From a virus (lineage: Duplodnaviria > Caudoviricetes), in the IMG/VR virus record IMGVR_UViG_3300029826_000003, positions 1 through 54,805 of that record: 54,805 nucleotides of DNA; one strand, written 5' to 3'. Of this stretch, positions 1 to 54,805 are shown piece after piece; positions within the stretch are counted from its first letter, which is position 1, and every line of letters starts with the position of its first letter. A program made the position numbers and the translations under genes. The notes beneath the pieces are model-generated. The model did not search any database. It was not told the origin of the DNA and worked only from the letters and a program-made list of their open reading frames with translations.

Positions 1-67
1 ATACCCGGCCGCGGAGGCGTGGCCGCGATTCCCGGCGGCGGAGGCGTGGCCGCCATCCCCGGCCGCG
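1..67 (-). repeat. 27-bp coding tandem repeat (GHASAAGxx), left end
   Basis: gcggaggcgtggccgc recurs with 27-bp period; the same unit occurs at 54731-54805. Confidence 0.9.
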
Positions 68-465
68 TACTGACCATTCCCTTGCTGCTTCGCCATATCG
101 GCTACCCACTGGACAGCGCGCCGCGTCAGATCGCCGATCGAAATCTCGAACTTGACCGTCAGAACGCTTGATGCGCCCTTGCTGTCACCGGCCGGATCAC
201 GGGCGATGTCTCCAGATGCCTCGACTAGCGTGTAGCGGCTCGTGGCCGGACCGTAATAGGTGAACGCGTCCTGGGGCATTTCGACCCAATGGAATCCGCC
301 GTCGCCACAGCGAACAACCTTCTGGCCGCCGTTGTCGTAGGTTTTGCCGATCTCGTACTGGAATTGCCTCCCGCCGGGAGAGCAGCACAGGTTCTTGTCG
401 TATCCCTTGATGGCGGTGACGAGATCCTGCTTTGGTTCGACCTTCCTCTTCACGGTCTTAGCCAT
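1..465 (-). CDS. 5' part of a phage protein with GHASAAGxx nonapeptide repeats (DUF7666-like N-terminus); runs off the left end
   Basis: Manual translation from ATG at 465: MAKTVKRKVEPKQDLVTAIKGYDKNLCCSPGGRQFQYEIGKTY...GFHWVEMPQDAFTYY...AAGDGGHASAAGNRGHASAAGY. No stop before base 1, so it is absent from the ORF track. Confidence 0.8.
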   Translation of the reverse strand, partial: MAKTVKRKVEPKQDLVTAIKGYDKNLCCSPGGRQFQYEIGKTYDNGGQKVVRCGDGGFHWVEMPQDAFTYYGPATSRYTLVEASGDIARDPAGDSKGASSVLTVKFEISIGDLTRRAVQWVADMAKQQGNGQYAAGDGGHASAAGNRGHASAAGY

Positions 466-468
466 CGA

Positions 469-780
469 TCAGATCCTCCCCGCCATATCGGCGTAGTACT
501 CGCGCCGGACCGCACTTTCGCTCGGTGCGTCGTCCTCGGCATCGCGGCGGTCGCCAAAGGCATGCCAGATGCCGTCGATCACCGCGTCCTCCTGGTCGAG
601 GTAATCGCTGTCCGCTTCGAGGTTTCCGAGCAGTTCGCGCATCGCGCCGAACCACTGGCGGGCGAATGCGCTCACGGCTTTTTCGTCGAGCCGGCAATCC
701 TTGCCGTTGGAGTGAAGCATGGTCTCGAGTGCGTCTGCCGCAGCCCGGAATTCTTCGCATCGCTTGCTGATCTTGGTCAT
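469..780 (-). CDS. hypothetical protein
   Basis: ORF with GGAG RBS before ATG 780, tightly packed in the leftward operon. Confidence 0.7.
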   Translation of the reverse strand: MTKISKRCEEFRAAADALETMLHSNGKDCRLDEKAVSAFARQWFGAMRELLGNLEADSDYLDQEDAVIDGIWHAFGDRRDAEDDAPSESAVRREYYADMAGRI

Positions 781-817
781 CGTGCTCTCCATTGCACCGG
801 CTTTGAGCGGTGGGGGA

Positions 818-1024
818 TTAGCTTTCGGAGAACGTGATCACGTCAGCCGCGACTGGCCGCTTGGCCTGATGCGCGACGCGAAGCTGCGTGTTCGTCGTCC
901 GAAGGATTTCGCGGGCCTGAGAGGCGACGGAGTCAGCGTGTCCCGGCTCCATCTTGCCGTCCTTGACCAAGTTCAAGGTTTCCCAGAGGGCCGATTTCAG
1001 GTTCTTTGCGGTCAAGTCGCGCAT
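818..1024 (-). CDS. hypothetical phage protein
   Basis: 68-aa ORF with AAGGA RBS, overlapping the upstream gene. Confidence 0.65.
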   Translation of the reverse strand: MRDLTAKNLKSALWETLNLVKDGKMEPGHADSVASQAREILRTTNTQLRVAHQAKRPVAADVITFSES

Positions 1025-1520
1025 AGTCTCGTTTCCTTCTTTGAGCTTTTGCTACGCCGTCTTTTGACAGGCGGATTTCGTAATCGGACATCTGGCTCAA
1101 GCACTCGTCCCTGATGTCCATGACCAGCAGGAAGCACTCGGCCAGATCGCCGTACTCCTTCTCGGCGCGATAACGCCGGTCATACTGTTTCTTCCACTCG
1201 CGATACTCTGGACGCCTGCAATACTCGACGTGGTAAGGCATGCGCTTCTTGCGATGGACAGCCGCAGACAGCGGGTCGTATGTCCGCTTGTGGTAGGCTG
1301 CCTTCTTTGCCTTCAGGAGCGCCCTGTTCTTGCGGCGGTAATCGATATCGTAGAGCCGCTTCTCGGCCTTCTTCTCAGTCGTCGTCTCCTCGCTCCTGCG
1401 CCCAACGAACGAGCATTCCTTGCTGCAATAGACATTCAATCCGAGACGACGCGCACGGTTGACGTGACCAGCCGGCCTGTCCGCCAGTGTTCCGCAATGT
1501 GCGCATCGAAACTCCATCAT
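933..1520 (-). CDS. Zn-binding (CxxC...YCSxxC) basic phage protein
   Basis: CAHCG...VYCSKEC motif; GGAG RBS before ATG 1520. Confidence 0.7.
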   Translation of the reverse strand: MMEFRCAHCGTLADRPAGHVNRARRLGLNVYCSKECSFVGRRSEETTTEKKAEKRLYDIDYRRKNRALLKAKKAAYHKRTYDPLSAAVHRKKRMPYHVEYCRRPEYREWKKQYDRRYRAEKEYGDLAECFLLVMDIRDECLSQMSDYEIRLSKDGVAKAQRRKRDYARLDRKEPEIGPLGNLELGQGRQDGAGTR

Positions 1521-1576
1521 CTTCTCCATCGCTTGGCTGTCGGCGAGAGGCGTTTGCTTCTCCGCCTTGAATTGGG

Positions 1577-1825
1577 TTAGGCGACCATCTTGCGGAGCTT
1601 CTCGACGTGACGCTCGCATTCATCACGATCGAGCATGCCCATGATGGACACGTGATCGGTGTTCACGAGCTTCGGGTTGTTGTTGAGGAGGCCGGCTTCG
1701 CGGATCAGATCCTCACGGGAGGGGGCGTTAGCGAGCGCATCGGCTGCGATTGCGGCCATGCTAACGTTGCCTTCCGCCGCGTAGTGTTCCAGGGCCTTGG
1801 CTGCGAAGTTGGTGTTGTAGGCCAT
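1577..1825 (-). CDS. hypothetical protein, first gene of the leftward early operon
   Basis: GGAGAGG RBS, downstream of the PL-like promoter. Confidence 0.7.
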   Translation of the reverse strand: MAYNTNFAAKALEHYAAEGNVSMAAIAADALANAPSREDLIREAGLLNNNPKLVNTDHVSIMGMLDRDECERHVEKLRKMVA

Positions 1826-1889
1826 CTGTCCTCTCCGTGTGGTCAGGCGAGATCGGCCCTGCGGCTTCTTCGTCGCCTTTGATGGATTG

Positions 1890-1917
1890 ATTATAGCACC
1901 ACTACAGTTTAGCGCAA
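1890..1917 (-). promoter_or_regulatory. leftward sigma70 promoter (PL-like)
   Basis: Reverse strand TTGCGC-N16-TATAAT with extended -10 TG. Confidence 0.7.
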
Positions 1918-1937
1918 CTATTTTTTTAGTGACACTA
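1894..1937. promoter_or_regulatory. three operator-like palindromes TAGY-N3-RCTA
   Basis: tagcaccacta 1894-1904, tagcgcaacta 1910-1920, tagtgacacta 1927-1937; the same motif occurs twice at PR. Confidence 0.7.
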
Positions 1938-1964
1938 CGGGCGCACGGATGCTAGAACCAACGC

Positions 1965-2276
1965 ATGCTCAAGCGCAACGACAATGGTGAGGCCGCTGCT
2001 GAATTTTACGACAGGCGAAGACGGTGGGCTTCGTACGTCTGCGTACACCCGGACGTGAGCGACAGGGGGTTCCGTGTCGGCTTCTGGCTGTCGCAGCGAA
2101 TGAACGGAGACGATCAATGCTGCTGGTATTCCAAGGCCAGAATCGCCAAGGAAATGGATCGCAGCATTCGCTATGTGCAATATGCAATTGCCGAATTAAG
2201 AGACGCTGGCGTGCTGTCGGTGATTGAGGAAAAAGGGAAGCCGAGTACCTACAAAATCAAGGCTCCTTTTTTTTGA
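1965..2276 (+). CDS. HTH protein resembling the N-terminal DNA-binding domain of phage replication initiators
   Basis: CWYSKARIAKEMDRSIRYVQYAIAELRDAGVL winged-HTH signature; immediately followed by iterons. Confidence 0.75.
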   Translation: MLKRNDNGEAAAEFYDRRRRWASYVCVHPDVSDRGFRVGFWLSQRMNGDDQCCWYSKARIAKEMDRSIRYVQYAIAELRDAGVLSVIEEKGKPSTYKIKAPFF

Positions 2277-2395
2277 CCCTAGCACGATCTTGCTGGGGTA
2301 CCCTAGCACGATCTTGCTCCCGAATATATAAAGGCTAATTCCTAAATAGGTTATTCTCTATAGATATAAGGCTCTGAGGGGGAGTATTATAACTC
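2276..2395. repeat. probable replication origin: two 19-bp direct repeats plus AT-rich tract
   Basis: accctagcacgatcttgct at 2276-2294 and 2300-2318; AT-rich 2322-2395. Confidence 0.65.
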
Positions 2396-2520
2396 TCGTC
2401 GATAGTGCCGATTTTGCGGATGGTTCGGCAACCTTCTCTATCCACTCTCGCTACGCAGTCCCAAGCGCAAGGAGCACGTCAGTTTGAGGTTTGGCGCATT
2501 AACCGTTTCGATCGCCAAGA

Positions 2521-2570
2521 TAGTGATGCTAAAAAACCTCTTGACCTGTGAACCGTAGTGAAGCTAAATT
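2521..2570 (+). promoter_or_regulatory. rightward promoter (PR-like) with two operators
   Basis: CTTGAC 2540-2545 and CTAAAT 2564-2569; operators tagtgatgcta 2521-2531 and tagtgaagcta 2556-2566. Confidence 0.7.
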
Positions 2571-2576
2571 CATCAC

Positions 2577-2777
2577 ATGAAAACTCTCATGTCATGGATC
2601 AAGGCCGAACGCGGAAGGCTTTCAAGCCTGGCAAAGGCACTGGAAATCACCCCAGCGGCGATCACGCAGTGGCATGTCGTCCCCGCCGAGCGCATGCGGA
2701 AGATTTCGGACTTCACCGGAATTCCGATGATGGAGCTTCGCCCCGACATATTCGATGATATGGATGGTGCGGCATGA
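2577..2777 (+). CDS. Cro/YdaS-like HTH regulator
   Basis: LSSLAKALEITPAAITQW..VP.ER...I...TGIP..ELRPDIF signature; first gene after PR. Confidence 0.85.
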   Translation: MKTLMSWIKAERGRLSSLAKALEITPAAITQWHVVPAERMRKISDFTGIPMMELRPDIFDDMDGAA

Positions 2778-3022
2778 AGGCTCCGCACCCAAAGGGACCG
2801 TTCCACGTCGGCAAGATCGGCGAAGTGACGCGAGTTCTCGACGAGAAGGGACGCGACGTGATGACCCTTCCGGGCGGACCCGAACGTCTTGCGGCGTGTG
2901 CCAACTCAATCAGAAACGATGTCTGGTTTCCTGAAAATCACGTTTCTGCTCTAGAGCGCGACGTAAAGCGGCTTGAGGAACTTCGGAAGAGCGCTTGGGC
3001 CACGCATCAAGGTGCGGCATGA
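2774..3022 (+). CDS. hypothetical protein
   Basis: ATGA-coupled to cro. Confidence 0.7.
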   Translation: MKAPHPKGPFHVGKIGEVTRVLDEKGRDVMTLPGGPERLAACANSIRNDVWFPENHVSALERDVKRLEELRKSAWATHQGAA

Positions 3023-3486
3023 GCATTTATTCATTCCCACGATGCGCTGGCTATCTCAAGGCAATGCGCGTCCGGCTCGATGATCCAGACATGACGGATT
3101 ATTGGTTCGCCGCGATCCTATCGGAAGGGTTCACGGACGAGGAATTGACCAAGGCTGGAACAATCGATTTTTCGCGAATGACGGGTGACGAATTGTTATC
3201 GGCTTTCGAGCAGATGCTGGTCGACAAGAGATCTGCGCATCCGAAACTTCCGAAGCACGATATGGAAAGCCTCAAGGCATTCTTCGGATCGCGCGGAGTC
3301 AAGGCGTCTCGCCTTCAAAGCGATGATGATTTTTGGATATGCGCCGGACTTATGTGGGGAGGAGTGGTCAAACGCTCAGATGGTGCTCCTCTTTCCGAAC
3401 TTCTTTTCCAGCTTCGCCATATGTCCAAGTCTCAGCGCCGTCGTGCCGATATTCGCCGCGTTCCGGCGAAATGGAGGTCACAATGA
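3019..3486 (+). CDS. hypothetical protein
   Basis: ATGA-coupled ORF. Confidence 0.65.
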   Translation: MSIYSFPRCAGYLKAMRVRLDDPDMTDYWFAAILSEGFTDEELTKAGTIDFSRMTGDELLSAFEQMLVDKRSAHPKLPKHDMESLKAFFGSRGVKASRLQSDDDFWICAGLMWGGVVKRSDGAPLSELLFQLRHMSKSQRRRADIRRVPAKWRSQ

Positions 3487-3628
3487 CCGCTTCGGTCCAA
3501 TCCCGTCATGCACTCCGCACAATCGACGATTTCCGCTATGATCTTCCGCGGGCTGTTGATCGCGATGCGGTTAGCGGATCCGTCCAGAATTCCCAACGCT
3601 GCGTATCATCCTCCCGCGCGGCGCAACT

Positions 3629-3675
3629 AGCGCCGGAGACTGCAGAACGATGTGTCTCCGGCGCTTTTTATTTTT
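3629..3675 (+). terminator. intrinsic terminator (tR-like)
   Basis: 12-bp stem agcgccggagac/gtctccggcgct followed by a T-tract. Confidence 0.75.
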
Positions 3676-3685
3676 CGGTGGCACC

Positions 3686-3910
3686 ATGAAGCACGAGGAC
3701 AGATGGTATGCCGTCTGTCTCGACGGCGACGGATGCCCTGGGCTTGAGACGGGGACGGTCTATCGCGTGATTGGATTCGGCATCATGCCTGGCGGCTTCG
3801 AGGTCGCAATCCTGGAAGGCCATCGGTGCCCATATCTCGCCAAACGATTCAAGCTTCTTAGCAAGCAACGGATTGCGTCACTTCGCAGGTTTCTGGAGTC
3901 GGCGGAATAG
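3686..3910 (+). CDS. hypothetical protein
   Basis: ORF MKHEDRWYAVC... in the operon. Confidence 0.55.
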   Translation: MKHEDRWYAVCLDGDGCPGLETGTVYRVIGFGIMPGGFEVAILEGHRCPYLAKRFKLLSKQRIASLRRFLESAE

Positions 3911-3953
3911 AAATGTTCAGAGGAATTCAGCCCATGCAAAATGGATATCTGCA

Positions 3954-4529
3954 ATGACGGTCGTGGCGTCGAATTTCGAGCGCAAGACAAACGATCTTTA
4001 TGAGACCGAAGCATGGGCGACGGAGGCGCTTCTGCGCCACTTCCCGGTAAAGGATCTTTTCGTCTGGGAACCAGCAGCGGGAAATCATAAAATCTCGGAT
4101 ATCCTGCACCTACACGGTGCCGATGATGTAGCGACGACGGATATTATGACCTACGACCGCGAGCATAGCAGAATGGTTGATTTTCTTGATTCGTCTGCAT
4201 GGCCTTATTTTTGTGACGCGATCATCACCAATCCTCCCTACGGCAAAGGAAATCGGCAGGCGGTTCGATTTGCCGAGCTGGCGCTCGAGCGCTGTGACGG
4301 ACTTGTCGCGCTTCTGCTGACGGCGAAATTCGATTTCGGAAAGACGCGCACACATCTGTTTCGTGACAATCCACGGTTTGCGGCCAAGATCGCGCTGGTA
4401 GATCGAATTCAATGGTTTCCGGGAGATAATTCTGGAACAGAGGATCATGCCTGGTACGTATGGGATAATGGAAATGAATGCGGACGCGCCAAGCTTTTTT
4501 ACGAGGGTCGCGACGCGTCATTTTCCTAG
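3954..4529 (+). CDS. DNA amino-methyltransferase (m6A/m4C), small phage type
   Basis: DLYET, SAM motif VWEPAAG, catalytic IITNPPY. Confidence 0.85.
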   Translation: MTVVASNFERKTNDLYETEAWATEALLRHFPVKDLFVWEPAAGNHKISDILHLHGADDVATTDIMTYDREHSRMVDFLDSSAWPYFCDAIITNPPYGKGNRQAVRFAELALERCDGLVALLLTAKFDFGKTRTHLFRDNPRFAAKIALVDRIQWFPGDNSGTEDHAWYVWDNGNECGRAKLFYEGRDASFS

Positions 4530-4573
4530 GATTGGGTGCTTACACGGATATCAACTCACACTGGAGAAATTGC

Positions 4574-4975
4574 ATGAGTATTCTTGCTGCGTATTCAGCA
4601 ACCGAGCGGGGAATTCTCGCCATAAAGAGAGCTAGAGCCATTGAGGAAGATCGCATTCGTCAAGAGGCCGAAGAGACGCCTTCGCCGAAATGGGTCTCGG
4701 TAAATTTTTCGTCACAGCCTGTTCGCAGGATAGAGACGATCGCATGCCGTGTCTTTGGCGTCTCGCGTGCGGAAGTCAGGTCCAGGTCTCGCAAGAAGGA
4801 CCTCGTATTCGCCCGGCAGTTCATAGCGTATTGGGCCTGCCGCCGCACGAATCATTCCCTGCCGACTCTTGGCAGGCTCATGGGTAATTTTGACCATACG
4901 ACGGTGCTCCACAATCACAAGAAATACGTCGAGAAGCGAGCGGCCATGGGACGCATGTTGAGGCCGGCGAGGTAA
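4574..4975 (+). CDS. DnaA C-terminal-like HTH protein
   Basis: SRSRKKDLVFARQFIAYWACRRTNHSLPTLGRLMGNFDHTTVLH resembles DnaA domain IV. Confidence 0.8.
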   Translation: MSILAAYSATERGILAIKRARAIEEDRIRQEAEETPSPKWVSVNFSSQPVRRIETIACRVFGVSRAEVRSRSRKKDLVFARQFIAYWACRRTNHSLPTLGRLMGNFDHTTVLHNHKKYVEKRAAMGRMLRPAR

Positions 4976-4979
4976 AGAA

Positions 4980-5303
4980 TTGACCGAGGCACAAATCACT
5001 GATGCTGTCATTTCGCATTGGCGTCAATGCGGTCTCAAGGGAACGCTGGTTGCGTCAATTCCGAACATGGGAGCTCGGGGCCAGCATGGTCTCACCAAGG
5101 GGCTTCCTGATCTGATCGTTCTGAGCCCGGAGCTTCCAGTTGGATTTATCGAACTGAAGACTGACAAGGGGCGTATTCGTCCGGAGCAGGAAGCCTTTGC
5201 AGCGTTATGCGATTCGCTCGAGATACATCACGCAATTACGCGAGGCCGGGATGAGCCAATCAGAATCCTTGAGCAATGGGGCGTTATGAGGAGGACTTCA
5301 TGA
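4980..5303 (+). CDS. VRR-NUC nuclease / Holliday-junction resolvase-like
   Basis: GLPDL...FIELKTDKGRIRPEQ PD-(D/E)xK motif. Confidence 0.85.
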   Translation: MTEAQITDAVISHWRQCGLKGTLVASIPNMGARGQHGLTKGLPDLIVLSPELPVGFIELKTDKGRIRPEQEAFAALCDSLEIHHAITRGRDEPIRILEQWGVMRRTS

Positions 5304-5710
5304 GCCGAGCCGTTATTGACGCATTGATGACATGCCTCGACGAGGATCATGCCATAGCGATAGAGGAGCACAGGCGCAAGACGGTTAAGAAGCCTCTCAC
5401 GGCCTATGCAGCCAAGCTTCTCGCCAAGCGCTTTTCTGAGTGGCGAGATCCGAATGAGGCGGCCGACATCATGATCGAACGATGCTGGCAAGGATTCAAG
5501 GCCGAATGGGTGAGGGACAGGACGCCTAATTCCGGCAGGCGAAATTTCGCAGACGTGGCATTCGACAGGATTAATCAGCATGGATCAGAAAGCGTATTTG
5601 TCGATCGCGACATTGATGAACGCTTTTCCGCAGGGAACGCAGAACGTCGATTTGACCATGAAGACCTTCGAGACGATTTGCGCGGACTTCCCGTCCCAAG
5701 TCGTCATTGA
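5300..5710 (+). CDS. protein resembling the C-terminal domain of phage replisome organisers
   Basis: HRRKTVKKPLTAYAAKLLAKRF...PNEAADIMIERCWQGFKAEW; precedes a loader-like gene. Confidence 0.6.
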   Translation: MSRAVIDALMTCLDEDHAIAIEEHRRKTVKKPLTAYAAKLLAKRFSEWRDPNEAADIMIERCWQGFKAEWVRDRTPNSGRRNFADVAFDRINQHGSESVFVDRDIDERFSAGNAERRFDHEDLRDDLRGLPVPSRH

Positions 5711-6059
5711 CGTTGCGCAGCGGTTCTCTGCTGGAATGGTCGAGGGACAATCGAAGCGTTTTGCGCCATCGGTTGCGGAGTTTGTCAGCGAGGTAAGACG
5801 CGTCAACGATATGCGGATAGCGATAAGCAAGAAGAAGTCGCTTTCCGCGCCGGGCCAGAGATTCGGTCCATGCCCATGGGAAATCAATGTGGGGAAGGCA
5901 AGGACCAGGTTTGCAGGATGGACGTGTCTCGCAACCGGTCTTTCGCACCTGGAATGGCTTGGAAATCGGAGAGAATTTCCAGTCGGCTCTGAGTACATCG
6001 CCACGCTCAACGCCGTGATGATGCCGCCAGAGGACGAAAGAATTGGGGACGCTCAATGA
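5580..6059 (+). CDS. putative helicase loader/inhibitor (lambda P position)
   Basis: RFAPSVAEF motif and gene position. Confidence 0.5.
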   Translation: MDQKAYLSIATLMNAFPQGTQNVDLTMKTFETICADFPSQVVIDVAQRFSAGMVEGQSKRFAPSVAEFVSEVRRVNDMRIAISKKKSLSAPGQRFGPCPWEINVGKARTRFAGWTCLATGLSHLEWLGNRREFPVGSEYIATLNAVMMPPEDERIGDAQ

Positions 6060-6385
6060 GGTGTCCATGTTGCGGAGCGGAGTGGGATATAATCCCGGTC
6101 GATCGGCTTCCGAAGTTCATGAGCCGAGGCACCGTTGTCGAACGTGTTGTCGTAATCCTTGCTGAGATTTATCCCGGATCGATTACGCGTACGGAGATCG
6201 CAGCACGGATCTATGGATCGAATTTCCCGAAGAGCGAGTTCGCGACGGTGTCCAAGATGGTGGGCGATGCGAGAAAGATGCTGGAGAGACTGGGCTGGAC
6301 GATTCCGAGACAGACAAGCAGCGGGCCAGTTCCAGGGCATTATCGCCTCGTCCGTCTCGATGAGGTGAAGGAGGCAGCGGAATGA
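6056..6385 (+). CDS. winged-HTH protein with N-terminal CPCC
   Basis: ITRTEIAARIYG...RKMLERLGWTI...GHYRL. Confidence 0.65.
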   Translation: MRCPCCGAEWDIIPVDRLPKFMSRGTVVERVVVILAEIYPGSITRTEIAARIYGSNFPKSEFATVSKMVGDARKMLERLGWTIPRQTSSGPVPGHYRLVRLDEVKEAAE

Positions 6386-7734
6386 ATGTTCTTGCGCGTC
6401 AAAGCACTGTTTCCGATCTTATCGAAGAGTATGACCAGAAGGTGTCTGCTATTGCCGAGGAGGTCGCCACGTTCGAATCCGCATATCTGCGCTTGGAAAT
6501 GGCCGCATGCATTCAGGGAAAATTCGTCGCTCCCGTTTCTAGGAATAGGCCCTATGTCAATGTCGAGGAGCTGAAACGGAACCTGTGCAAATCCGGCTGG
6601 AAAGCGGTCTACGACAGATTGCAAATCGACCGCATCGCTAGTGCCAATGACAGACGCAAATTTGATCGGGCGATCGAAGACCCTCCGGATCTGACGTTTG
6701 ACAATGCCAAGGCAACGTTCGGTGATTACCTGGAACGGCCGCGCTATCATATCCTGCGCGGGCTTGCAGAAGTGTTTGCTGATCTTGACCCGGCATACCG
6801 GTCCCACTCAAAGGTGAGGATTGGAGTCAAGGGATTGCCCAAGCGCGTGATCATTTCGAGCTTTGGCAGCTTCTATGGCACATATGGGCGTGACAAGCTC
6901 CGTGACATTGTGAACGCGCTGGCTTCCTACCGTGGCCAGCCGCTCATGGAACATCACGAATACAGGTTGATTGATGATGCCCACAAGCGTGGCAACGATG
7001 CGGTTCTTGATGGCAGCCCAGCGCCGGTGCAACGCGGCGACCGTGATGAGCCAGCGCAGCTTCCTGACCGGGGCATCTGGATTCGCAAATTCGGCAACGG
7101 AAATGCGCATATCTTTTTTGCGCCTGATACGCTAAAGGATATCAACCGCGCATTGGCAGAATTCTACGGCGAAGTACTCCCTGATGTCGAAGACGAAGAA
7201 GCGAGGCCACGGTCTGGAACGTCGGTTTCGAATGATCTGCAATTTTACTGGTCTCCAAAGCCAGTTATCGACCGTCTTGTCGAGTTCTCAGGCCTATACA
7301 ACCTCAAGGAATGGCGTCACAATCCGCCGGATCCATCGCACGTTCTAGAGCCGTCGTGCGGAGATGGTCGCATAATGGATGTGATCCGCGATCTTGGACA
7401 CCGTGTCTTCGGCATTGAGTACCATGCCGGACGAGCAGCCGACGCGCGAGCGAAGGGCCATAATATTCTGACCGCCAATTTCCTCGAACAGCCGCCGCAG
7501 CCGATCTATGACAGGATTATCATGAACCCACCATTTTACGGCAGGCATTACGTCAAACACGTTCGCCATGCCGTGCGCTTCTTGAAGCCGGGAGGCTCGC
7601 TGGTTTCGGTCCTACCTGCGACCGCCCATTATGATCACAAGGAACTTGATGGCGAATGGCGCGACCTGCCAGTCGGAAGCTTTTCGGAAGCAGGGACGAA
7701 TGTTCCTACAGGAATGCTGAAAATATGTAGGTAA
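6382..7734 (+). CDS. DUF4942-like domain fused to DNA adenine methyltransferase
   Basis: RKFGNGNAHIFF; VLEPSCGDG; IIMNPPF. Confidence 0.85.
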   Translation: MNVLARQSTVSDLIEEYDQKVSAIAEEVATFESAYLRLEMAACIQGKFVAPVSRNRPYVNVEELKRNLCKSGWKAVYDRLQIDRIASANDRRKFDRAIEDPPDLTFDNAKATFGDYLERPRYHILRGLAEVFADLDPAYRSHSKVRIGVKGLPKRVIISSFGSFYGTYGRDKLRDIVNALASYRGQPLMEHHEYRLIDDAHKRGNDAVLDGSPAPVQRGDRDEPAQLPDRGIWIRKFGNGNAHIFFAPDTLKDINRALAEFYGEVLPDVEDEEARPRSGTSVSNDLQFYWSPKPVIDRLVEFSGLYNLKEWRHNPPDPSHVLEPSCGDGRIMDVIRDLGHRVFGIEYHAGRAADARAKGHNILTANFLEQPPQPIYDRIIMNPPFYGRHYVKHVRHAVRFLKPGGSLVSVLPATAHYDHKELDGEWRDLPVGSFSEAGTNVPTGMLKICR

Positions 7735-7780
7735 GCTGAATGAACTGCTTCTTACATCGTATCAGAACGGACACAATTTA

Positions 7781-8404
7781 ATGGCATCGAAAGCCGAAAA
7801 GCTCAGAGCAAAAAGACAGAGATCCGCCCAACGAGGCCGTCCTGAACTATACGCTTCTTCTGACGACAGGGAGCATAACGGCCGTCAAAGCCGCCGCAAG
7901 ATGGCCGTACAATCACGCAGGATGGAAAACGAACGCCAAGTGAAGGACACGGTTATATCGGCTCGCCAACGCGTTCACGGGATCGATGAGACGGTTTGCG
8001 ATGGACAGGATGCCGGGTCGGTTCTAGGACGTCTGTATCTCGCCGGCATGATCAAGCTGCACCACAAACGCGCTGGACTACGATTCGAAGAGGACGCGAT
8101 CCGGTATTGCGCGCTGACAGGTATTCCATTCCCGAATCCGAGGGCTATTGACCTGGGAAAGGTCAGGGGCCTTGGCCATGATGCAAATCCATCCGATGCA
8201 AGGGCTGCGAAGGACAAATTCATGAGGCTGGAAAGATGCCTCAGTGACGTTGATGTTTCTGGACGTCCCGTCACGACAATTGTCAAGCGTGTCTGCCTCA
8301 GTGACAATGACGACGGGATTTATGCGACGCATATGATTCAGCATCTTTGGCGCGGTCTGGATGCATTGGTGGACTACTACGAGATTTCGCGATCCGATGA
8401 TTGA
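7781..8404 (+). CDS. putative late-gene regulator (Q-like position)
   Basis: Last early gene before the late promoter and non-coding region; LGRLYLAGMI...LWRGLDALVDYY. Confidence 0.55.
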   Translation: MASKAEKLRAKRQRSAQRGRPELYASSDDREHNGRQSRRKMAVQSRRMENERQVKDTVISARQRVHGIDETVCDGQDAGSVLGRLYLAGMIKLHHKRAGLRFEEDAIRYCALTGIPFPNPRAIDLGKVRGLGHDANPSDARAAKDKFMRLERCLSDVDVSGRPVTTIVKRVCLSDNDDGIYATHMIQHLWRGLDALVDYYEISRSDD

Positions 8405-8430
8405 CTGACGTGGCAAATCACTTTAATTGT
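8401..8430 (+). promoter_or_regulatory. candidate late promoter
   Basis: TTGACT at 8401 with an AT-rich -10 (tttaatt) 15-17 nt downstream. Confidence 0.4.
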
Positions 8431-8600
8431 CAACGCCAACAGGATGGCGCTTTGCGCCAGATGAATTAGCGCCAAATGGCGCGACGAGTTGCGCATAGGG
8501 CTACGTCCTGCGAGACCTGAGCCTGAACTGGATGTCGCAGCATCCATCCCCACCATACCTAGGGGCGCGCATTCATTCCCCAGCCAGTAGCTGGGAACAG

Positions 8601-8727
8601 ATCTGGACGGCGGCGTGGAAAGCGGACACGCATAGACCGCGAGAGGCTGTGGGTCTCGCACCGCAAGGCAACCAGTGCCTGACTGGCAAAGACAGCTGAG
8701 CAGGGATAGCGTCCTGCCCGTCCAGAT
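8601..8727 (+). ncRNA. tRNA-shaped structured RNA, module 1
   Basis: 10-bp closing stem 8601-8610/8718-8727; GCGTG/CACGC arm; GCAGG/CCTGC arm adjacent to the 3' strand. Confidence 0.5.
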
Positions 8728-8777
8728 ACGAAATATGTTTTCGTGGGTGCCGACTTTCAGGGAGAGGCTCACGGAAA

Positions 8778-8873
8778 TCGGGACGGTTGGAACGGCAGCC
8801 ACTCTCTAGTCGCCATAGGATCATGCCAGCGAGGAGAAAGTACCGGTTCGACTCCGGCCCGTCCCGACACCCA
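8778..8873 (+). ncRNA. tRNA-like RNA with expanded anticodon arm, module 2
   Basis: Acceptor-like stem 8778-8786/8859-8867; D-like TGG-AACGGCAG-CCA; T-arm CCGG-TTCGACT-CCGG. Confidence 0.55.
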
Positions 8874-9053
8874 AGCCGCACTGGCGGCAAACAGGAGCGG
8901 TCAGAACCGTACACGAGCCGCTGTGGGGCCTTGGCTGACCAAACGCGAACGGTGACGGGCGGAGAGAGTGCCGCACAAGTTTAGCGCTCGTTGGTCTCAC
9001 GATCAGCGGGCGCTTCTCATTTCCCGGCATACTGGCATCAGAAGGAACGCGGC

Positions 9054-9218
9054 ATGATCAACCAGAGCCTCAAGCACGCATCCGGCATCAGCGGCACGAT
9101 CGATGCCGTCGCTGTCCATCCCGATGGAATGGCGCTCGTGCGGATTTCCGATCGCTGGTTCCTGGCGGCCGAATGCGGCCAGCGTTCCAACGTGCTGCCT
9201 GCATGGATCAGGGTCTAA
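9054..9218 (+). CDS. small hypothetical protein
   Basis: GAAGGA RBS; 54 aa. Confidence 0.5.
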   Translation: MINQSLKHASGISGTIDAVAVHPDGMALVRISDRWFLAAECGQRSNVLPAWIRV

Positions 9219-9282
9219 AGAGCCAACCGCTCTCTAACCGGAACCCTTAAAAGAAAGACCGCGACATGCTTAGGACAACGCA

Positions 9283-10620
9283 TTGCCGATAGTGTCTTCC
9301 AGCAGGAGCGCTTTGCGATCGGCCCTGTTTTCGCCAACGGCGTACAAATGGGAAAACGCTGTCTCTCTCGTGGCGCTGAACGTTGCCGGCGGAATGTATC
9401 CGCTGGCCCAGATGCGCGCCGCTGGTCTGGTGGGCGAGAGCTCGCAACGCCAGTATACGAACCGGTCGGGGTACGATCTCACCTATGTCGAGGTCGACTT
9501 CGCCAACTATCTCCTGAACGGCACCAACGAGACGTTGACCGGACTGGCCCCGTTCGATGCCGAGGCGGCCATTCGTGATCCGCAGGGGACATCGTATCCC
9601 CTGAACGATCCCGTGACGGGCGCGGCGCGGATAACGGTCAATCCGGGCGACGTGCTCCAGCTCGGAGGCGGCGGCTTCACGATCCCTGCTGGCGCGCAGC
9701 CTTGGGTGCAGTGGGATATCCAGGGCACGGCATGGCCAGCCGGTCAGGTCGGGGCTCCGTCGCAGACCACGACATCACGCATTTCGCTGCGCTATACCTC
9801 CAACCCGCAATGGTACGCACGCGCCGGGACCGATCTTTCCACTGTCGGGGCGACAAATCAGTACTGCTACGATGTATCTTCGATCCGGGCGAGGACAATG
9901 AATCGCTTCGCTCTCGCGGTGCTGGGCGACAGTTGGGTGCAAGGCGCAGGCGACGGCAACAATGAAGGCGATCGGATGACCGGCTTCGTGCCGGCCGCGT
10001 GCACCTATGCCAATGGCGGGGTCGGTGTCCCCTATATGCCGCTGGGCTATACGGGAACCAAGCTTCTGGACAGCAACACGGCAGCCAAGGTGCAGCACCG
10101 TCTCGACGTGGCTGCGGCGGCATGCACTGATGTCCTGATCGAGTTTGGCACCAACGACCTGGTTGCCGCCGGCGTCTCGCTCGCCAGCATGCAGGCGAAC
10201 TACGTGGCGCTGGCGCAGGCGATCGTCGACCGCGGCATGCGGGCACACGGCTTCACAGTCGGCCCCCGGACCACATCGACGGATAGCTGGGCGACGACGG
10301 CCAACCAGACCGTCTCGACCGGATACGTGGCCGACAGTAATGGCAACAGCGGTTCGGCTTCGCTGATCCTGAACGAGTTCAACGACTGGCTGCGCACGGT
10401 GCCCGCACCGCTGACAGATGTGGTCGAGGCGGCCGACACGGTCATGAGCGCCCACAATTCGCGGATCTGGAACGTCGGAGACGGGACGTACACGAATCCG
10501 GCATTTACATCGGATGGTGTCCATCCGCGTCCCGACAATATCGGTAGCAGGAGGGGTGCCGTGTTCCAGATTGCCAACGCTGTAGCGGCGAAGATCGACG
10601 CGTGGCGTCTGGTATCGTGA
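9283..10620 (+). CDS. SGNH/GDSL esterase, possibly virion-associated
   Basis: Catalytic blocks LGDSW, GTND, DGVHP. Confidence 0.85.
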   Translation: MPIVSSSRSALRSALFSPTAYKWENAVSLVALNVAGGMYPLAQMRAAGLVGESSQRQYTNRSGYDLTYVEVDFANYLLNGTNETLTGLAPFDAEAAIRDPQGTSYPLNDPVTGAARITVNPGDVLQLGGGGFTIPAGAQPWVQWDIQGTAWPAGQVGAPSQTTTSRISLRYTSNPQWYARAGTDLSTVGATNQYCYDVSSIRARTMNRFALAVLGDSWVQGAGDGNNEGDRMTGFVPAACTYANGGVGVPYMPLGYTGTKLLDSNTAAKVQHRLDVAAAACTDVLIEFGTNDLVAAGVSLASMQANYVALAQAIVDRGMRAHGFTVGPRTTSTDSWATTANQTVSTGYVADSNGNSGSASLILNEFNDWLRTVPAPLTDVVEAADTVMSAHNSRIWNVGDGTYTNPAFTSDGVHPRPDNIGSRRGAVFQIANAVAAKIDAWRLVS

Positions 10621-10654
10621 CCGCAACCGGCGCGATCTGAAAGGACCAAATCAC

Positions 10655-10960
10655 ATGGCTTCAATCAGGCAGACAGTCAGCGGCACATTCGGGGCCACGG
10701 GAACGTCGGCTGAGATCGTCGGGGACTACATATCGATCATTCTCGATTTCGGTGCGTCGCCATCGGCCTCTGTCGACCTCGAGGAACAATTGCCCGATGG
10801 AACGTGGGTGAAGAACCCCGATGCGACGGCCGTCATAGCGGATTACCGCAAGGTATGGCAGACGCCGGAGGAATCACGCCTTCGCCTGAACTGCACCGCT
10901 CATACGAACGACGTGAAATACGTGATGAATTCCGTCTATGATCCCAAGACTGTCCGCTAG
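10655..10960 (+). CDS. small beta-rich protein, probably structural
   Basis: GAAAGGA RBS; late-operon position. Confidence 0.65.
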   Translation: MASIRQTVSGTFGATGTSAEIVGDYISIILDFGASPSASVDLEEQLPDGTWVKNPDATAVIADYRKVWQTPEESRLRLNCTAHTNDVKYVMNSVYDPKTVR

Positions 10961-10974
10961 GAAAGGACCGCGTC

Positions 10975-11262
10975 ATGGCTGAGTTGACCACCCGCGCCCG
11001 CAAGGCGATGCCGAAATCCAGGTTCGGGCTTCCTTCGAAGAAGGGAAAAGGAGGGGAGAACGAGGCAGGACATGGTGCTTATCCCATGCCGGACAAGGCC
11101 CATGCCGCGAACGCGAAGGCTCGGGCCTCGCAGCAGTTCGACAAGGGCAACCTGTCGGCCTCGGCCAAGGCGAAGATCGATGCGAAGGCCAACAAGGTCC
11201 TTCAAGCCGGAAAGCACCTTCACCACGAATCGACGACCCATCACCTCGCGAAAGGCAAATAG
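10975..11262 (+). CDS. basic phage protein (DUF6582-like)
   Basis: LTTRARKAMPKSRFGLP...YPMPDKAHAANAKARASQ. Confidence 0.75.
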   Translation: MAELTTRARKAMPKSRFGLPSKKGKGGENEAGHGAYPMPDKAHAANAKARASQQFDKGNLSASAKAKIDAKANKVLQAGKHLHHESTTHHLAKGK

Positions 11263-11264
11263 CG

Positions 11265-11435
11265 ATGGACAAGGAATCTTATACGAGGGTTGCTCCGGGA
11301 AAGCCGGAAATGCCTGTAGTCAAGTCTGGCCGCAAGTCGGAAACCAGACAGCACGCTCCCGATGCGACGAAGCATCTGGAAAGCCAGGTCACGCGCCATC
11401 CTCTCGCGCGTGGCGAGAAACGTCACTGCGAATAA
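11265..11435 (+). CDS. small hypothetical protein (56 aa, not in the ORF track)
   Basis: Manual translation MDKESYTRVAPGKPE...KRHCE; fills the operon gap. Confidence 0.5.
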   Translation: MDKESYTRVAPGKPEMPVVKSGRKSETRQHAPDATKHLESQVTRHPLARGEKRHCE

Positions 11436-11473
11436 GCGGGACGGCCAACAGCCTGACTTGAAAGGACAACACA

Positions 11474-12049
11474 ATGGCTGGTATTCTGACAGATGGAGTC
11501 CCGAACTACGCTATGTTCTCGGGCTCCGAAACTCTTCCCATCGACACGCATCGCGCGATCGGCATGAATCCGCAGAGCGCGGCGCCAAGCATTCAGCAGC
11601 TGGCCACGTTCATGGACTTCCTGACGAACAAGGCAGACATCACCACGGTTGCCGGTACGCGATACTATTCCTCGCTCATCCTCGGCAATGCGGACCAGTT
11701 GACCGGCATCGCCGTGCTGGTCGGCGGGACTGGCGGCACGGACAAGTTCATCGTCGAGCTGCATGATGCCAGCGGCGTTCTGGTAGCGACTTCCGCTCTT
11801 GCCGGCGTCACGGCTGGCACTGCGGGAACCTACCAGCAGATCCCGTTCACCGCGGCGTACAGCGCGGCTGCCGGGACGTACTATCTCGCGGTGCAGTCCA
11901 ACGGCACCACGGCGAAGGTCTCGGCCTACAATGCCCCCGCCATGCCGATCACGACCGGCTCGGCGGCCGGGACGTTCGGAACGAGTGCCGCGATCACAGC
12001 GCCGACGACCTATACTGCGGGTGTCGGTCCGGTCGCTGTGATTTACTGA
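11474..12049 (+). CDS. putative head decoration/structural protein
   Basis: Strong RBS; T/G/A-rich beta-strand composition. Confidence 0.6.
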   Translation: MAGILTDGVPNYAMFSGSETLPIDTHRAIGMNPQSAAPSIQQLATFMDFLTNKADITTVAGTRYYSSLILGNADQLTGIAVLVGGTGGTDKFIVELHDASGVLVATSALAGVTAGTAGTYQQIPFTAAYSAAAGTYYLAVQSNGTTAKVSAYNAPAMPITTGSAAGTFGTSAAITAPTTYTAGVGPVAVIY

Positions 12050-12207
12050 TCTAGCGCCGCATTACCTCGAATCGAGATTGCCGGTTCTTGGACCAAGCCG
12101 TCCTATCGTCCTCGTAGAGAGGCTCGCGTGCGGCGCGTCCCGATTTAGTCGGGATCTGATCGCGTGAGAAATAGCGGAAACCGGTACCATCACGAAAGGA
12201 AGCTGAA

Positions 12208-12372
12208 ATGCCTCGCAAAATGACGATGAAGGGGTGGGAAAAGTCCTCGATGGATAAGAAGATGGATGCATCGGGCCGATACGGCAAGGAAGGATCGGCG
12301 AAGGACAGGGCCGCGGACAAGCGCATGCTCAAGGCGCGCAATGCCAAGGCGACGAAGAAGGGCGGAAAGTAG
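12208..12372 (+). CDS. small basic protein (54 aa, not in the ORF track)
   Basis: GAAAGGA RBS; MPRKMTMKGWEKSSMDKK...KKGGK. Confidence 0.6.
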   Translation: MPRKMTMKGWEKSSMDKKMDASGRYGKEGSAKDRAADKRMLKARNAKATKKGGK

Positions 12373-12375
12373 ACC

Positions 12376-12738
12376 GTGGCCAGAGTTGCAAACGGACGTC
12401 CCACCAAATATCGGCCCGAGTATTGCGAGCAGGTAATTGCGGTGGCCGACGAAGGTCTGTCGCTTACCGCATTCGCGGGCAAGATCCGCGTGGCCCGATC
12501 GACCATCAATGTCTGGATGGAGCAGTTTCCCGAGTTCGGCGAGGCGGTCGAGGTGCACAAGGCCGTCAGGATGCTGTATCTGGAATCGACGCTCCTGAAA
12601 GGCGAGAGCAGCCCGAAGGTGACGGCCTGCATCTTCGCGCTCAAGAACGCATCCGATGAATGGCGCGAGAAAGTCGACCATGCCCATTCCGGAGCGGTTA
12701 ACGTCAATATCTCCGGCGACGACAAGGCGCTGCTGTGA
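12376..12738 (+). CDS. terS: terminase small subunit
   Basis: GRPTKYRPEYCEQV, HTH, IFALKN...EWREK; directly upstream of TerL. Confidence 0.85.
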   Translation: MARVANGRPTKYRPEYCEQVIAVADEGLSLTAFAGKIRVARSTINVWMEQFPEFGEAVEVHKAVRMLYLESTLLKGESSPKVTACIFALKNASDEWREKVDHAHSGAVNVNISGDDKALL

Positions 12739-14075
12739 GCTTCAGGCTGACCGAGCGCCAGAACGAGGCGAACCGGCTTCTAGGTTCCGATGCGCTCCAC
12801 GTGATGCTCTATGGAGGTTCACGAAGCGGCAAGACGCTGCTCATCCTAAGGGCGATTCTGATACGGGCTTTGGCCTACGAAAGCCGCCATGTCGTGATGC
12901 GCTACAGGTTCAATCACCTGAAAGGGTCCATTATCTACGATACGCTTCCCAAGGTGATGGATCGGTGCTTTCCAGGAGTTGCGGCAAAGTCGAAGCTGGA
13001 CAAATCGGACTGGTTCTATACGCTTCCCAATGGCTCGGAAATCTGGTTCGGTGGGCTTGACGACAAGCAGCGCACGGAAAAGATCCTTGGATCGGAATTC
13101 GCCACGGTATTCCTGAATGAATGCAGCCAGATCAGTTGGGCATCGCGCAACATGATGATGACGCGCCTTGCGCAGAAAACGCCGTTGCGGCTCAAAGCGA
13201 TATATGATTGCAATCCGCCCTCGAATGCGCACTGGACCGCGCGAGCATTCATCGACAAGGTAGATCCTGATACAAGAACGCCGCTGGCCGATCCGGAGCG
13301 CTATGCGGCGATGATGATGAATCCGGTAGACAATCGGGAGAATCTTCCCGAGGACTACATGAGGGAACTGGAATCGCTTCCCGACAGGATGCGCCGTCGC
13401 TTTCTTCTCGGCCAATTCCAGGCCGCGGTGGAAAACGCGTTGTGGACCATGGAATCCCTCGACGATGGACGCATTCTCGACGGTCGGATACCGGACATGC
13501 AGCGCATTGTAATCGCGGTCGATCCATCGGGATGCTCAGGGCCGGAGGACGAACGTTCTGACGAGGTCGGAATCGTCGTCGTCGGTCTTGGTGTGGATGG
13601 ACGCGGATATGTGCTGGAGGATCTGTCTGGCAGGTTTGCTCCCGGTGGTCAGTCTGGTTGGGGAAATCAGGTCGCTTCGGCCTTCGACAGGCATGACGCG
13701 GATTGCGTCGTTGGAGAAATCAATTACGGTGGCGCAATGGTTCGCCAGACCATTCGGGCAGCACGGCCCGGAACGCCGTTCAAGGAAGTTCATGCAAGCC
13801 GTGGAAAGGCCGTCAGGGCGGAGCCGGTTTCCATACTGTTTGACCAGAACAAGATATCGATCGTAGGCCATCTTCCGAAGCTCGAGGATCAACTCTGTTC
13901 GTTCACCACGGCTGGATATATGGGAGATCGCTCCCCGGACCGGGCCGACGCTGCGATCTGGGGAATTACCGAACTGTTCCCGGCGATCGTTCGGAAGAAG
14001 AAAGAGTTCACGTTGCCCGAGGAACTGCTACGGCCTGTTCCTGATGCGGGCGACCTGTCATGGATGCTGCGATAG
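12735..14075 (+). CDS. terL: terminase large subunit
   Basis: Walker A YGGSRSGKT, Walker B VFLNE, nuclease IAVDP and SPDRADA. Confidence 0.95.
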   Translation: MSFRLTERQNEANRLLGSDALHVMLYGGSRSGKTLLILRAILIRALAYESRHVVMRYRFNHLKGSIIYDTLPKVMDRCFPGVAAKSKLDKSDWFYTLPNGSEIWFGGLDDKQRTEKILGSEFATVFLNECSQISWASRNMMMTRLAQKTPLRLKAIYDCNPPSNAHWTARAFIDKVDPDTRTPLADPERYAAMMMNPVDNRENLPEDYMRELESLPDRMRRRFLLGQFQAAVENALWTMESLDDGRILDGRIPDMQRIVIAVDPSGCSGPEDERSDEVGIVVVGLGVDGRGYVLEDLSGRFAPGGQSGWGNQVASAFDRHDADCVVGEINYGGAMVRQTIRAARPGTPFKEVHASRGKAVRAEPVSILFDQNKISIVGHLPKLEDQLCSFTTAGYMGDRSPDRADAAIWGITELFPAIVRKKKEFTLPEELLRPVPDAGDLSWMLR

Positions 14076-14315
14076 ATGGAAAACAAGATGTTCAATGGCC
14101 GCAGGCTTTATCAATTCGATTCAGCTTCATGGACCGGAACGCCGCTGTTCGGCTCATTCAATATCCGCATTCCTCTGGTGTTGTTCGACATCACAGTCCG
14201 TGCGCGGGAACGGATTGATGGATTGCGCGCGATCTGGGAATTGACGGTCACGTTCAAGACCAGCGGCATCTATCTGGCCCATGAGCATTACACGCTCCTC
14301 TCGCGCAAGGCATAG
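14076..14315 (+). CDS. hypothetical protein
   Basis: ORF between terL and portal. Confidence 0.5.
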   Translation: MENKMFNGRRLYQFDSASWTGTPLFGSFNIRIPLVLFDITVRARERIDGLRAIWELTVTFKTSGIYLAHEHYTLLSRKA

Positions 14316-14342
14316 GATACCGGTTTGACAGATGGAAATGAT

Positions 14343-16475
14343 ATGAGCGACGAGATCGAAGACGAGCGCGAAGGCAATTCCGACCGTGCCCTCGTTCGCC
14401 GCGCTCGTGATCGTTTTCGCCGATGCGTCGAATGGGAAGCAGATGCCCGTGCCAAGTTCGTATCCGATCTCAGGTTTGCCAATGCCGATCCGGATAATGG
14501 TTGGCAATGGCCGCAGGCGCTTTGGTCGACGCGACAGGATGACCCGAAAGGATACACGCCGAAGCTGACCATCAACAAGGTTCGGCAGCACAATCTTCAG
14601 ATCATCAACGACGCGAAGCAGAACAAGCCCGGAATCGTAATCCGTCCCGTTTCGGACGATGCTTCGTTCAAGGCGGCGCAGGTATTCGAGGACATCGTCC
14701 GCGACATCGAACGGCAGTCCCGCGCGGAACAGGCATACGATACGGCGACCCAATTCCAGGTCCAGTGCGGCCTCGGCTATATTCGTGTCGTGACCGATTA
14801 TGCGGGACCGAATACGTTCGATCAGGAGATATTCATTCGCAGGGTGAAAAACCCCCTGAATGTCTACCTCGATCCCGATATCAATGAGGTCGACGGTTCC
14901 GATGCTCGTTTCGGGTTTGTCTATGATGACGTGCCGAAGGACGAGTTTTTAAGCGAATACCCTGAAATGAAAGGAAAAATCGGCCAAGGAGCGCCACTGG
15001 ACGAAGGCGCTACATCGCTCGACGACAAACATGTCAGGGTTTTAGAATATTTCGAGAAGGAAATGGTGCGCGACGAGTTGTGGCTCATGCGCGATCCGGA
15101 CAGCGGTCAAACCGGCATTGCCCGCAAGAGCGAAATCCCGGCTGAGGTGCGCAAGCGCATCGCCAAGGACGATATTCTCAAGCGCCGCGAGATCCTTGAT
15201 CCGCAAATCAAGTGGTACAAGATCGCTGACGATGAAGTGCTGGACGTAAAGGACTGGCCCGGACGCTATATCCCTATCGTGCCTGTCGTGGGCGAGCAGA
15301 CCATTGTCGAGAAGAAGCTCGATCGCAAGGGCCACACGAGGGCGATGAAGGACGCCCAGCGTATGTATAACTTCTGGTCCTCGAGCGCGACGGAACAAGC
15401 CGCGCTACAGACCAAGACGCGCTGGTTCGTGCCGGTTGGGGCCACGGAAAACCTCGAAACCTATTTCGCCAAGATCAACACGACAAACCTGCCCTTCATT
15501 CCGTACAATTCGGTCAATTCCGAAGGAGAGGCGCTTCCTCCTCCCACTCCGATCAATCCGCCCGTTCTTGCGCCGGCCTATGTCCAGTTGCTCCAGATCA
15601 GCCAGAACGAGCTCATGATGGCGTCGGGGCAATACCAGTCCCAGTTCGGTCAGAACGAAAACGCAACGTCGGGCAAAGCCATTGCGGAGCGCCAGAGACA
15701 GGGTGACAACGCGACGTACCATTTCATTGACGGCCTCGCCATTGCCATCAGGCAGGTCGGAAACATCGTGGTAGACCTCATTCCCAAGATCTATGACACG
15801 GCGCGCGTCAAACAGATCATGGGAAAGGACGGCACGCAACGGATGGTGAGGATAGATCCGGCCGCATCGCAGTCCTATGCCGAGGAACAGATGGAAGAGC
15901 AGGAGGCGATATACTCCGTGTTCAATCCGAACGTGGGGCGCTACCAGGTCGAAAGCGATATCGGTCCTTCCTATTCGACACGCAGACAGGAAGCATGGAA
16001 CGCCTTTGTGCAGATCACGTCGCAGAACCGCGAATTGACCAATGTCATCGGCGACCTGATGTTCCGTTATGCCGATTTCCCCGGTGCGGACGATATCGCG
16101 GAAAGACTGGCCAGAATCGTCCCGCCGAATGTCAAGGGAGAAGCGCCTGATCCGGCTTTGCAGCAGGCCATTGCGCAGAACGCCAATCTGCAAAAGCTCT
16201 ATGCGGAATCTCTGGAAAAAATCGCGACGATGGACCGGCAGGCCAAGGACAAGGAAGACCAGAAGGAAATTAATCTGTATGATGCCGAAAGCCGCCGTCT
16301 GAAGGAAATCGGTAACGCTACGGGCAATCTCGGTCCAGACGTCTTAAAGCCGCTTATTCAGGAGCTTTTGCAGGAAATGCTTGATCCTGCGAACGTGCCC
16401 GTCATCAATGACGAAGCGGTATCGGATCAGACGCCGGATGCTTCATCTGCCCAACCAGAGGAAAATGCAGCATGA
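14343..16475 (+). CDS. portal protein (P22 gp1-like)
   Basis: ~710 aa; LTINKV, KDAQRMYN, SGKAI..RQ.QG motifs; position. Confidence 0.92.
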   Translation: MSDEIEDEREGNSDRALVRRARDRFRRCVEWEADARAKFVSDLRFANADPDNGWQWPQALWSTRQDDPKGYTPKLTINKVRQHNLQIINDAKQNKPGIVIRPVSDDASFKAAQVFEDIVRDIERQSRAEQAYDTATQFQVQCGLGYIRVVTDYAGPNTFDQEIFIRRVKNPLNVYLDPDINEVDGSDARFGFVYDDVPKDEFLSEYPEMKGKIGQGAPLDEGATSLDDKHVRVLEYFEKEMVRDELWLMRDPDSGQTGIARKSEIPAEVRKRIAKDDILKRREILDPQIKWYKIADDEVLDVKDWPGRYIPIVPVVGEQTIVEKKLDRKGHTRAMKDAQRMYNFWSSSATEQAALQTKTRWFVPVGATENLETYFAKINTTNLPFIPYNSVNSEGEALPPPTPINPPVLAPAYVQLLQISQNELMMASGQYQSQFGQNENATSGKAIAERQRQGDNATYHFIDGLAIAIRQVGNIVVDLIPKIYDTARVKQIMGKDGTQRMVRIDPAASQSYAEEQMEEQEAIYSVFNPNVGRYQVESDIGPSYSTRRQEAWNAFVQITSQNRELTNVIGDLMFRYADFPGADDIAERLARIVPPNVKGEAPDPALQQAIAQNANLQKLYAESLEKIATMDRQAKDKEDQKEINLYDAESRRLKEIGNATGNLGPDVLKPLIQELLQEMLDPANVPVINDEAVSDQTPDASSAQPEENAA

Positions 16476-16804
16476 CCGTATCGCTTGTTCGCAAAACCGC
16501 CAAGGAACTGGCCGGAGCGTTCTACGAAGACAATCATTCGGATCGGTTTCGCAAGTTCTGGCCTAGTCAGAAAGTGTTTATCGCGCGCAACTGGCCGTCA
16601 TTCGTCGAGATCGCCCGCGTTACCTTGACCGAATTGCTTCGATGCGATGGAACGCCTGAATATCAAAAAACGGAGATCTACGAAGCGCTTTGCGAGGACA
16701 ACGAGCGCCAGATCCGCGGCAGGCACACCGATGTCGGAAAGGGAAGAATGACGCTCAATCCCGATCGTCCCGGCGCGATGGAACGAAAGATGTTTTATCA
16801 ATGA
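16472..16804 (+). CDS. hypothetical protein
   Basis: ATGA-coupled to portal. Confidence 0.7.
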   Translation: MTVSLVRKTAKELAGAFYEDNHSDRFRKFWPSQKVFIARNWPSFVEIARVTLTELLRCDGTPEYQKTEIYEALCEDNERQIRGRHTDVGKGRMTLNPDRPGAMERKMFYQ

Positions 16805-17070
16805 CGAAGTCACATACATTTGATTCGACCCAATGGACAGGTCGGTGTTTCCGTCCGACATATCCAGTTGGGGCCTTCGTTCAGATGTTTCGTCGTGATT
16901 TGCAACGATATTATCTCGACCAACCTCCAAGCCGCTATCTGATCGGTAAGAGAGGGTGCCTTGGACCTAGATATTTCAGAACAATAATTGACGTGATTCG
17001 AGATGAGTTAGACAATATACGTTCAAGCACTAGAAATTGCAGGTATTATGAATCATATTTAAATGATTAA
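16801..17070 (+). CDS. hypothetical protein, AT-rich (moron-like)
   Basis: ATGA-coupled; visibly lower GC than the flanks. Confidence 0.5.
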   Translation: MTKSHTFDSTQWTGRCFRPTYPVGAFVQMFRRDLQRYYLDQPPSRYLIGKRGCLGPRYFRTIIDVIRDELDNIRSSTRNCRYYESYLND

Positions 17071-17100
17071 CTCAGTAACACACAGGGAAATCGATATCCA

Positions 17101-17286
17101 ATGACGCAGGACGGATTGTCTCTCATCATCGTCGAATATGAGAACGAATTCATCCTTGCCGTTCATACTGGCGATACCAAAATACGGTGTTCGCTGACAG
17201 TTCCGAAGCAGTGCGGGAAGCGTGATATCTCACTCGCATTGCGCAATTTGGCCAAGATGGTTGAAAACCGCGAGGATTGGCGATGA
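17101..17286 (+). CDS. hypothetical protein
   Basis: Short ORF in the head operon. Confidence 0.5.
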   Translation: MTQDGLSLIIVEYENEFILAVHTGDTKIRCSLTVPKQCGKRDISLALRNLAKMVENREDWR

Positions 17287-17480
17287 CGACGAACAAGCTC
17301 TTGACGCTGGCGCGCATCCCCGCGCCGTCCGATGATCGACGCTGGAAAGCCGAGGACGCTCTCCATGTCCTTACCAAGGCCGATGAATATCGCAAGGACA
17401 GAGGTCTTATGGCAGATGTCAGGAAACTTGCTCAAAAGAAGCTGAAGCAACTCAACGGAGTTGCGCTGAAAAGGCGCTGA
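17283..17480 (+). CDS. hypothetical protein
   Basis: Coupled ORF, RWKAEDALHVLTKADE. Confidence 0.6.
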   Translation: MTTNKLLTLARIPAPSDDRRWKAEDALHVLTKADEYRKDRGLMADVRKLAQKKLKQLNGVALKRR

Positions 17481-17485
17481 AGCTG

Positions 17486-17656
17486 ATGCACGAAAACGCT
17501 GAAATCTGGCGTTCTGCGATGATCCGAGCCAAGGAAGAACGCATCAGGCAGGCCGAAAAGCTCGGCCTTGCATCGGATGGCGCCTATGTTACAGAATATC
17601 TGAAGAAGCTGATGGCCGACGCAAAGACGCGTGCGGGCCATGAAATCGAAATCTAG
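17486..17656 (+). CDS. small hypothetical protein (56 aa, not in the ORF track)
   Basis: Manual translation MHENAEIWRSAMIRAKEERI... Confidence 0.45.
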   Translation: MHENAEIWRSAMIRAKEERIRQAEKLGLASDGAYVTEYLKKLMADAKTRAGHEIEI

Positions 17657-17665
17657 CCGGAGGCC

Positions 17666-18577
17666 ATGATGTCCGAACGAGAACTTGCCGACCCGCTCGC
17701 CGACCTGAAAGCCGAAATCGCGGCACAGGAAGACGCCAGCGGGAAGGAAGAGAATGACGCGTTGTCCGATACGTCCGCGCATGGAGACGGCGCTCCTGAC
17801 GAAGATGCGGTCGAAAGAGATGCGCAGGAAGAAGACACCGATGCCGGCGATGAGGGCGAAGGCGAGGAAAAGAACGCCAAGGACGACAAGCCGGACGGAA
17901 AGGGCAAGCGCGGCAAGCCTGTTCCTCCGGAGCGCTTCAATGAGGTCTATGGCAAGTATCACGCCGAACGGCAGAGAGCCGAGGCCGCGGAAGCCGAGAA
18001 GGAACGCCTCGAAGCGCTGGTAAAGGAATTGAGCGCCTCCAGAAAGTCCGACGAACAGCAGCAGGACGACAAGCCTCAGAAGACCGAAGCCGAGATCCGC
18101 GCCGAGGTCGAGAAGCAGGTCAGGCAGCAGTTCGAGGAAGAGGCCCGCGCGAAGGAATTCAACGACGCGTCGAACCAGGCTTACGAAAATGGCATCAAGA
18201 AATTCGGGCAGGCCGAATTCGAGGAATCGCTTCAGGACCTGCAACGCGTCGGTCTGTCCAGCCGCGTTGATGTGGTTCAGACCGCGCTTGAGACTGGTAA
18301 TGCCGAACAGGTCCTGTTCCTGATGGGTCAGGACGTGGCTGAGGCGGAACGCATCATGTCGCTTTCGCCGGTCAAGATGGCGATCGAGATGGCGAAGCTT
18401 GCGGCTTCGCGTCCCCGTGCTCCAAAGACAGAAACCGCTGTCTCGAAGGCAACTGATCCGATCAGGCCCGTACGTGGTGGCAATGCATCGAACGAATTCG
18501 ATCTTGCCGACCCGAATACGGACATGAACGATTGGGTGCGCAATTTTGACAAGATGATGGAAAAGCGCGCATCCTGA
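17666..18577 (+). CDS. scaffolding protein
   Basis: Acidic N-terminus, coiled coil, directly upstream of the capsid gene. Confidence 0.8.
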   Translation: MMSERELADPLADLKAEIAAQEDASGKEENDALSDTSAHGDGAPDEDAVERDAQEEDTDAGDEGEGEEKNAKDDKPDGKGKRGKPVPPERFNEVYGKYHAERQRAEAAEAEKERLEALVKELSASRKSDEQQQDDKPQKTEAEIRAEVEKQVRQQFEEEARAKEFNDASNQAYENGIKKFGQAEFEESLQDLQRVGLSSRVDVVQTALETGNAEQVLFLMGQDVAEAERIMSLSPVKMAIEMAKLAASRPRAPKTETAVSKATDPIRPVRGGNASNEFDLADPNTDMNDWVRNFDKMMEKRAS

Positions 18578-18831
18578 ATTTCGGCTTCGGCCGGCTCGCC
18601 CATGATCCTACGGCGTAATGCAGGATCCCCGTCTTTGCCGGGTAATGCAATGTCCGCCATGGTCAAGGCGCTATCAGGACCGCTATTCCTGACGATGGAT
18701 GTTCTGCCCGTCAATCGGGTGTGACCCTCTCATTTTCCTTCCGATCCGTCAGTTCCAATGCCGCACAAGAAAGGAGCGGCTAACCGAAACATGCGGGCAT
18801 TCGCATGCACCGCACAGATTGGATGGATCCA

Positions 18832-20046
18832 ATGGCTAACGCAATTCTCACTACCGACCAGATCACGCGTGCTGCGGTTCGCATCTGGAAGAACACGAAC
18901 GCGTTCATTCAGCAGATGCCGACGCAGTACGACAACCAGTTCGCCGTCACCGGTGCCAAGATCGGCACCACGCTTCGCATTCGCCTGCCGAACGAATATA
19001 CCGTTCGCGACGGTCCGGCTGCGCAGGTGCAGGACACGGCGGAACAGCGTGTCGTGATGACTCTCGCCACGCAGAAGGGCGTGGACGTGTCGTTCTCGAC
19101 GCTGGAGCGCACGATGCAGCTGGACGATTATGTGGAGCGCATCCTTGCTCCCAAGATCGCCTTCCTGACTGCAAACGTCGCTCTCACCATCATGCAGGCC
19201 ACCGAAGGCGGGATCTGCAATATGGTGTCGAACGTCGATGGATCGGGCAACATTACCCATCCGACGCAGCAGACCGCGCTTCTCGCGCGCGCCAATCTGC
19301 TCAATAATTCGGCTCCTCCCGGACAGCGCAAGCTGGTCGCGGATCCGAATACGATGGCAAACATGGTCTCCACCCTTTCGGGCCTCTTCAACCCGGCCCC
19401 GGTGATCTCGCGCCAGTACATGGAAGGAACCATGTATGATGCGCTTGGCTTCCGGTGGTTCGAGGACCAGACCATCATCAAGCATACGACGGGAACGTTC
19501 TCGGCCGGAACGGTCAATGGAGCGGGCCAGACCGGGACCTCGACGCTCGTGGTGAACGCCATCACCGGGACCCTGAACAAGGGCGACATCATCACGATCG
19601 CGAACGTCAATGCCGTCAACCGTCTGACCCGTCAGACGCTCGGCACCGCCCGTCAGTTCGTGGTGACTTCCGATGTTGCGTCCGGCGCGACCTCGATTCC
19701 GATCTATCCGGCAATCGTGGCTCCGTCTGGCGGTTCCGATGTGCAGTATCAGACCGTGGATTCGTCTCCGGCAAACGGTGCGGCGATTTCGCTCTACAAC
19801 AAGGCGAGCGAAACCTACGTACGCAACGTGGCGTTCTCGCCGGATGCGTTCACCATGGCAACCGCCGATCTGGAATTGCCGGAAGGGGTCTGGGAGCGTT
19901 CTCGGGCCATGTACGACAATGTCTCGATGCGTTCCGTGGTTGCCTACAATCCCGGCACTGATCAGGCCATCGATCGTCTCGATGTCCTGTTCGGATTCCT
20001 CGCCGTCCGTCCCGAATTCGGCGTCATCGTTCCGGATTCGGTCTGA
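18832..20046 (+). CDS. major capsid protein (P22 gp5-like)
   Basis: MANAILT..ITR, KIGTTLRIRLP, RLDVLFG..AVRPE motifs. Confidence 0.93.
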   Translation: MANAILTTDQITRAAVRIWKNTNAFIQQMPTQYDNQFAVTGAKIGTTLRIRLPNEYTVRDGPAAQVQDTAEQRVVMTLATQKGVDVSFSTLERTMQLDDYVERILAPKIAFLTANVALTIMQATEGGICNMVSNVDGSGNITHPTQQTALLARANLLNNSAPPGQRKLVADPNTMANMVSTLSGLFNPAPVISRQYMEGTMYDALGFRWFEDQTIIKHTTGTFSAGTVNGAGQTGTSTLVVNAITGTLNKGDIITIANVNAVNRLTRQTLGTARQFVVTSDVASGATSIPIYPAIVAPSGGSDVQYQTVDSSPANGAAISLYNKASETYVRNVAFSPDAFTMATADLELPEGVWERSRAMYDNVSMRSVVAYNPGTDQAIDRLDVLFGFLAVRPEFGVIVPDSV

Positions 20047-20063
20047 CAGGTTCCATTAACGAT

Positions 20064-20090
20064 ACCGGGCGCTTGAATTGAGCGCCCGGT
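20064..20090 (+). terminator. strong hairpin after the capsid gene (no U-tract)
   Basis: accgggcgctt-gaatt-gagcgcccggt. Confidence 0.5.
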
Positions 20091-20110
20091 CAACCTCAAG
20101 GAGACATGAC

Positions 20111-20821
20111 TTGTCGCTTCCAGAACGTTTCACGCAGGATGATCTGTCACAGATTTCCGCATTTCTGGCCGAGCAGCGCCGCGCTTCTCAGCAAAAGCCG
20201 CTCAACGGCCTCATTCCGCCCGAGCATATCAGGGGGAACGATCCGAACTATCGCTACAAGTTCCGCGAATATCCGAAGGCGCTCACGCCGCCAGCGGAAC
20301 ATATTTCCGATGCTGATGCGGAGCGCCGGTTCCGGGTGAAGTACAACGATCGGCTTCCCTATCAGGGCGATGACGCACCGGCGATGATTGCCGAGTATTA
20401 TGCGCTTGCGACCTATCCGAAAAATATGACGCCGCCCCAGGTGATCGTGAATACGATCCAGGAGGAAGAGGCTGTCCTTGCGGGTTGGAACGCGACGATG
20501 CCGAAACGAAGCGATCGCATTACCTATCCGCGCTGGATGTTCCATGGAAGCAAGGAGCCGGTTCTCGTGTCCAATATCGGACAGGAACAGGCGCTCGGAG
20601 CGGATTGGTATCCGACTGCGGCCGAAGCCGTAAAATCAGTACGTGACGCCATGATTTCGACGCAGAAGGCCGACGAGAACGATGAACGCAGCATTCTTCT
20701 CGGCGAGATCGAAGCCCGTGGCGGGAAGGCAGACCGGCGCTGGAGCACAGACAGGCTTCGCGCCGAGCTCGACAATCTCGATCGCCGTAACGCGGCCGAT
20801 ACAGAGAGCGATGCGGCCTGA
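20111..20821 (+). CDS. hypothetical head-associated protein
   Basis: GGAG RBS before TTG; repeated YPK/YPR motifs. Confidence 0.65.
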   Translation: MSLPERFTQDDLSQISAFLAEQRRASQQKPLNGLIPPEHIRGNDPNYRYKFREYPKALTPPAEHISDADAERRFRVKYNDRLPYQGDDAPAMIAEYYALATYPKNMTPPQVIVNTIQEEEAVLAGWNATMPKRSDRITYPRWMFHGSKEPVLVSNIGQEQALGADWYPTAAEAVKSVRDAMISTQKADENDERSILLGEIEARGGKADRRWSTDRLRAELDNLDRRNAADTESDAA

Positions 20822-21537
20822 TGACGACGGCGCGTGACATCATCGAAATGGACCTCCGTGAAGCGGGGGTCATCGGCGTGGGCCAGACACCGAACGCCAT
20901 CGACATCAATGATAGCCTCACGCGCCTCAACGACATGCTTGCGCAGTGGCAGCGCAAGCGCTGGCTGATCTATCACCTGATCGATGTCTCTATTCCATGT
21001 ACCGGCGCGACGTCATACTCAATCGGAACGGGACAGACGATCGATACGCCGCGCCCTGACAGGCTCGAAGCTGCCTTCATCAGGCAAATCAGTCCGGGCG
21101 CCCAGAACCAGCCAGACTGGCCGCTTCAGATCGTCGAAAGCCGGGAACGCTACAACGATATCGTTCTGAAGCAGTTACAGTCATTTCCGAGGTTCGTCTT
21201 TTATGATGCCGGGTATCCGTATGGGTCGGTCTATGCATGGCCGGTTCCAACAAGCCTATACGAACTACATCTCACGCTGAAGGCACAGATCTCCAGTTTT
21301 CCGACACTGGAAACGGTTTTCGACATGCCGGCCGAATATGCGGAGGCCATACGCTACAATCTCAGGCTTCGGACATATGCGGCCTATCCCGGTCTTGATG
21401 TCAGCCCGATCATTCCCGGCCTTGCAAAAGCAGCGCTCGAGACGATCAAGAACGCCAATGCGCAAATCCCGACACTCAAGATGCCTGATGGTCTTGTCCA
21501 CGCCCGGCCGTACAACATCTTCAGCGACGGATATTGA
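20821..21537 (+). CDS. head-tail adaptor (P22 gp4-like)
   Basis: TARDII...GVIGVGQTP...LNDMLAQW; EYAEAIRYNL. Confidence 0.8.
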   Translation: MTTARDIIEMDLREAGVIGVGQTPNAIDINDSLTRLNDMLAQWQRKRWLIYHLIDVSIPCTGATSYSIGTGQTIDTPRPDRLEAAFIRQISPGAQNQPDWPLQIVESRERYNDIVLKQLQSFPRFVFYDAGYPYGSVYAWPVPTSLYELHLTLKAQISSFPTLETVFDMPAEYAEAIRYNLRLRTYAAYPGLDVSPIIPGLAKAALETIKNANAQIPTLKMPDGLVHARPYNIFSDGY

Positions 21538-21544
21538 GCTATAG

Positions 21545-23260
21545 ATGGGAACAGTTCCATTCCGCGTCCCGCTTCTCGGAGGTGCCTATCAGGCCCGTTC
21601 GCTCATTGCGTCGGCGCAACGCTCGGTCAACCTGTATCCGGAGCGTAACGCGCCCGAAGGGCAGCCACCGGTGCCAGTGACGCATTACCAGACCCCAGGA
21701 TTGCGCAAGGTTATGCAATCCGCGTCGGTCGAGCGTGTCCGCGCACTCTATCGAGCCACCAATGGCGATCTGTATTCCGTCGTGGGTCAGAAAGTTTATT
21801 ACGTCTCGAATACCTACGTCGAGACGGAGATAGGAACCATCGCAGCGGGGCCGAATCCGGTAGTGTTTACCGACAATGGGCTCTGCATAGTCATGGTTGA
21901 TGGATCGGCGACGGGATACGCCATCGACATGGCAACACGGTCATATGGAGCGATCACAGATCCCGCGTTCTATGGCGGTACCGGCGTCACATATCTCGAT
22001 ACGTATTTCGTGTTCAATCGGCCAGCCACGGCGCAATTCTATATCTCCCTGTCCAATGTGACCTACGATATGTTGACCGGCACCACTGGCCGCGTCCTCA
22101 CGTTAATCCTGACCACCGGCGGAAGCGGCTATGTCGATGGGACATATACGAACGTTCCATTGACCGGAGGAACGGGAACCGGTGCACAGGCGACATTCGT
22201 CGTCTCGGGCGGCATCATCACTTCGACCACGCTCACCGCAGCCGGATCGGGATACACGTTGAACGACACGTTCACGGTGAGCAACACTTATCTCGGAGGC
22301 ACAGGATCGGGTTACGCCGGATCGGCAGCATCCGTCGCTACTGCGTTCGATCCTCTGGACATCGCGGCAAAGAGCGGATCGGGAGACAATATCCAGACCG
22401 TGGCTTCGATCCATGGAGAGCTTTGGCTCATCGGGGAACTGACGTCGGAAATATGGTACAACAGCGGCGCGACCGATTTCACATTCCAGCGTGTGCAGGG
22501 CGCATTCATCGACCATGGCGACGCTGCTCCGTATTCGCTGGCACAGGCAGACATTTCACTGTTCTGGCTCTTGCAGGATCGGCAGGGCAACGGCGTCGTC
22601 GTTCGCACGAACGGATATCAGGTCAAGCGTATCTCCACCCATGCGATCGAGCAGGATATCCAGTCCTACGCCAAGATCAGCGATGCCATAGGCTACTGCC
22701 ACCAGATACAGGGCCACGCTTTCTACGTCCTGACATTCCCCGAAGCCGGGAAGACATGGGCATATGAGATAGCCACCGAACAATGGCACGAACGGGCGTC
22801 GCTGGGGCCAAACGGCGAACTCGATCGACACCGCGGCAATTCCTATGCATTCGCTTACGGATACGAACATGTGGGCGACTATCAGAACGGGTCATTGTAC
22901 GTTTACGACCAATCGTTCCATTACGACGGTGACGTTCCGATACCTCGAATTCGCTCCTTTCCGCATCTCCTCGCCGAAGGCGACAGGGTCGAATATCTCC
23001 GCTTCATAGCCGATATGGAGGTCGGTCAGCCCAGCGATGACAATGATCCGAAGATCTCCCTCAGGTGGTCCGATACGCGTGGCGCGACATATGGCAATCC
23101 GGTCATTCAGGAACTGGGTGATCCGGGCCAGTTTCAGACTTCTATCCAGTGGCGCAGACTCGGCATGGCACGCGATCGTGTATTCGAGATTTCGTGGTCT
23201 TCACCTGTGACCACGGCGCTCAATGGCGCTTTCGTTGAAGTAATGAGAGTCGGCTCTTGA
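21545..23260 (+). CDS. tail hub / packaged-DNA stabilisation protein (P22 gp10-like)
   Basis: SVNLYPE, GHAFYVLTFP, LRWSDTRG, WRRLGMARDRVFE. Confidence 0.85.
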   Translation: MGTVPFRVPLLGGAYQARSLIASAQRSVNLYPERNAPEGQPPVPVTHYQTPGLRKVMQSASVERVRALYRATNGDLYSVVGQKVYYVSNTYVETEIGTIAAGPNPVVFTDNGLCIVMVDGSATGYAIDMATRSYGAITDPAFYGGTGVTYLDTYFVFNRPATAQFYISLSNVTYDMLTGTTGRVLTLILTTGGSGYVDGTYTNVPLTGGTGTGAQATFVVSGGIITSTTLTAAGSGYTLNDTFTVSNTYLGGTGSGYAGSAASVATAFDPLDIAAKSGSGDNIQTVASIHGELWLIGELTSEIWYNSGATDFTFQRVQGAFIDHGDAAPYSLAQADISLFWLLQDRQGNGVVVRTNGYQVKRISTHAIEQDIQSYAKISDAIGYCHQIQGHAFYVLTFPEAGKTWAYEIATEQWHERASLGPNGELDRHRGNSYAFAYGYEHVGDYQNGSLYVYDQSFHYDGDVPIPRIRSFPHLLAEGDRVEYLRFIADMEVGQPSDDNDPKISLRWSDTRGATYGNPVIQELGDPGQFQTSIQWRRLGMARDRVFEISWSSPVTTALNGAFVEVMRVGS

Positions 23261-23736
23261 CACTTCCGCCAAAAGTGATCGTTCCGCAATCCGGGGAGAA
23301 GGTCGTCAACGAAGACGGAACGCCGACGCAGATCCTGACGCGGTTCTTCAATGCTCTTGTCGGGGGTCAATCCGATCTCTCGAATACGCATTACCTCTAC
23401 GACAACGTAGATGCCAATCTGACGGCGGGATATACCGATACGGCGGTCGATGACGGAACATGGTCAAGCGGAACCTACACCCCGTCGCCGGCCGGGGCCA
23501 ACATCAGGACCGTTACGAACAATGGAGCCCATACTCTCGCGGCTCCCGTGGCGAGCAATTCGTTCACCATGGCGGTTCTCTATACCAATGGAGCTAGTGC
23601 GGGGACAATCACGGACTCCGGGTTCACGTTCTTTGACGGAGACCTCTTTGATACCACGAGCGGACATCAATTCCTCGTATCGATCGTCAAGATCGGTTCC
23701 GTTATTTACGGCAATGTGAAGGCTCTCCAGCTTTGA
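23257..23736 (+). CDS. tail accessory protein (gp26/needle position)
   Basis: Coupled to the gp10-like gene; T/G-rich. Confidence 0.55.
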   Translation: MTLPPKVIVPQSGEKVVNEDGTPTQILTRFFNALVGGQSDLSNTHYLYDNVDANLTAGYTDTAVDDGTWSSGTYTPSPAGANIRTVTNNGAHTLAAPVASNSFTMAVLYTNGASAGTITDSGFTFFDGDLFDTTSGHQFLVSIVKIGSVIYGNVKALQL

Positions 23737-24551
23737 CGTTTCCGATGCCGCAATTGCCGATATGGGGAACTGACAAGTCGTTCTATGGCGATATCGTTTC
23801 GCTCGGTCTTGGACCTACACTGAAGCTCTGCCTCGACGCCGGATGCAGCCGAAGTTACATCGGATCAGGACAGAATTTCGCCAATCTTGTTCCAAGCGGC
23901 GGTGCCAATTTCACGAGAGGATCCGGAGGCGGGACAGGGCCTGACGATCCGACATTCCATGGCACACCGAATGCGGAAACATCGAACGAATATTTTTCGG
24001 TCAACGGATCGCAGTTTTTCACGATAAGCGGGTCGAATCCGTCGTGGATCAACGCATTGCACAAGAACAATGCGACGGCGACATACGTGATGTGGATGCA
24101 GATGGGTTACAACGACCTGTCGAATCCGCACAACTTCATGGGCGACGCAAATCTTGCATTCGCGAATGTCGGGATTACGCACTACATCATCGGCAACGGC
24201 CTACGGTTCACGATGTCGCATGGATCGAGTCCGGTGCAAATTCTCGCAACGGTTACCACCGTTCCGTTCGGATCATGGTTCATGTACTCCTGTTCCCATG
24301 ACGAGGCAGGCGGTGCAGGTGCGAGCTTCCTCCAGATCAATGACGGGGCACCGGTGACGTTCGATGGGGCCTATACGAGCCCTAGTTCATCGTCGGCGAC
24401 TTACCGGTTTCAGATACTTGCGGGAGGAAACGACGGAACGCCGACCGTCAGTGGATCACAAGTAGCACGTGTTGCGATATGGAACAGCGCGCTTTCGCAG
24501 ACCGACATTGCGGCGGTATTCAACAAGACGCGCGGGATTTACGGTGTTTAA
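23733..24551 (+). CDS. LamG/concanavalin A-like tail-tip protein
   Basis: LKLCLDAG...VAIWNSALSQTDIAAVFN...YGV. Confidence 0.7.
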   Translation: MTFPMPQLPIWGTDKSFYGDIVSLGLGPTLKLCLDAGCSRSYIGSGQNFANLVPSGGANFTRGSGGGTGPDDPTFHGTPNAETSNEYFSVNGSQFFTISGSNPSWINALHKNNATATYVMWMQMGYNDLSNPHNFMGDANLAFANVGITHYIIGNGLRFTMSHGSSPVQILATVTTVPFGSWFMYSCSHDEAGGAGASFLQINDGAPVTFDGAYTSPSSSSATYRFQILAGGNDGTPTVSGSQVARVAIWNSALSQTDIAAVFNKTRGIYGV

Positions 24552-24557
24552 GGAAAG

Positions 24558-25115
24558 ATGAAATATTTCCAGCAGCTTGCAGCCGGCATGAATGTCGCTC
24601 CAATGATGAATGCGATCATGCGGAGCCCGGAATTGTGGAATGCCAATCCGATCAGGACCAGGCATCCCGGGACAGCGCATTCGGAAGTGAGCGACATCTT
24701 GCTGCGCTTCAACGACGTGTCGGAATTCGAGCGAACCGGCGATCCGACGACGATCACGGACGACAAGGAGTGCATCGCATATCCGGCATGGGAAAAGCTG
24801 CCGCAGGTCAGACCGATCATTTTCGATCTTATGCGGACCGTGGAAGCGACCAGGCTCGGTCGCGTCATCATCACGAAATTGCCTATGGGCAAGACCATCG
24901 CGCCGCATGTCGATGGCGGAGCGCCAGCAACGTACTACGAACGATACCAGATAGCGCTTCAATCTCTGCCCGGCGCATTGTTCCATATCGGCGACGAGAC
25001 CGTCAATTTCAGGACTGGCGATGTGTGGTGGATCGATAATTCGGTCGAACATAGCGTCGTCAATAATGCGGCAGACGACAGAGTGGTGATGGTCGTAGAT
25101 TTGAGGTGCATGTAA
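24558..25115 (+). CDS. aspartyl/asparaginyl beta-hydroxylase family 2OG-Fe(II) dioxygenase
   Basis: IAPHVD (HxD)...WWIDNSVEHSVVN...DRVVMVVD. Confidence 0.85.
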   Translation: MKYFQQLAAGMNVAPMMNAIMRSPELWNANPIRTRHPGTAHSEVSDILLRFNDVSEFERTGDPTTITDDKECIAYPAWEKLPQVRPIIFDLMRTVEATRLGRVIITKLPMGKTIAPHVDGGAPATYYERYQIALQSLPGALFHIGDETVNFRTGDVWWIDNSVEHSVVNNAADDRVVMVVDLRCM

Positions 25116-25612
25116 TGCTGACCGTCCAGATCGAAGATGTAACTCCCGCGATTATCGAGGAAATGCGACCGTTATTTCCGGAGCATTACGACGAGCTTGC
25201 AGAACACAAGATCGCTGGAATCCCGCTCGATCCGCAATACGAGATATATCTCGCGAGGGCACAGATGGGACAAACGCTTCTGGTCACGCTTCGGGAGGCC
25301 GGAAAGCTGGTCGGGTATCTCGTATCGTTCGTCGCGCCGGGACTGCACTACCGGTCGTGCCTGACCGCAACGGGCGACATCTTCTTCGTCTACCCCGACA
25401 AGCGTGGTCTTGCGGGCGGCGTCATGCTTTTCGAGGGATGGATCAAGGAATGCCAGCGGCGCGGCGTCGATCTCGCACAGATCGGGCTCAAGTCTCGCCA
25501 TGTCAAATATGCGCGTCCGCTTCTCGAGGCGATCGGCTTCGTGGAGACCGAAATCATGTTCTGGAAATTTCTGGAGAAGGCATCTCGCCCTGATATGGAG
25601 GGTAAGCCATGA
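25115..25612 (+). CDS. GNAT acetyltransferase-fold protein
   Basis: LVGY...DIFFVYPDKRG...LLEAIGF. Confidence 0.8.
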   Translation: MLTVQIEDVTPAIIEEMRPLFPEHYDELAEHKIAGIPLDPQYEIYLARAQMGQTLLVTLREAGKLVGYLVSFVAPGLHYRSCLTATGDIFFVYPDKRGLAGGVMLFEGWIKECQRRGVDLAQIGLKSRHVKYARPLLEAIGFVETEIMFWKFLEKASRPDMEGKP

Positions 25613-26346
25613 ATGTTTTCGAGCCTGAGGATTTTTTTGAGCAACATATGATTTGCAGCGTCGCCACAGCAGTCATAGGGAGCGCCGTCGTCGGAGCGGG
25701 AGCGTCGCTTGCCGGGTCATCCATGCAGGCCAATGCCACGAAGCAGGCCTCGGCCCAACAGATGGCGATGTATCAGCAGACCCGCAAGGACCTGCTACCA
25801 TACAATCAGGCCGGTCAGTACGCGACGAACATGCTGACCGGACAGTTGGCGGATCTCACTTCTCCGATCAAGATGGATCAGGCTACGCTGGAGCAGACCC
25901 CTGGATATCAGTTCAATCTGAATCAGGGTCTGAAAAGCGTACAGAATTCGGCAGCGGCGCGAGGTCTTGGAACATCCGGGGCAGCACTCAAAGGTGCGGC
26001 GTCCTATGCCACTGGTCTCGCCGATTCTACCTATCAGCAGCAGTTCGCCAATGAACTAGCGAGCAGGCAGAATACGTACAACATGCTGACCGGAGTATCG
26101 CAGCTCGGCGAAAATGCTGCGGCCCAGACCGGAGCATATGGAACACAGACCGCACAATCGATCGGCTCCAATACGATTCAGGGAGCCAATGCCTCGGCTG
26201 CGGGCCTGATGGGCGCAGCAAACTCCTTGAGCGGCGGCCTGAATTCGTATCTCACCTATAACATGCTCATGGGTGGCGGCCTCTATGGATCCTCATCCGG
26301 GTTCTCGCCGACTACTTCCTATGGTTCATTGATCGGGGCTCTCTGA
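25609..26346 (+). CDS. DNA ejection protein (P22 gp7-like)
   Basis: Hydrophobic A/G-rich N-terminus; PGYQF..NQG...SAAARG..SGAALK. Confidence 0.8.
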   Translation: MNVFEPEDFFEQHMICSVATAVIGSAVVGAGASLAGSSMQANATKQASAQQMAMYQQTRKDLLPYNQAGQYATNMLTGQLADLTSPIKMDQATLEQTPGYQFNLNQGLKSVQNSAAARGLGTSGAALKGAASYATGLADSTYQQQFANELASRQNTYNMLTGVSQLGENAAAQTGAYGTQTAQSIGSNTIQGANASAAGLMGAANSLSGGLNSYLTYNMLMGGGLYGSSSGFSPTTSYGSLIGAL

Positions 26347-27728
26347 TGCCTGACGGTACCGTCGATACTTCCATTTACAGGAACCCGCAGCAGAACAATG
26401 CGCTGCAAACGTTCGGCTCCGCTGTAGATCTTGCAAACGGACTGATCCAGAATCGCATTCTTCAGGCCAAGAAGTCTGTCGGCAATGCGATCATGGGATC
26501 CATCGATCCGGCAACAGGGCTTCCGCAGGTCAGCAAGATCATGCGCGCCAATCAGGATCCGTATGCGGCGGCCGATCTCGCCAATTTCACGATTGATCAG
26601 GCGCAGAAACAAACCAGTCTGGCGGCGGGACAACTCGACAAGTTTTATTCGGGACTTGGCCCCATGGCTACGGGGGGGCCTGTTTCCTATACGGATTTCG
26701 CCTCTTATGCCGGTGACATGCTCAAGATGGGCATGATCAATCCGACCGAGTACCAGACTCTCGTTCGCGGCGCTCCTACAGACCCACAGAGGCTCAAGTC
26801 TTATGTTCAGGGTCTCTATACCCGTGGGATTTCGCCGGAAACCCTCATGCAGCCGCAGGAAATGGGTGTTGTCCCCGCAGGCCAGCCGAATGCGGGAGCA
26901 CCTATTCGTGGAACGGCCATGCAAGGGCTTCAAAAGGCCACAGGAACGGCTCCCGTCGCACCGGTGCAAAGTGGAGGCGCTTTGCCGTCTGCCGCTCCTG
27001 CTAACGCTGTGGGGCAAACGCAGGCCGATCAGCAGCCGCAGCAGGTCGCCGATAGCGGAGGCTATATTTCCGGGCTTGCTCCGGGGCAGTCCGAGGCCAT
27101 GACTGCATCGAACGTATTTTCGGCCAAGCAAGGCAACGATCTTCAGGCGCAGGCCGATCTCGTTCCGTCGCGCAAGACCATGCTGAACGAAATGCTTGCG
27201 AGTTCCGAAAAGTTTACCGGTGGCCCGATGTCTGAACGCATTGCCTATCTCAAGAAGATGGGAAATGAACTCGGCATCACGAATATCGATCTGGAAGGCG
27301 TTGCGGCTCAGGAGCAGTTCGCAAAGCTGGCCAAGCAGATCGCCCTTGCACAGACCCAGGCCCTTGGCGCTTCGACGGATGAGAAGCTGCTTACTTCTCT
27401 CGGGGCAAACCCGAATACGAGCCTGTCAAATCTCGGCAATCGGCAGATCATTCATCTGCTTCTCGGAAATGAAGATGCGATCACCGCGAAGAACATGGCG
27501 TGGCAGCCGTACAAGGCACAGAACGGAGAGGGCAGCTATGGGCAGTTCTCGACGGAATTCAACAAGAATTTCGACCCGAGAGCGTTTCAGGCCGCTTATA
27601 TGGATCCGAAGGAGCGCGCCGATCTGGTGAGCAATCTCAAGACGCCCGCTGCCAAGGCAAAGTTCGCTAAGACGCTGAGGCTTGGGATAAGCCTTGGTCT
27701 GATCCAGATGCCGGGAGCACAGCAATGA
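26346..27728 (+). CDS. DNA ejection protein (gp20 position)
   Basis: Q/A-rich; follows the gp7-like gene. Confidence 0.7.
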   Translation: MPDGTVDTSIYRNPQQNNALQTFGSAVDLANGLIQNRILQAKKSVGNAIMGSIDPATGLPQVSKIMRANQDPYAAADLANFTIDQAQKQTSLAAGQLDKFYSGLGPMATGGPVSYTDFASYAGDMLKMGMINPTEYQTLVRGAPTDPQRLKSYVQGLYTRGISPETLMQPQEMGVVPAGQPNAGAPIRGTAMQGLQKATGTAPVAPVQSGGALPSAAPANAVGQTQADQQPQQVADSGGYISGLAPGQSEAMTASNVFSAKQGNDLQAQADLVPSRKTMLNEMLASSEKFTGGPMSERIAYLKKMGNELGITNIDLEGVAAQEQFAKLAKQIALAQTQALGASTDEKLLTSLGANPNTSLSNLGNRQIIHLLLGNEDAITAKNMAWQPYKAQNGEGSYGQFSTEFNKNFDPRAFQAAYMDPKERADLVSNLKTPAAKAKFAKTLRLGISLGLIQMPGAQQ

Positions 27729-28192
27729 ATTCGCTTATGGGCGGTCGCCCCATGCCCGGGCCTGACATGCAGCCCTCGCAGGAAAACATGTTGCAGCAGA
27801 CCGGAAGCGTTCCGCAACAGGAGCAGCCGAATCTTTCGGACGTTCAGGACATGATGGTCAAGCAATCTCACCTTGACGCGATGATGAGGGAACTTCTCCA
27901 GACAGAAGGTGGTCCATCGCGAAAGGACGTGGTCAATGCTGCGGTGCAAGTGATCGATTCCGGCATCATGTCTCCCGTTACCATGGCCCAGATGCTTTCC
28001 GACCTTCCCGAGGACAAGCTCGATATTCGCAAGTGGCTGACGACGCACGCCACGGCGATCGAGCAGGGAATGAATGCTGGAGCGATGTGGCTCTATGGAA
28101 AGGGACAGGATCAGTCCATGCAGGAGCCGACAGAACAGATGCAGGTAGCGCAGGAAGCAAATGCGCCAGCGAATACGCTGACGGGGCGATAA
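27725..28192 (+). CDS. hypothetical internal virion protein
   Basis: M/Q-rich ORF within the ejection cluster. Confidence 0.6.
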   Translation: MNSLMGGRPMPGPDMQPSQENMLQQTGSVPQQEQPNLSDVQDMMVKQSHLDAMMRELLQTEGGPSRKDVVNAAVQVIDSGIMSPVTMAQMLSDLPEDKLDIRKWLTTHATAIEQGMNAGAMWLYGKGQDQSMQEPTEQMQVAQEANAPANTLTGR

Positions 28193-31063
28193 ATGGCGAC
28201 TGTAGACACCTCCATATACCAGAACACCCCGGATATCTCCGGATCGATTCTGTCGCTTGTCATGATGAACAAGCTGATGGGTCGCAATCGTGACGGGCAG
28301 CCGAATTCTAATCCGTTCGGTGTGCAGGTTGATAACAATCTCGCAACAGATGCCTCGACTGAATCGCAGCAGTCCGAACCGCCTGCCGCTGCTCCGCAGA
28401 ACGGCATCAAGATTTACCAGAAGCTTCTTCAGCGTGGCATTGCGCCGGTGCAGGCCGCTGCCCTTGCGGGAAACTGGCAACAGGAATCCGGTTTTGATCC
28501 AGGGGCATGGAATGCCAAGGAAGGTGCTGGCGGAATGGGACAATGGCGTCTTGATCGTCTTGATGCGCTCAAGAAATACGCTGCGTCCAAGGGGACGAAC
28601 TGGACCGATCCCGATACGCAGATCGATTTTGCCCTGAACGAACTCCATGGGTCTGAAAAGACGGCTGGTGCTAAGTTCTTTTCCGCAAAGGACGTCGCAT
28701 CGGCCAACGCAGCGTTGAAGAGCTATATCCGCTATGGCGATAACAGTGAAGGAACTCGCCTTGGATATGCGAAAGCATTTGCGGCGCAACCGACCGAGGT
28801 CGCTTCCAATGATGGAGGCTATGTTCCGACCCAAACCCAGGTTTCCTCGCCGTCGTCTCCCGATGTACCCGTTCCGACACCGCGCCCCGATACGATGATG
28901 ACCAACGCGACCACGACGGCGGGGCAGACCGACATGTCATCAATGTCCGATGACGATCTGCTCAATGCGTATTCGAAACCGGCGCAGGAAGGCACCCCGG
29001 CCACAACGGGAGGAGAAGCAGCTTCGCCTTCTGCCGATATGAGCGATGATAGCCTTCTCAAGGCGTTCACCGGCACTCCGGAAGAAACGAAACCACCCTC
29101 TTCCACGGCCAAGGCCATTCCGGCGAATATTGCCGCCGCATCTACCTCGGAACAAAACGCCGAAGGCGGTGTAGGGACTGCTACGGCTGTGTCTGGTGGT
29201 ATCGTTTCCGGTATTCCTGTCGTCGGTCCGCTTCTCGAGGGCGGAGCACAGAGAGCTGCCGCCGCGATCCGTTCCTATCTTTACGACACTCCGTATCAGG
29301 ATGAACTCAAGGCGGTTCAGGAATACGATACGCAGGCCCGCGCGGCTCATCCGGTCGTTGAAACAGGAGGAAAGATCGCAGGTGCAATTCTCGGTACGGC
29401 TCCGCTTGTTGCCGCGGCTCCCGGTGCATTCGGTCTTGGTGCAGGATCGCTTGCCGCACGAAGCGGAGCGGCTGCGATGTCAGGTGGCGCGCTCGGAGCT
29501 GCCGATTCCGCAATGCGGTCCAAGGGCACCATTCGATCGAGAGCAGAACAGACCATTGCCGGAGGCTTTCTGGGAGGCGTTCTAGGTGCGGCTGCTCCGG
29601 GGGCTGGACAGGCCATGGGATGGGTTGGAAACAAGCTCATTGGTCTTGTCCGCAGTCCGTCACCGACTGCATCGGCGGCGCGAAACATGATCAGCGGCGT
29701 CGAGATGGCCGGCCAGACGCCGCAGGAAATCGGTGCGCGTCTTGCGCAAAACCCTTCGCTTGCGCCGATGGACGTTTCTGATCCACTCCTCGTGCGCGGA
29801 CTTGGAATAGCCACGCAGCCGAATCAGACCGGGCGACAGATCCTTTCCGATGCGGTCAAGGCCCGTGTCGAGAGCGCCCCGCTGGCTGTACAGACTTCAT
29901 ACGATGCAGCTCTTGGCAAAGTTCCCAATGTCAAGACCTTGGTCGATGATCTCGCGAATACGGCAAAGATCAATGCGCGCCGTGGATTTTCTGAAGCGCT
30001 CGATAATGCAAAGCCGGTCGACGTTTCCAATGTCATTTCCAGGATCGACGAAATCGTGAACCCCGGCATCACGGGGAAAGTCACCAATCCAGGGTCTGCG
30101 CTTCCTCCTTCGCGTGGAGAACAAATGCTGTTGCGACTCAAGCAGCAGATTACGAATGGAAAGGAGCAATTGACCGATCCGCAGAAATTGCACCAGATCC
30201 AGACCAGGCTCAGGGTACAGGCCGATACGCTCGCCAAGAGCGCAAATGGAGAGGATCGCCTGATCGCATCCGATCTTCGCGATGTACGCCAGAGCCTCAT
30301 TGACTCGATCGACGCGGCAAGCGGCGGCAAATATCGGCCAGCACAGGCTCAGTATGCCGATGACATGAGCATTCGAAGCGCCTTCGACAAAGGTCTTTCC
30401 ATCTTCAAGAACAGGAGCGGAGAGACCGGAATCGAGGACCGTCCCGAATTCTGGCAGTCATGGTTGCAGGAGCATCAATCCCCGGAGGAGTTGCAGGCGC
30501 TCAAGCAGGGCGTTCGCGTTGCCGTGGACCAGAGCATGCAGTCGGTTCGCAATGCGGCGCTCAAGGGTGAGACGCTGCCCGAAATAGGCTTCAACAAGGA
30601 CAAGCTTGCGCTCATCGTGGGAAATGAACAAGCCGAAAAGATTGCGCAGCAAATGGCCGATTTCCGCCAGATGTCGCAATCCAATGCCCTGCTCATGTCG
30701 AACTCGAAAACGGCACTCGCTCAGGAATCGCGCAAGGCAGTCGAAATGCCGCAACCTCCCAGTTTCGGAAATCTCAGCAGAAATACGGCTGTAGGCATGG
30801 CAACTGCGCTTCCAATGAAAGCCGGTGGTGCTGGAATCAATCGTGTCATGCAGGCTTATGCAAATGCCCGCAATGCGACGATCGCACGGGCTATTTCCGA
30901 AGGTGGTGGAGGCCAGTTCAACCAGCTCATGCAGAACGTGGCTAGAGAACGCGCCTTGCGCGCTGCTGCGGCACGAGGGCTGGAAGTCGGCACAAACATG
31001 CTCGTATCGCGAGGTGTCCCGCGATACGTCTATGACAAATATATCGATCAGTCGAAGCGATAG
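28193..31063 (+). CDS. large DNA ejection protein with phage tail lysozyme-like domain
   Basis: AAALAGNWQQESGFDP...GMGQW...RL..L...Q.DFALNEL; 956 aa. Confidence 0.85.
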   Translation: MATVDTSIYQNTPDISGSILSLVMMNKLMGRNRDGQPNSNPFGVQVDNNLATDASTESQQSEPPAAAPQNGIKIYQKLLQRGIAPVQAAALAGNWQQESGFDPGAWNAKEGAGGMGQWRLDRLDALKKYAASKGTNWTDPDTQIDFALNELHGSEKTAGAKFFSAKDVASANAALKSYIRYGDNSEGTRLGYAKAFAAQPTEVASNDGGYVPTQTQVSSPSSPDVPVPTPRPDTMMTNATTTAGQTDMSSMSDDDLLNAYSKPAQEGTPATTGGEAASPSADMSDDSLLKAFTGTPEETKPPSSTAKAIPANIAAASTSEQNAEGGVGTATAVSGGIVSGIPVVGPLLEGGAQRAAAAIRSYLYDTPYQDELKAVQEYDTQARAAHPVVETGGKIAGAILGTAPLVAAAPGAFGLGAGSLAARSGAAAMSGGALGAADSAMRSKGTIRSRAEQTIAGGFLGGVLGAAAPGAGQAMGWVGNKLIGLVRSPSPTASAARNMISGVEMAGQTPQEIGARLAQNPSLAPMDVSDPLLVRGLGIATQPNQTGRQILSDAVKARVESAPLAVQTSYDAALGKVPNVKTLVDDLANTAKINARRGFSEALDNAKPVDVSNVISRIDEIVNPGITGKVTNPGSALPPSRGEQMLLRLKQQITNGKEQLTDPQKLHQIQTRLRVQADTLAKSANGEDRLIASDLRDVRQSLIDSIDAASGGKYRPAQAQYADDMSIRSAFDKGLSIFKNRSGETGIEDRPEFWQSWLQEHQSPEELQALKQGVRVAVDQSMQSVRNAALKGETLPEIGFNKDKLALIVGNEQAEKIAQQMADFRQMSQSNALLMSNSKTALAQESRKAVEMPQPPSFGNLSRNTAVGMATALPMKAGGAGINRVMQAYANARNATIARAISEGGGGQFNQLMQNVARERALRAAAARGLEVGTNMLVSRGVPRYVYDKYIDQSKR

Positions 31064-31452
31064 TAGACCTTGTCCTGCTCGGCCTGTTCCTGTTTTTCCT
31101 TCCTCTCGAAATAGAGTCCGATGGACAAAATCGAGTACATGAAGGCAAAGGAAGCGCCGACACCCCAAAGGGTGTGCCATGTCACGCCATTCTGGGTGAT
31201 TACCAGAAAAACGAGACTGCACATCGCGCCGAAGACGAACAAGACCCATCCGAACAGGCCACGGCTCATCGTCGCCAGTTCCTTGGGGAAACCGATGGCG
31301 ATGAACGCCATGACCGTTCCGAAGAATACCCCGATGGCAAAGTCAAAATCGACCCCGTACACGAGATAATTCGCGATGAGATATATCCCGACGAAGACGG
31401 CAATGCTGAATACCGTCATGAACGCGGTAACCAGAAACCTTAGAATTATCAT
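31048..31452 (-). CDS. four-TM membrane protein, possible superinfection exclusion
   Basis: Four hydrophobic segments; GAGGGG RBS; antisense within the late operon. Confidence 0.65.
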   Translation of the reverse strand: MIILRFLVTAFMTVFSIAVFVGIYLIANYLVYGVDFDFAIGVFFGTVMAFIAIGFPKELATMSRGLFGWVLFVFGAMCSLVFLVITQNGVTWHTLWGVGASFAFMYSILSIGLYFERKEKQEQAEQDKVYYRFD

Positions 31453-31481
31453 CCTGCTTCCCCTCACTTGAGATTGATGAA

Positions 31482-32672
31482 ATGGCAACGATTCTTCCCG
31501 AAGGCATGTCATCGTTTTACGACAACAACGGAAATCCGCTCTCCGGTGGAACCATCGACTTCTATATTCCGAACACCACGACGCGGAAGGATACGTACAA
31601 GGATTCTGGACAAACAATCGTCAATTCCAATCCCATAGTCCTCGATTCCGCAGGCCGCGCCGTGATCTACGGAACCGGATCGTACCGCGAGGTTCTCAAG
31701 GATTCCAGCGGAAATCTGATTTTTGATGTCGTTACGTCCGAAGCCGTTGTTTCGAGCCTTTCGGCAGGTGGAACGAGCACCGGCACAGAAGACGCACAGG
31801 TTGTTTCCGCAGGCGTCTTTTCCTTTCTCGATGGGCAGACGATCGTCTTTACCGCCGGCTTTACGAATACGGGTGCAATGACGATCCAGGTGGGTAGCGC
31901 CACCCCGGTCGCTCTTCTGAAAAACAGCGCTGGCGGCCCTGTCAATCTCGCTGCTGGCGACATCGTTGCGGGCAACATCTATCTCATTGCCTATTCGCTC
32001 TCCAATGGCAATTTCCAGCTCCTCCAGTCCATCCCGCCCGTCATTACCATCGCATCGCAGGCCGAAGCAGAGGCCGGGACGAACAACACGAACATGATGA
32101 CGCCGTTGCGCACCGCGCAGGCGCTCACTTACCAGCTTCCCGCCGCGGCCGTCGCTGCTTCCCTCGTTACGACGACGGATCTCCAGAACGCACAGGCGCT
32201 CTTTCATGTACGGGAGGAACAATCGAACGGCGTATCAAGTTCTGGTGGTGGAATTTCTGTATCGACATGGTCAACGAGGGTCCTGAATACCGTTGTAACG
32301 GCCGGCATAAGCGGGGCTTCTCTGGCAAGCAACGCTATCATTCTTCCGGCCGGAACATATTACATAGACGCCACGTCGCCCGTAGGGATAACCGGGACAT
32401 CGACGATTGCTCTTTATTGCCGTCTTAGTATCTATAATACGACGGCGGCATCCACGATCATCTCCGGATCATCCTCCTATGGATTTGACAATTCTGGAAT
32501 CAGCGGTGCGGTTGCGTTCTGTCGCGGGGAATTCACGTTGGCCGCAACAAGCTCGCTTTATCTTCGGGTCTTCGTAACCAAATCAGGAAGCCCGTCGCTC
32601 AATTCTGGAAGGCCGTCCAACAGCGGTCTCAACGAAGTCTATTCCGAAGCCCTGATCTGGCAGCGCGCCTGA
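31482..32672 (+). CDS. tail fibre/adaptor with head-binding-like N-terminus
   Basis: FYDNNGNPLSGG...NPIVLDSAGRA; ASQAEAEAGT..MTPLRT. Confidence 0.8.
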   Translation: MATILPEGMSSFYDNNGNPLSGGTIDFYIPNTTTRKDTYKDSGQTIVNSNPIVLDSAGRAVIYGTGSYREVLKDSSGNLIFDVVTSEAVVSSLSAGGTSTGTEDAQVVSAGVFSFLDGQTIVFTAGFTNTGAMTIQVGSATPVALLKNSAGGPVNLAAGDIVAGNIYLIAYSLSNGNFQLLQSIPPVITIASQAEAEAGTNNTNMMTPLRTAQALTYQLPAAAVAASLVTTTDLQNAQALFHVREEQSNGVSSSGGGISVSTWSTRVLNTVVTAGISGASLASNAIILPAGTYYIDATSPVGITGTSTIALYCRLSIYNTTAASTIISGSSSYGFDNSGISGAVAFCRGEFTLAATSSLYLRVFVTKSGSPSLNSGRPSNSGLNEVYSEALIWQRA

Positions 32673-32689
32673 ACACAAGGAATCATTGA

Positions 32690-34987
32690 ATGCCCGATAT
32701 TGCCTCCCCCTACTGGCGTGAAATGGATCTGGAGAACGATCAGATCCAGCCCAACGGATTTCCGCCCGGCATGCCGGCTTATATCGACCAGTCCGGCCGA
32801 ATGGTCATGGGGGCGATTAAACGATCATGGGACAGGTCGAATCCTCTCTACGAAACGACCGGCGTTTCCGATACCTATATCGTGACGCCCGCAGCGGATA
32901 CGCTTTCGCTCAATCTGTACGAAATCATCCGTGTTCGGGCTCATGCTTCCAATACGACCACGACGCCGACGCTTCAGTTTTCGAAGACTGCAGCGGCCGT
33001 CATCATCAAGGTCGGCTCAGCGGGTACGACAGCGCTCGTTGCGGGCGATATTCTCGCCGGAGCCGATCATTCGTTCTGGTGGAACGGCACGAACTGGATT
33101 CTTTCCAATCCAGCCAGCGGAACGCTCGGAGACGTCGAAGGTCCGGCATCTGCCGTAGACGGAAATTTTGCGGCATTCGATGGGACGACTGGAAAGCTCA
33201 TCAAGGATAGCGGGTCTGCCGCTGCATCCTTTGCTACCGCTGCGCAGGGCGCGTTGGCTGACACGTCGCTTCAGTCTGGTGATATCGGATCGACGGTACA
33301 GCCGTATAGTCCCAACCTCGATGCATGGGCCTTGACGACGACGGCGGAAAAGCTGTCGACAGCATCCAATCTGGGCGATCTTGCCGATGTCGGTCAGGCC
33401 AATCTCAATCTAGGTCTTTCGACACGTGTCGGCAAATATGCGGTCGCGCCATCCACGGCGGCGCTGCAGGCGGCTATCGATGCGATAGCCGCTGATCTCG
33501 CAACCGGCGATCCGACTCGTCACGCCTATCTTGATATCGGTCCCGGCAGCTTTTCGCTTGGCCAGATCGTACTCAAGGATCGCGTCATTTTGCGTGGTGC
33601 GGGACCTCAGGCAACTGAGATCAAGCTGGCAAACGGAACCAACATTGACCTGATCCAGAGCGTCAATTTCAATACTCTTACCGGCACCAATAAATGGCTT
33701 GCCGCCGATGGCGTCCCGTCCTTCATCGGACTTGAGAAACTGCGACTCAACGGCAACAAGGTCAACCAGACGGCGGGCCGCTGCATGTCGCTCTATGCCA
33801 AAGGCCTCTATTTTGACAACGTCATCATCACTGACGCCTTCAGCGACGGCATTTACAGCGAATGCGGCGAAAACCCCGGCGTCAGCACCTGGGATACGCT
33901 GCCGGAGGGCTGTACAGGCCTGCTGCAAATCCTGCAGTGCGGTGGCCACGGCTGGTTCATGCGCGGGCCGCACGATCTCTTCGTCAAGAAGGTTACCAGC
34001 CTCATCAACGATGGCAGCGGCATGGTCGTGCAGAGCGCAGCCGGATCCTATATGGCATCGGTCGACCTCGACATGATCCATTGCTACGCCAATGGCGGCT
34101 ACGGCCTGCAAACGATCGGGTCCGAGGTAAGGGCCTCGATCGCGCGCCTTGAGGACAATTACGGTCCGGGCTTCTATTCGCAGGGCGCGAAGAACTGCAT
34201 GTTCGGCCTGATGAGCCTCTTCGATAATTGTCGCACAAACGGGGATTATCAGGCGGTTCTCGACGCGAACAGCAGCTACAACACGCTCAACGTCCGCGCA
34301 CGGACCGTCGGCCGCGCGGCCGCCGGCGGGATCCAGATCGCCGGCGGAAACAACTCGCTCAGCGGCCGCATCGGTGGCGACGTCAGCGGAGGCGGAAACT
34401 CCACCGGAATCGGTCTCGACATCAACAACTGCGGCTTCAACAACGTTGACATCGTTATCCACGATTTCAGCGGAGCAGGCGGAATCGGCCTGCGTACCCA
34501 GTCGGCGGCACAGATCTTCTGGTCCCGTGTCGCGGCCATCATCCAGAACTGCGATACGCTTTGGAGCAACGGCGTCGCGGGAACCAACAATCACTTCGAC
34601 ATAGTTGGTGACTGCACTGCGGCGCAGACACGATTTGCAGGCGTCGGTCCAAACACTGGAGATCCACGCGAACAAATCAATGCACATCTCTACAAGACCG
34701 GTACCGGCGTTCTCGCATCAAGGGCAAAGATCTCTGCTGACATCGATCTCAATTCTACGGCGGAGCAGGCGATCTCCGTCAATCCCAAACTGTTGGCCGC
34801 ACCGAAGAAAGAGGACGTGAAGGTCTCTATCTCGACGTCCGCCTATGCAGGAACTGCCGCGGCTATCCAGTACCTCTATGTCCGCGAGGACCTGCTGACA
34901 GCGACCAACATCACCGTGATGGCCAAGCTATCGACCGCGCTCGGAACTGCCTTCACCGGAAAAATCAACATTGATGTCTCGCTCTAG
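32690..34987 (+). CDS. tailspike, pectate-lyase-like beta-helix depolymerase
   Basis: TAALQAAIDA...LRGAG..AT.IKLA followed by N/G-rich beta-helix repeats. Confidence 0.85.
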   Translation: MPDIASPYWREMDLENDQIQPNGFPPGMPAYIDQSGRMVMGAIKRSWDRSNPLYETTGVSDTYIVTPAADTLSLNLYEIIRVRAHASNTTTTPTLQFSKTAAAVIIKVGSAGTTALVAGDILAGADHSFWWNGTNWILSNPASGTLGDVEGPASAVDGNFAAFDGTTGKLIKDSGSAAASFATAAQGALADTSLQSGDIGSTVQPYSPNLDAWALTTTAEKLSTASNLGDLADVGQANLNLGLSTRVGKYAVAPSTAALQAAIDAIAADLATGDPTRHAYLDIGPGSFSLGQIVLKDRVILRGAGPQATEIKLANGTNIDLIQSVNFNTLTGTNKWLAADGVPSFIGLEKLRLNGNKVNQTAGRCMSLYAKGLYFDNVIITDAFSDGIYSECGENPGVSTWDTLPEGCTGLLQILQCGGHGWFMRGPHDLFVKKVTSLINDGSGMVVQSAAGSYMASVDLDMIHCYANGGYGLQTIGSEVRASIARLEDNYGPGFYSQGAKNCMFGLMSLFDNCRTNGDYQAVLDANSSYNTLNVRARTVGRAAAGGIQIAGGNNSLSGRIGGDVSGGGNSTGIGLDINNCGFNNVDIVIHDFSGAGGIGLRTQSAAQIFWSRVAAIIQNCDTLWSNGVAGTNNHFDIVGDCTAAQTRFAGVGPNTGDPREQINAHLYKTGTGVLASRAKISADIDLNSTAEQAISVNPKLLAAPKKEDVKVSISTSAYAGTAAAIQYLYVREDLLTATNITVMAKLSTALGTAFTGKINIDVSL

Positions 34988-34997
34988 GAGCGCCACC

Positions 34998-35675
34998 ATG
35001 CAGGGAAATTTTGCCGCCGCTTTGAAAACGGTCCTCGGCTTCGAGGGAGGCTATGTGAACAATCCAAAAGATCCCGGCGGCAAGACGAACATGGGAATCA
35101 CGCAACGCGTATATACCGCGTGGCGGCAAGCACGTGGACTTCCTGCGCAAGAGGTGCGGCAGATTTCTTCCGGAGAAGTCGCGACGATCTATCGGAATGA
35201 ATACGCCAATCCTGTGCGCTTCGATGATCTTCCGTCCGGAGTGGATCTGATCGTCTTTGACGGGGCGGTCAATTCCGGCGTCTCGCGCTCATCGAAGTGG
35301 CTCCAGAAGGCCGTCCGAGTCACGCAGGACGGACAGGTCGGCCCGCTGACATTGTCGGTGGTTTCGGCGCGCGCCCCGTCCACCGTCATCAACGCCATCG
35401 CCGACATGCGGCTTTCGTTCCTGCAGGGTCTCAGGACATGGTCTACCTTCCGCCGGGGCTGGAAGAGCCGCGTCGCGCAAGTGCGCGGCATGGCGTTGAT
35501 GCAGGCCCACCTCTCCGTCGATGCGAGAGCGCCTGCGAGCGCCGCTTCAATGACGGTCGCTGACATCGTCGCCAAACATGCTTCCGTGACCCGTAGAGGC
35601 CCGCTGAGAGCGATTTTTGATTTTCTGCTCCGAATGTCCGGACAGCGCAACGGCACTTCTCTGGCCAAAGCATAG
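34998..35675 (+). CDS. endolysin, glycoside hydrolase family 108
   Basis: EGGYVNNPKDPGGKTNMGIT; FDGAVNSG; DGQVGPLTL; F.RGW..RV. Confidence 0.93.
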   Translation: MQGNFAAALKTVLGFEGGYVNNPKDPGGKTNMGITQRVYTAWRQARGLPAQEVRQISSGEVATIYRNEYANPVRFDDLPSGVDLIVFDGAVNSGVSRSSKWLQKAVRVTQDGQVGPLTLSVVSARAPSTVINAIADMRLSFLQGLRTWSTFRRGWKSRVAQVRGMALMQAHLSVDARAPASAASMTVADIVAKHASVTRRGPLRAIFDFLLRMSGQRNGTSLAKA

Positions 35676-35697
35676 AAACCCTGAAAGGAAAATACCC

Positions 35698-36222
35698 ATG
35701 TTCCCTATTCGAATCATTCTGGCGCTGGCGCTGGTATCTCTCGCTATCGAACCTGCCTTTGCGCAGACCGCGTCCACGGTCCAGAGCTATACTATCGATT
35801 TCACGCAGATCGTTGTGGCCGTGCTTTCTCTCGTCGGCACGGTAGGCGCTGCGATCGCGACGGCATGGATCGCCAAGCTTTCCAAGTCGGCAGGGCTCAC
35901 GCTCGACCAGCAGCAACGCGATGCCATTGAAGGCGGCGCGGAAAGCGTTGCCAACATGATGATAGGCCGCATCAAGGACGGATCGATCAAACTGACGACG
36001 AAGAATGCGGCCATCGCCGAATTCACCAATCTCCTGCTGACCCACTATCCCGACGCGCTGGCTTATTTCGGTCTTGACAAGGACCCGGCGAAACTCGCCA
36101 ACCTGATCGAGGCAAGGCTGGAGAAATATGGCATCATCCCGGCCATCGCCAATGATGCAAGTGCGCCTGCCGCGGCTGCTGCTCCGGCCCCCGTTGCCGG
36201 CGTTCCTGTGGCTGGCGCATGA
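35698..36222 (+). CDS. membrane protein, holin-like
   Basis: Signal-like segment plus one TM; follows the endolysin. Confidence 0.55.
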   Translation: MFPIRIILALALVSLAIEPAFAQTASTVQSYTIDFTQIVVAVLSLVGTVGAAIATAWIAKLSKSAGLTLDQQQRDAIEGGAESVANMMIGRIKDGSIKLTTKNAAIAEFTNLLLTHYPDALAYFGLDKDPAKLANLIEARLEKYGIIPAIANDASAPAAAAAPAPVAGVPVAGA

Positions 36223-36449
36223 GCACAGTCGCGAGTGCCCTTGTGTCGGCCGTTCTGGCCGGCATTACAGCGCTCATCAAAATGTGGATGACGCAACGTC
36301 AGAACGCTACGAATGCCCAGGACGTGGGACGATTCGCAGCGGAACGCGATGCGGCGATCAAGGCAGCGGAGACGATAGATGCAATGGCACAAGCCGATTC
36401 CGGTTATGGCAATGATGCTTCTGGCAGGCTGCGTTCAGGTACCTTCTGA
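36219..36449 (+). CDS. i-spanin (Rz-like)
   Basis: N-terminal TM; overlaps a lipoprotein gene. Confidence 0.65.
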   Translation: MSTVASALVSAVLAGITALIKMWMTQRQNATNAQDVGRFAAERDAAIKAAETIDAMAQADSGYGNDASGRLRSGTF

Positions 36450-36633
36450 GGCCATTGTCCGGCCGGCATGTCCAACGATCAAGACCTATACGGCAGCGGA
36501 ACAGAAACAGGTTTCCGACGAAATCGTCTCATTGCCGCAGGATGCAGAAACACGTGTGTTCATCCGTGACTATGGCGCGCTTCGTGATCAGGTCAGGGCA
36601 TGCCGGTCGATTGGAACGAATACCTCGAAATGA
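36379..36633 (+). CDS. o-spanin lipoprotein (Rz1-like)
   Basis: Lipobox LLAG-C; DYGALRDQVRAC. Confidence 0.75.
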   Translation: MQWHKPIPVMAMMLLAGCVQVPSEAIVRPACPTIKTYTAAEQKQVSDEIVSLPQDAETRVFIRDYGALRDQVRACRSIGTNTSK

Positions 36634-37010
36634 GCCCGAAAGACCTTCTTGATACGGCGTCGCGACGGCTGGAGCCGATTGCCGAAAGCGTCTATCTGCG
36701 CTTTGTCGGTCGAGCCGTCATGGTTGCCGTAGTTCCCGTAGGAATCTTCCTGTGGGGATATCAGCTATCCACGAGCCGCGACATGCAGAAGGAAGCAAAC
36801 GATCAGGCCGTCGCGATAGGACGTCTCACAGTTCTAACTGAGCAGCTACGGGAGGACGTCAACAACCGTAGCTCAGACCGATATACAGGCGCTCAGGCCG
36901 CGCGTGACTGGCGTGAGCAGCACGATCGGGACCAGCGACAGGATTCTCGAATAGACTTACTGGAGAATCGTCTCCACAATCTGGAAGTCTCAGATCGCAA
37001 CCATCGCTAA
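36630..37010 (+). CDS. single-TM coiled-coil protein
   Basis: TM then DRYTGAQAARD. Confidence 0.65.
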   Translation: MSPKDLLDTASRRLEPIAESVYLRFVGRAVMVAVVPVGIFLWGYQLSTSRDMQKEANDQAVAIGRLTVLTEQLREDVNNRSSDRYTGAQAARDWREQHDRDQRQDSRIDLLENRLHNLEVSDRNHR

Positions 37011-37025
37011 CAGAAAGGACCACGC

Positions 37026-37367
37026 ATGCCAACGCAACACGAAATCGTACAGGCAGGTATCAAGAAATACGCCGTCATCGAAATGCGGCTCGAGCAGGCC
37101 ACGCGGACGATTCTCCAGATGGAGAAGGATTACCGCAATGCCTACAGCGAAGGCTTGTTCACGTCCGATGAATACGTCGATGCGATCAACAGAACGCGCA
37201 TGATCGCGGGCCAGATCGCGGCAGTGACTGCATCGGTCTATTCGGCCCATCGCAGTGACACCGAAATTGTCAAGAAAGCGGGCGCGGATATCGCGGAACC
37301 ATATGCCGTCGTGAAATCCATCCCAACGAATTTCGTGCGCCCCATGGACGGCGGAGGATCGCGCTGA
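37026..37367 (+). CDS. hypothetical protein
   Basis: GAAAGGA RBS. Confidence 0.7.
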   Translation: MPTQHEIVQAGIKKYAVIEMRLEQATRTILQMEKDYRNAYSEGLFTSDEYVDAINRTRMIAGQIAAVTASVYSAHRSDTEIVKKAGADIAEPYAVVKSIPTNFVRPMDGGGSR

Positions 37368-37368
37368 A

Positions 37369-37857
37369 ATGAGTTGGTATTGGACGGCACTAGGCGCTTT
37401 CGCGCTCTTCGTCGTCGCGTTCTCGTGGAAGGTTCCGAGAGCGTGGCTATGGATAGGATTGGGGGCGGTTTCGTTCGTCGCTTCTTCCATATGGTGGGAC
37501 AATGGACTCCCCTATGGAGCATGGTTTGGCGGCATAACGGACCTCGTCATATGCCTCCTGATCACCGAAACAGCGCGATACAGGTGGGAACTGTGGTTCT
37601 CCTACGCCTTCGGCCTCATGATGCTCGTCGATGCGCTCAATCTCATGGGGGCGGTGCCAAGTCATTACGTTTTCGCCGTCACCCTCGAATTGCTTAACTG
37701 GGCCGCGCTCTTCGTCATTTTCATTACGGCACTATTGCAATGGATCGGGCAGGATGTCGTTTTTTCTGGGTGGGCTTCTCATCTTGGGGCTGGTCGTCTT
37801 TATCGTGCGCTCCACACGAAAAGGCGAGCGCCTGCGTGGTGGCGAATCAAAGGATGA
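37369..37857 (+). CDS. multi-pass membrane protein
   Basis: About 5 hydrophobic segments. Confidence 0.7.
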   Translation: MSWYWTALGAFALFVVAFSWKVPRAWLWIGLGAVSFVASSIWWDNGLPYGAWFGGITDLVICLLITETARYRWELWFSYAFGLMMLVDALNLMGAVPSHYVFAVTLELLNWAALFVIFITALLQWIGQDVVFSGWASHLGAGRLYRALHTKRRAPAWWRIKG

Positions 37858-38174
37858 CGCCAGATCCAGGCGCAGACCTTCTTGAAAAGATTATCGGAGC
37901 GTCCAGCGGCAGTCTGCTAGCCGTTATCCTGATCCCTCCGAGATCTCGCAAGGAGTTCGGGCGTCGCATCATATCCAGTATCATCGGCGGCATCGTCTTC
38001 GCTTCACCGGCTCGCGATATGGTTTCCTTTGCCAAAGACGGCGATGGGCTTCTTGCCGGCGCTTGTCTCGCTGGATTCAGCATATGGTGGGCAGGTGGCG
38101 CCTTGATCCGTATCATTCAGACGTGGAAGCCTCCCGTTCCGAATCCGGAGGAAGAGAAAGAAGCCGCTGAGTAA
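37854..38174 (+). CDS. holin-like membrane protein
   Basis: 3 TM segments; GASSGS...AG..AGF..WW..G. Confidence 0.6.
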   Translation: MTPDPGADLLEKIIGASSGSLLAVILIPPRSRKEFGRRIISSIIGGIVFASPARDMVSFAKDGDGLLAGACLAGFSIWWAGGALIRIIQTWKPPVPNPEEEKEAAE

Positions 38175-38379
38175 CCCGATCTCCTCTCGAGCGGAGAGGT
38201 TCATGACCACTGATCCTGTTCAAATTTCCCTGCTTGGCTTCGGCCGGCAGGGGATTTTTTCTATTTTTGCCTCCGAGAAGATCGAAGACGGTCATCACGG
38301 TGATCATGACAAGCAAGCACCCGATCGGCCAGACGATAGCGCCAATGGGACTCGCCAGGAAAAGGATGAAATTGAGCAT
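38113..38379 (-). CDS. small membrane protein
   Basis: Hydrophobic N-terminus; end of the leftward accessory arm. Confidence 0.4.
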   Translation of the reverse strand: MLNFILFLASPIGAIVWPIGCLLVMITVMTVFDLLGGKNRKNPLPAEAKQGNLNRISGHEPLRSRGDRVTQRLLSLPPDSEREASTSE

Positions 38380-38388
38380 CTGAGCATC

Positions 38389-38745
38389 CTATCTGGAATT
38401 GATTATATTGCCATACTCTGCCATCCAATCGGGGTGACTTGCTCGCCAATCTGACCAGCTCTCGTCAGTTAGCTTCCAGTCAATCCATTCTTGGATGTCA
38501 GGCTTCGGCGTAAACGGAGCGGCATTCGGATCGGCGCAGCGTTCGCACACGCCATTCCTTTCGCCATCCAGGTAGTTTGCTCGATGTTCGTCGCAGAAAA
38601 ACAGTCCGCAATATTCCATCGGATCTCCGCCACAAGCGTAATAAATCCCGCGATGGATACGTTTGTTGCAACTAGGGTGATCGCAAATCGCCGGAACGCA
38701 GTATCCCTGATCGCGTCTATTGTGCTCGTAACATGCGTATCCCAT
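38389..38745 (-). CDS. Cys-rich phage protein
   Basis: RDQGYCVPAICDHPSCN..I.RG..Y.CG; preceded by junction motif TTCCGAACAGGAGG. Confidence 0.75.
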   Translation of the reverse strand: MGYACYEHNRRDQGYCVPAICDHPSCNKRIHRGIYYACGGDPMEYCGLFFCDEHRANYLDGERNGVCERCADPNAAPFTPKPDIQEWIDWKLTDESWSDWRASHPDWMAEYGNIINSR

Positions 38746-38766
38746 GTCGGCCTCCTGTTCGGAATG

Positions 38767-39039
38767 CTAAAATCCGGTGTCAATTAGCAACCCTGGCGGC
38801 ATCCCCCATCCGCTTACGACCCAACCATGCTTTTCGCTTGACCACTCCATGTCATAGCAGTGATAAGTCGAATAGTCAGTAAGATCTGGCCATGAGCCAT
38901 CGTCTTCCTGATATGGGAATCGCCAGTCTACACCGATAAATAGACCACGCGAGCTGTCAATGCTGCCTATCTCGTCGGAAACCCCGCGCATGAATACCTT
39001 ATCACCAATCTGTGGTGTTCGAAGATCATCGTGATCCAT
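38767..39039 (-). CDS. hypothetical protein
   Basis: ORF in the leftward arm. Confidence 0.55.
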   Translation of the reverse strand: MDHDDLRTPQIGDKVFMRGVSDEIGSIDSSRGLFIGVDWRFPYQEDDGSWPDLTDYSTYHCYDMEWSSEKHGWVVSGWGMPPGLLIDTGF

Positions 39040-39040
39040 C

Positions 39041-39313
39041 TCAGTAGCACAAAGCACTCGTGATGTGCTGGTAGGCGTTCTTGAGATCGGATATCGCCTC
39101 TGCCAGTTCTTGTTTAGTCTCGGGGTAGTCCTCGATCGGAAAAAACTCGATATCGTCTATGACACGGCTGATGAGTGCGCGGATGTCCCTGAGTGCGTCG
39201 CGGCGAAAGTTGTTCATCTTTTTCCTCCTGCTCAGATCAAATTTCGCTTCAATCCACTCACGACAAAACGCCGCTCGCTCTTCGGGTGTAAGCCCGTCTT
39301 CATCGTTAGTCAT
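39041..39313 (-). CDS. hypothetical protein
   Basis: ORF with GAAGGAG RBS. Confidence 0.55.
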   Translation of the reverse strand: MTNDEDGLTPEERAAFCREWIEAKFDLSRRKKMNNFRRDALRDIRALISRVIDDIEFFPIEDYPETKQELAEAISDLKNAYQHITSALCY

Positions 39314-39315
39314 GG

Positions 39316-39537
39316 CTAATCTCCTTCGACAATAATGCCGAGCCGTCGTACGAGGTCTTCAGCGCTGCATCCGTCATCGAATGCGAAATCCTGACAATGA
39401 CCGCTCTCGTCATCCTCTCCAGTGATCTCGCGGGCACATCTGGCGATGTCATAGAGCATTTTCAGGTGCTGCATAACGAGCGCATGCAGGCCATGCAGAG
39501 CGAGCATTTCCGTCCTACTGATAGACTTCTTCAACAT
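39316..39537 (-). CDS. hypothetical protein
   Basis: Preceded by motif TCTGAATAGGAG. Confidence 0.65.
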   Translation of the reverse strand: MLKKSISRTEMLALHGLHALVMQHLKMLYDIARCAREITGEDDESGHCQDFAFDDGCSAEDLVRRLGIIVEGD

Positions 39538-39557
39538 CGTTACACTCCTATTCAGAT

Positions 39558-39857
39558 TCAATTGTCCCGCAGCGCGTCAAGACCGAGCATCTCCCGGCAC
39601 TGGGCGGCCGCCCACGGTAGATAGCGCTCGAACGCATCCACGAGGTCGCGGTGTCCATTTTCGTCGGTGCAAGCCATGAGAATGCCCAAGAGCGCCACTG
39701 TCATCCCGGCCATCGTCGCTTCCGCGTTATCCGCCGTGATAACGAAATTTCCATCCGCGAAGGCATCGACGACGCGACGGCGTATCTCTTCGGCTCTGGC
39801 GTCGAATGGCGATTCCGGGTTGAAATCCGGCATGTCTTTGAAACTCGGGAACTTCAT
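39558..39857 (-). CDS. hypothetical protein
   Basis: Preceded by motif TCTGGAATAGGAG. Confidence 0.7.
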   Translation of the reverse strand: MKFPSFKDMPDFNPESPFDARAEEIRRRVVDAFADGNFVITADNAEATMAGMTVALLGILMACTDENGHRDLVDAFERYLPWAAAQCREMLGLDALRDN

Positions 39858-39865
39858 GCCGGCTC

Positions 39866-40108
39866 CTATTCCAGAACACGCTCGAAGCGTCCGTCAAGAA
39901 ATTCCGATGCAGGGCGAACCCAGCACGTCCCGACCTTGCTATCGCGATATATGACGAGGGGCTCACCATCTTCCTCGCGGATACCGACGGCCTGTACCCA
40001 ATAGCGAGAACCACGATTTTTGTGCCGCCAATGGCTATTGATCGGTGCTGCGGTCCGCGTGGCTGCGACGCGCATCCGCGCTTTCTTCAAATCAAGTTCT
40101 GTATGCAT
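39866..40108 (-). CDS. DUF1653-like protein
   Basis: WRHK.RG..Y.V...EPLVIYR...WVRPASEFLDGRFERV; preceded by TTCTGAATAGGAGG. Confidence 0.75.
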   Translation of the reverse strand: MHTELDLKKARMRVAATRTAAPINSHWRHKNRGSRYWVQAVGIREEDGEPLVIYRDSKVGTCWVRPASEFLDGRFERVLE

Positions 40109-40120
40109 CTAACGTCCCTC

Positions 40121-40513
40121 CTATTCAGAATCCCGTGAAGCGCGCATCGCGGCGACTTTTTTGAGTGCTTCTTCCTTTATCTTCCGCATCTCGCGCCGCT
40201 GCTCTTCGACCGCAGCCCAATAGTGCGACTTGGCATACTCTCCATCAAAAGTGACGGGCATTTCGGGGTCATTAAGAAGCGCCTGTTTGACCGAAAGCGT
40301 ATGTATTACAACCTTCTTTCCAGTCGCTCGATATTCGGCCCCGATCATGTTGTAGTATTCGTTCGTAGGGTCTCGTTTCAGCACCTGAAGGCATCCGTCC
40401 CAATATGCGGGTTCGACATCAACAAAGTGGATATCCGTATTGCCGACGGAGACTTCTTTATCTCCGCTCGGGTCGGCCTCCTGCAGGGCCGCAATCAAAT
40501 CCCGTGTTTTCAC
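40121..40513 (-). CDS. hypothetical protein
   Basis: MKTRDLIAALQEADPSG...EPAYWDG; ends in Ser-Glu-stop inside the motif. Confidence 0.75.
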   Translation of the reverse strand: MKTRDLIAALQEADPSGDKEVSVGNTDIHFVDVEPAYWDGCLQVLKRDPTNEYYNMIGAEYRATGKKVVIHTLSVKQALLNDPEMPVTFDGEYAKSHYWAAVEEQRREMRKIKEEALKKVAAMRASRDSE

Positions 40514-40525
40514 GTTTGTCTCCCT

Positions 40526-40966
40526 TCAGGAATCGTCTGTCACTTCTGCCGGCTTGATCAGCCGGCGGTTGTCCTTCACCCCGGCATAGAGGGTCGCCAG
40601 CGCGATCGGCCGCATAGCCTCTTCCACGGTCATGCCGGCGATCATCTCGTTGTACATCTCAGCCTTTTTGCATGCGAGCTCGTAGGCTCCCGGACGAAGA
40701 TGAGCGCTGTACTGCCGATGCCTGCGCTTGTAACGGATCGTGTTGAAGAGAGGGTTCTCTGACTGGATAGCCTTCTTCTCTGCCTTCAGCGCCTCGGCAT
40801 GTGTGTCGAATTCGGTTGTTTCAGTTCGTGAGATACGATCTTTCCACGGCGAAAACGACGTGTGTTCGTAGGTTCGACGCGGCATATTTATGGTGCAACC
40901 CACGTATAGAAGAACGCCGTTCGCATCGAAATGGCGATAGAGGGTCGCCCTAACCTTGATCGGCAT
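40526..40966 (-). CDS. GIY-YIG nuclease
   Basis: LYRHFDANGVLLYVGCT...RR..EH...AL.AE..AI..ENPLFN. Confidence 0.85.
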   Translation of the reverse strand: MPIKVRATLYRHFDANGVLLYVGCTINMPRRTYEHTSFSPWKDRISRTETTEFDTHAEALKAEKKAIQSENPLFNTIRYKRRHRQYSAHLRPGAYELACKKAEMYNEMIAGMTVEEAMRPIALATLYAGVKDNRRLIKPAEVTDDS

Positions 40967-41126
40967 TCCGCTTGATCCTCTTCAGGCAACGTGACTTCAA
41001 CCGCTTGGTCAATTCACGCAGATTTTCAGCTGTTGCGTCTCGTGCTTTTTCGACCAGCTCAAGCTCTCGCCTTTCATTGTCATACAAGACTGAACGCCAT
41101 GCGGCGTGGATGCGTTTTTTCGTCAT
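40950..41126 (-). CDS. small basic helical protein (58 aa, not in the ORF track)
   Basis: Manual translation MTKKRIHAAWRSVLYDNERRELELVEKARDA...; AAGGA RBS. Confidence 0.55.
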   Translation of the reverse strand: MTKKRIHAAWRSVLYDNERRELELVEKARDATAENLRELTKRLKSRCLKRIKRNADQG

Positions 41127-41157
41127 GATCCTTGTTTATCAAATTGGTTCCCCTTCG

Positions 41158-41176
41158 TCTACCGAAAAAAGGTAGA
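41158..41176. promoter_or_regulatory. palindrome TCTACC-N7-GGTAGA, candidate operator
   Basis: Inverted repeat between divergent transcription units. Confidence 0.45.
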
Positions 41177-41184
41177 ACGTACTA

Positions 41185-41213
41185 TGGACAAGCGCAAGCG
41201 GATGCCGTATGTT
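41185..41213 (+). promoter_or_regulatory. sigma70 promoter upstream of the cassette-like array
   Basis: TGGACA-N17-TATGTT. Confidence 0.7.
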
Positions 41214-41254
41214 TTCTCGAAATTCAGTCTGAAAACCGCCGGAAGATATAAAAG

Positions 41255-41554
41255 ATGACAAATAGAGATTTATTGATAGGAACAATCGCGCAAATGCTGG
41301 CTCCTCGCCTTTTCGTCTTAAGTGGCGATAATCCTAGCGATATGGGCTTTCCGTTCGCCGACGACGAAGATGCATTCAAAGAAAGAATGTCTCGCCAGTT
41401 TGACCCAATCACCTTCTGGACAGAGAAGGCAACGGAGATTGCCGCGGCAATCGTCGACGTCATTTATGCAGAAGGAGACATCCCTGAAATAACTGATTCG
41501 CTGATCGAACGATCAGCGGCATTTGCCAAGAAATGGCAACCCGTCAGCGCCTGA
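41255..41554 (+). CDS. array gene 1, hypothetical
   Basis: First ORF after the promoter and motif. Confidence 0.65.
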   Translation: MTNRDLLIGTIAQMLAPRLFVLSGDNPSDMGFPFADDEDAFKERMSRQFDPITFWTEKATEIAAAIVDVIYAEGDIPEITDSLIERSAAFAKKWQPVSA

Positions 41555-41577
41555 TTCCAGAACCCGCCGAGGTCGAG

Positions 41578-41868
41578 ATGATATTCAGCGCAGAAGAACT
41601 CGAAAAGTGCAGATCAGCGATGGACAAACCGGCTCCGATAGAGGCTCTAAAGCTCATCGCCAGCGGCAGCGTTATTGTCGAACTCACGCACGACAAGCGC
41701 GATCTTTATCTCGACAGTGTCAATGGACGGCGCGTTCGAGACCCGGAATTTCCGAATCGCAAGATGCTGCTGAGCGGTGGATGGCCGCTATACCGCGCTG
41801 GAATGATCGATGATTTTTGTGTCGTGACAGATGCGGGCCGCAAAGTCCTCGCCGAATACGAGTCCTAG
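41578..41868 (+). CDS. array gene 2, hypothetical
   Basis: Motif and GAGG RBS before ATG. Confidence 0.7.
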   Translation: MIFSAEELEKCRSAMDKPAPIEALKLIASGSVIVELTHDKRDLYLDSVNGRRVRDPEFPNRKMLLSGGWPLYRAGMIDDFCVVTDAGRKVLAEYES

Positions 41869-41892
41869 AACCGCCCCGACCAGGAGACAACG

Positions 41893-42114
41893 ATGAAACT
41901 GACCGATGAACAACGCGATGAACTTGCAGCTCTCGCCAAGACGAACGACGCACTTGGCCACGCCTCGTTTCAGCATAAGCTAAATCGCGATTTCTACACG
42001 CCTCTAGCCGATGCTGGATTTGTCGAGATCGTGCACCCACCGCAGGGATTCGGCCGCGATGCATTCTTCGGTGTGACGATCACCGATGCTGGTCGCGCAG
42101 CGATTTCTAGATAA
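41893..42114 (+). CDS. array gene 3, small winged-helix-like
   Basis: LADAGFVE...ITDAGRAA. Confidence 0.7.
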   Translation: MKLTDEQRDELAALAKTNDALGHASFQHKLNRDFYTPLADAGFVEIVHPPQGFGRDAFFGVTITDAGRAAISR

Positions 42115-42128
42115 TCCCCGGAGGCACC

Positions 42129-42479
42129 ATGAATAACGCCGAATTCCGCAATGAACTCACGAAGATCATGCCGGGATACAAATGGACGGTTCACAAGACA
42201 TCGAACCCGGAAAGGCTGAAAGCGACCGGCATCCAGTCGAGCGGGTTCAACCGGCTCTCCACACTGCAGGTGACCCGGACGAAAAAGGGAAATGCAGCTT
42301 GGTATGATGTCAGATCTGCTCCGCATGGCACGAAATCGCCATGGGCGGCCGAGATCGGCAACGTGACCCTCGCCCGTGCCATGCGTGACCTTCAGACCCA
42401 CTACCAGCGGAAAGCGGCGAACTACCGCAAGCTGGCCGAACGACTCCAAAACGGACGCTCGACAGAGCAATCCAGCTAA
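42129..42479 (+). CDS. array gene 4, hypothetical
   Basis: GGAGG RBS; KIMPGYKWTVH...QSSGFNRLSTLQV. Confidence 0.75.
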   Translation: MNNAEFRNELTKIMPGYKWTVHKTSNPERLKATGIQSSGFNRLSTLQVTRTKKGNAAWYDVRSAPHGTKSPWAAEIGNVTLARAMRDLQTHYQRKAANYRKLAERLQNGRSTEQSS

Positions 42480-42499
42480 CTCACGGACAGGAGATCACC

Positions 42500-42799
42500 A
42501 TGAGTGGAATTGACGAGATCGCCGCCGAACGCCGCCGGCAGATCGAGGCCGAGGGGTGGACGCCGGAGCACGATGACGAGCACCGCAGCGGCGAGCTTGC
42601 GCAAGCCGCAGCCGCTTATGCACTCAATTGTTGTGACGACAGCGACGGACCGGATCTGAGATTGATGGGCGCTGAGATCTGGCCGTTCAATGATCTCTGG
42701 TGGAAGCCGAGGGACAGGCGCTACGACCTGGTTCGGGCCGGCGCCCTCATCGCCGCCGAGATCGACCGGCTCGATCGTCTCGAAGCAGGCAAGTCCTGA
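42500..42799 (+). CDS. array gene 5, widespread phage family (AERRRQIEAEGWTPEHDD)
   Basis: ERRRQ..EGWTPEHDD..GELA..WP..WWKP..LVRAGALI.AEIDRLDR. Confidence 0.85.
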   Translation: MSGIDEIAAERRRQIEAEGWTPEHDDEHRSGELAQAAAAYALNCCDDSDGPDLRLMGAEIWPFNDLWWKPRDRRYDLVRAGALIAAEIDRLDRLEAGKS

Positions 42800-42825
42800 T
42801 TTTCAAGAAACCACAGGAGGCCACG

Positions 42826-43038
42826 ATGCTGACCGTAAATATCGAGAAACGTGGCGACTTCTACATGGCTTGGCATGAGGATGCCCGCGACATCAAAAAG
42901 GCGCTTGGCGATATCGTTTTGACGACCGTCGGGGGTGCCGACACGATCGGCATTCCAGCCCATGCGTTGGAGAGCCATGTGGCTGCGCTTAATGCCGCTG
43001 GCATCAGCGTGAAGATCAACAGCAAAATCGATTCTTGA
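42826..43038 (+). CDS. array gene 6, stand-alone MutS domain I-like protein
   Basis: RGDFY....EDA....ALGDIVLT...GIPAHALESHVAALNAAGISV aligns by eye with the MutS N-terminus. Confidence 0.75.
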   Translation: MLTVNIEKRGDFYMAWHEDARDIKKALGDIVLTTVGGADTIGIPAHALESHVAALNAAGISVKINSKIDS

Positions 43039-43054
43039 AACCGCCGAGGTCAAT

Positions 43055-43723
43055 ATGCGCCAATTGAAAGTGCTGATAGGCGGGGAAGCAACACGCACGA
43101 TTGCGGCGGCATTCGAAGCGCACGGGCACTATGCCATGACGGCGGATTTCCGTCCCGCACAGCGTCCGGGACCGCACCATAAGGGCGACTGGGCCGACAT
43201 CGAGAACGACGGATGGGATCTGGCGATATTCCATCGCACGTGCACTTTCATGGCCAATTCGGGCGCCAAGCACATCTACGTTGACATGAAGAAAGCCAAC
43301 GGGCTCAACGAACAGCGCTGGCTTGAGCTGGGACGTCATGCGTGGTCTTTCTGGAACCACATGCAGACCTGTCCGGTTCGCTTCGCGGCATGGGAAAATC
43401 CCGTGATGATAGGCTATGCGCAATTGATGATCGGCAAGCCGGATCAGATCGTTCAGCCGTGGTGGTTTGCCGTAGATCCGAATGGGCCTGACAACGTCAA
43501 GAAAGCTACCGCGTGGTGGACACGGGGCGATCTTCCGAAGTTGAAACCGACAGGCATCCTTGACGGATCTACCGCGCGCGACGAGGTCTTCCGCATGGCG
43601 CCAACCGCCGATCCGGAAGTCAGACGCATGCAGCGATCGAACTTCACGCCGGGCCACGCTGAGGCAATTGCGGATCAGTGGGGCTCATTCGTTCAACAGC
43701 AGATCGCCGCCGAAGCTGCTTAG
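43055..43723 (+). CDS. array gene 7, minimal C5-cytosine methyltransferase-like protein
   Basis: WDLAIFHRTC, WENPV, IVQPWWF, KKATAWW..LPKL. Confidence 0.75.
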   Translation: MRQLKVLIGGEATRTIAAAFEAHGHYAMTADFRPAQRPGPHHKGDWADIENDGWDLAIFHRTCTFMANSGAKHIYVDMKKANGLNEQRWLELGRHAWSFWNHMQTCPVRFAAWENPVMIGYAQLMIGKPDQIVQPWWFAVDPNGPDNVKKATAWWTRGDLPKLKPTGILDGSTARDEVFRMAPTADPEVRRMQRSNFTPGHAEAIADQWGSFVQQQIAAEAA

Positions 43724-43745
43724 TCCAGAAACCGCCGAGGTTGAG

Positions 43746-44153
43746 ATGCAGGTGAACCGATACATCAGAGACAAGGCAATGGATCATGTCGATCATGCCC
43801 TTGGCCGCCCTGTCGACCCGACGGTCGAGAGCTATCGAAATTATTTTGCGACCAGTGTCGACGGCAACATAGCCGCTGAGTTTCGCGCTTCGCCAAATTG
43901 GATCGAAGGCATCCGTCAGGGTGACATGGTCTGGTTTCACGTTAGCGACCAGGGGCGCGCTGCGCTTCGCGATCATCTACGCGAGATCGGCGACGAGCAC
44001 CAACTGTTCACCGTTTCATGGGGCGGATACGACATGCCGCAGGTTGCTGCCAGCGCCAGCAAAGCGCGTTACGCCAGATGGAGCGCCTTGTGCGACGTCA
44101 TTGACGTTCCGTTCATGACGTTCGCGGCGACTGCGCGCGTGCGCCTCGCCTAA
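43746..44153 (+). CDS. array gene 8, hypothetical
   Basis: HALG...SYRNYF...FHVSDQGRAAL. Confidence 0.75.
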   Translation: MQVNRYIRDKAMDHVDHALGRPVDPTVESYRNYFATSVDGNIAAEFRASPNWIEGIRQGDMVWFHVSDQGRAALRDHLREIGDEHQLFTVSWGGYDMPQVAASASKARYARWSALCDVIDVPFMTFAATARVRLA

Positions 44154-44183
44154 TTCCGCAAACCCACCCGCCAGGAGACCGAC

Positions 44184-44393
44184 ATAACCGATAGCTTGGG
44201 CGAAGCCCTTCCCAAAAAAATGCAAGAAATCCGCGAGACCTACATTCCGGCCTACCAGAGCATCGGTCCGGCTGGAGGTTTTGCAATTGCCATGATGAAT
44301 CAGGCGTTGACGCGCGCGGAAAAGGCGATGATCGAAGGCGATATAGCCGCGATGATCTGTGCCTATAAAGATCTCTGCGAGTTCAAACTATGA
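44184..44393 (+). CDS. array gene 9; ATA in place of the expected ATG, possibly silenced
   Basis: CAGGAG RBS then ATA ACC GAT AGC TTG GGC GAA GCC; LGEALP...YQSIGPAG. Confidence 0.6.
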   Translation: MTDSLGEALPKKMQEIRETYIPAYQSIGPAGGFAIAMMNQALTRAEKAMIEGDIAAMICAYKDLCEFKL

Positions 44394-44411
44394 CTTTTCC
44401 AGAAACCGCCG

Positions 44412-44510
44412 CACCAATACGAGCACCATCCATGCGGCACCAATCTGCTCGACGCCAACCAGGCATATGAGATGGTGTGCTACATGCTCGCCGGACTTCC
44501 GGCCGAGTGA
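44412..44510 (+). pseudogene. headless gene fragment between two junction motifs
   Basis: HQYEHHPCGTNLLDANQAYEMVCYMLAGLPAE-stop directly after GAAACCGCCG; no RBS or start codon. Confidence 0.55.
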
Positions 44511-44538
44511 TCCAGAAACCGCCGACTAGGAGGCTCCC

Positions 44539-44835
44539 ATGCGTTTGTCAGTTCCCACCAAGTTGGATGAACATCATCGCCGATGGCTCAAAGCGTACTG
44601 TCCATGCGACAACGGTGTGCATGTATTTGATCCGGACGACGATGAGTTTGGCGGCCGGACCGTGCAGAACTTTCCGGGCACGGATCTTACTGTTTTCAAT
44701 GAACTTTCCTCTGCCGGGGATGGCGATGATTTCGACCTAATCTGTGACCTCATGGTCAACGGGGACTTGGTCGATACCGCGCTCATTCGCCGCCAGGACT
44801 TGGCGCTTATCGAACGTCGCCTGCAATCTGTCTGA
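44539..44835 (+). CDS. array gene, hypothetical
   Basis: Motif and AGGAGG RBS. Confidence 0.7.
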   Translation: MRLSVPTKLDEHHRRWLKAYCPCDNGVHVFDPDDDEFGGRTVQNFPGTDLTVFNELSSAGDGDDFDLICDLMVNGDLVDTALIRRQDLALIERRLQSV

Positions 44836-44847
44836 AAACAGCCGGAG

Positions 44848-45066
44848 GTGAGCATGTGGCCTTATGACCAACAAGACAAAGACCTGCACCGTCTGGTCGT
44901 TGAGCGTATCACGGACGCGATCGAGAGAGTGACGCAACTTGCCGAAACGCCGGAGCAACATGCCATGATCATCATGGCTGCTTTGTGTCGATGTGCCGGC
45001 ATGGCCGGTGCTCTCATCGCTGTCGAGATCGACCGGCTCGATCGTCTCGAAGCAAGCAAGTCCTGA
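44848..45066 (+). CDS. array gene, chimera carrying the 3' end of gene 5
   Basis: C-terminus AGALIAVEIDRLDRLEASKS duplicates 42736-42799. Confidence 0.6.
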   Translation: MSMWPYDQQDKDLHRLVVERITDAIERVTQLAETPEQHAMIIMAALCRCAGMAGALIAVEIDRLDRLEASKS

Positions 45067-45092
45067 TTTTCAAGAAACGGTCGGAGGGCAAT

Positions 45093-45332
45093 ATGCGAGA
45101 TCTTCAAACTGACCACGATCCGAGCCACCCGCTCACCCGGGCGCTGCGCGAGGTCGTTCAGAAGAACGGGCTGACCGGAGCCGTTATGCTGACGTTCACG
45201 AAGGATCGCGTTGGCGTGAATTCCTCGTCTCCGGGCGTCGAATTCGGCGCGATCATGCAGCGGTTGGCTGACGCTATTCTGTTCGCCTTTGATCGCGGTG
45301 ACTTCGATAGCGTGTTGCCGCCAGAACAGTGA
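45093..45332 (+). CDS. array gene, hypothetical
   Basis: Motif and GGAGG RBS. Confidence 0.7.
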   Translation: MRDLQTDHDPSHPLTRALREVVQKNGLTGAVMLTFTKDRVGVNSSSPGVEFGAIMQRLADAILFAFDRGDFDSVLPPEQ

Positions 45333-45364
45333 CTTTTCTCACAACCGCCGACCAGGAGGCAAAG

Positions 45365-45622
45365 ATGATCACAGACCAGCAGATCGATCGACTGAGCGCA
45401 TGCACTTGCGGCGGAACTGCCGAACCGGCCTCGCGTCGAATTTCATCGCTGCCGAATGCTACGCGGGTGGATGAAGCGAAATTTGATCTGAAGAGGAGCC
45501 ATCAAATGCCGACGATTGTGCAGGGAACCCGCGTCTATCCAGAACCTGACGGCTGGCTTGATCCAGCAAAGATTAACAAACCAGCCTGCTATGGACGCCG
45601 ATGCGACTGGCTATGTGTCTGA
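45365..45622 (+). pseudogene. probably two degenerate array genes read as one ORF
   Basis: Internal TCTGAAGAGGAG motif (45487-45498) and a second ATG at 45506. Confidence 0.4.
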
Positions 45623-45677
45623 CGTCGGCCGGCCCGACCTTCCGAATTCAATCAAGCGCTCTGAATAGGAGGCCAGA

Positions 45678-45998
45678 ATGGCTAATGACGAACCCTTGAA
45701 GGTCGGATTTCATCCACCACTGCAATGTGCCCGCGGCCGAACCGACTGCCGTTCTCTGGCGCAGCTTATTTCGAGCCGCGATGAGCCTACATTCGTCTGT
45801 TGTGGGGAAGTTGACGAAGGCAAAACACCTGTTCCGGAGGACCGCTGGTCATTCTGTATCAACACGATGAACGCCGGTCACGGCAAGGGCTACAATTTCA
45901 GGGCATTCGTCGACCGACGCGACATGTCGCACATGAGCGCCGTGCTTAGCATGGCGCTCGCGATGGTCATCCCGCTCGACTATGACGATTCTGAATAG
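45678..45998 (+). CDS. array gene, Cys-containing hypothetical
   Basis: Flanked by TCTGAATAGGA motifs; ends SE-stop. Confidence 0.7.
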   Translation: MANDEPLKVGFHPPLQCARGRTDCRSLAQLISSRDEPTFVCCGEVDEGKTPVPEDRWSFCINTMNAGHGKGYNFRAFVDRRDMSHMSAVLSMALAMVIPLDYDDSE

Positions 45999-46008
45999 GA
46001 AGACTTTA

Positions 46009-46206
46009 ATGCCGCGCACTTGCGTTCGATCTATAGCGACTTTTCGGCTTTCGAGCACGAACACCGACGAGCTGCGTCTTGAATTCTCGTGCTCCACTGA
46101 CGCATACAAATTGGCCAGGCGCATTTTGCAGGAAGCATTAAATCACGAAGCCGGCGGTGCATTTTCCGTTCGTCCGATCTACGGCCGTGCCGATTTTTCC
46201 GAATAG
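46009..46206 (+). CDS. array gene, hypothetical
   Basis: Flanked by motifs; ends SE-stop. Confidence 0.55.
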   Translation: MPRTCVRSIATFRLSSTNTDELRLEFSCSTDAYKLARRILQEALNHEAGGAFSVRPIYGRADFSE

Positions 46207-46215
46207 GAGGTCAGC

Positions 46216-46404
46216 GTGACCGAGCAATGCCACGACTGCAATTTCTACCGTGTTCGCACCGACGAGCCAGGGCGCAACAGTCAAGGATGGTTCGGCTACT
46301 GCGTTCGCTTCCCACCCATTTTCAAGGAAGACCGCGCCATCAACGATGGTTGGCCGAACGTTCATGGTCAGTCGTGGTGCGGCGAGTTTAAACGTTCTGA
46401 ATAG
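46216..46404 (+). CDS. array gene, small Cys-rich protein
   Basis: CHDCNFY...GYCVRFPP...WP.V....WCGEF; ends SE-stop. Confidence 0.75.
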   Translation: MTEQCHDCNFYRVRTDEPGRNSQGWFGYCVRFPPIFKEDRAINDGWPNVHGQSWCGEFKRSE

Positions 46405-46475
46405 GAGGATGTGGAGATTTTCCGGCCTGAATGATCCCCCATGTTGCGCGCGCCATTCGCATGATTTCGTCTCTG

Positions 46476-47030
46476 TCACTCATGGCCAGATCCCTTCTGT
46501 CCGATACGGGCGAGGAAGATGCGGATATCAGCAATCAATGCTTCTCCACCAGCCATAATCTTTTCCTGACGCCGAGCCGATCCGCCCTCCCGTTCTTCGA
46601 TTCCAGCATAAAAATACTGATGCAAAGAACCTGGAACTACGCGTAAGAGACAGGCTGCCTCCTCTAGCAGTGCGGTTAGGCGAGAGAGTTCAGCATTCTT
46701 TTCTTTGATTATGGACAGATGTGCATCTTTGCCAGATGCTTCCCCGATCTCCGCACGTTCTGCTCGCTCGCTAAAAGCGGTGAGGGTGGAGACAGAATAG
46801 ACCGGCTCTATTTCGAATTCCAGGAAATTGCTCCGAGGGTTCATCTGTTTTTCGCCATACTCCCATGATGACCATTCCGTTGAGCCACCAACTCCAGGTT
46901 TGCACCGATGACGAATGCGCCATGCTACTGGCACACCGATATCATCTTGCAGTGCGACGGAGAGAGTGAATTCCTTCCGTTCTTCCCGATCACGTTCGAT
47001 GGCGTATTGGTCTTTGGCTTCCTGGTTCAT
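46476..47030 (-). CDS. hypothetical protein
   Basis: GGAG RBS; PVAWR...W..WEY. Confidence 0.65.
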   Translation of the reverse strand: MNQEAKDQYAIERDREERKEFTLSVALQDDIGVPVAWRIRHRCKPGVGGSTEWSSWEYGEKQMNPRSNFLEFEIEPVYSVSTLTAFSERAERAEIGEASGKDAHLSIIKEKNAELSRLTALLEEAACLLRVVPGSLHQYFYAGIEEREGGSARRQEKIMAGGEALIADIRIFLARIGQKGSGHE

Positions 47031-47070
47031 TCCGGCTTCTCCATGTAGAACTGGTACGGAGGAAATCGTC

Positions 47071-47250
47071 TCATGCTTTTCTAGAAAGCGTCTGTTCGAT
47101 GAAAGCGCGTAAAAATATGATCCCTATTTTCGGGCCTCTCCAACCCTTCGTCGGATGGCGACGTGCGTCGCACATTTTCTTGACTATTTCGTTGGCACGC
47201 TTTCCTTTATAGCCGTTCGATTCTACGAACTTCATGAACGGATGGATCAT
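47071..47250 (-). CDS. small hypothetical protein
   Basis: GAGG RBS before ATG 47250. Confidence 0.4.
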   Translation of the reverse strand: MIHPFMKFVESNGYKGKRANEIVKKMCDARRHPTKGWRGPKIGIIFLRAFIEQTLSRKA

Positions 47251-47317
47251 TCCTCTATCTCCTTGAACATCGGCCTCGGCGGAAACGGCTTCCATTCGCG
47301 CACCTTGTTGCGCATTG

Positions 47318-48097
47318 TCAGTGGCCATTCGGCCATTGGCGGATCATCAGATCTGACGGAATCATATCGTCGGTCGGCCGGAAGGCAGCGACCTGCTTCA
47401 TGAAGAATGCCACGTCGTAGAGCTCGCACTCGTGCGCCGTATGCCGGGCCCATTCGATCGAGAATTGCCTGTCGTTCCACTTCGGTCCGCTCTTGCCGCC
47501 GAAGATGATCCAGTCCAGCCCGCCATTCCCCATCCAGCGGAAGAACTCGACGCGCTCCTGTGCCGGCTCATAACTGATTCCGATCCAAGGGATGCCGAAA
47601 CGGTGCTTCATATCTACAAGACGCGGAATGTCGCGATCGGCTTCGGCCTGTGTCACGATGGTGACAAGCACGCCAACATGCTGCGGCCATGACGTTTCCC
47701 AAACGGGGGAAACCATCTTGGGGAGATTGCTGATGCGCTTGGTGCAGACCTGCCACTCCAAGCGGTCGCAGGCTTCCATCGTAGCCATGTGATCCGAGCG
47801 CCACCGTTCGTCTATTTCATTGTCGAACAGGTCGCCCATGGAAAGTGTGAAGACGCGCCGGTTCCGGCCATTCTCGGCGAAGAACTTGTCGGCCTGCTTC
47901 TGCCAGCGATATGGCTCATTGCGGGCGTGCTCGGAAAGCAGCCGCCGCGGTGCACCATGGCCCCAATGTCCACCGCCAAATCCACGGTCATCAACACTCT
48001 CGGCATAGCAATGATCGCAAGCCGGACCGACCTTCGTGCATCCGACCCATGAATTAAAAGTAGAATCGGTCCAAGCAATCCCTGTCGTCCTACCCAT
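47318..48097 (-). CDS. DUF5131 (phage Gp37/Gp68) radical-SAM-like protein
   Basis: TGIAWTDSTFNSWVGCTKVGPACDHCYA (CxxxxxxCxxC); SMGDLF; FFMKQ. Confidence 0.9.
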   Translation of the reverse strand: MGRTTGIAWTDSTFNSWVGCTKVGPACDHCYAESVDDRGFGGGHWGHGAPRRLLSEHARNEPYRWQKQADKFFAENGRNRRVFTLSMGDLFDNEIDERWRSDHMATMEACDRLEWQVCTKRISNLPKMVSPVWETSWPQHVGVLVTIVTQAEADRDIPRLVDMKHRFGIPWIGISYEPAQERVEFFRWMGNGGLDWIIFGGKSGPKWNDRQFSIEWARHTAHECELYDVAFFMKQVAAFRPTDDMIPSDLMIRQWPNGH

Positions 48098-48539
48098 TTT
48101 CGCGCCTCTTTTGGCGGTATGCCCGCCACCATGCGGCATCACGTATTTGTCTTTTCCTGTCCCTCCTGCACGACCGGCATTCGCGAGTTCCGTTTGGTCT
48201 AATCAGCGTGTTTTCAGGCGTGAAAGGATGCCCATGAATGCAGTTCGTCTGTGCTTTTTTCTTGCTGTCACGTGTGGCGTGGCAGACACTGCAGACGGGT
48301 TGCACGTCATAGTGATGTTGCGCCGAATAACCGAGATAATGATCATAGGAATGTCTCGGCTCACCTTCTCTCCAAATATGCCCGCAGTCTGAGCACGGCA
48401 GGGAATTCGGATGCGGGCGTCTTCCGCTCCTGACCTCGACGTTAATACGTTGTCGCGCCTGGATTTTGTCGCCAGCGCGAGGTTGGTTTGGTCTTGGCCC
48501 TGGCCTATCGGTCCACTTGATTCCAGTCTCCTTGCCCAT
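48090..48539 (-). CDS. HNH-like endonuclease with a DUF5131-like N-terminal peptide
   Basis: CSDCG...DH..GY...VCSVCH; CIHGHPFTPENT...CRSC. Confidence 0.7.
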   Translation of the reverse strand: MGKETGIKWTDRPGPRPNQPRAGDKIQARQRINVEVRSGRRPHPNSLPCSDCGHIWREGEPRHSYDHYLGYSAQHHYDVQPVCSVCHATRDSKKKAQTNCIHGHPFTPENTLIRPNGTRECRSCRRDRKRQIRDAAWWRAYRQKRRENG

Positions 48540-48934
48540 CAGTTTTTCTTTCCCTCATAGATCGCTCTAGGTGGCAACGGCGTCTTCGGCCTACGTTCCT
48601 TGCGATCGAAGCCGCGGGATTTCATCGTCGGCGGCTTGCGGATTCCAAGCGCTTTTGCCTTTTTGCGGTTCGACGTGGAACGCTCCGTCGCTTCCTTATT
48701 CGTCTTCACGTCATGAGCGAGCTTTAGAACTGCCTGGAGATTGCTTTCACGGTTCTCGCCGCCTTTCCAAAGCGCCTTGATGTGGTCGAATTCTATCCTG
48801 TCTCCGTCCTTGAATTCAATGCCGGTTATGGCGCATCGGTTGTTCTGGCGATCGATGATACGCAGCTTGCAGGACCGCGGAGGTTTGCTGTCATCCGTCT
48901 TGCCAATCCATTCCTTGACGGATCTCATGGCCAT
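48539..48934 (-). CDS. HNH endonuclease
   Basis: EFDHIKALWKGGENRESNLQ...H..KT. Confidence 0.85.
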   Translation of the reverse strand: MAMRSVKEWIGKTDDSKPPRSCKLRIIDRQNNRCAITGIEFKDGDRIEFDHIKALWKGGENRESNLQAVLKLAHDVKTNKEATERSTSNRKKAKALGIRKPPTMKSRGFDRKERRPKTPLPPRAIYEGKKN

Positions 48935-49152
48935 TTCCTCCCAAGGCTCGCTGCCAATGCCCGATTTGTATTTTCGCGCAGTTCACCTTCGAGATGACGA
49001 TAGGCGTGATGGGCCTTCTTCTCCCGGTCGCGCCTGGCAATAAGTGCCTTGCGGCGCTCCTCGTATCGTCTAGCGACCGGTGCAAACTTCCTGCGGTCCA
49101 TGAACCGTGTGTAGGCTCCGAGGATTTCTCGGAGGATATGGTCAAGGGTCAT
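48925..49152 (-). CDS. hypothetical protein
   Basis: Coupled ORF. Confidence 0.6.
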   Translation of the reverse strand: MTLDHILREILGAYTRFMDRRKFAPVARRYEERRKALIARRDREKKAHHAYRHLEGELRENTNRALAASLGRKWP

Positions 49153-50048
49153 GACAGAACACGGAAGCCAGCCGCATTGCGATGGCCGCCTCCTCCGTTT
49201 GCCTTGGCAATCTCCGACACGTCGACGCGGTCATCGGTGCTTCGGAGTGAATAGGTGATGCCCTCTCTATTTTGGATCACCGCGACAGCGAACGGCGCGT
49301 CCGGGTACATCGCCAAAAGCGTGTTGCACGTGTCCGACACGAAGTCGTAAGGGCATGCGTAGGTAACGGCGACCCCTTGGTGTCCATGGAATTCCTGGCG
49401 CCCTGCGGTCTCACAGATCGCCTTGATGCGCTGATCGTAGAAGCGCTTGATCGCCGCGGCTTCTCCGAGAAACCGTTCCGGATCTTCGCTATAGAGAGAG
49501 GCCGCTGCGTCCCATTGGCTGAAATCACGGTCAAGTGATCGAAGGTACATGCTGACGAGCTTTGTATCCGGTCGATCAAAGCGCCATAGATCGCGGTCCT
49601 CGACGGCGAGGATGAGTGGCGGAATGCTTTCGCCGGGGAACGCAAAATCCCAAAGCATCCTGGCACCGGAACGGTTCATATCGAACTCGACCAGGACGCG
49701 TTCGCGCCAAGTCCCCGCCATACGGGCGAAGCATCGTTCGATGTTGTCGACCGTCGGCCTGACGATCTGGTGAAGACCTGAGAGCTTTTCCTGCGCCGTC
49801 TTGTGATGATCGAGCATTACGATGCGACCGCCGCGATCGACGACGTCTTCGCATTGCTCTGGCGAGATCGAGAAGTCCGCGATCAGGATGTCCCTTCCGC
49901 TCGGGTCAAACACCGAAATTTCCCGGCCATAATTGCTCGGCAGGTATTCGAGTGCGTTGCCCCATTTCTTGTGCGCGGCCCACGCCGCAGCGAAACCGTC
50001 GTCGCAGTTGTCGTGGTAGATCAGGACGTCGGGTTGATATGGCATCAC
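49149..50048 (-). CDS. DHH/DHHA1 phosphoesterase
   Basis: YHDNCDDGF, DFS, LDHH, DRDLW, GGGGHRNAAGF. Confidence 0.92.
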   Translation of the reverse strand: MMPYQPDVLIYHDNCDDGFAAAWAAHKKWGNALEYLPSNYGREISVFDPSGRDILIADFSISPEQCEDVVDRGGRIVMLDHHKTAQEKLSGLHQIVRPTVDNIERCFARMAGTWRERVLVEFDMNRSGARMLWDFAFPGESIPPLILAVEDRDLWRFDRPDTKLVSMYLRSLDRDFSQWDAAASLYSEDPERFLGEAAAIKRFYDQRIKAICETAGRQEFHGHQGVAVTYACPYDFVSDTCNTLLAMYPDAPFAVAVIQNREGITYSLRSTDDRVDVSEIAKANGGGGHRNAAGFRVLS

Positions 50049-50118
50049 AGTCTCCTCATCCGATACAATTCAGCCTTGGCATCCTCTGCCGTGGCATCGC
50101 CCTTGATGACTTTGCGTG

Positions 50119-50538
50119 TCATGCTGCCTCCAGGAATGCGAGCGGATCAAAGCCAATGGCATCTGCCAGCTTTTCCATGGCGCGGTCCATATATGCCTTG
50201 AATGCATCACCATCCATCGCGTCAAAAGCCGTACTATCTGTTGTGACGAACGGCTTTCCGTCGAGGCCATATGTGACCGTTATGTAGCCGCAAGCACGCT
50301 TCAATGCGTCATGCAAATGTTCCGCTGTAGGCCACTTGTCTGTCGCGTTCACGACTTCCGTCAGAGCTTTCCAATATGTGCGATGCTGCGGAAGACTTCT
50401 CTTCGACATCTTCGTGACGCGGAACTCTGAGCCCATCGGCGCATTGATCAGAAGCTCGGCATCAAACGACGACACCGGTTGCAGTCCTTTCGGCGTCTTG
50501 CGGACGATGATTGCCAGTGTTCCGCGCTTCTTGCTCAT
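50119..50538 (-). CDS. DUF1367/NinB-like recombination accessory protein
   Basis: RSLPQHRTYW...STAFDAMD...F..YMD. Confidence 0.7.
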   Translation of the reverse strand: MSKKRGTLAIIVRKTPKGLQPVSSFDAELLINAPMGSEFRVTKMSKRSLPQHRTYWKALTEVVNATDKWPTAEHLHDALKRACGYITVTYGLDGKPFVTTDSTAFDAMDGDAFKAYMDRAMEKLADAIGFDPLAFLEAA

Positions 50539-51254
50539 GCAGCGTCCAACGTGCTTTCTGGCAGACGAGAGAGGCGATCGGCAAAAGCATCCTTGAACGC
50601 GTAGTATTCGTTATCCGGCAGGCTCTCGATCTGCGTTTTCTGATTGCCGGCCCATTTCAGAAGGTCTCCCTTCGTCAAAAGGCGCTGCATGTTCTCGTAG
50701 AGCGCCGCATAGACGTGTTCGATGTCTTTTGTGTCTGTCAAGCGTTCTCCAGAAGCGCGCGGTTTACGGGGCTTCTGTGCGGGCTTCGAAGCCGGTTCTT
50801 CGATACCATCAGAAACATTCGCCTGAGCCTTGTCATAGAGGGCGAGACCAAACTGGTTTCCGAAGGTCATCAATGCCCGCTTTCGCGCATCGGATTCGGC
50901 TTCCTTGATAGCGCTTTCGTGGGCGAGGCCAAGATCCACATCAATGCCGTGGCCAGATCCCATGCCTTCACGCTCAATGCCTCCGACCTTGACGCATACC
51001 TTTGCGATGTAGGTCACCCCCCATCCATCGCGTTCGTACTGGCCGCGGCCGATCTTGCGTTCATGTTCCGCCACACATCTGCATTCGACCGTGTGGCTGT
51101 CCCATGCATCGAAGCCGAATATACGGTTCGCTTCGGCGATCGCGTGCCAGCTCTCGATATAGCTCAGCGTTGATTTGCCCTGTTCGCGCGTCTTGACATG
51201 GATACGATTGAGCGGCTTTGCGAGTTCTGCTTTCTGATCTTCCGTAAACATCAT
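50535..51254 (-). CDS. Rad52/Sak-family single-strand annealing recombinase
   Basis: LSYIESWHAIAEANRIFGFDAW...REGMGSG...AIKEAESDARKRALMTFGNQFGLALYDK. Confidence 0.93.
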   Translation of the reverse strand: MMFTEDQKAELAKPLNRIHVKTREQGKSTLSYIESWHAIAEANRIFGFDAWDSHTVECRCVAEHERKIGRGQYERDGWGVTYIAKVCVKVGGIEREGMGSGHGIDVDLGLAHESAIKEAESDARKRALMTFGNQFGLALYDKAQANVSDGIEEPASKPAQKPRKPRASGERLTDTKDIEHVYAALYENMQRLLTKGDLLKWAGNQKTQIESLPDNEYYAFKDAFADRLSRLPESTLDAA

Positions 51255-51754
51255 TTCACCCTGATCGTTAGCGTTTCTTCACCAAGCGACAGTTCGGCAC
51301 CGGGGACTTTTTCACCGGCCTCAAGCGCCTTCTTCAGCGCCGTCTTGTCGGCTTCCTTCTTGAGCCGATAAAATCCCTGCGGAAGTTCATCGACATTCAG
51401 GACGTTGACAGATGCACGGGGCTTGCTGATCGAAAGTGTCGCTCCGGTAAACATGAGCTTGTCCAGATCGGCGGAAAGCATGATCGACCGTATGAGCGAT
51501 TTCATGGCCGCTTCCTTGCGCTCGAAACGTCCGCGTCTGGCGTGAATGTCAGCCTCATAATCCTTCAGTCCAGAGGCAAATGCTTTTGCTGTCTGCGCCT
51601 CTTCCAGAGCCTTTCCGATCACTTTCATGATGTCGGTTTGACCCTCTAAAACATCCAGGCGCAGAAGTTCATCTTCGGCAAGATCCGGGTTGTCGGAAAT
51701 GAGTTTCGCGATTTCTGCCTTCAGGAATCCTGCGTTCATGTAAAGACTGCTCAT
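51251..51754 (-). CDS. Gp157-family protein
   Basis: DKTALKKALEAGEKVPGAEL...LTIR; adjacent to the recombinase. Confidence 0.85.
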   Translation of the reverse strand: MSSLYMNAGFLKAEIAKLISDNPDLAEDELLRLDVLEGQTDIMKVIGKALEEAQTAKAFASGLKDYEADIHARRGRFERKEAAMKSLIRSIMLSADLDKLMFTGATLSISKPRASVNVLNVDELPQGFYRLKKEADKTALKKALEAGEKVPGAELSLGEETLTIRVK

Positions 51755-51984
51755 GAGACCATCCTCGCCTTTGCACGTCTAGCCCATTTCAAGGCCGTCT
51801 TGGCATTCGTCCATTGCTGGTCAGACCACGCGCGATATCTGCGATATCTGTCCGTCTTTCCGAGCAGTTCCGCCTCGATTGCCATGCGCTTGTATTCATG
51901 GGCGCGGCGCTTGCTTCCGAACAGATGCTCGAGCCACGCGTCCAGTTCATTCCTGGAATCAAACGATGCAGTACGTTCATTCAT
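51751..51984 (-). CDS. hypothetical protein
   Basis: Coupled ORF with GAGGTGG RBS. Confidence 0.55.
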   Translation of the reverse strand: MNERTASFDSRNELDAWLEHLFGSKRRAHEYKRMAIEAELLGKTDRYRRYRAWSDQQWTNAKTALKWARRAKARMVS

Positions 51985-52175
51985 CACCACCACCTCAGAT
52001 TTGCACCGGCAATATAGCCAGCAAGGAAAAGGAAAACAGCGTGACTTCCGAATGCCACAGCGAACACACTGACACGCCAGCGACCGATCTTGAACACCTT
52101 GTCCACAGTGCCGAAGTCGGGATGGCATTCGTATCTGCGGAAACCATCCTCTGGATCGGTGAGGTTGATAGTCAT
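51984..52175 (-). CDS. hypothetical protein
   Basis: Coupled ORF. Confidence 0.5.
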   Translation of the reverse strand: MTINLTDPEDGFRRYECHPDFGTVDKVFKIGRWRVSVFAVAFGSHAVFLFLAGYIAGANLRWW

Positions 52176-52867
52176 GATGCTGCCTCAGCAGAAATACGCT
52201 TGTGTTCGCCATCGAGCATCTGCTCAAGAATGGTATTAAATTCGTTGATCTTGGGGGCACTCCTGGCAGCAATCATAGCGGCACTAGCGGCATCTCTCTC
52301 TGCGGCACTCACGGACTCCCATGCTGCAGCACTCGCGGCAGATCTCGCGGCGGCCAATGCAGCGTCCCACCCTGCGTCCAATGTGGCATTCCACGCTACA
52401 GCGCCTGCGGCCCTCGCGGCGCAACTCGCGACGGCATTCGTGGTTCTCCTCGCGGCGCTCCACGCGGCTTCCTTCGCGGTCATCCTTAGTGCCTCATTTC
52501 CTGTTTCTAGGTACTCGCGAACGATTGCCGGTGCGTCCCAAAGATCGATGACGGAAAGCGCGGTCTTGCGAGCGAAAGCTCGCAAAACATCATCTGCATT
52601 CTCAATTCGCCAATCGATCCTACGCTCCCAACAGACGAGCTTATCGTTCTTCTCCTCCTCAACGATCCGTTTGCAAGAGACACGACAAACTGTTGATCCC
52701 GGTGCATATTGAAGCGCATCGATGACACGGCGCGAGGCATGCAGACCACTTTCGCACATGATGACTTTGGGACCATCATGGACAATCCATTCACCATCAG
52801 CCGGAATGTCTCGGCCGTCGCGAAGCTTCTTTCCGCAGAAGTGCCATGCCTTCACGATAGCCATCAC
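52172..52867 (-). CDS. phage protein with Ala/Trp-rich repeats
   Basis: MCESGLHAS...DALQYAPG; AAWSAAR-like repeats. Confidence 0.8.
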   Translation of the reverse strand: MMAIVKAWHFCGKKLRDGRDIPADGEWIVHDGPKVIMCESGLHASRRVIDALQYAPGSTVCRVSCKRIVEEEKNDKLVCWERRIDWRIENADDVLRAFARKTALSVIDLWDAPAIVREYLETGNEALRMTAKEAAWSAARRTTNAVASCAARAAGAVAWNATLDAGWDAALAAARSAASAAAWESVSAAERDAASAAMIAARSAPKINEFNTILEQMLDGEHKRISAEAAS

Positions 52868-52934
52868 ACCACCTCCATCCGTTCCCGCTCAATGAGCCGG
52901 TCAAGAAAATCCCGATCGGCCATGCCGAGAACGA

Positions 52935-53165
52935 TCATGATTCCGTCTCCTCCAGCATCTTCCTGCCGGCTTCTGTTGCTCGCCAATTCCTTGCCGCAAT
53001 GTCGTAACTGACAGAAGCGAGCCCAAGTCGTTGCAGTGCGAACAATGTCGCTGTTGTACGAACGCCTTTCGGCAATGACGTTATCAACCTATCTCCCCAT
53101 ACAGAGTAGGAGAACGGCATAGCGGCGAGTGCTCGCCTTTGTGCGTCGGTAATCTTTGGCATCAC
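52935..53165 (-). CDS. small winged-helix-like protein
   Basis: ITDAQRRAL...LQRLGL...TEAGRK. Confidence 0.65.
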   Translation of the reverse strand: MMPKITDAQRRALAAMPFSYSVWGDRLITSLPKGVRTTATLFALQRLGLASVSYDIAARNWRATEAGRKMLEETES

Positions 53166-53482
53166 TCTGTTTCCTTCTTTGCGGCGAGGAGAGCAGCGCG
53201 AACCATCGACTGGACGACGCGCGCATCGCGATCTGTGACCAGCGCTGTACCGCTCACGTTGATCAATGCTTTTCCGACTGTCTCCAGCGCTTCCAGCATC
53301 TGTTCCCTGATAGGGTCCACCCGACTGGCGTATTCCTTTATGCCGGCAAGAGCGTCCTGCACCGCGTGTGAGCTGTCATAAAATCCAGCACGCATCACAT
53401 CGGCGGTATCTGAAAATCCGGCAGTATCGCGGCGCTTCGCCGCTGCCTCCCGCGCGCATTCGAGCATCAATTTCTCGTCCAT
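53162..53482 (-). CDS. hypothetical protein
   Basis: GAGG RBS; MLEALE...RAAL. Confidence 0.65.
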   Translation of the reverse strand: MDEKLMLECAREAAAKRRDTAGFSDTADVMRAGFYDSSHAVQDALAGIKEYASRVDPIREQMLEALETVGKALINVSGTALVTDRDARVVQSMVRAALLAAKKETE

Positions 53483-53492
53483 GTCGGTATCC

Positions 53493-53900
53493 TCACTCTT
53501 CCGCTTCGTGAGCCCGCTGATCAGTGATCGCGTTCTCGCTCAGGCGTTTCATCGTGTCGGTGAGGGGATTGAGATAGTCGACGTCTATGCCGTGCTTCTT
53601 GCCAATATCGATGACGGAGCCGAGCGCGGCCATGAAGTCGTTGAGCTTGGCCTCGTCCGCATTGGGCTGTGAGAAAATAAAGTCTGCAGCCTTATCGAGT
53701 ACTTCCAATGCGTTTCCATCGAAGAACTTCCATTTTTCATCGCCGAGAATTCCGCGATTGATGCCGCTCTTCCACCAAAGATAGACATTCTGGTCTTTGT
53801 GATTTTCGATGCTGAACTTCGCGCTCGGCTCGCGCATTCCTTTCTCCAGCATCGCCTTCACGATCCCGTCCACGCGCGTCTGAATTTCATTGATGTCCAT
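53493..53900 (-). CDS. hypothetical protein
   Basis: GAGG RBS; C-terminal MKRLSENAIT. Confidence 0.7.
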   Translation of the reverse strand: MDINEIQTRVDGIVKAMLEKGMREPSAKFSIENHKDQNVYLWWKSGINRGILGDEKWKFFDGNALEVLDKAADFIFSQPNADEAKLNDFMAALGSVIDIGKKHGIDVDYLNPLTDTMKRLSENAITDQRAHEAEE

Positions 53901-53910
53901 GATTCTTTCC

Positions 53911-54156
53911 TCACTTGAGAAGATGGCCACGCCCGGCGGCTTTCATATCGCGGCGATAGGTAGAGTCGTCCGGGCCACCGCTCTCCATCAGGGATTCCTG
54001 ATGCCGTTCATATGCGGCCTCGTTCCGGTTCTGAATAATTGCCTGGCATTCTACTGAAATGTCCTTGGCGATATGCGTGATCTGCTCCTGCGTCAATTTC
54101 CATTCGTCGAGAAGAATCTCGCAGATTTCTGTCAGCGCTTCATTCGGATAGGTCAT
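53911..54156 (-). CDS. hypothetical protein
   Basis: GAGG RBS; YRRDMKAAGRGHLL. Confidence 0.7.
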   Translation of the reverse strand: MTYPNEALTEICEILLDEWKLTQEQITHIAKDISVECQAIIQNRNEAAYERHQESLMESGGPDDSTYRRDMKAAGRGHLLK

Positions 54157-54168
54157 AATGCTTTCCTC

Positions 54169-54354
54169 TCATCCCATATGGAGAACGTACGATGCGGCGA
54201 TCCATCCAACGGCGATGCTGCTCAGAATCAGGATAGCCAATGCGATTTCGAAGGCGATCGGGCGAGACAGCCATACCGGTCCCGTGTCCGCCTCGTCGTC
54301 GAAATCGGTTGACCCTTCGGAGCGCCGATAAGCGTCATCAAGGTTCGGGATCAT
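54169..54354 (-). CDS. small membrane protein
   Basis: C-terminal TM; coupled to the upstream ORF. Confidence 0.5.
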   Translation of the reverse strand: MIPNLDDAYRRSEGSTDFDDEADTGPVWLSRPIAFEIALAILILSSIAVGWIAASYVLHMG

Positions 54355-54533
54355 CGGACACCCCAGACGATCGCAAGGGTACACCAAAGGATGCCGGTGA
54401 AGAGCACGATCGCCGCTCCGCGCAGCATGTCGTCGACCATCTCTCGCATGGCGAATTCGACGCAGGTTTCCGGTTCGACGCGACCACGCGCGATCAGGTT
54501 TTCGCCAGGAAATGTTCCGAGATCCTGCATCAC
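54351..54533 (-). CDS. small membrane protein
   Basis: GAGGAGG RBS; C-terminal TM. Confidence 0.55.
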   Translation of the reverse strand: MMQDLGTFPGENLIARGRVEPETCVEFAMREMVDDMLRGAAIVLFTGILWCTLAIVWGVR

Positions 54534-54805
54534 TCGACCTCCTCGAATTCACCATCGACCGTCAGGCGATAGGTCTTGCCGGCCTCGACACCGTTTTGTC
54601 CGACGAGAGACGCCCGCACGGCGACGAGATTTTGATCCTCGTCATATGCAGCGAGGCTAATCGCTCCGCCTTCACGGGCCGTAGCAGTTCCATTTATGCC
54701 AGCAGCGTGAGCGATGGCATTTTTGCCTTTGACGGAGGCGTGGCCGCGATTCCCGGCCGCGGAGGCGTGGCCGCCATACCCGTCGGCGGAGGCGTGGCCG
54801 TAATC
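54530..54805 (-). CDS. 3' part of the repeat protein that starts at 465
   Basis: DYGHASADGYGGHASAAGNRGHASVKGKNAIAHAAG...VGQNGVEAGKTYRLTVDGEFEEVE-stop. Confidence 0.8.
   Translation of the reverse strand, partial: DYGHASADGYGGHASAAGNRGHASVKGKNAIAHAAGINGTATAREGGAISLAAYDEDQNLVAVRASLVGQNGVEAGKTYRLTVDGEFEEVE

What the first reader, a model, noticed from the sequence alone, without database searches (positions are those of the whole stretch)
41185..46408. Integron-like gene-cassette array in a phage, with no integron integrase or attC sites
Seen: one promoter (TGGACA-N17-TATGTT) is followed by about 17 short, unrelated, co-oriented genes on the strand opposite to both flanks. Nearly every gene junction carries the same motif between stop codon and RBS: TCTGAAAACCGCCGG (~41228), TTCCAGAACCCGCCGAGG (41555), TCCTAGAACCGCCCCG (41863), TTCAAGAAACCACAGGAGG (42802), TTCTTGAAACCGCCGAGG (43032), TCCAGAAACCGCCGAGG (43724), TTCCGCAAACCCACCCG (44154), TTCCAGAAACCGCCG (44397), TCCAGAAACCGCCGACTAGGAGG (44511), TCTGAAAACAGCCGGAGG (44831), TTCAAGAAACGGTCGGAGG (45069) and TTCTCACAACCGCCGACCAGGAGG (45336), with weaker copies near 42105 and 42471. 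The motif has a TTCnnGAA palindromic core upstream of the Shine-Dalgarno, so the RBS does not explain it. I did not see it in the structural operon. Inference: these are exchange junctions that let single-gene cassettes be gained, lost and reordered behind one promoter. The alternative is a protein-binding start-associated regulatory element.
Basis: partly seen in the sequence, partly recalled or inferred. Interest (0 to 1): 0.9.

Follow-up and report, generated by a model that had tools for sequence, protein, structure and literature searches.

The report
Repeated junction box in phage accessory operon
A short, one-directional DNA box sits between almost every pair of small accessory genes in this uncultured phage; it looks like a gene-by-gene control signal that also acts as a weak point where genes are swapped, and it is not an integron.

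Summary
A 16-nt box (consensus TTCCAGAAACCGCCG, invariant T3, C4, A9, C11) lies between stop codon and Shine-Dalgarno at 12 of 18 junction positions of a + strand operon (41255-46404). In leave-one-out scoring, 7 of 12 copies beat every other position in the 54.8-kb phage. Two more junctions are decayed copies. The last four carry a second box, TCTGAATAGGAGG, which also occurs in the divergent leftward operon (38113-41126). Neither box occurs in the structural or replication operons.

It is not an integron. The record has no tyrosine or serine recombinase, and the junctions have no hairpin-forming repeats and no conserved structure. Homologues of four cassettes sit in unrelated mobile elements, without the box.

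Best reading (about 0.5): a reiterated protein-binding box at each cistron junction, working like mycobacteriophage stoperators or start-associated sequences. Its copies also serve as crossover points. Evidence for crossovers: a 76-nt duplication ending inside the box, two chimeric junctions, an orphan copy beside an ORF-less remnant, and a metagenome contig joining gene 5 to gene 11. The phage encodes its own recombination module.

No relative carrying the box could be fetched, so the exchange model remains untested.

The parts
41185..41213 (+). sigma-70-like pattern TGGACA-N17-TATGTT, candidate promoter of the rightward array
   Evidence: 9 of 12 matches. Such matches are not above chance in this region (5 found, 5.9 expected), so position is the only argument.
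41226..41241 (+). type A box copy 1, in the leader. It starts 13 nt after the -10-like hexamer and has no gene upstream.
   Evidence: leave-one-out score 19.0; no background position at or above it
41255..46404 (+). Array of 16 small ORFs (g1-g9, g11-g17; 62-222 aa) plus an ORF-less remnant.
Coordinates:
- g1 41255-41554
- g2 41578-41868
- g3 41893-42114
- g4 42129-42479
- g5 42500-42799
- g6 42826-43038
- g7 43055-43723
- g8 43746-44153
- g9 44196-44393
- g11 44539-44835
- g12 44854-45066
- g13 45093-45332
- g14 45365-45622
- g15 45678-45998
- g16 46009-46206
- g17 46216-46404
   Evidence: -: translations.
- families. g5 matches several PHROGs, g6 matches MutS domain I, g7 matches phrog_757, g8 matches phrog_13561.
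- g2 has 9 homologues.
- g4 has 11 loci.
- The rest have no family.
- My crude codon-usage caller did not recover g14 or g16 and truncated g15.
41554..41569 (+). type A box, junction g1/g2
   Evidence: leave-one-out 17.9, 0 background
41861..41876 (+). type A box, junction g2/g3; the TAG stop lies inside the box
   Evidence: leave-one-out 11.8, 6 background positions at or above
42801..42816 (+). type A box, junction g5/g6
   Evidence: leave-one-out 12.3, 4 background
43031..43046 (+). type A box, junction g6/g7; the TGA stop lies inside the box
   Evidence: leave-one-out 20.3, 0 background
43722..43737 (+). type A box, junction g7/g8
   Evidence: leave-one-out 21.3, 0 background
44153..44168 (+). 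weak type A box, junction g8/g9
   Evidence: leave-one-out 6.7, 72 background positions at or above
44396..44411 (+). orphan type A box. It is the best-scoring copy, follows the g9 stop directly, and has no Shine-Dalgarno or start codon after it.
   Evidence: 23.2; leave-one-out 22.2
44412..44508 (+). ORF-less remnant between two box copies
   Evidence: no start-to-stop ORF preceded by an RBS.: no significant similarity to g5 or to any PHROG.
44509..44524 (+). type A box, in front of g11
   Evidence: leave-one-out 15.0, 0 background
44829..44844 (+). type A box, junction g11/g12; the TGA stop lies inside the box
   Evidence: leave-one-out 14.6, 0 background
45068..45083 (+). type A box, junction g12/g13. 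Chimeric: the left half resembles 42801 and the right half resembles 43031.
45335..45350 (+). type A box, junction g13/g14. Chimeric: the left flank resembles 44396 and the right flank resembles 41861.
42736..42812 (+). copy 1 of a direct repeat: the 3' end of g5, its stop codon and the first 11 nt of the box
   Evidence: D1: 87% identity over the 94-nt reference. By eye the sequences diverge after ...TTTTCAAGAAAC.
45003..45079 (+). copy 2 of the same repeat: the 3' end of g12, its stop codon and the first 11 nt of the box
   Evidence: D1; the last 20 aa of g5 and g12 are 90% identical and the rest of the two proteins is unrelated
45660..45672 (+). type B box TCTGAATAGGAGG, in front of g15
   Evidence: (D4)
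45990..46002 (+). type B box (TCTGAATAGGAAG), junction g15/g16
   Evidence: (D4)
46198..46210 (+). type B box (TCCGAATAGGAGG), junction g16/g17
   Evidence: (D4)
46396..46408 (+). terminal type B box after g17, with no credible gene behind it
   Evidence: (D4)
38113..41126 (-). Divergent leftward operon of about 10 small genes, including a GIY-YIG nuclease (40526-40966) and a DUF1653 protein (39866-40108). Type B boxes lie at its junctions: exact GAATAGGAG beginning at 40126, 39871 and 39553, and looser copies at 39236 and 38763.
49149..51754 (-). The phage's own recombination module: a DHH/RecJ-like phosphoesterase, a NinB/Orf mediator, a recombinase and a Mu Gam-like protein. These are candidate enzymes for crossovers between box copies.

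Best explanation
The box is a cis-acting recognition site for one sequence-specific factor, most likely a phage- or host-encoded protein. It is repeated at every cistron junction of a hyperplastic accessory-gene island, so all the small genes are switched together.

I favour action on DNA as an orientation-dependent roadblock or operator, as with the stoperators of cluster A mycobacteriophages. Action on the mRNA just 5' of the ribosome-binding site, as proposed for the start-associated sequences of cluster K mycobacteriophages, is nearly as likely.

As a by-product, the 16-35 nt of near-identity at each junction gives the phage's own recombination functions short homologies. Whole cistrons are therefore duplicated, deleted and replaced at these points, much as PeSL repeats do in T4-type phages.

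Shown: the box, its strand and position specificity, its restriction to the island, and rearrangement end points in it.
Inferred: that a trans-acting factor exists, the level at which it acts, and that the phage recombinase does the joining.
For: 1. Position-specific conservation. T3, C4, A9 and C11 are invariant in 12 of 12 copies. Columns 8, 10 and 12-16 are kept in 10-11 of 12. Columns 1, 2 and 5-7 vary freely. This is the pattern of a recognition site, not of uniform decay from a recent duplication.

2. Location and strand. All 12 copies are on the coding strand, inside spacers that make up about 10% of the array. None of comparable score occurs elsewhere in the 54.8 kb.

3. Points favouring recognition independent of translation start:
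- One copy starts 13 nt downstream of the -10-like hexamer.
- The orphan copy at 44396 has no SD or start codon, yet it is the best match.
- The distance from box to start codon varies from 8 to 16 nt, and is 27 nt to the TTG start assumed for g9.

4. A shared half-box, T[TC]C-N1-2-GAA, lies within 40 nt upstream of 14 of 26 island genes against 2 of 67 other genes (the pattern was chosen post hoc).

5. Initiation regions carrying the box are slightly less structured: mean MFE -8.8 against -12.0 kcal/mol, p=0.026.

6. Signs of recombination at the box:
- The D1 duplication ends inside the box.
- Junctions 45068 and 45335 have left and right flanks that match different partners.
- There is an orphan box next to an ORF-less remnant.
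- A terminal box follows the last gene.
- A contig of run X4 joins 42698-42802 to 44583-44845 with 276 other letters between them.

7. The phage encodes NinB/Orf, a recombinase, a Gam-like protein and a RecJ-like protein.

8. Published precedents, from passages I read: stoperators (PMC9283540), SAS/ESAS (PMC3203893, PMC12699233) and PeSL (PMC2839356, abstract and section 13).
Against: - No trans-acting factor was identified. g2, which I tested as a candidate, gives a confident model (pLDDT 89.6) with no DNA-binding fold and no PDB neighbour at all.
- No relative with the box could be fetched, so conservation across phages, the strongest argument for function in the SAS and stoperator cases, is missing.
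- The box is confined to one operon, whereas stoperators are spread through the genome.
- Sequence alone cannot separate action on DNA from action on RNA.
- The folding difference is small, and the accessibility measure is not significant (p=0.14).
- The flank-similarity null shuffles away the SD and ATG, so right-flank scores are inflated.
- Breakpoints at gene boundaries are also expected from selection for intact genes.
Confidence: 0.5

Rival explanations
1. Dedicated exchange junction. The box exists mainly to let single-gene cassettes be gained, lost and reordered behind one promoter. This would happen either through short-homology recombination between co-infecting relatives or through a nuclease that cuts at the box.
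For: - Rearrangement end points lie in or at the box: D1, the chimeric junctions and the orphan box with its remnant.
- The array is bounded by boxes at both ends, giving 18 junction positions for 16 genes plus a remnant.
- The X4 contig has different content between g5 and g11, and its left break is at 42802, 3 nt after the g5 stop.
- Each cassette homologue found elsewhere is a singleton in an unrelated element.
- A GIY-YIG nuclease gene lies next to the array, and the phage has its own recombination module.
Against: - No tyrosine or serine recombinase is present in a record rated 100% complete.
- The conserved core is about 9-10 nt with variable flanks, which is short for homologous exchange and not what homology-driven exchange would preserve.
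- Homologues of g2, g4, g7 and g8 in other elements lack the box, so cassettes do not travel with it.
- No excised or reordered form was seen in the source run X1. Its only contig breaks are at the D1 repeat.
- A boundary at a stop codon is what selection for intact genes would give anyway.
Confidence: 0.18
2. No dedicated factor. The junctions are copies of one good translation-initiation leader: an unstructured, A/C-rich stretch plus SD. It has spread through the operon by duplication and gene conversion (concerted evolution). It is kept only because it gives adequate ribosome loading after an upstream stop codon.
For: - Junctions fall into sub-families that share flanks (D2, D5, D9, D11, D13, D14).
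- The type B box contains the SD itself and a stop codon.
- Structural genes of the same phage use a related GAAAGGA-type SD next to stop codons.
- Initiation regions with the box are somewhat less structured.
- Two unrelated phage contigs also repeat their own SD-spacer string, in 2-3 copies.
Against: - The ACCGCCG part contributes nothing obvious to ribosome binding, yet it is the best-conserved stretch.
- The flanks of most copies are unrelated while the core is kept. That argues for selection on the core rather than recent copying.
- The orphan copy without SD or start is intact.
Confidence: 0.2
3. RNA-level element that pairs with another RNA, either ribosomal RNA as a translational enhancer or a phage antisense RNA.
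For: The only argument is position just 5' of the SD, on the transcribed strand.
Against: - No conserved structure is found (0 pairs in 11 junctions), and there is no Rfam match.
- No strong reverse-complement copy exists anywhere in the phage.
- Variants in the core are mostly A/C transversions, which would not preserve pairing.
- Spacing to the SD is not fixed.
- The host is unknown, so complementarity to its rRNA was not tested.
Confidence: 0.05

Closest known systems
Start-associated sequences (SAS/ESAS) of cluster K mycobacteriophages (Pope et al. 2011, PMC3203893; PMC12699233)
   Same: Both are short asymmetric repeats in one orientation, present in about 10-20 copies. Both are restricted to the non-structural part of the genome and lie a few bases upstream of start codons of unrelated small genes. 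The upstream stop codon is sometimes inside the repeat. In both cases the function is still unproven. The type B box, like the SAS, contains the SD and the string ATAGGAG.
   Different: - The sequence is different, and so are the host phylum and the phage lineage.
- The type A core lies 5' of the SD rather than containing it, and its distance to the start codon varies.
- There is no ESAS-like 17-bp inverted repeat.
- SAS are conserved across many sequenced relatives. Here no relative could be examined.
Stoperators of cluster A mycobacteriophages (L5 repressor sites; PMC9283540, passages read)
   Same: Both are asymmetric sites of 13-16 bp found at a promoter-proximal position and in short intergenic spaces. 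In both, orientation follows the direction of transcription.
   Different: - Stoperators are scattered over the whole genome and are bound by a known immunity repressor of a temperate phage.
- Here the box is confined to one operon.
- No repressor of that family and no integrase were found.
PeSL (promoter-early stem-loop) cassettes of T4-type phages (Arbiol et al. 2010, PMC2839356; PMC4122927 seen only in the search listing)
   Same: Both are repeated intergenic regulatory motifs concentrated in a hyperplastic region of small ORFans, running from the upstream stop codon to the downstream SD. In PeSLs, recombination between copies causes insertion, deletion and replacement of single genes.
   Different: - PeSLs are about 50-100 nt and consist of a sigma-70 promoter plus a stem-loop terminator.
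- The box here has neither.
- Mini-circles were not looked for.
Integron gene-cassette arrays
   Same: Both have one upstream promoter-like site followed by many co-oriented, unrelated, mostly promoterless small genes separated by a recurring sequence.
   Different: - There is no IntI or any tyrosine recombinase.
- The recurring sequence is 16 nt, not palindromic and not foldable, and it sits at the 5' side of genes next to the SD.
- It is not carried by homologous genes elsewhere.

Membership tests
Integron | IntI-type tyrosine recombinase next to the array | tested here: not met
   PF00589 search of the whole record found 0 matches, while the controls matched in 14 of 14 genomes. PF00239 also found 0.
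Integron | attC sites: imperfect inverted repeats of about 57-141 bp that fold as single strands, at the 3' end of each cassette | tested here: not met
   RNAalifold on 11 junctions gave 0 pairs. No local inverted repeats were found at junctions. Spacers are only 9-55 nt, plus one of 145 nt.
Integron | Cassettes carry their recombination site with them when found elsewhere | tested here: not met
   Homologues of g2, g4, g7 and g8 in 16 other loci have no box copy next to them.
PeSL (T4-type phages) | sigma-70-like promoter inside each repeat | tested here: not met
   The promoter scan finds one + strand site in the array region, at 41185, and none at the junctions.
PeSL (T4-type phages) | stable stem-loop (terminator or attenuator) inside each repeat | tested here: not met
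   0 consensus pairs. The + strand terminator-like sites in the array, at 44962 and 45747, are inside genes.
PeSL (T4-type phages) | Indel and replacement breakpoints between close relatives fall in the repeats | tested here: inconclusive
   There is one contig of run X4 with its left break at 42802, and intragenomic end points lie in the box. No full relative was available.
Start-associated sequences (cluster K mycobacteriophages) | 13-bp asymmetric repeat GGGATAGGAGCCC (up to 2 mismatches) containing the SD, 3-7 bp before the start codon | tested here: not met
   The sequence is different. The type B box contains the SD and lies 5-12 nt before starts. The type A core lies 5' of the SD. This is an analogue, not a member.
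Start-associated sequences (cluster K mycobacteriophages) | single orientation, restricted to non-structural genes, in front of unrelated gene families | tested here: met
Stoperator system (cluster A mycobacteriophages) | asymmetric site at a promoter and in short intergenic spaces, with orientation tied to the direction of transcription | tested here: met
   The copy at 41226 starts 13 nt after the -10-like hexamer. Eleven more copies lie in spacers, and all are on the coding strand.
Stoperator system (cluster A mycobacteriophages) | cognate monomeric repressor (HTH plus stoperator domain) and sites spread over the genome | tested here: not met
   Sites are confined to 41226-45350. The HTH proteins found (1965-2276, HTH_36; 2577-2777, Cro/YdaS-like) are short and were not tested for binding. 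No search was made with a stoperator-domain model.

The most novel reading that the evidence does not exclude
A recombinase-free cassette system. A 16-nt regulatory box repeated at every cistron boundary doubles as the preferred crossover or breakage point. There the phage's own single-strand-annealing module, or the adjacent GIY-YIG nuclease, swaps single accessory genes between co-infecting relatives. This would be a phage-built functional analogue of an integron that needs no integrase and no attC.
Probability: 0.2. Interest if true: 0.7.

Novelty: new variant of a known kind. Interest (0 to 1): 0.42.

Why it matters
Reiterated junction motifs in phage accessory regions are known from mycobacteriophages (SAS, stoperators) and T4-type phages (PeSL). 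The function of SAS is still open after 15 years.

This is an independent example in an unrelated phage, probably of an alphaproteobacterium. It has a clean two-part architecture: a half-box, with or without ACCGCCG, followed by the SD. It also carries visible rearrangement scars at the box.

That would give a second system for asking two questions. Do such boxes co-regulate anti-defence or accessory genes? Does their repetition drive the single-gene mosaicism of phage genomes?

It does not reveal a new class of mobile element.

Tried and rejected
Searches for relatives carrying the box all failed.
- IMG/VR protein scans with g7, g8, g4, the 47318-48142 gene, the 46476-47030 gene and the DHH gene gave loci that share one gene each. 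L082 shares two, not adjacent. None has a box array.
- The exact 16-mer scan gave 24 single hits, about the number I estimate for chance.
I scored 119 new loci (1.06 Mb) and none had an array.
- Both metagenome scans gave nothing useful.
- The one genome-contig scan, with the major capsid protein, found a 50.6-kb contig of 65% G+C in a MAG. It shares structural genes only.
- The phage collection has no close relative.
- Plasmid hits from Paracoccus and Brucella pseudintermedia share one gene each and have no box.

Other results that led nowhere:
- No RNA holder was listed among the sequencing runs, so expression and transcript ends could not be examined.
- Parts of the array without cover in runs X3-X5 are not used as evidence.
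- I suspected that the remnant at 44412-44508 is a truncated g5 paralogue. This is not supported (BLASTP E=0.12 over 8 aa; no PHROG).
- I suspected that g2 and g3 are winged-helix regulators. This is not supported: Pfam E=0.24 for g3, and the g2 model has no PDB neighbour at E<=0.001.
- I considered per-gene promoters, Chi-like sites, CcrM (GANTC) sites and complementarity to 16S rRNA from the sequence alone, then dropped them. The first three do not explain the strict spacer location. The last was not testable without a host.

Tools and material not available:
- Supplementary tables of the SAS papers were not seen.

Full report
WHAT THE WINDOW IS.
The window is a complete IMG/VR virus record of 54,805 bp, linear, rated 100% complete by CheckV. 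It encodes:
- a P22-like portal, a large terminase, a major head protein and a tape-measure-like protein on the + strand;
- a recombination module on the - strand at 49149-51754: DHH/RecJ-like, NinB/Orf, recombinase and Mu Gam-like;
- Cro/YdaS-like and HTH_36 proteins near the left end;
- several DNA methyltransferase-like genes.

It has no tyrosine or serine recombinase. No cultured phage is close; the best portal match is 46%. Homologues of gene 2 occur in Paracoccus, Xanthobacter and Rhizobium, so the host is probably an alphaproteobacterium, but this is not shown. The DNA is held by marine-sediment metagenome runs and, in 100% identical pieces, by a soil run of another study.

THE OBSERVATION.
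The + strand stretch 41255-46404 holds 16 small ORFs of 62-222 aa and one ORF-less remnant. Both flanks are on the - strand.

Aligned, they give a 16-nt box. T3, C4, A9 and C11 are invariant. Columns 8, 10 and 12-16 are kept in 10-11 of 12 copies. Columns 1, 2 and 5-7 are free.

In a leave-one-out test, 7 of 12 copies outscore every one of about 109,000 other positions on both strands. Four have 3-6 competitors and one (44153) is weak. With the full matrix the best hit outside the array scores 13.9 and lies inside a gene. All copies are on the coding strand, between the stop codon and the SD. In four of them the stop codon lies inside the box.

A SECOND BOX AND A WIDER ISLAND.
The last four junctions carry TCTGAATAGGAGG instead (D4). 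Its core GAATAGGAG occurs six times in the record: three at these junctions and three on the - strand at junctions of the divergent leftward operon 38113-41126. It occurs nowhere else.

Both boxes share a left half, T[TC]C-N1-2-GAA. This half lies within 40 nt upstream of 14 of 26 genes of the island 38113-46404, against 2 of 67 other genes (the pattern was chosen post hoc).

Type A therefore looks like type B with ACCGCCG set between the half-box and the SD. Genes of the structural and replication operons mostly overlap (ATGA-type junctions) or use a GAAAGGA-type SD.

WHAT IT IS NOT.
It is not an integron:
- there is no recombinase;
- there are no foldable repeats (RNAalifold gives 0 pairs on 11 junctions; no local inverted repeats);
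- there is no Rfam family;
- the spacers are too short for attC.

It is not a PeSL: there is no promoter and no stem-loop at the junctions.

The TGGACA-N17-TATGTT promoter is only a pattern match at chance frequency.

THE CASSETTES.
- g5 belongs to a widespread phage family. Some RefSeq records annotate its relatives as Lar-type restriction alleviation proteins.
- g6 matches MutS domain I.
- g7 matches a PHROG labelled methyltransferase.
- The others have no family. Apart from the shared tail of g5 and g12, the genes are unrelated to each other.
- Homologues of g2, g4, g7 and g8 were found in 16 other phage, prophage or plasmid loci. Each time the homologue is the only shared array gene, except in L082, which also has a distant g5 homologue on the other strand. 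None has the box beside it.

Single genes do move among elements, but they do not carry this box.

EVIDENCE THAT REARRANGEMENTS END IN THE BOX.
1. A 76-nt direct repeat (42736-42812 and 45003-45079) covers the last 20 codons of g5 and g12, the stop codon and the first 11 nt of the box. After that the two junctions differ.
2. Junction 45068 has the left flank of 42801 (score 28) and a right flank like 43031 (11.5). Junction 45335 has a left flank like 44396 (10) and a right flank like 41861 (15.5). The shuffled maximum is 11. The right-flank null does not preserve the SD and ATG, so those scores are generous.
3. The best-scoring copy, 44396, directly follows the g9 stop. After it come 97 nt without an RBS-led ORF, and then another copy.
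4. A type B copy follows the last gene with nothing credible behind it.
5. In run X4 one contig (1477 nt, depth 18) matches 42698-42802, then has 276 other letters, then matches 44583-44845. This is a relative in which g5 and g11 are not separated by g6-g9, and the left break lies 3 nt after the g5 stop. The contigs are short and were laid at 80% likeness, so this is a single weak comparative point.

The source run X1 shows no alternative joints. Its contigs break only at the 76-nt repeat.

MECHANISM.
The pattern of invariant and free columns argues for selection on a recognition site rather than shared recent ancestry or homology tracts.

Three facts argue that recognition does not depend on the ribosome-binding geometry:
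- one copy starts 13 nt after the -10-like hexamer;
- the orphan copy is intact;
- the spacing to the start codon varies.

Together with strict co-orientation with transcription, they match the published description of stoperators (PMC9283540, passages).

The position immediately 5' of the SD in 11 of 12 copies, and the SD-containing type B box, match the description of SAS (PMC3203893, passages). By a 2025 survey the function of SAS is still unverified (PMC12699233, passages).

Initiation regions with the box are slightly less structured, which is weak support for a role in ribosome access.

I therefore commit to a reiterated protein-binding box that co-regulates the cistrons (confidence about 0.5). 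I prefer action on DNA over action on RNA. Recombination between copies is a by-product, as shown for PeSLs (PMC2839356, abstract and section 13), and is plausibly carried out by the phage's own recombination genes.

A dedicated exchange function (0.18) and a factor-free, homogenised leader (0.2) remain open.

LIMITS.
- No RNA data exist for this phage.
- The coding status of g14-g17 rests on the RBS-start geometry only.

The verdict on function is inference from one genome.

Noticed in passing
window 42826-43038 (+), gene 6: This 70-aa protein matches Pfam MutS domain I, the mismatch-binding domain, above the curated cut-off (31 bits, E=3e-7). A free-standing MutS-I fragment in a phage accessory operon could be a decoy or modulator of host mismatch repair.
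   Followed up: no
window 41578-41868 (+), gene 2: It is conserved (54-71% identity) in Paracoccus, Xanthobacter and Rhizobium records and in metagenomes. The AlphaFold2 model from 10 sequences is confident (pLDDT 89.6, pTM 0.78), but it has no PDB neighbour at E<=0.001. This may be a new small fold.
   Followed up: partly
window 42524-42618, inside gene 5: A stretch of about 90 nt is 77-86% identical at the DNA level to genes in many Pseudomonas phages and plasmids and in a Cupriavidus plasmid. That is unusually high for such distant hosts. Some records call the gene a Lar-family restriction alleviation protein.
   Followed up: no
window 41158-41176: A perfect 6-bp inverted repeat, TCTACC-N7-GGTAGA, lies just upstream of the -35-like hexamer, between the divergent operons (read). 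It is a candidate operator for the 58-aa protein encoded at 40950-41126 (-).
   Followed up: no
window 40526-40966 (-) and 48539-48928 (-): Free-standing GIY-YIG and HNH nuclease genes flank the accessory island. These are possible homing endonucleases.
   Followed up: no
window 41330-41558, 46705-46934, 51055-51490: A soil metagenome run from a different study and year (X5) holds contig pieces with no differences from this marine-sediment phage (records 26-29).
   Followed up: no
window 44184-44198, start of gene 9: The SD of gene 9 is followed at the usual distance by ATA, in frame with the TTG start I assumed 12 nt downstream. The gene may have lost its ATG.
   Followed up: no
L076 5990-6380 and L077 5990-6380: Two unrelated phage contigs that carry a gene 4 homologue repeat their own SD-spacer-start string, GGAGAGCAGCCATG, in front of neighbouring genes in 2-3 copies. 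Stereotyped junctions may be common.
   Followed up: partly
G001:C285:187-995 (locus L101): Four exact copies of GAAACCGCCG lie on one strand, three of them 372 nt apart, in a short contig of the MAG that holds the capsid relative. The locus was fetched but not analysed.
   Followed up: no
L102 (Paracoccus sp. TOH plasmid p2, 62836-66707): The gene 2 homologue sits in another run of 13 small co-oriented hypothetical genes next to a VapBC pair and a UmuC-like gene. This array has no shared junction motif.
   Followed up: partly

Follow-up and report, generated by a model that had tools for sequence, protein, structure and literature searches.

The window analysed here, the whole stretch of 54,805 nucleotides, is the complete record (54.8 kb) of an uncultured phage from marine sediment. 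Its + strand carries, between 41255 and 46404, an operon-like array of 16 small genes (62-222 aa), which diverges from a small-gene operon on the - strand (41126 down to 38389) and converges on recombination genes that also lie on the - strand. Two members of the array are the subject of this report. Gene 5 (42500-42799, +, 99 aa) belongs to a phage domain family that is widespread and of unknown function; it matches phrog_11504 (E = 1.2e-37) and eight further PHROGs, has no match in Pfam, NCBIfam or PDB, and its relatives are encoded in at least 548 of the 598 pattern-matched viral stretches listed (tblastn, E <= 1e-3). Gene 11 (44854-45066, +, 70 aa) is a chimera, in which residues 1-50 represent a rare family of 84-87 aa proteins and residues 51-70 are the tail of gene 5. 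The genome also encodes a single-strand annealing recombinase of the Rad52/22 family (50535-51254, -; PF04098, E = 3.8e-35, with 121.5 bits where the cutoff is 20.3), neighboured by NinB/Orf-like, Gam-like and DHH phosphoesterase genes. A GIY-YIG protein is encoded just upstream of the array (40526-40966) and two HNH proteins at 48090-48934. Searches with Pfam (71 ORFs) and PHROGs (79 ORFs) gave no integrase or transposase and no recombinase of the tyrosine or serine type.

A duplication of the gene-5 tail had been described in the initial annotation, and re-alignment confirmed it: positions 42736-42811 and 45003-45078 (both +) are identical at 71 of 76 bases. The two copies are separated by 2.27 kb and five genes, they are the only ones in the 54,805-bp record, and the second is recovered with E = 9e-29 in a BLAST search within that record. 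All five mismatches (42742, 42745, 42754, 42756 and 42788) are transitions, and the longest exact run, starting at 42757, is 31 nt. The repeat comprises the last 20 codons of gene 5, its TGA stop and 12 nt of non-coding DNA, TTTTCAAGAAAC, which form the 5' half of a junction motif; in the second copy, gene 11 takes its grafted tail and its stop codon from these elements, and the following junction its 5' half. Immediately 3' of the repeat one copy continues with CACAGGAGG and the other with GGTCGGAGG, no DNA likeness between the two loci is detectable 5' of it, and the BLASTP alignment of gene 5 with gene 11 is limited to the 20-residue tail.

The initial annotation had also asked for a check on misassembly, which we carried out at contig level in X1 and X2, two sequencing runs that hold the whole stretch and may be its source samples. 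Their Logan contigs are broken only at the exact core of the repeat, with pieces that end at 42786, run from 42758 to 45053 and restart at 45025, and no single Logan contig (k = 31) in these runs crosses either copy. Unitig depth at the 31-nt core is 120 (X1) and 180 (X2), as compared with 88-98 in the flanks. As direct copies around unique DNA permit only one linear path, these data point to no assembly error. No deletion joint between the two copies was seen in the contigs, which drop rare variants.

The tail is native to gene 5, as the gene-5 family keeps it in many phages: tblastn matches extend to residue 93-99, and blastn matches cover 42698-42777. The N-terminus of gene 11, on the other hand, has a family of its own. 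An exhaustive phmmer search gave eight matches at E <= 1e-3, gene 11 included, and the family (84-87 aa) contains P0003, P0006, P0007 and an 85-aa ORF of locus L246, with P0003 being 57% identical to gene 11 over residues 1-63. All four relatives have their own, different C-termini, and the likeness of gene 11 to them ends at ..CAGMAG, which is where the gene-5 tail starts. Thus, one gene tail has been joined to two different downstream genes, and two of the earlier claims hold: that an unrelated N-terminus precedes the second copy in the fused gene, and that a single tail stands in two downstream contexts. A remote homology between the gene-11 N-terminus and gene 5 was considered and rejected on the basis of BLASTP (tail only), the lack of DNA likeness, and phmmer.

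The identity between the copies stops, as had been claimed, inside a motif of about 17 nt, and this motif is a real and repeated feature of the operon. At 12 consecutive junctions, and nowhere else in the genome, it stands in one orientation after the stop codon and before the ribosome-binding site; it reads TTCCAGAAACCGCCGA, followed by GGAGG and, 5-7 nt on, by ATG, and AGAAACCGCC is a part of the junction. The g3|g4 and g4|g5 junctions lack it, as do ATGA overlaps elsewhere in the genome. We refer to it as type 1. The 17-mers (41226-45351, all +) start at 41226, 41554, 41861, 42801, 43031, 43722, 44153 (a variant), 44396, 44509, 44829, 45068 and 45335. Those relevant to the repeat are TTTCAAGAAACCACAGG between genes 5 and 6 (42801-42817, +, 17.9 bits) and TTTCAAGAAACGGTCGG between genes 11 and 12 (45068-45084, +, 17.8 bits), and it is within the latter, at 45082, that the likeness of a related contig begins. 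Across the 12 aligned junctions T, C, A and C positions are invariant and there is a CGCC core. A position-weight matrix finds 11 matches of at least 14 bits within the operon (41226-45335, +), all of them instances from which it was built; its best match outside the operon scores 15.7 bits, and none lies in the structural genes. The ATG follows the AAC core by 13-14 or 18-21 nt, and the offset from the stop codon is fixed as well. Variants of the 5' half and of the 3' half recur in changing combinations from junction to junction, with TGA(C)TTTTC..AAC being combined with four different 3' halves.

At 11 of the 12 motif junctions the spacer is only 9-32 nt long, while the twelfth copy opens a decayed slot of 145 nt (44394-44538, +), where two motif copies lie 113 nt apart and the enclosed sequence has neither ribosome-binding site nor start codon. 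Two related contigs show, at 44410, the same motif copy followed by an intact ribosome-binding site and ATG. A second type of junction, TTCYGAATAGGAGG, occurs on the + strand at 45659, 45989, 46197 and 46395 (45659-46407) and on the - strand at 38752-38764, 39545-39557 and 40118-40130; its pattern has 13 matches against 3.66 expected, and the proteins of genes 14-16 all end in ..SE*. Between 36 and 48 kb there are five promoter-like sites against 6.6 expected, none of them at a junction motif. Structured RNA or a terminator in the repeat was rejected, as the folds of the two repeat copies, one junction and the decayed slot gave z-scores of 0.02, 0.09, 0.90 and -0.65, none significant. Two further ideas, assessed by eye only, were dropped: pairing of the motif with the 3' end of 16S rRNA, where a resemblance was seen at one junction, and a link to GANTC methylation sites, which are present in three of the 12 type-1 junctions.

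Run X4, another sample of the same study, provided relatives for comparison; coverage of the stretch is incomplete in both X3 and X4, and only the covered parts are informative. Relatives in X4 lose their likeness to the window inside motif copies at 42804, 44167, 44410 (two contigs) and 45082. The three other breaks are at 43024, which is 7 nt away from a motif, at the start codon at 42500, and at 45123, within a gene. Thus four of seven breaks fall within motif copies, which make up 3.8% of the stretch (binomial P = 7e-5), a count that comes from short contigs of one sample and leaves out eight further loose ends. The breaks at 42500, 42804 and 44167 were inferred from the coordinates of contig pieces rather than read directly from loose ends. 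It needs to be added that little of each 9-32 nt spacer lies outside the motif, and that a break in the motif therefore looks the same as one placed at a gene border by selection. With this proviso, and with a fifth break lying 7 nt off, the prediction that homology in relatives ends at the motif was borne out for four of the seven.

The surroundings of the motif in other DNA are also informative. An X4 relative has, 5' of gene 12, a different gene tail and then its own motif copy, GTCTGAGAAAC. In a distant element (L115/L090) the identical TCCAGAAACCGCCGA stands behind a gene-7 homologue (42% amino acid identity), and the DNA beyond it is unrelated. The most similar relatives of gene 7, L204 and L205 (74-76% identity), lack the motif, and their junctions are ATGA overlaps. 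Loci surrounding gene-5 and gene-7 relatives, 1.2 Mb in all, showed no second phage with such an array, in collections that may lack records very close to the window. In genome_contigs, a junction pattern of 17 specified bases matched at least 120 stretches of unrelated taxa and, among the matches listed, one weak pair on one strand. In viral_contigs, the exact 14-mer was found in at least 116 stretches, nearly all of them single chance matches, and only L115 and L090 were relevant among those listed. The same collection gave two, two, one and one loci for gene 11, P0003, gene 12 and the DUF5131 gene, respectively, all distant, metagenome_contigs gave two distant loci for the gene-11 family alignment, and phage and plasmid BLAST gave short matches to genes 4 and 5 only.

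The two ends of the duplication differ in kind. The left one lies at GGCCGG (45003-45008, +), a microhomology of 6 nt that gene 5 (42736-42741) has in common with the native ..MAG.. codons of gene 11, whose MAG/AG residues are conserved in P0003 and P0007. We infer from the sequence that this was the crossover point, inside the coding sequence. With the left end inside a gene at a 6-nt microhomology, no whole 'cassette' moved. For the right end, a crossover at or just after GAAAC had been proposed. Its placement inside the motif stands, but the end of identity gives only an upper bound, at or before GAAAC, rather than a point. The same applies to the proposed cassette, [CGCCG-RBS-ORF-stop-TTCnnGAAAC]: the junction motif is real and relatives break there, but this exact definition is only partly supported. 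A fixed cassette border is in turn at odds with the breaks in relatives, which are spread over about 12 nt around GAAAC (42804, 44167, 44410 and 45082), and such scatter fits homology-driven exchange better.

We thus favour, at a probability of roughly 55%, the explanation that the 76-bp repeat is a recombination scar, left by short-homology exchange at a conserved linker associated with the ribosome-binding site. The 3' end of gene 5 (20 codons, the stop and the first half of the junction) would have been copied onto gene 11 within the phage lineage, and the copied tail would have replaced the native C-terminal 30 or so codons of gene 11. One crossover would have occurred at GGCCGG in two coding sequences and the other within the ~17-nt motif. 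The motif itself may be seen as a linker attached to the ribosome-binding site, which normally serves, in all probability, the expression of the promoter-less small genes, at the level of translation initiation or coupling. As it is present at every junction in the same orientation, 10-15 nt of shared sequence are on offer there, and the Rad52-family recombinase of the phage itself, or template switching during replication, could swap, insert or delete genes at these places while leaving them unbroken. The scar suggests that the motif marks sites at which the phage swaps small accessory genes. What counts against this explanation is that three of the seven breaks in relatives fall outside motif copies, the one at 45123 within a gene, and that no motif is present at the left end of the duplication. 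The failure to find a second phage with such an array in the searches above, and the motif-free junctions of L204 and L205, speak against it as well.

The Rad52/22 protein is a candidate for the enzyme of such short-homology exchange. Rad52-like phage recombinases are reported to be a driving force of mosaic formation on short, diverged homologies (PMC3945230). However, the substrates described there were 700 bp and longer (PMC3945230), whereas the homology shared here amounts to only 10-15 nt or so.

Two published cases resemble the proposed exchange, which would act in the manner of T4 PeSLs or of lambdoid boundary sequences. In the account of mycobacteriophage Island3, duplicated gene tails of about 50 bp (gp67/gp68) are read as the product of recombination by general enzymes between short shared sequences close to gene ends, and the same account refers to the 'short conserved boundary sequence' model of phage mosaicism and to lambdoid boundary sequences (PMC3029335). 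The present locus is alike in that the C-terminal 18-20 residues of one gene recur at the end of a small, orphan-like gene nearby, with a nucleotide repeat in the range of 50-76 bp; the otherwise unrelated genes 5 and 11 share their last 20 codons, within a repeat of 71/76 identical nucleotides. Unlike in Island3, the repeat continues into a motif of 12 junctions at which relatives also break, and its copies are separated by five genes and 2.27 kb. The promoter-early stem-loop (PeSL) of T4-type phages, as outlined in its description, is an element of about 100 bp that carries a sigma-70 promoter together with a terminator hairpin (PMC2839356), so that each PeSL gene is its own transcription unit, and exchange has been proposed there to proceed via the phage's own homologous recombination, without an integrase (PMC2839356). 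As with PeSLs, small accessory genes of a variable region have a repeated element between stop and start, here at 12 junctions. Homology between close relatives of PeSL phages breaks in the elements (PMC2839356); in the present locus four of seven breaks lie in motif copies, in short contigs of one sample and with motif and gene border inseparable. Outward-facing PCR has been used on PeSL mini-circles. Unlike PeSLs, the motif is about 17 nt long, sits in 9-32 nt spacers inside one operon, and has neither promoter-like site nor fold.

A plausible, if rather less probable, alternative is that the motif is solely an expression signal, comparable to the start-associated sequences (SAS) of Cluster K mycobacteriophages or to a phage regulator's binding site for operon translation or mRNA processing, and that the breaks come from random illegitimate recombination followed by selection for joints at gene borders. 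The fixed offsets to ribosome-binding site and ATG, the single orientation and the restriction to non-structural small genes are all in line with such a signal, as is the fact that particular positions, rather than whole blocks, are invariant. Conservation of the motif behind a gene-7 homologue of only 42% identity argues for a function, and the left breakpoint is a plain 6-nt microhomology. As the intergenic spacers filled by the motif are short, breaks could also come to lie there through selection for intact genes, and the duplication is a single event, whose right breakpoint could therefore sit in the junction by chance or via selection. According to the part of the Cluster K report that presents them, SAS are 13 bp long (consensus GGGATAGGAGCCC), contain AGGAG and lie 3-7 bp from the start codon (PMC3203893), in one orientation, before non-structural genes that belong to different families, in some cases overlapping the stop codon of the preceding gene; their function is unknown too, and that part does not report them as recombination points (PMC3203893). 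The anatomy is shared: both are short, asymmetric repeats of a single orientation, immediately 5' of start codons and absent from structural genes. The type-1 motif differs, however, in lying 5' of the ribosome-binding site and in having an unrelated consensus, and only type 2 (GAATAGGAGG) has ATAGGAG in common with the SAS consensus. A pure expression signal accounts poorly, moreover, for the re-assortment of 5' and 3' motif halves among junctions, and for four breaks concentrated in about 12 nt around GAAAC instead of being spread over the spacer or placed at stop and start codons. Nor are the two readings exclusive, as a conserved signal is still shared homology.

A bolder version of the exchange idea is one we hold to be doubtful. 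It takes the 17-nt motif as the recognition and exchange site of a gene-cassette system free of integrase and promoters, by which single promoter-less genes would be added, lost and put into a new order at stop-motif-RBS joints, with a motif-specific GIY-YIG or HNH nuclease together with the Rad52-type protein, or the Rad52-type protein alone on some 15 nt, as the agent; the 76-bp duplication would then be a mis-fired exchange.

Integrons are the familiar example of promoter-less single genes arranged in one orientation with a repeated element between them, the attC site, acted upon by IntI. attC sites are imperfect inverted repeats, about 60-140 bp in length, which fold when single-stranded, and IntI is a tyrosine recombinase encoded beside the array. 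It could be supposed that here, too, a phage nuclease or recombinase recognises the motif, cuts or joins at it and so directs insertion and excision of single genes in an integron-like manner, although with another site and another enzyme; this we regard as quite improbable. Twelve co-oriented copies with invariant positions, promoter-less genes all running in one direction, a decayed slot still enclosed by two motif copies, and the nearby GIY-YIG (40526-40966) and HNH (48090-48934) genes as candidate enzymes would suit such a system. The likeness to integrons nevertheless ends with the one-way, promoter-less genes and the repeated element between them, since no integrase, attC-like palindrome or single crossover point was found, and the spacers measure 9-32 nt at 11 of the 12 junctions. 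The Pfam and PHROG searches gave no tyrosine or serine recombinase or transposase, the junctions show no hairpin or significant fold (z from -0.65 to +0.9), the breaks extend over about 12 nt rather than marking one phosphodiester bond, and one end of the duplication lies inside a gene. Finally, that the second copy or the chimeric gene is an artefact, a mis-join at a repeated k-mer, can be practically dismissed: the k = 31 contigs do stop exactly at the 31-nt core without spanning a copy, but both flanks of both copies are equally deep, the core is enriched in two runs, the copies differ at five positions, a direct repeat around unique DNA has a single linear solution, and the exact gene-11 protein is recorded in five contigs from two source collections, the longest of 54,916 bp.

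How phages shuffle small genes without damage is an old question, with random joints followed by selection on one hand, and targeting to conserved linkers on the other. The locus described here is a compact test case for it, as it combines 12 linkers in one operon, a dated scar with a known donor, a Rad52-type gene and co-occurring relatives whose differences fall at the linkers. Should exchange indeed be guided by the linker, about 15 nt beside a ribosome-binding site, far below the ~100 bp of PeSLs, would be enough to create 'slots' for gene swapping, and this would explain the oddly uniform junctions in some phage operons.

A 76-bp sequence occurs twice in the array of 16 small plus-strand genes at 41255-46404, at 42736-42811 and 45003-45078, and a search within the 54,805-bp record returned the second copy at E = 9e-29 and no others. 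The copies agree at 71 of 76 positions, with an exact core of 31 nt, and all five differences are transitions. Copy 1 covers the final 20 codons of gene 5 (42500-42799), the TGA and then TTTTCAAGAAAC, while copy 2 forms the 3' end of gene 11 (44854-45066). Directly after GAAAC the copies diverge (CACA versus GGTC), sharing thereafter only a ribosome-binding site and an ATG; the initial annotation was thus right that identity ends inside the junction motif. The full stretch is present at 99-100% identity in two sequencing runs, X1 and X2, whose k = 31 contigs break at the exact 31-nt core only, and core depth is 120 and 180 in the two runs against 88-98 in the flanks. This is the pattern expected from two real direct copies. 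The exact gene-11 protein is recorded from five contigs. The X1 source sample also holds a third gene-5-type tail variant (record 2, 42737-42771, at a low depth of 4.4), flanked on each side by different sequence; one flank reads ..TACAGAAAGGAGAGAG and is motif-like minus the CCGCC part.

Upstream of the repeat, no alignment between the two loci was found at the DNA or protein level. Gene 5 is a member of a large phage family (nine PHROGs matched, best E = 1.2e-37), a relative being encoded in 548 of the 598 pattern-matched stretches among the matches listed from the viral-contig scan. Family alignments reach the extreme C-terminus, so this tail is original to gene 5. For gene 11, a word-indexed search matched gene 11 alone, and an exhaustive phmmer search found eight proteins at E <= 1e-3, among them P0003 (84 aa, 57% identity over residues 1-63 of gene 11) and P0006 and P0007 (87 aa each); a further family member, of 85 aa, comes from a metagenome locus. 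Beyond ..CAGMAG, 4 of 4 family members run on for about 30 residues unlike the gene-5 tail, and therefore the native end of gene 11 has been replaced. Gene 11 is a chimera, which bears out the earlier claim that the second copy is fused to an unrelated N-terminus. Identity begins at GGCCGG, a 6-nt microhomology that gene 5 also contains and that in gene 11 codes for its family's conserved ..AG; we infer that this was the crossover point.

An alignment of twelve array junctions gives the pattern (T)TC-NN-(G/A)AAC-CGCC-G; GAGG or AGGAGG comes next, and an ATG 5-7 nt beyond that. With a weight matrix built from 11 of the 12, all 11 hits of at least 14 bits in 41226-45335 (plus strand) are its own training set; the best score elsewhere is 15.7 bits, and shuffles average 8.7 hits at 10 bits or more. 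The AAC core lies 13-14 nt from the ATG in six junctions and 18-21 nt in four, and 4-5, 10-11 or 13-14 nt from the end of the upstream stop codon, which falls within the motif in three junctions. The two halves combine variously: TGA(C)TTTTC..AAC stands upstream of four different 3' halves, and the 3' half ..CGCCGAGGT-N5-ATG is preceded by three different 5' halves. Two motifs 113 nt apart (44394-44538) enclose DNA with no ribosome-binding site or start codon, where one frame extends the gene 9 frame and terminates in ..YEMVCYMLAGLPAE*. The segment is probably what is left of a lost gene. Gene 9 (44184-44393) has ATA at its expected start, 6 nt past AGGAGAC, with no canonical start until a TTG 12 nt on. 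A relative in X4, a run from another sample of the same study, reads ATGAAC there, and the window's gene 9 may therefore have lost its start codon or use a rare one.

X4 offers the most useful of all comparisons with other DNA, as it holds relatives at 90-100% identity, with partial fit in 12 of the 18 contigs placed. At the 45082 break, the relative reads ..CCAGTCTGAGAAACCCC upstream, a gene tail unlike the window's together with a motif copy of its own, and then gene 12's shared CGGAGGGCAATATG. At 44410 (two contigs), another gene follows GAAACCGCC in the relatives, its ribosome-binding site intact and its ATG present, at the position of the window's decayed slot. Two more breaks, 42804 and 44167, were deduced from the coordinates of the pieces in records 20 and 24. 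The others lie 7 nt 5' of a motif copy (43024), at the gene-5 ATG in a motif-less junction (42500) and within gene 12 (45123). The initial annotation had proposed that homology ends clustering at the motif in other genomes would support its model; among the breaks listed, 4 of 7 lie inside motif copies. The twelve 17-nt motif windows make up 3.8% of the stretch (binomial P = 7e-5, from one sample with short contigs), and "at the motif" nearly equals "at a gene border", because the motif fills most of the array's 470 nt of intergenic DNA.

Among viral contigs, the nearest have only single genes in common with the window: gene 7 in L204 and L205 (74-76% amino-acid identity), adjacent gene-5 and gene-14 homologues in L007, and a DUF5131 gene in L249. 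Junctions in these four are overlapping ATGA without the motif. In L007 (6009-6612), the gene-14 homologue (73% nt identity) lies directly 3' of the gene-5 homologue, again with ATGA overlaps, and so the same small genes exist in a different order. Across 1.2 Mb of loci around gene-5 and gene-7 relatives, 13 matrix hits of at least 15 bits were found, 0 of them at a junction. L115 and L090, two near-identical contigs of a distant element, carry a gene-7 homologue (42% identity); after its stop comes an identical TCCAGAAACCGCCGA, beyond which the DNA is unrelated, and another small gene has a second motif copy in front of it. The case is ascertained because it was located via the motif itself; even so, a 14-mer would be very unlikely to match by chance at precisely the position after a gene-7 homologue. 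The last codons, stop and next 15 nt in L115 match the window's gene 7-gene 8 junction at 24 of 29 nt, far above the gene-body match. Around this homologue (L115 reverse strand, 3340-4060, and the corresponding L090 region) the neighbours are plasmid-like.

The event requires a joint at GGCCGG and another within the motif. A short patch might have been copied all at once, through a template switch or because a single-stranded fragment annealed; alternatively, unequal exchange at GGCCGG would have duplicated 2.27 kb, with a motif-to-motif deletion following. The breaks spread over about 12 nt and no integrase was found among 71 ORFs (Pfam scan) or 79 ORFs (PHROG scan), which argues for an exchange that would be homology-guided rather than site-specific. 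The original interpretation is supported in part: the joining of one tail to an unrelated gene is supported, the fixed crossover point is not. Rad52-like phage recombinases are described as dominating mosaic formation on short, diverged sequences (PMC3945230). Action of a Rad52/22 protein on about 15 nt is an extrapolation, because the substrates described in that study were hundreds of bp long (PMC3945230). We rate it as slightly more likely than not that the linker causes exchanges instead of simply marking gene borders.

By PHROG and Pfam scans, the record (CheckV completeness 100, linear ends) is a tailed phage, with replication and methylase genes at 2-8 kb and terminase, portal, capsid, tail and lysis genes on the plus strand from 12.7 to 36 kb; the runs containing its DNA are labelled marine sediment metagenome. 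A minus-strand recombination block (46.5-54.5 kb) encodes a Rad52/22-family recombinase (PF04098, E = 3.8e-35), NinB/Orf-like and Gam-like/Gp157 proteins, a DHH phosphoesterase and two HNH proteins (48090-48934). Between structural genes and this block lies an accessory region, in which a minus-strand operon of nine small genes (41126 down to 38389) diverges from the array holding the repeat and motifs. One operon product is a GIY-YIG domain protein (40526-40966, minus strand), whose gene lies a short way upstream of the array's divergent promoter region; such free-standing GIY-YIG and HNH nucleases could stimulate local gene conversion. Gene 6 (42826-43038) encodes a free-standing 70-aa protein that matches the mismatch-binding domain I of MutS (PF01624, E = 3.2e-7, above cutoff), in the same phage as the Rad52-type recombinase, and one may speculate that it interferes with host mismatch repair.

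Genes 14-16 (45659-46407, plus strand) have junctions of another type, TTCYGAATAGGAGG, which is shared by three to four junctions of the divergent operon (38752-40130, minus strand), with 13 matches to the pattern versus 3.66 expected. Stop codons in two frames, TGA and TAG, are built into it right at the ribosome-binding site, and the conserved junction extends into coding sequence, because the gene 14, 15 and 16 proteins all end ..SE*. At neither junction type did we find promoter-like sites beyond chance or a significant fold. Another small duplication (25 of 27 nt) links the divergent operons on opposite strands, at 39225-39251 (minus), inside the 39313-39041 gene, and 45472-45498 (plus), inside gene 13; contigs from X1 and X2 fit both places too. 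Each copy has ..EAKFDL.. codons, then a ribosome-binding-site-like AGGAG and an in-frame ATG, and has the look of a further copied gene-tail-plus-junction or of a fused ORF pair.

An integron was rejected as the identity of the array, given the lack of an integrase in both ORF sets and of a significant fold. The array-wide linker functions similarly to the PeSLs of T4-type phages, but fails their two defining features as described there, a promoter and a stem-loop (PMC2839356). Start-associated sequences of Cluster K mycobacteriophages, as reported, have the closest anatomy to the motif, although their consensus and position relative to the ribosome-binding site differ (PMC3203893). The same duplicated-tail signature is described for Island3 gp67/gp68, whose 18 shared C-terminal residues (about 50 bp) were interpreted as a product of boundary-sequence-type recombination (PMC3029335). 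The kind of arrangement is already known, and what is new here is a very short linker adjoining the ribosome-binding site, together with a datable recombination scar.
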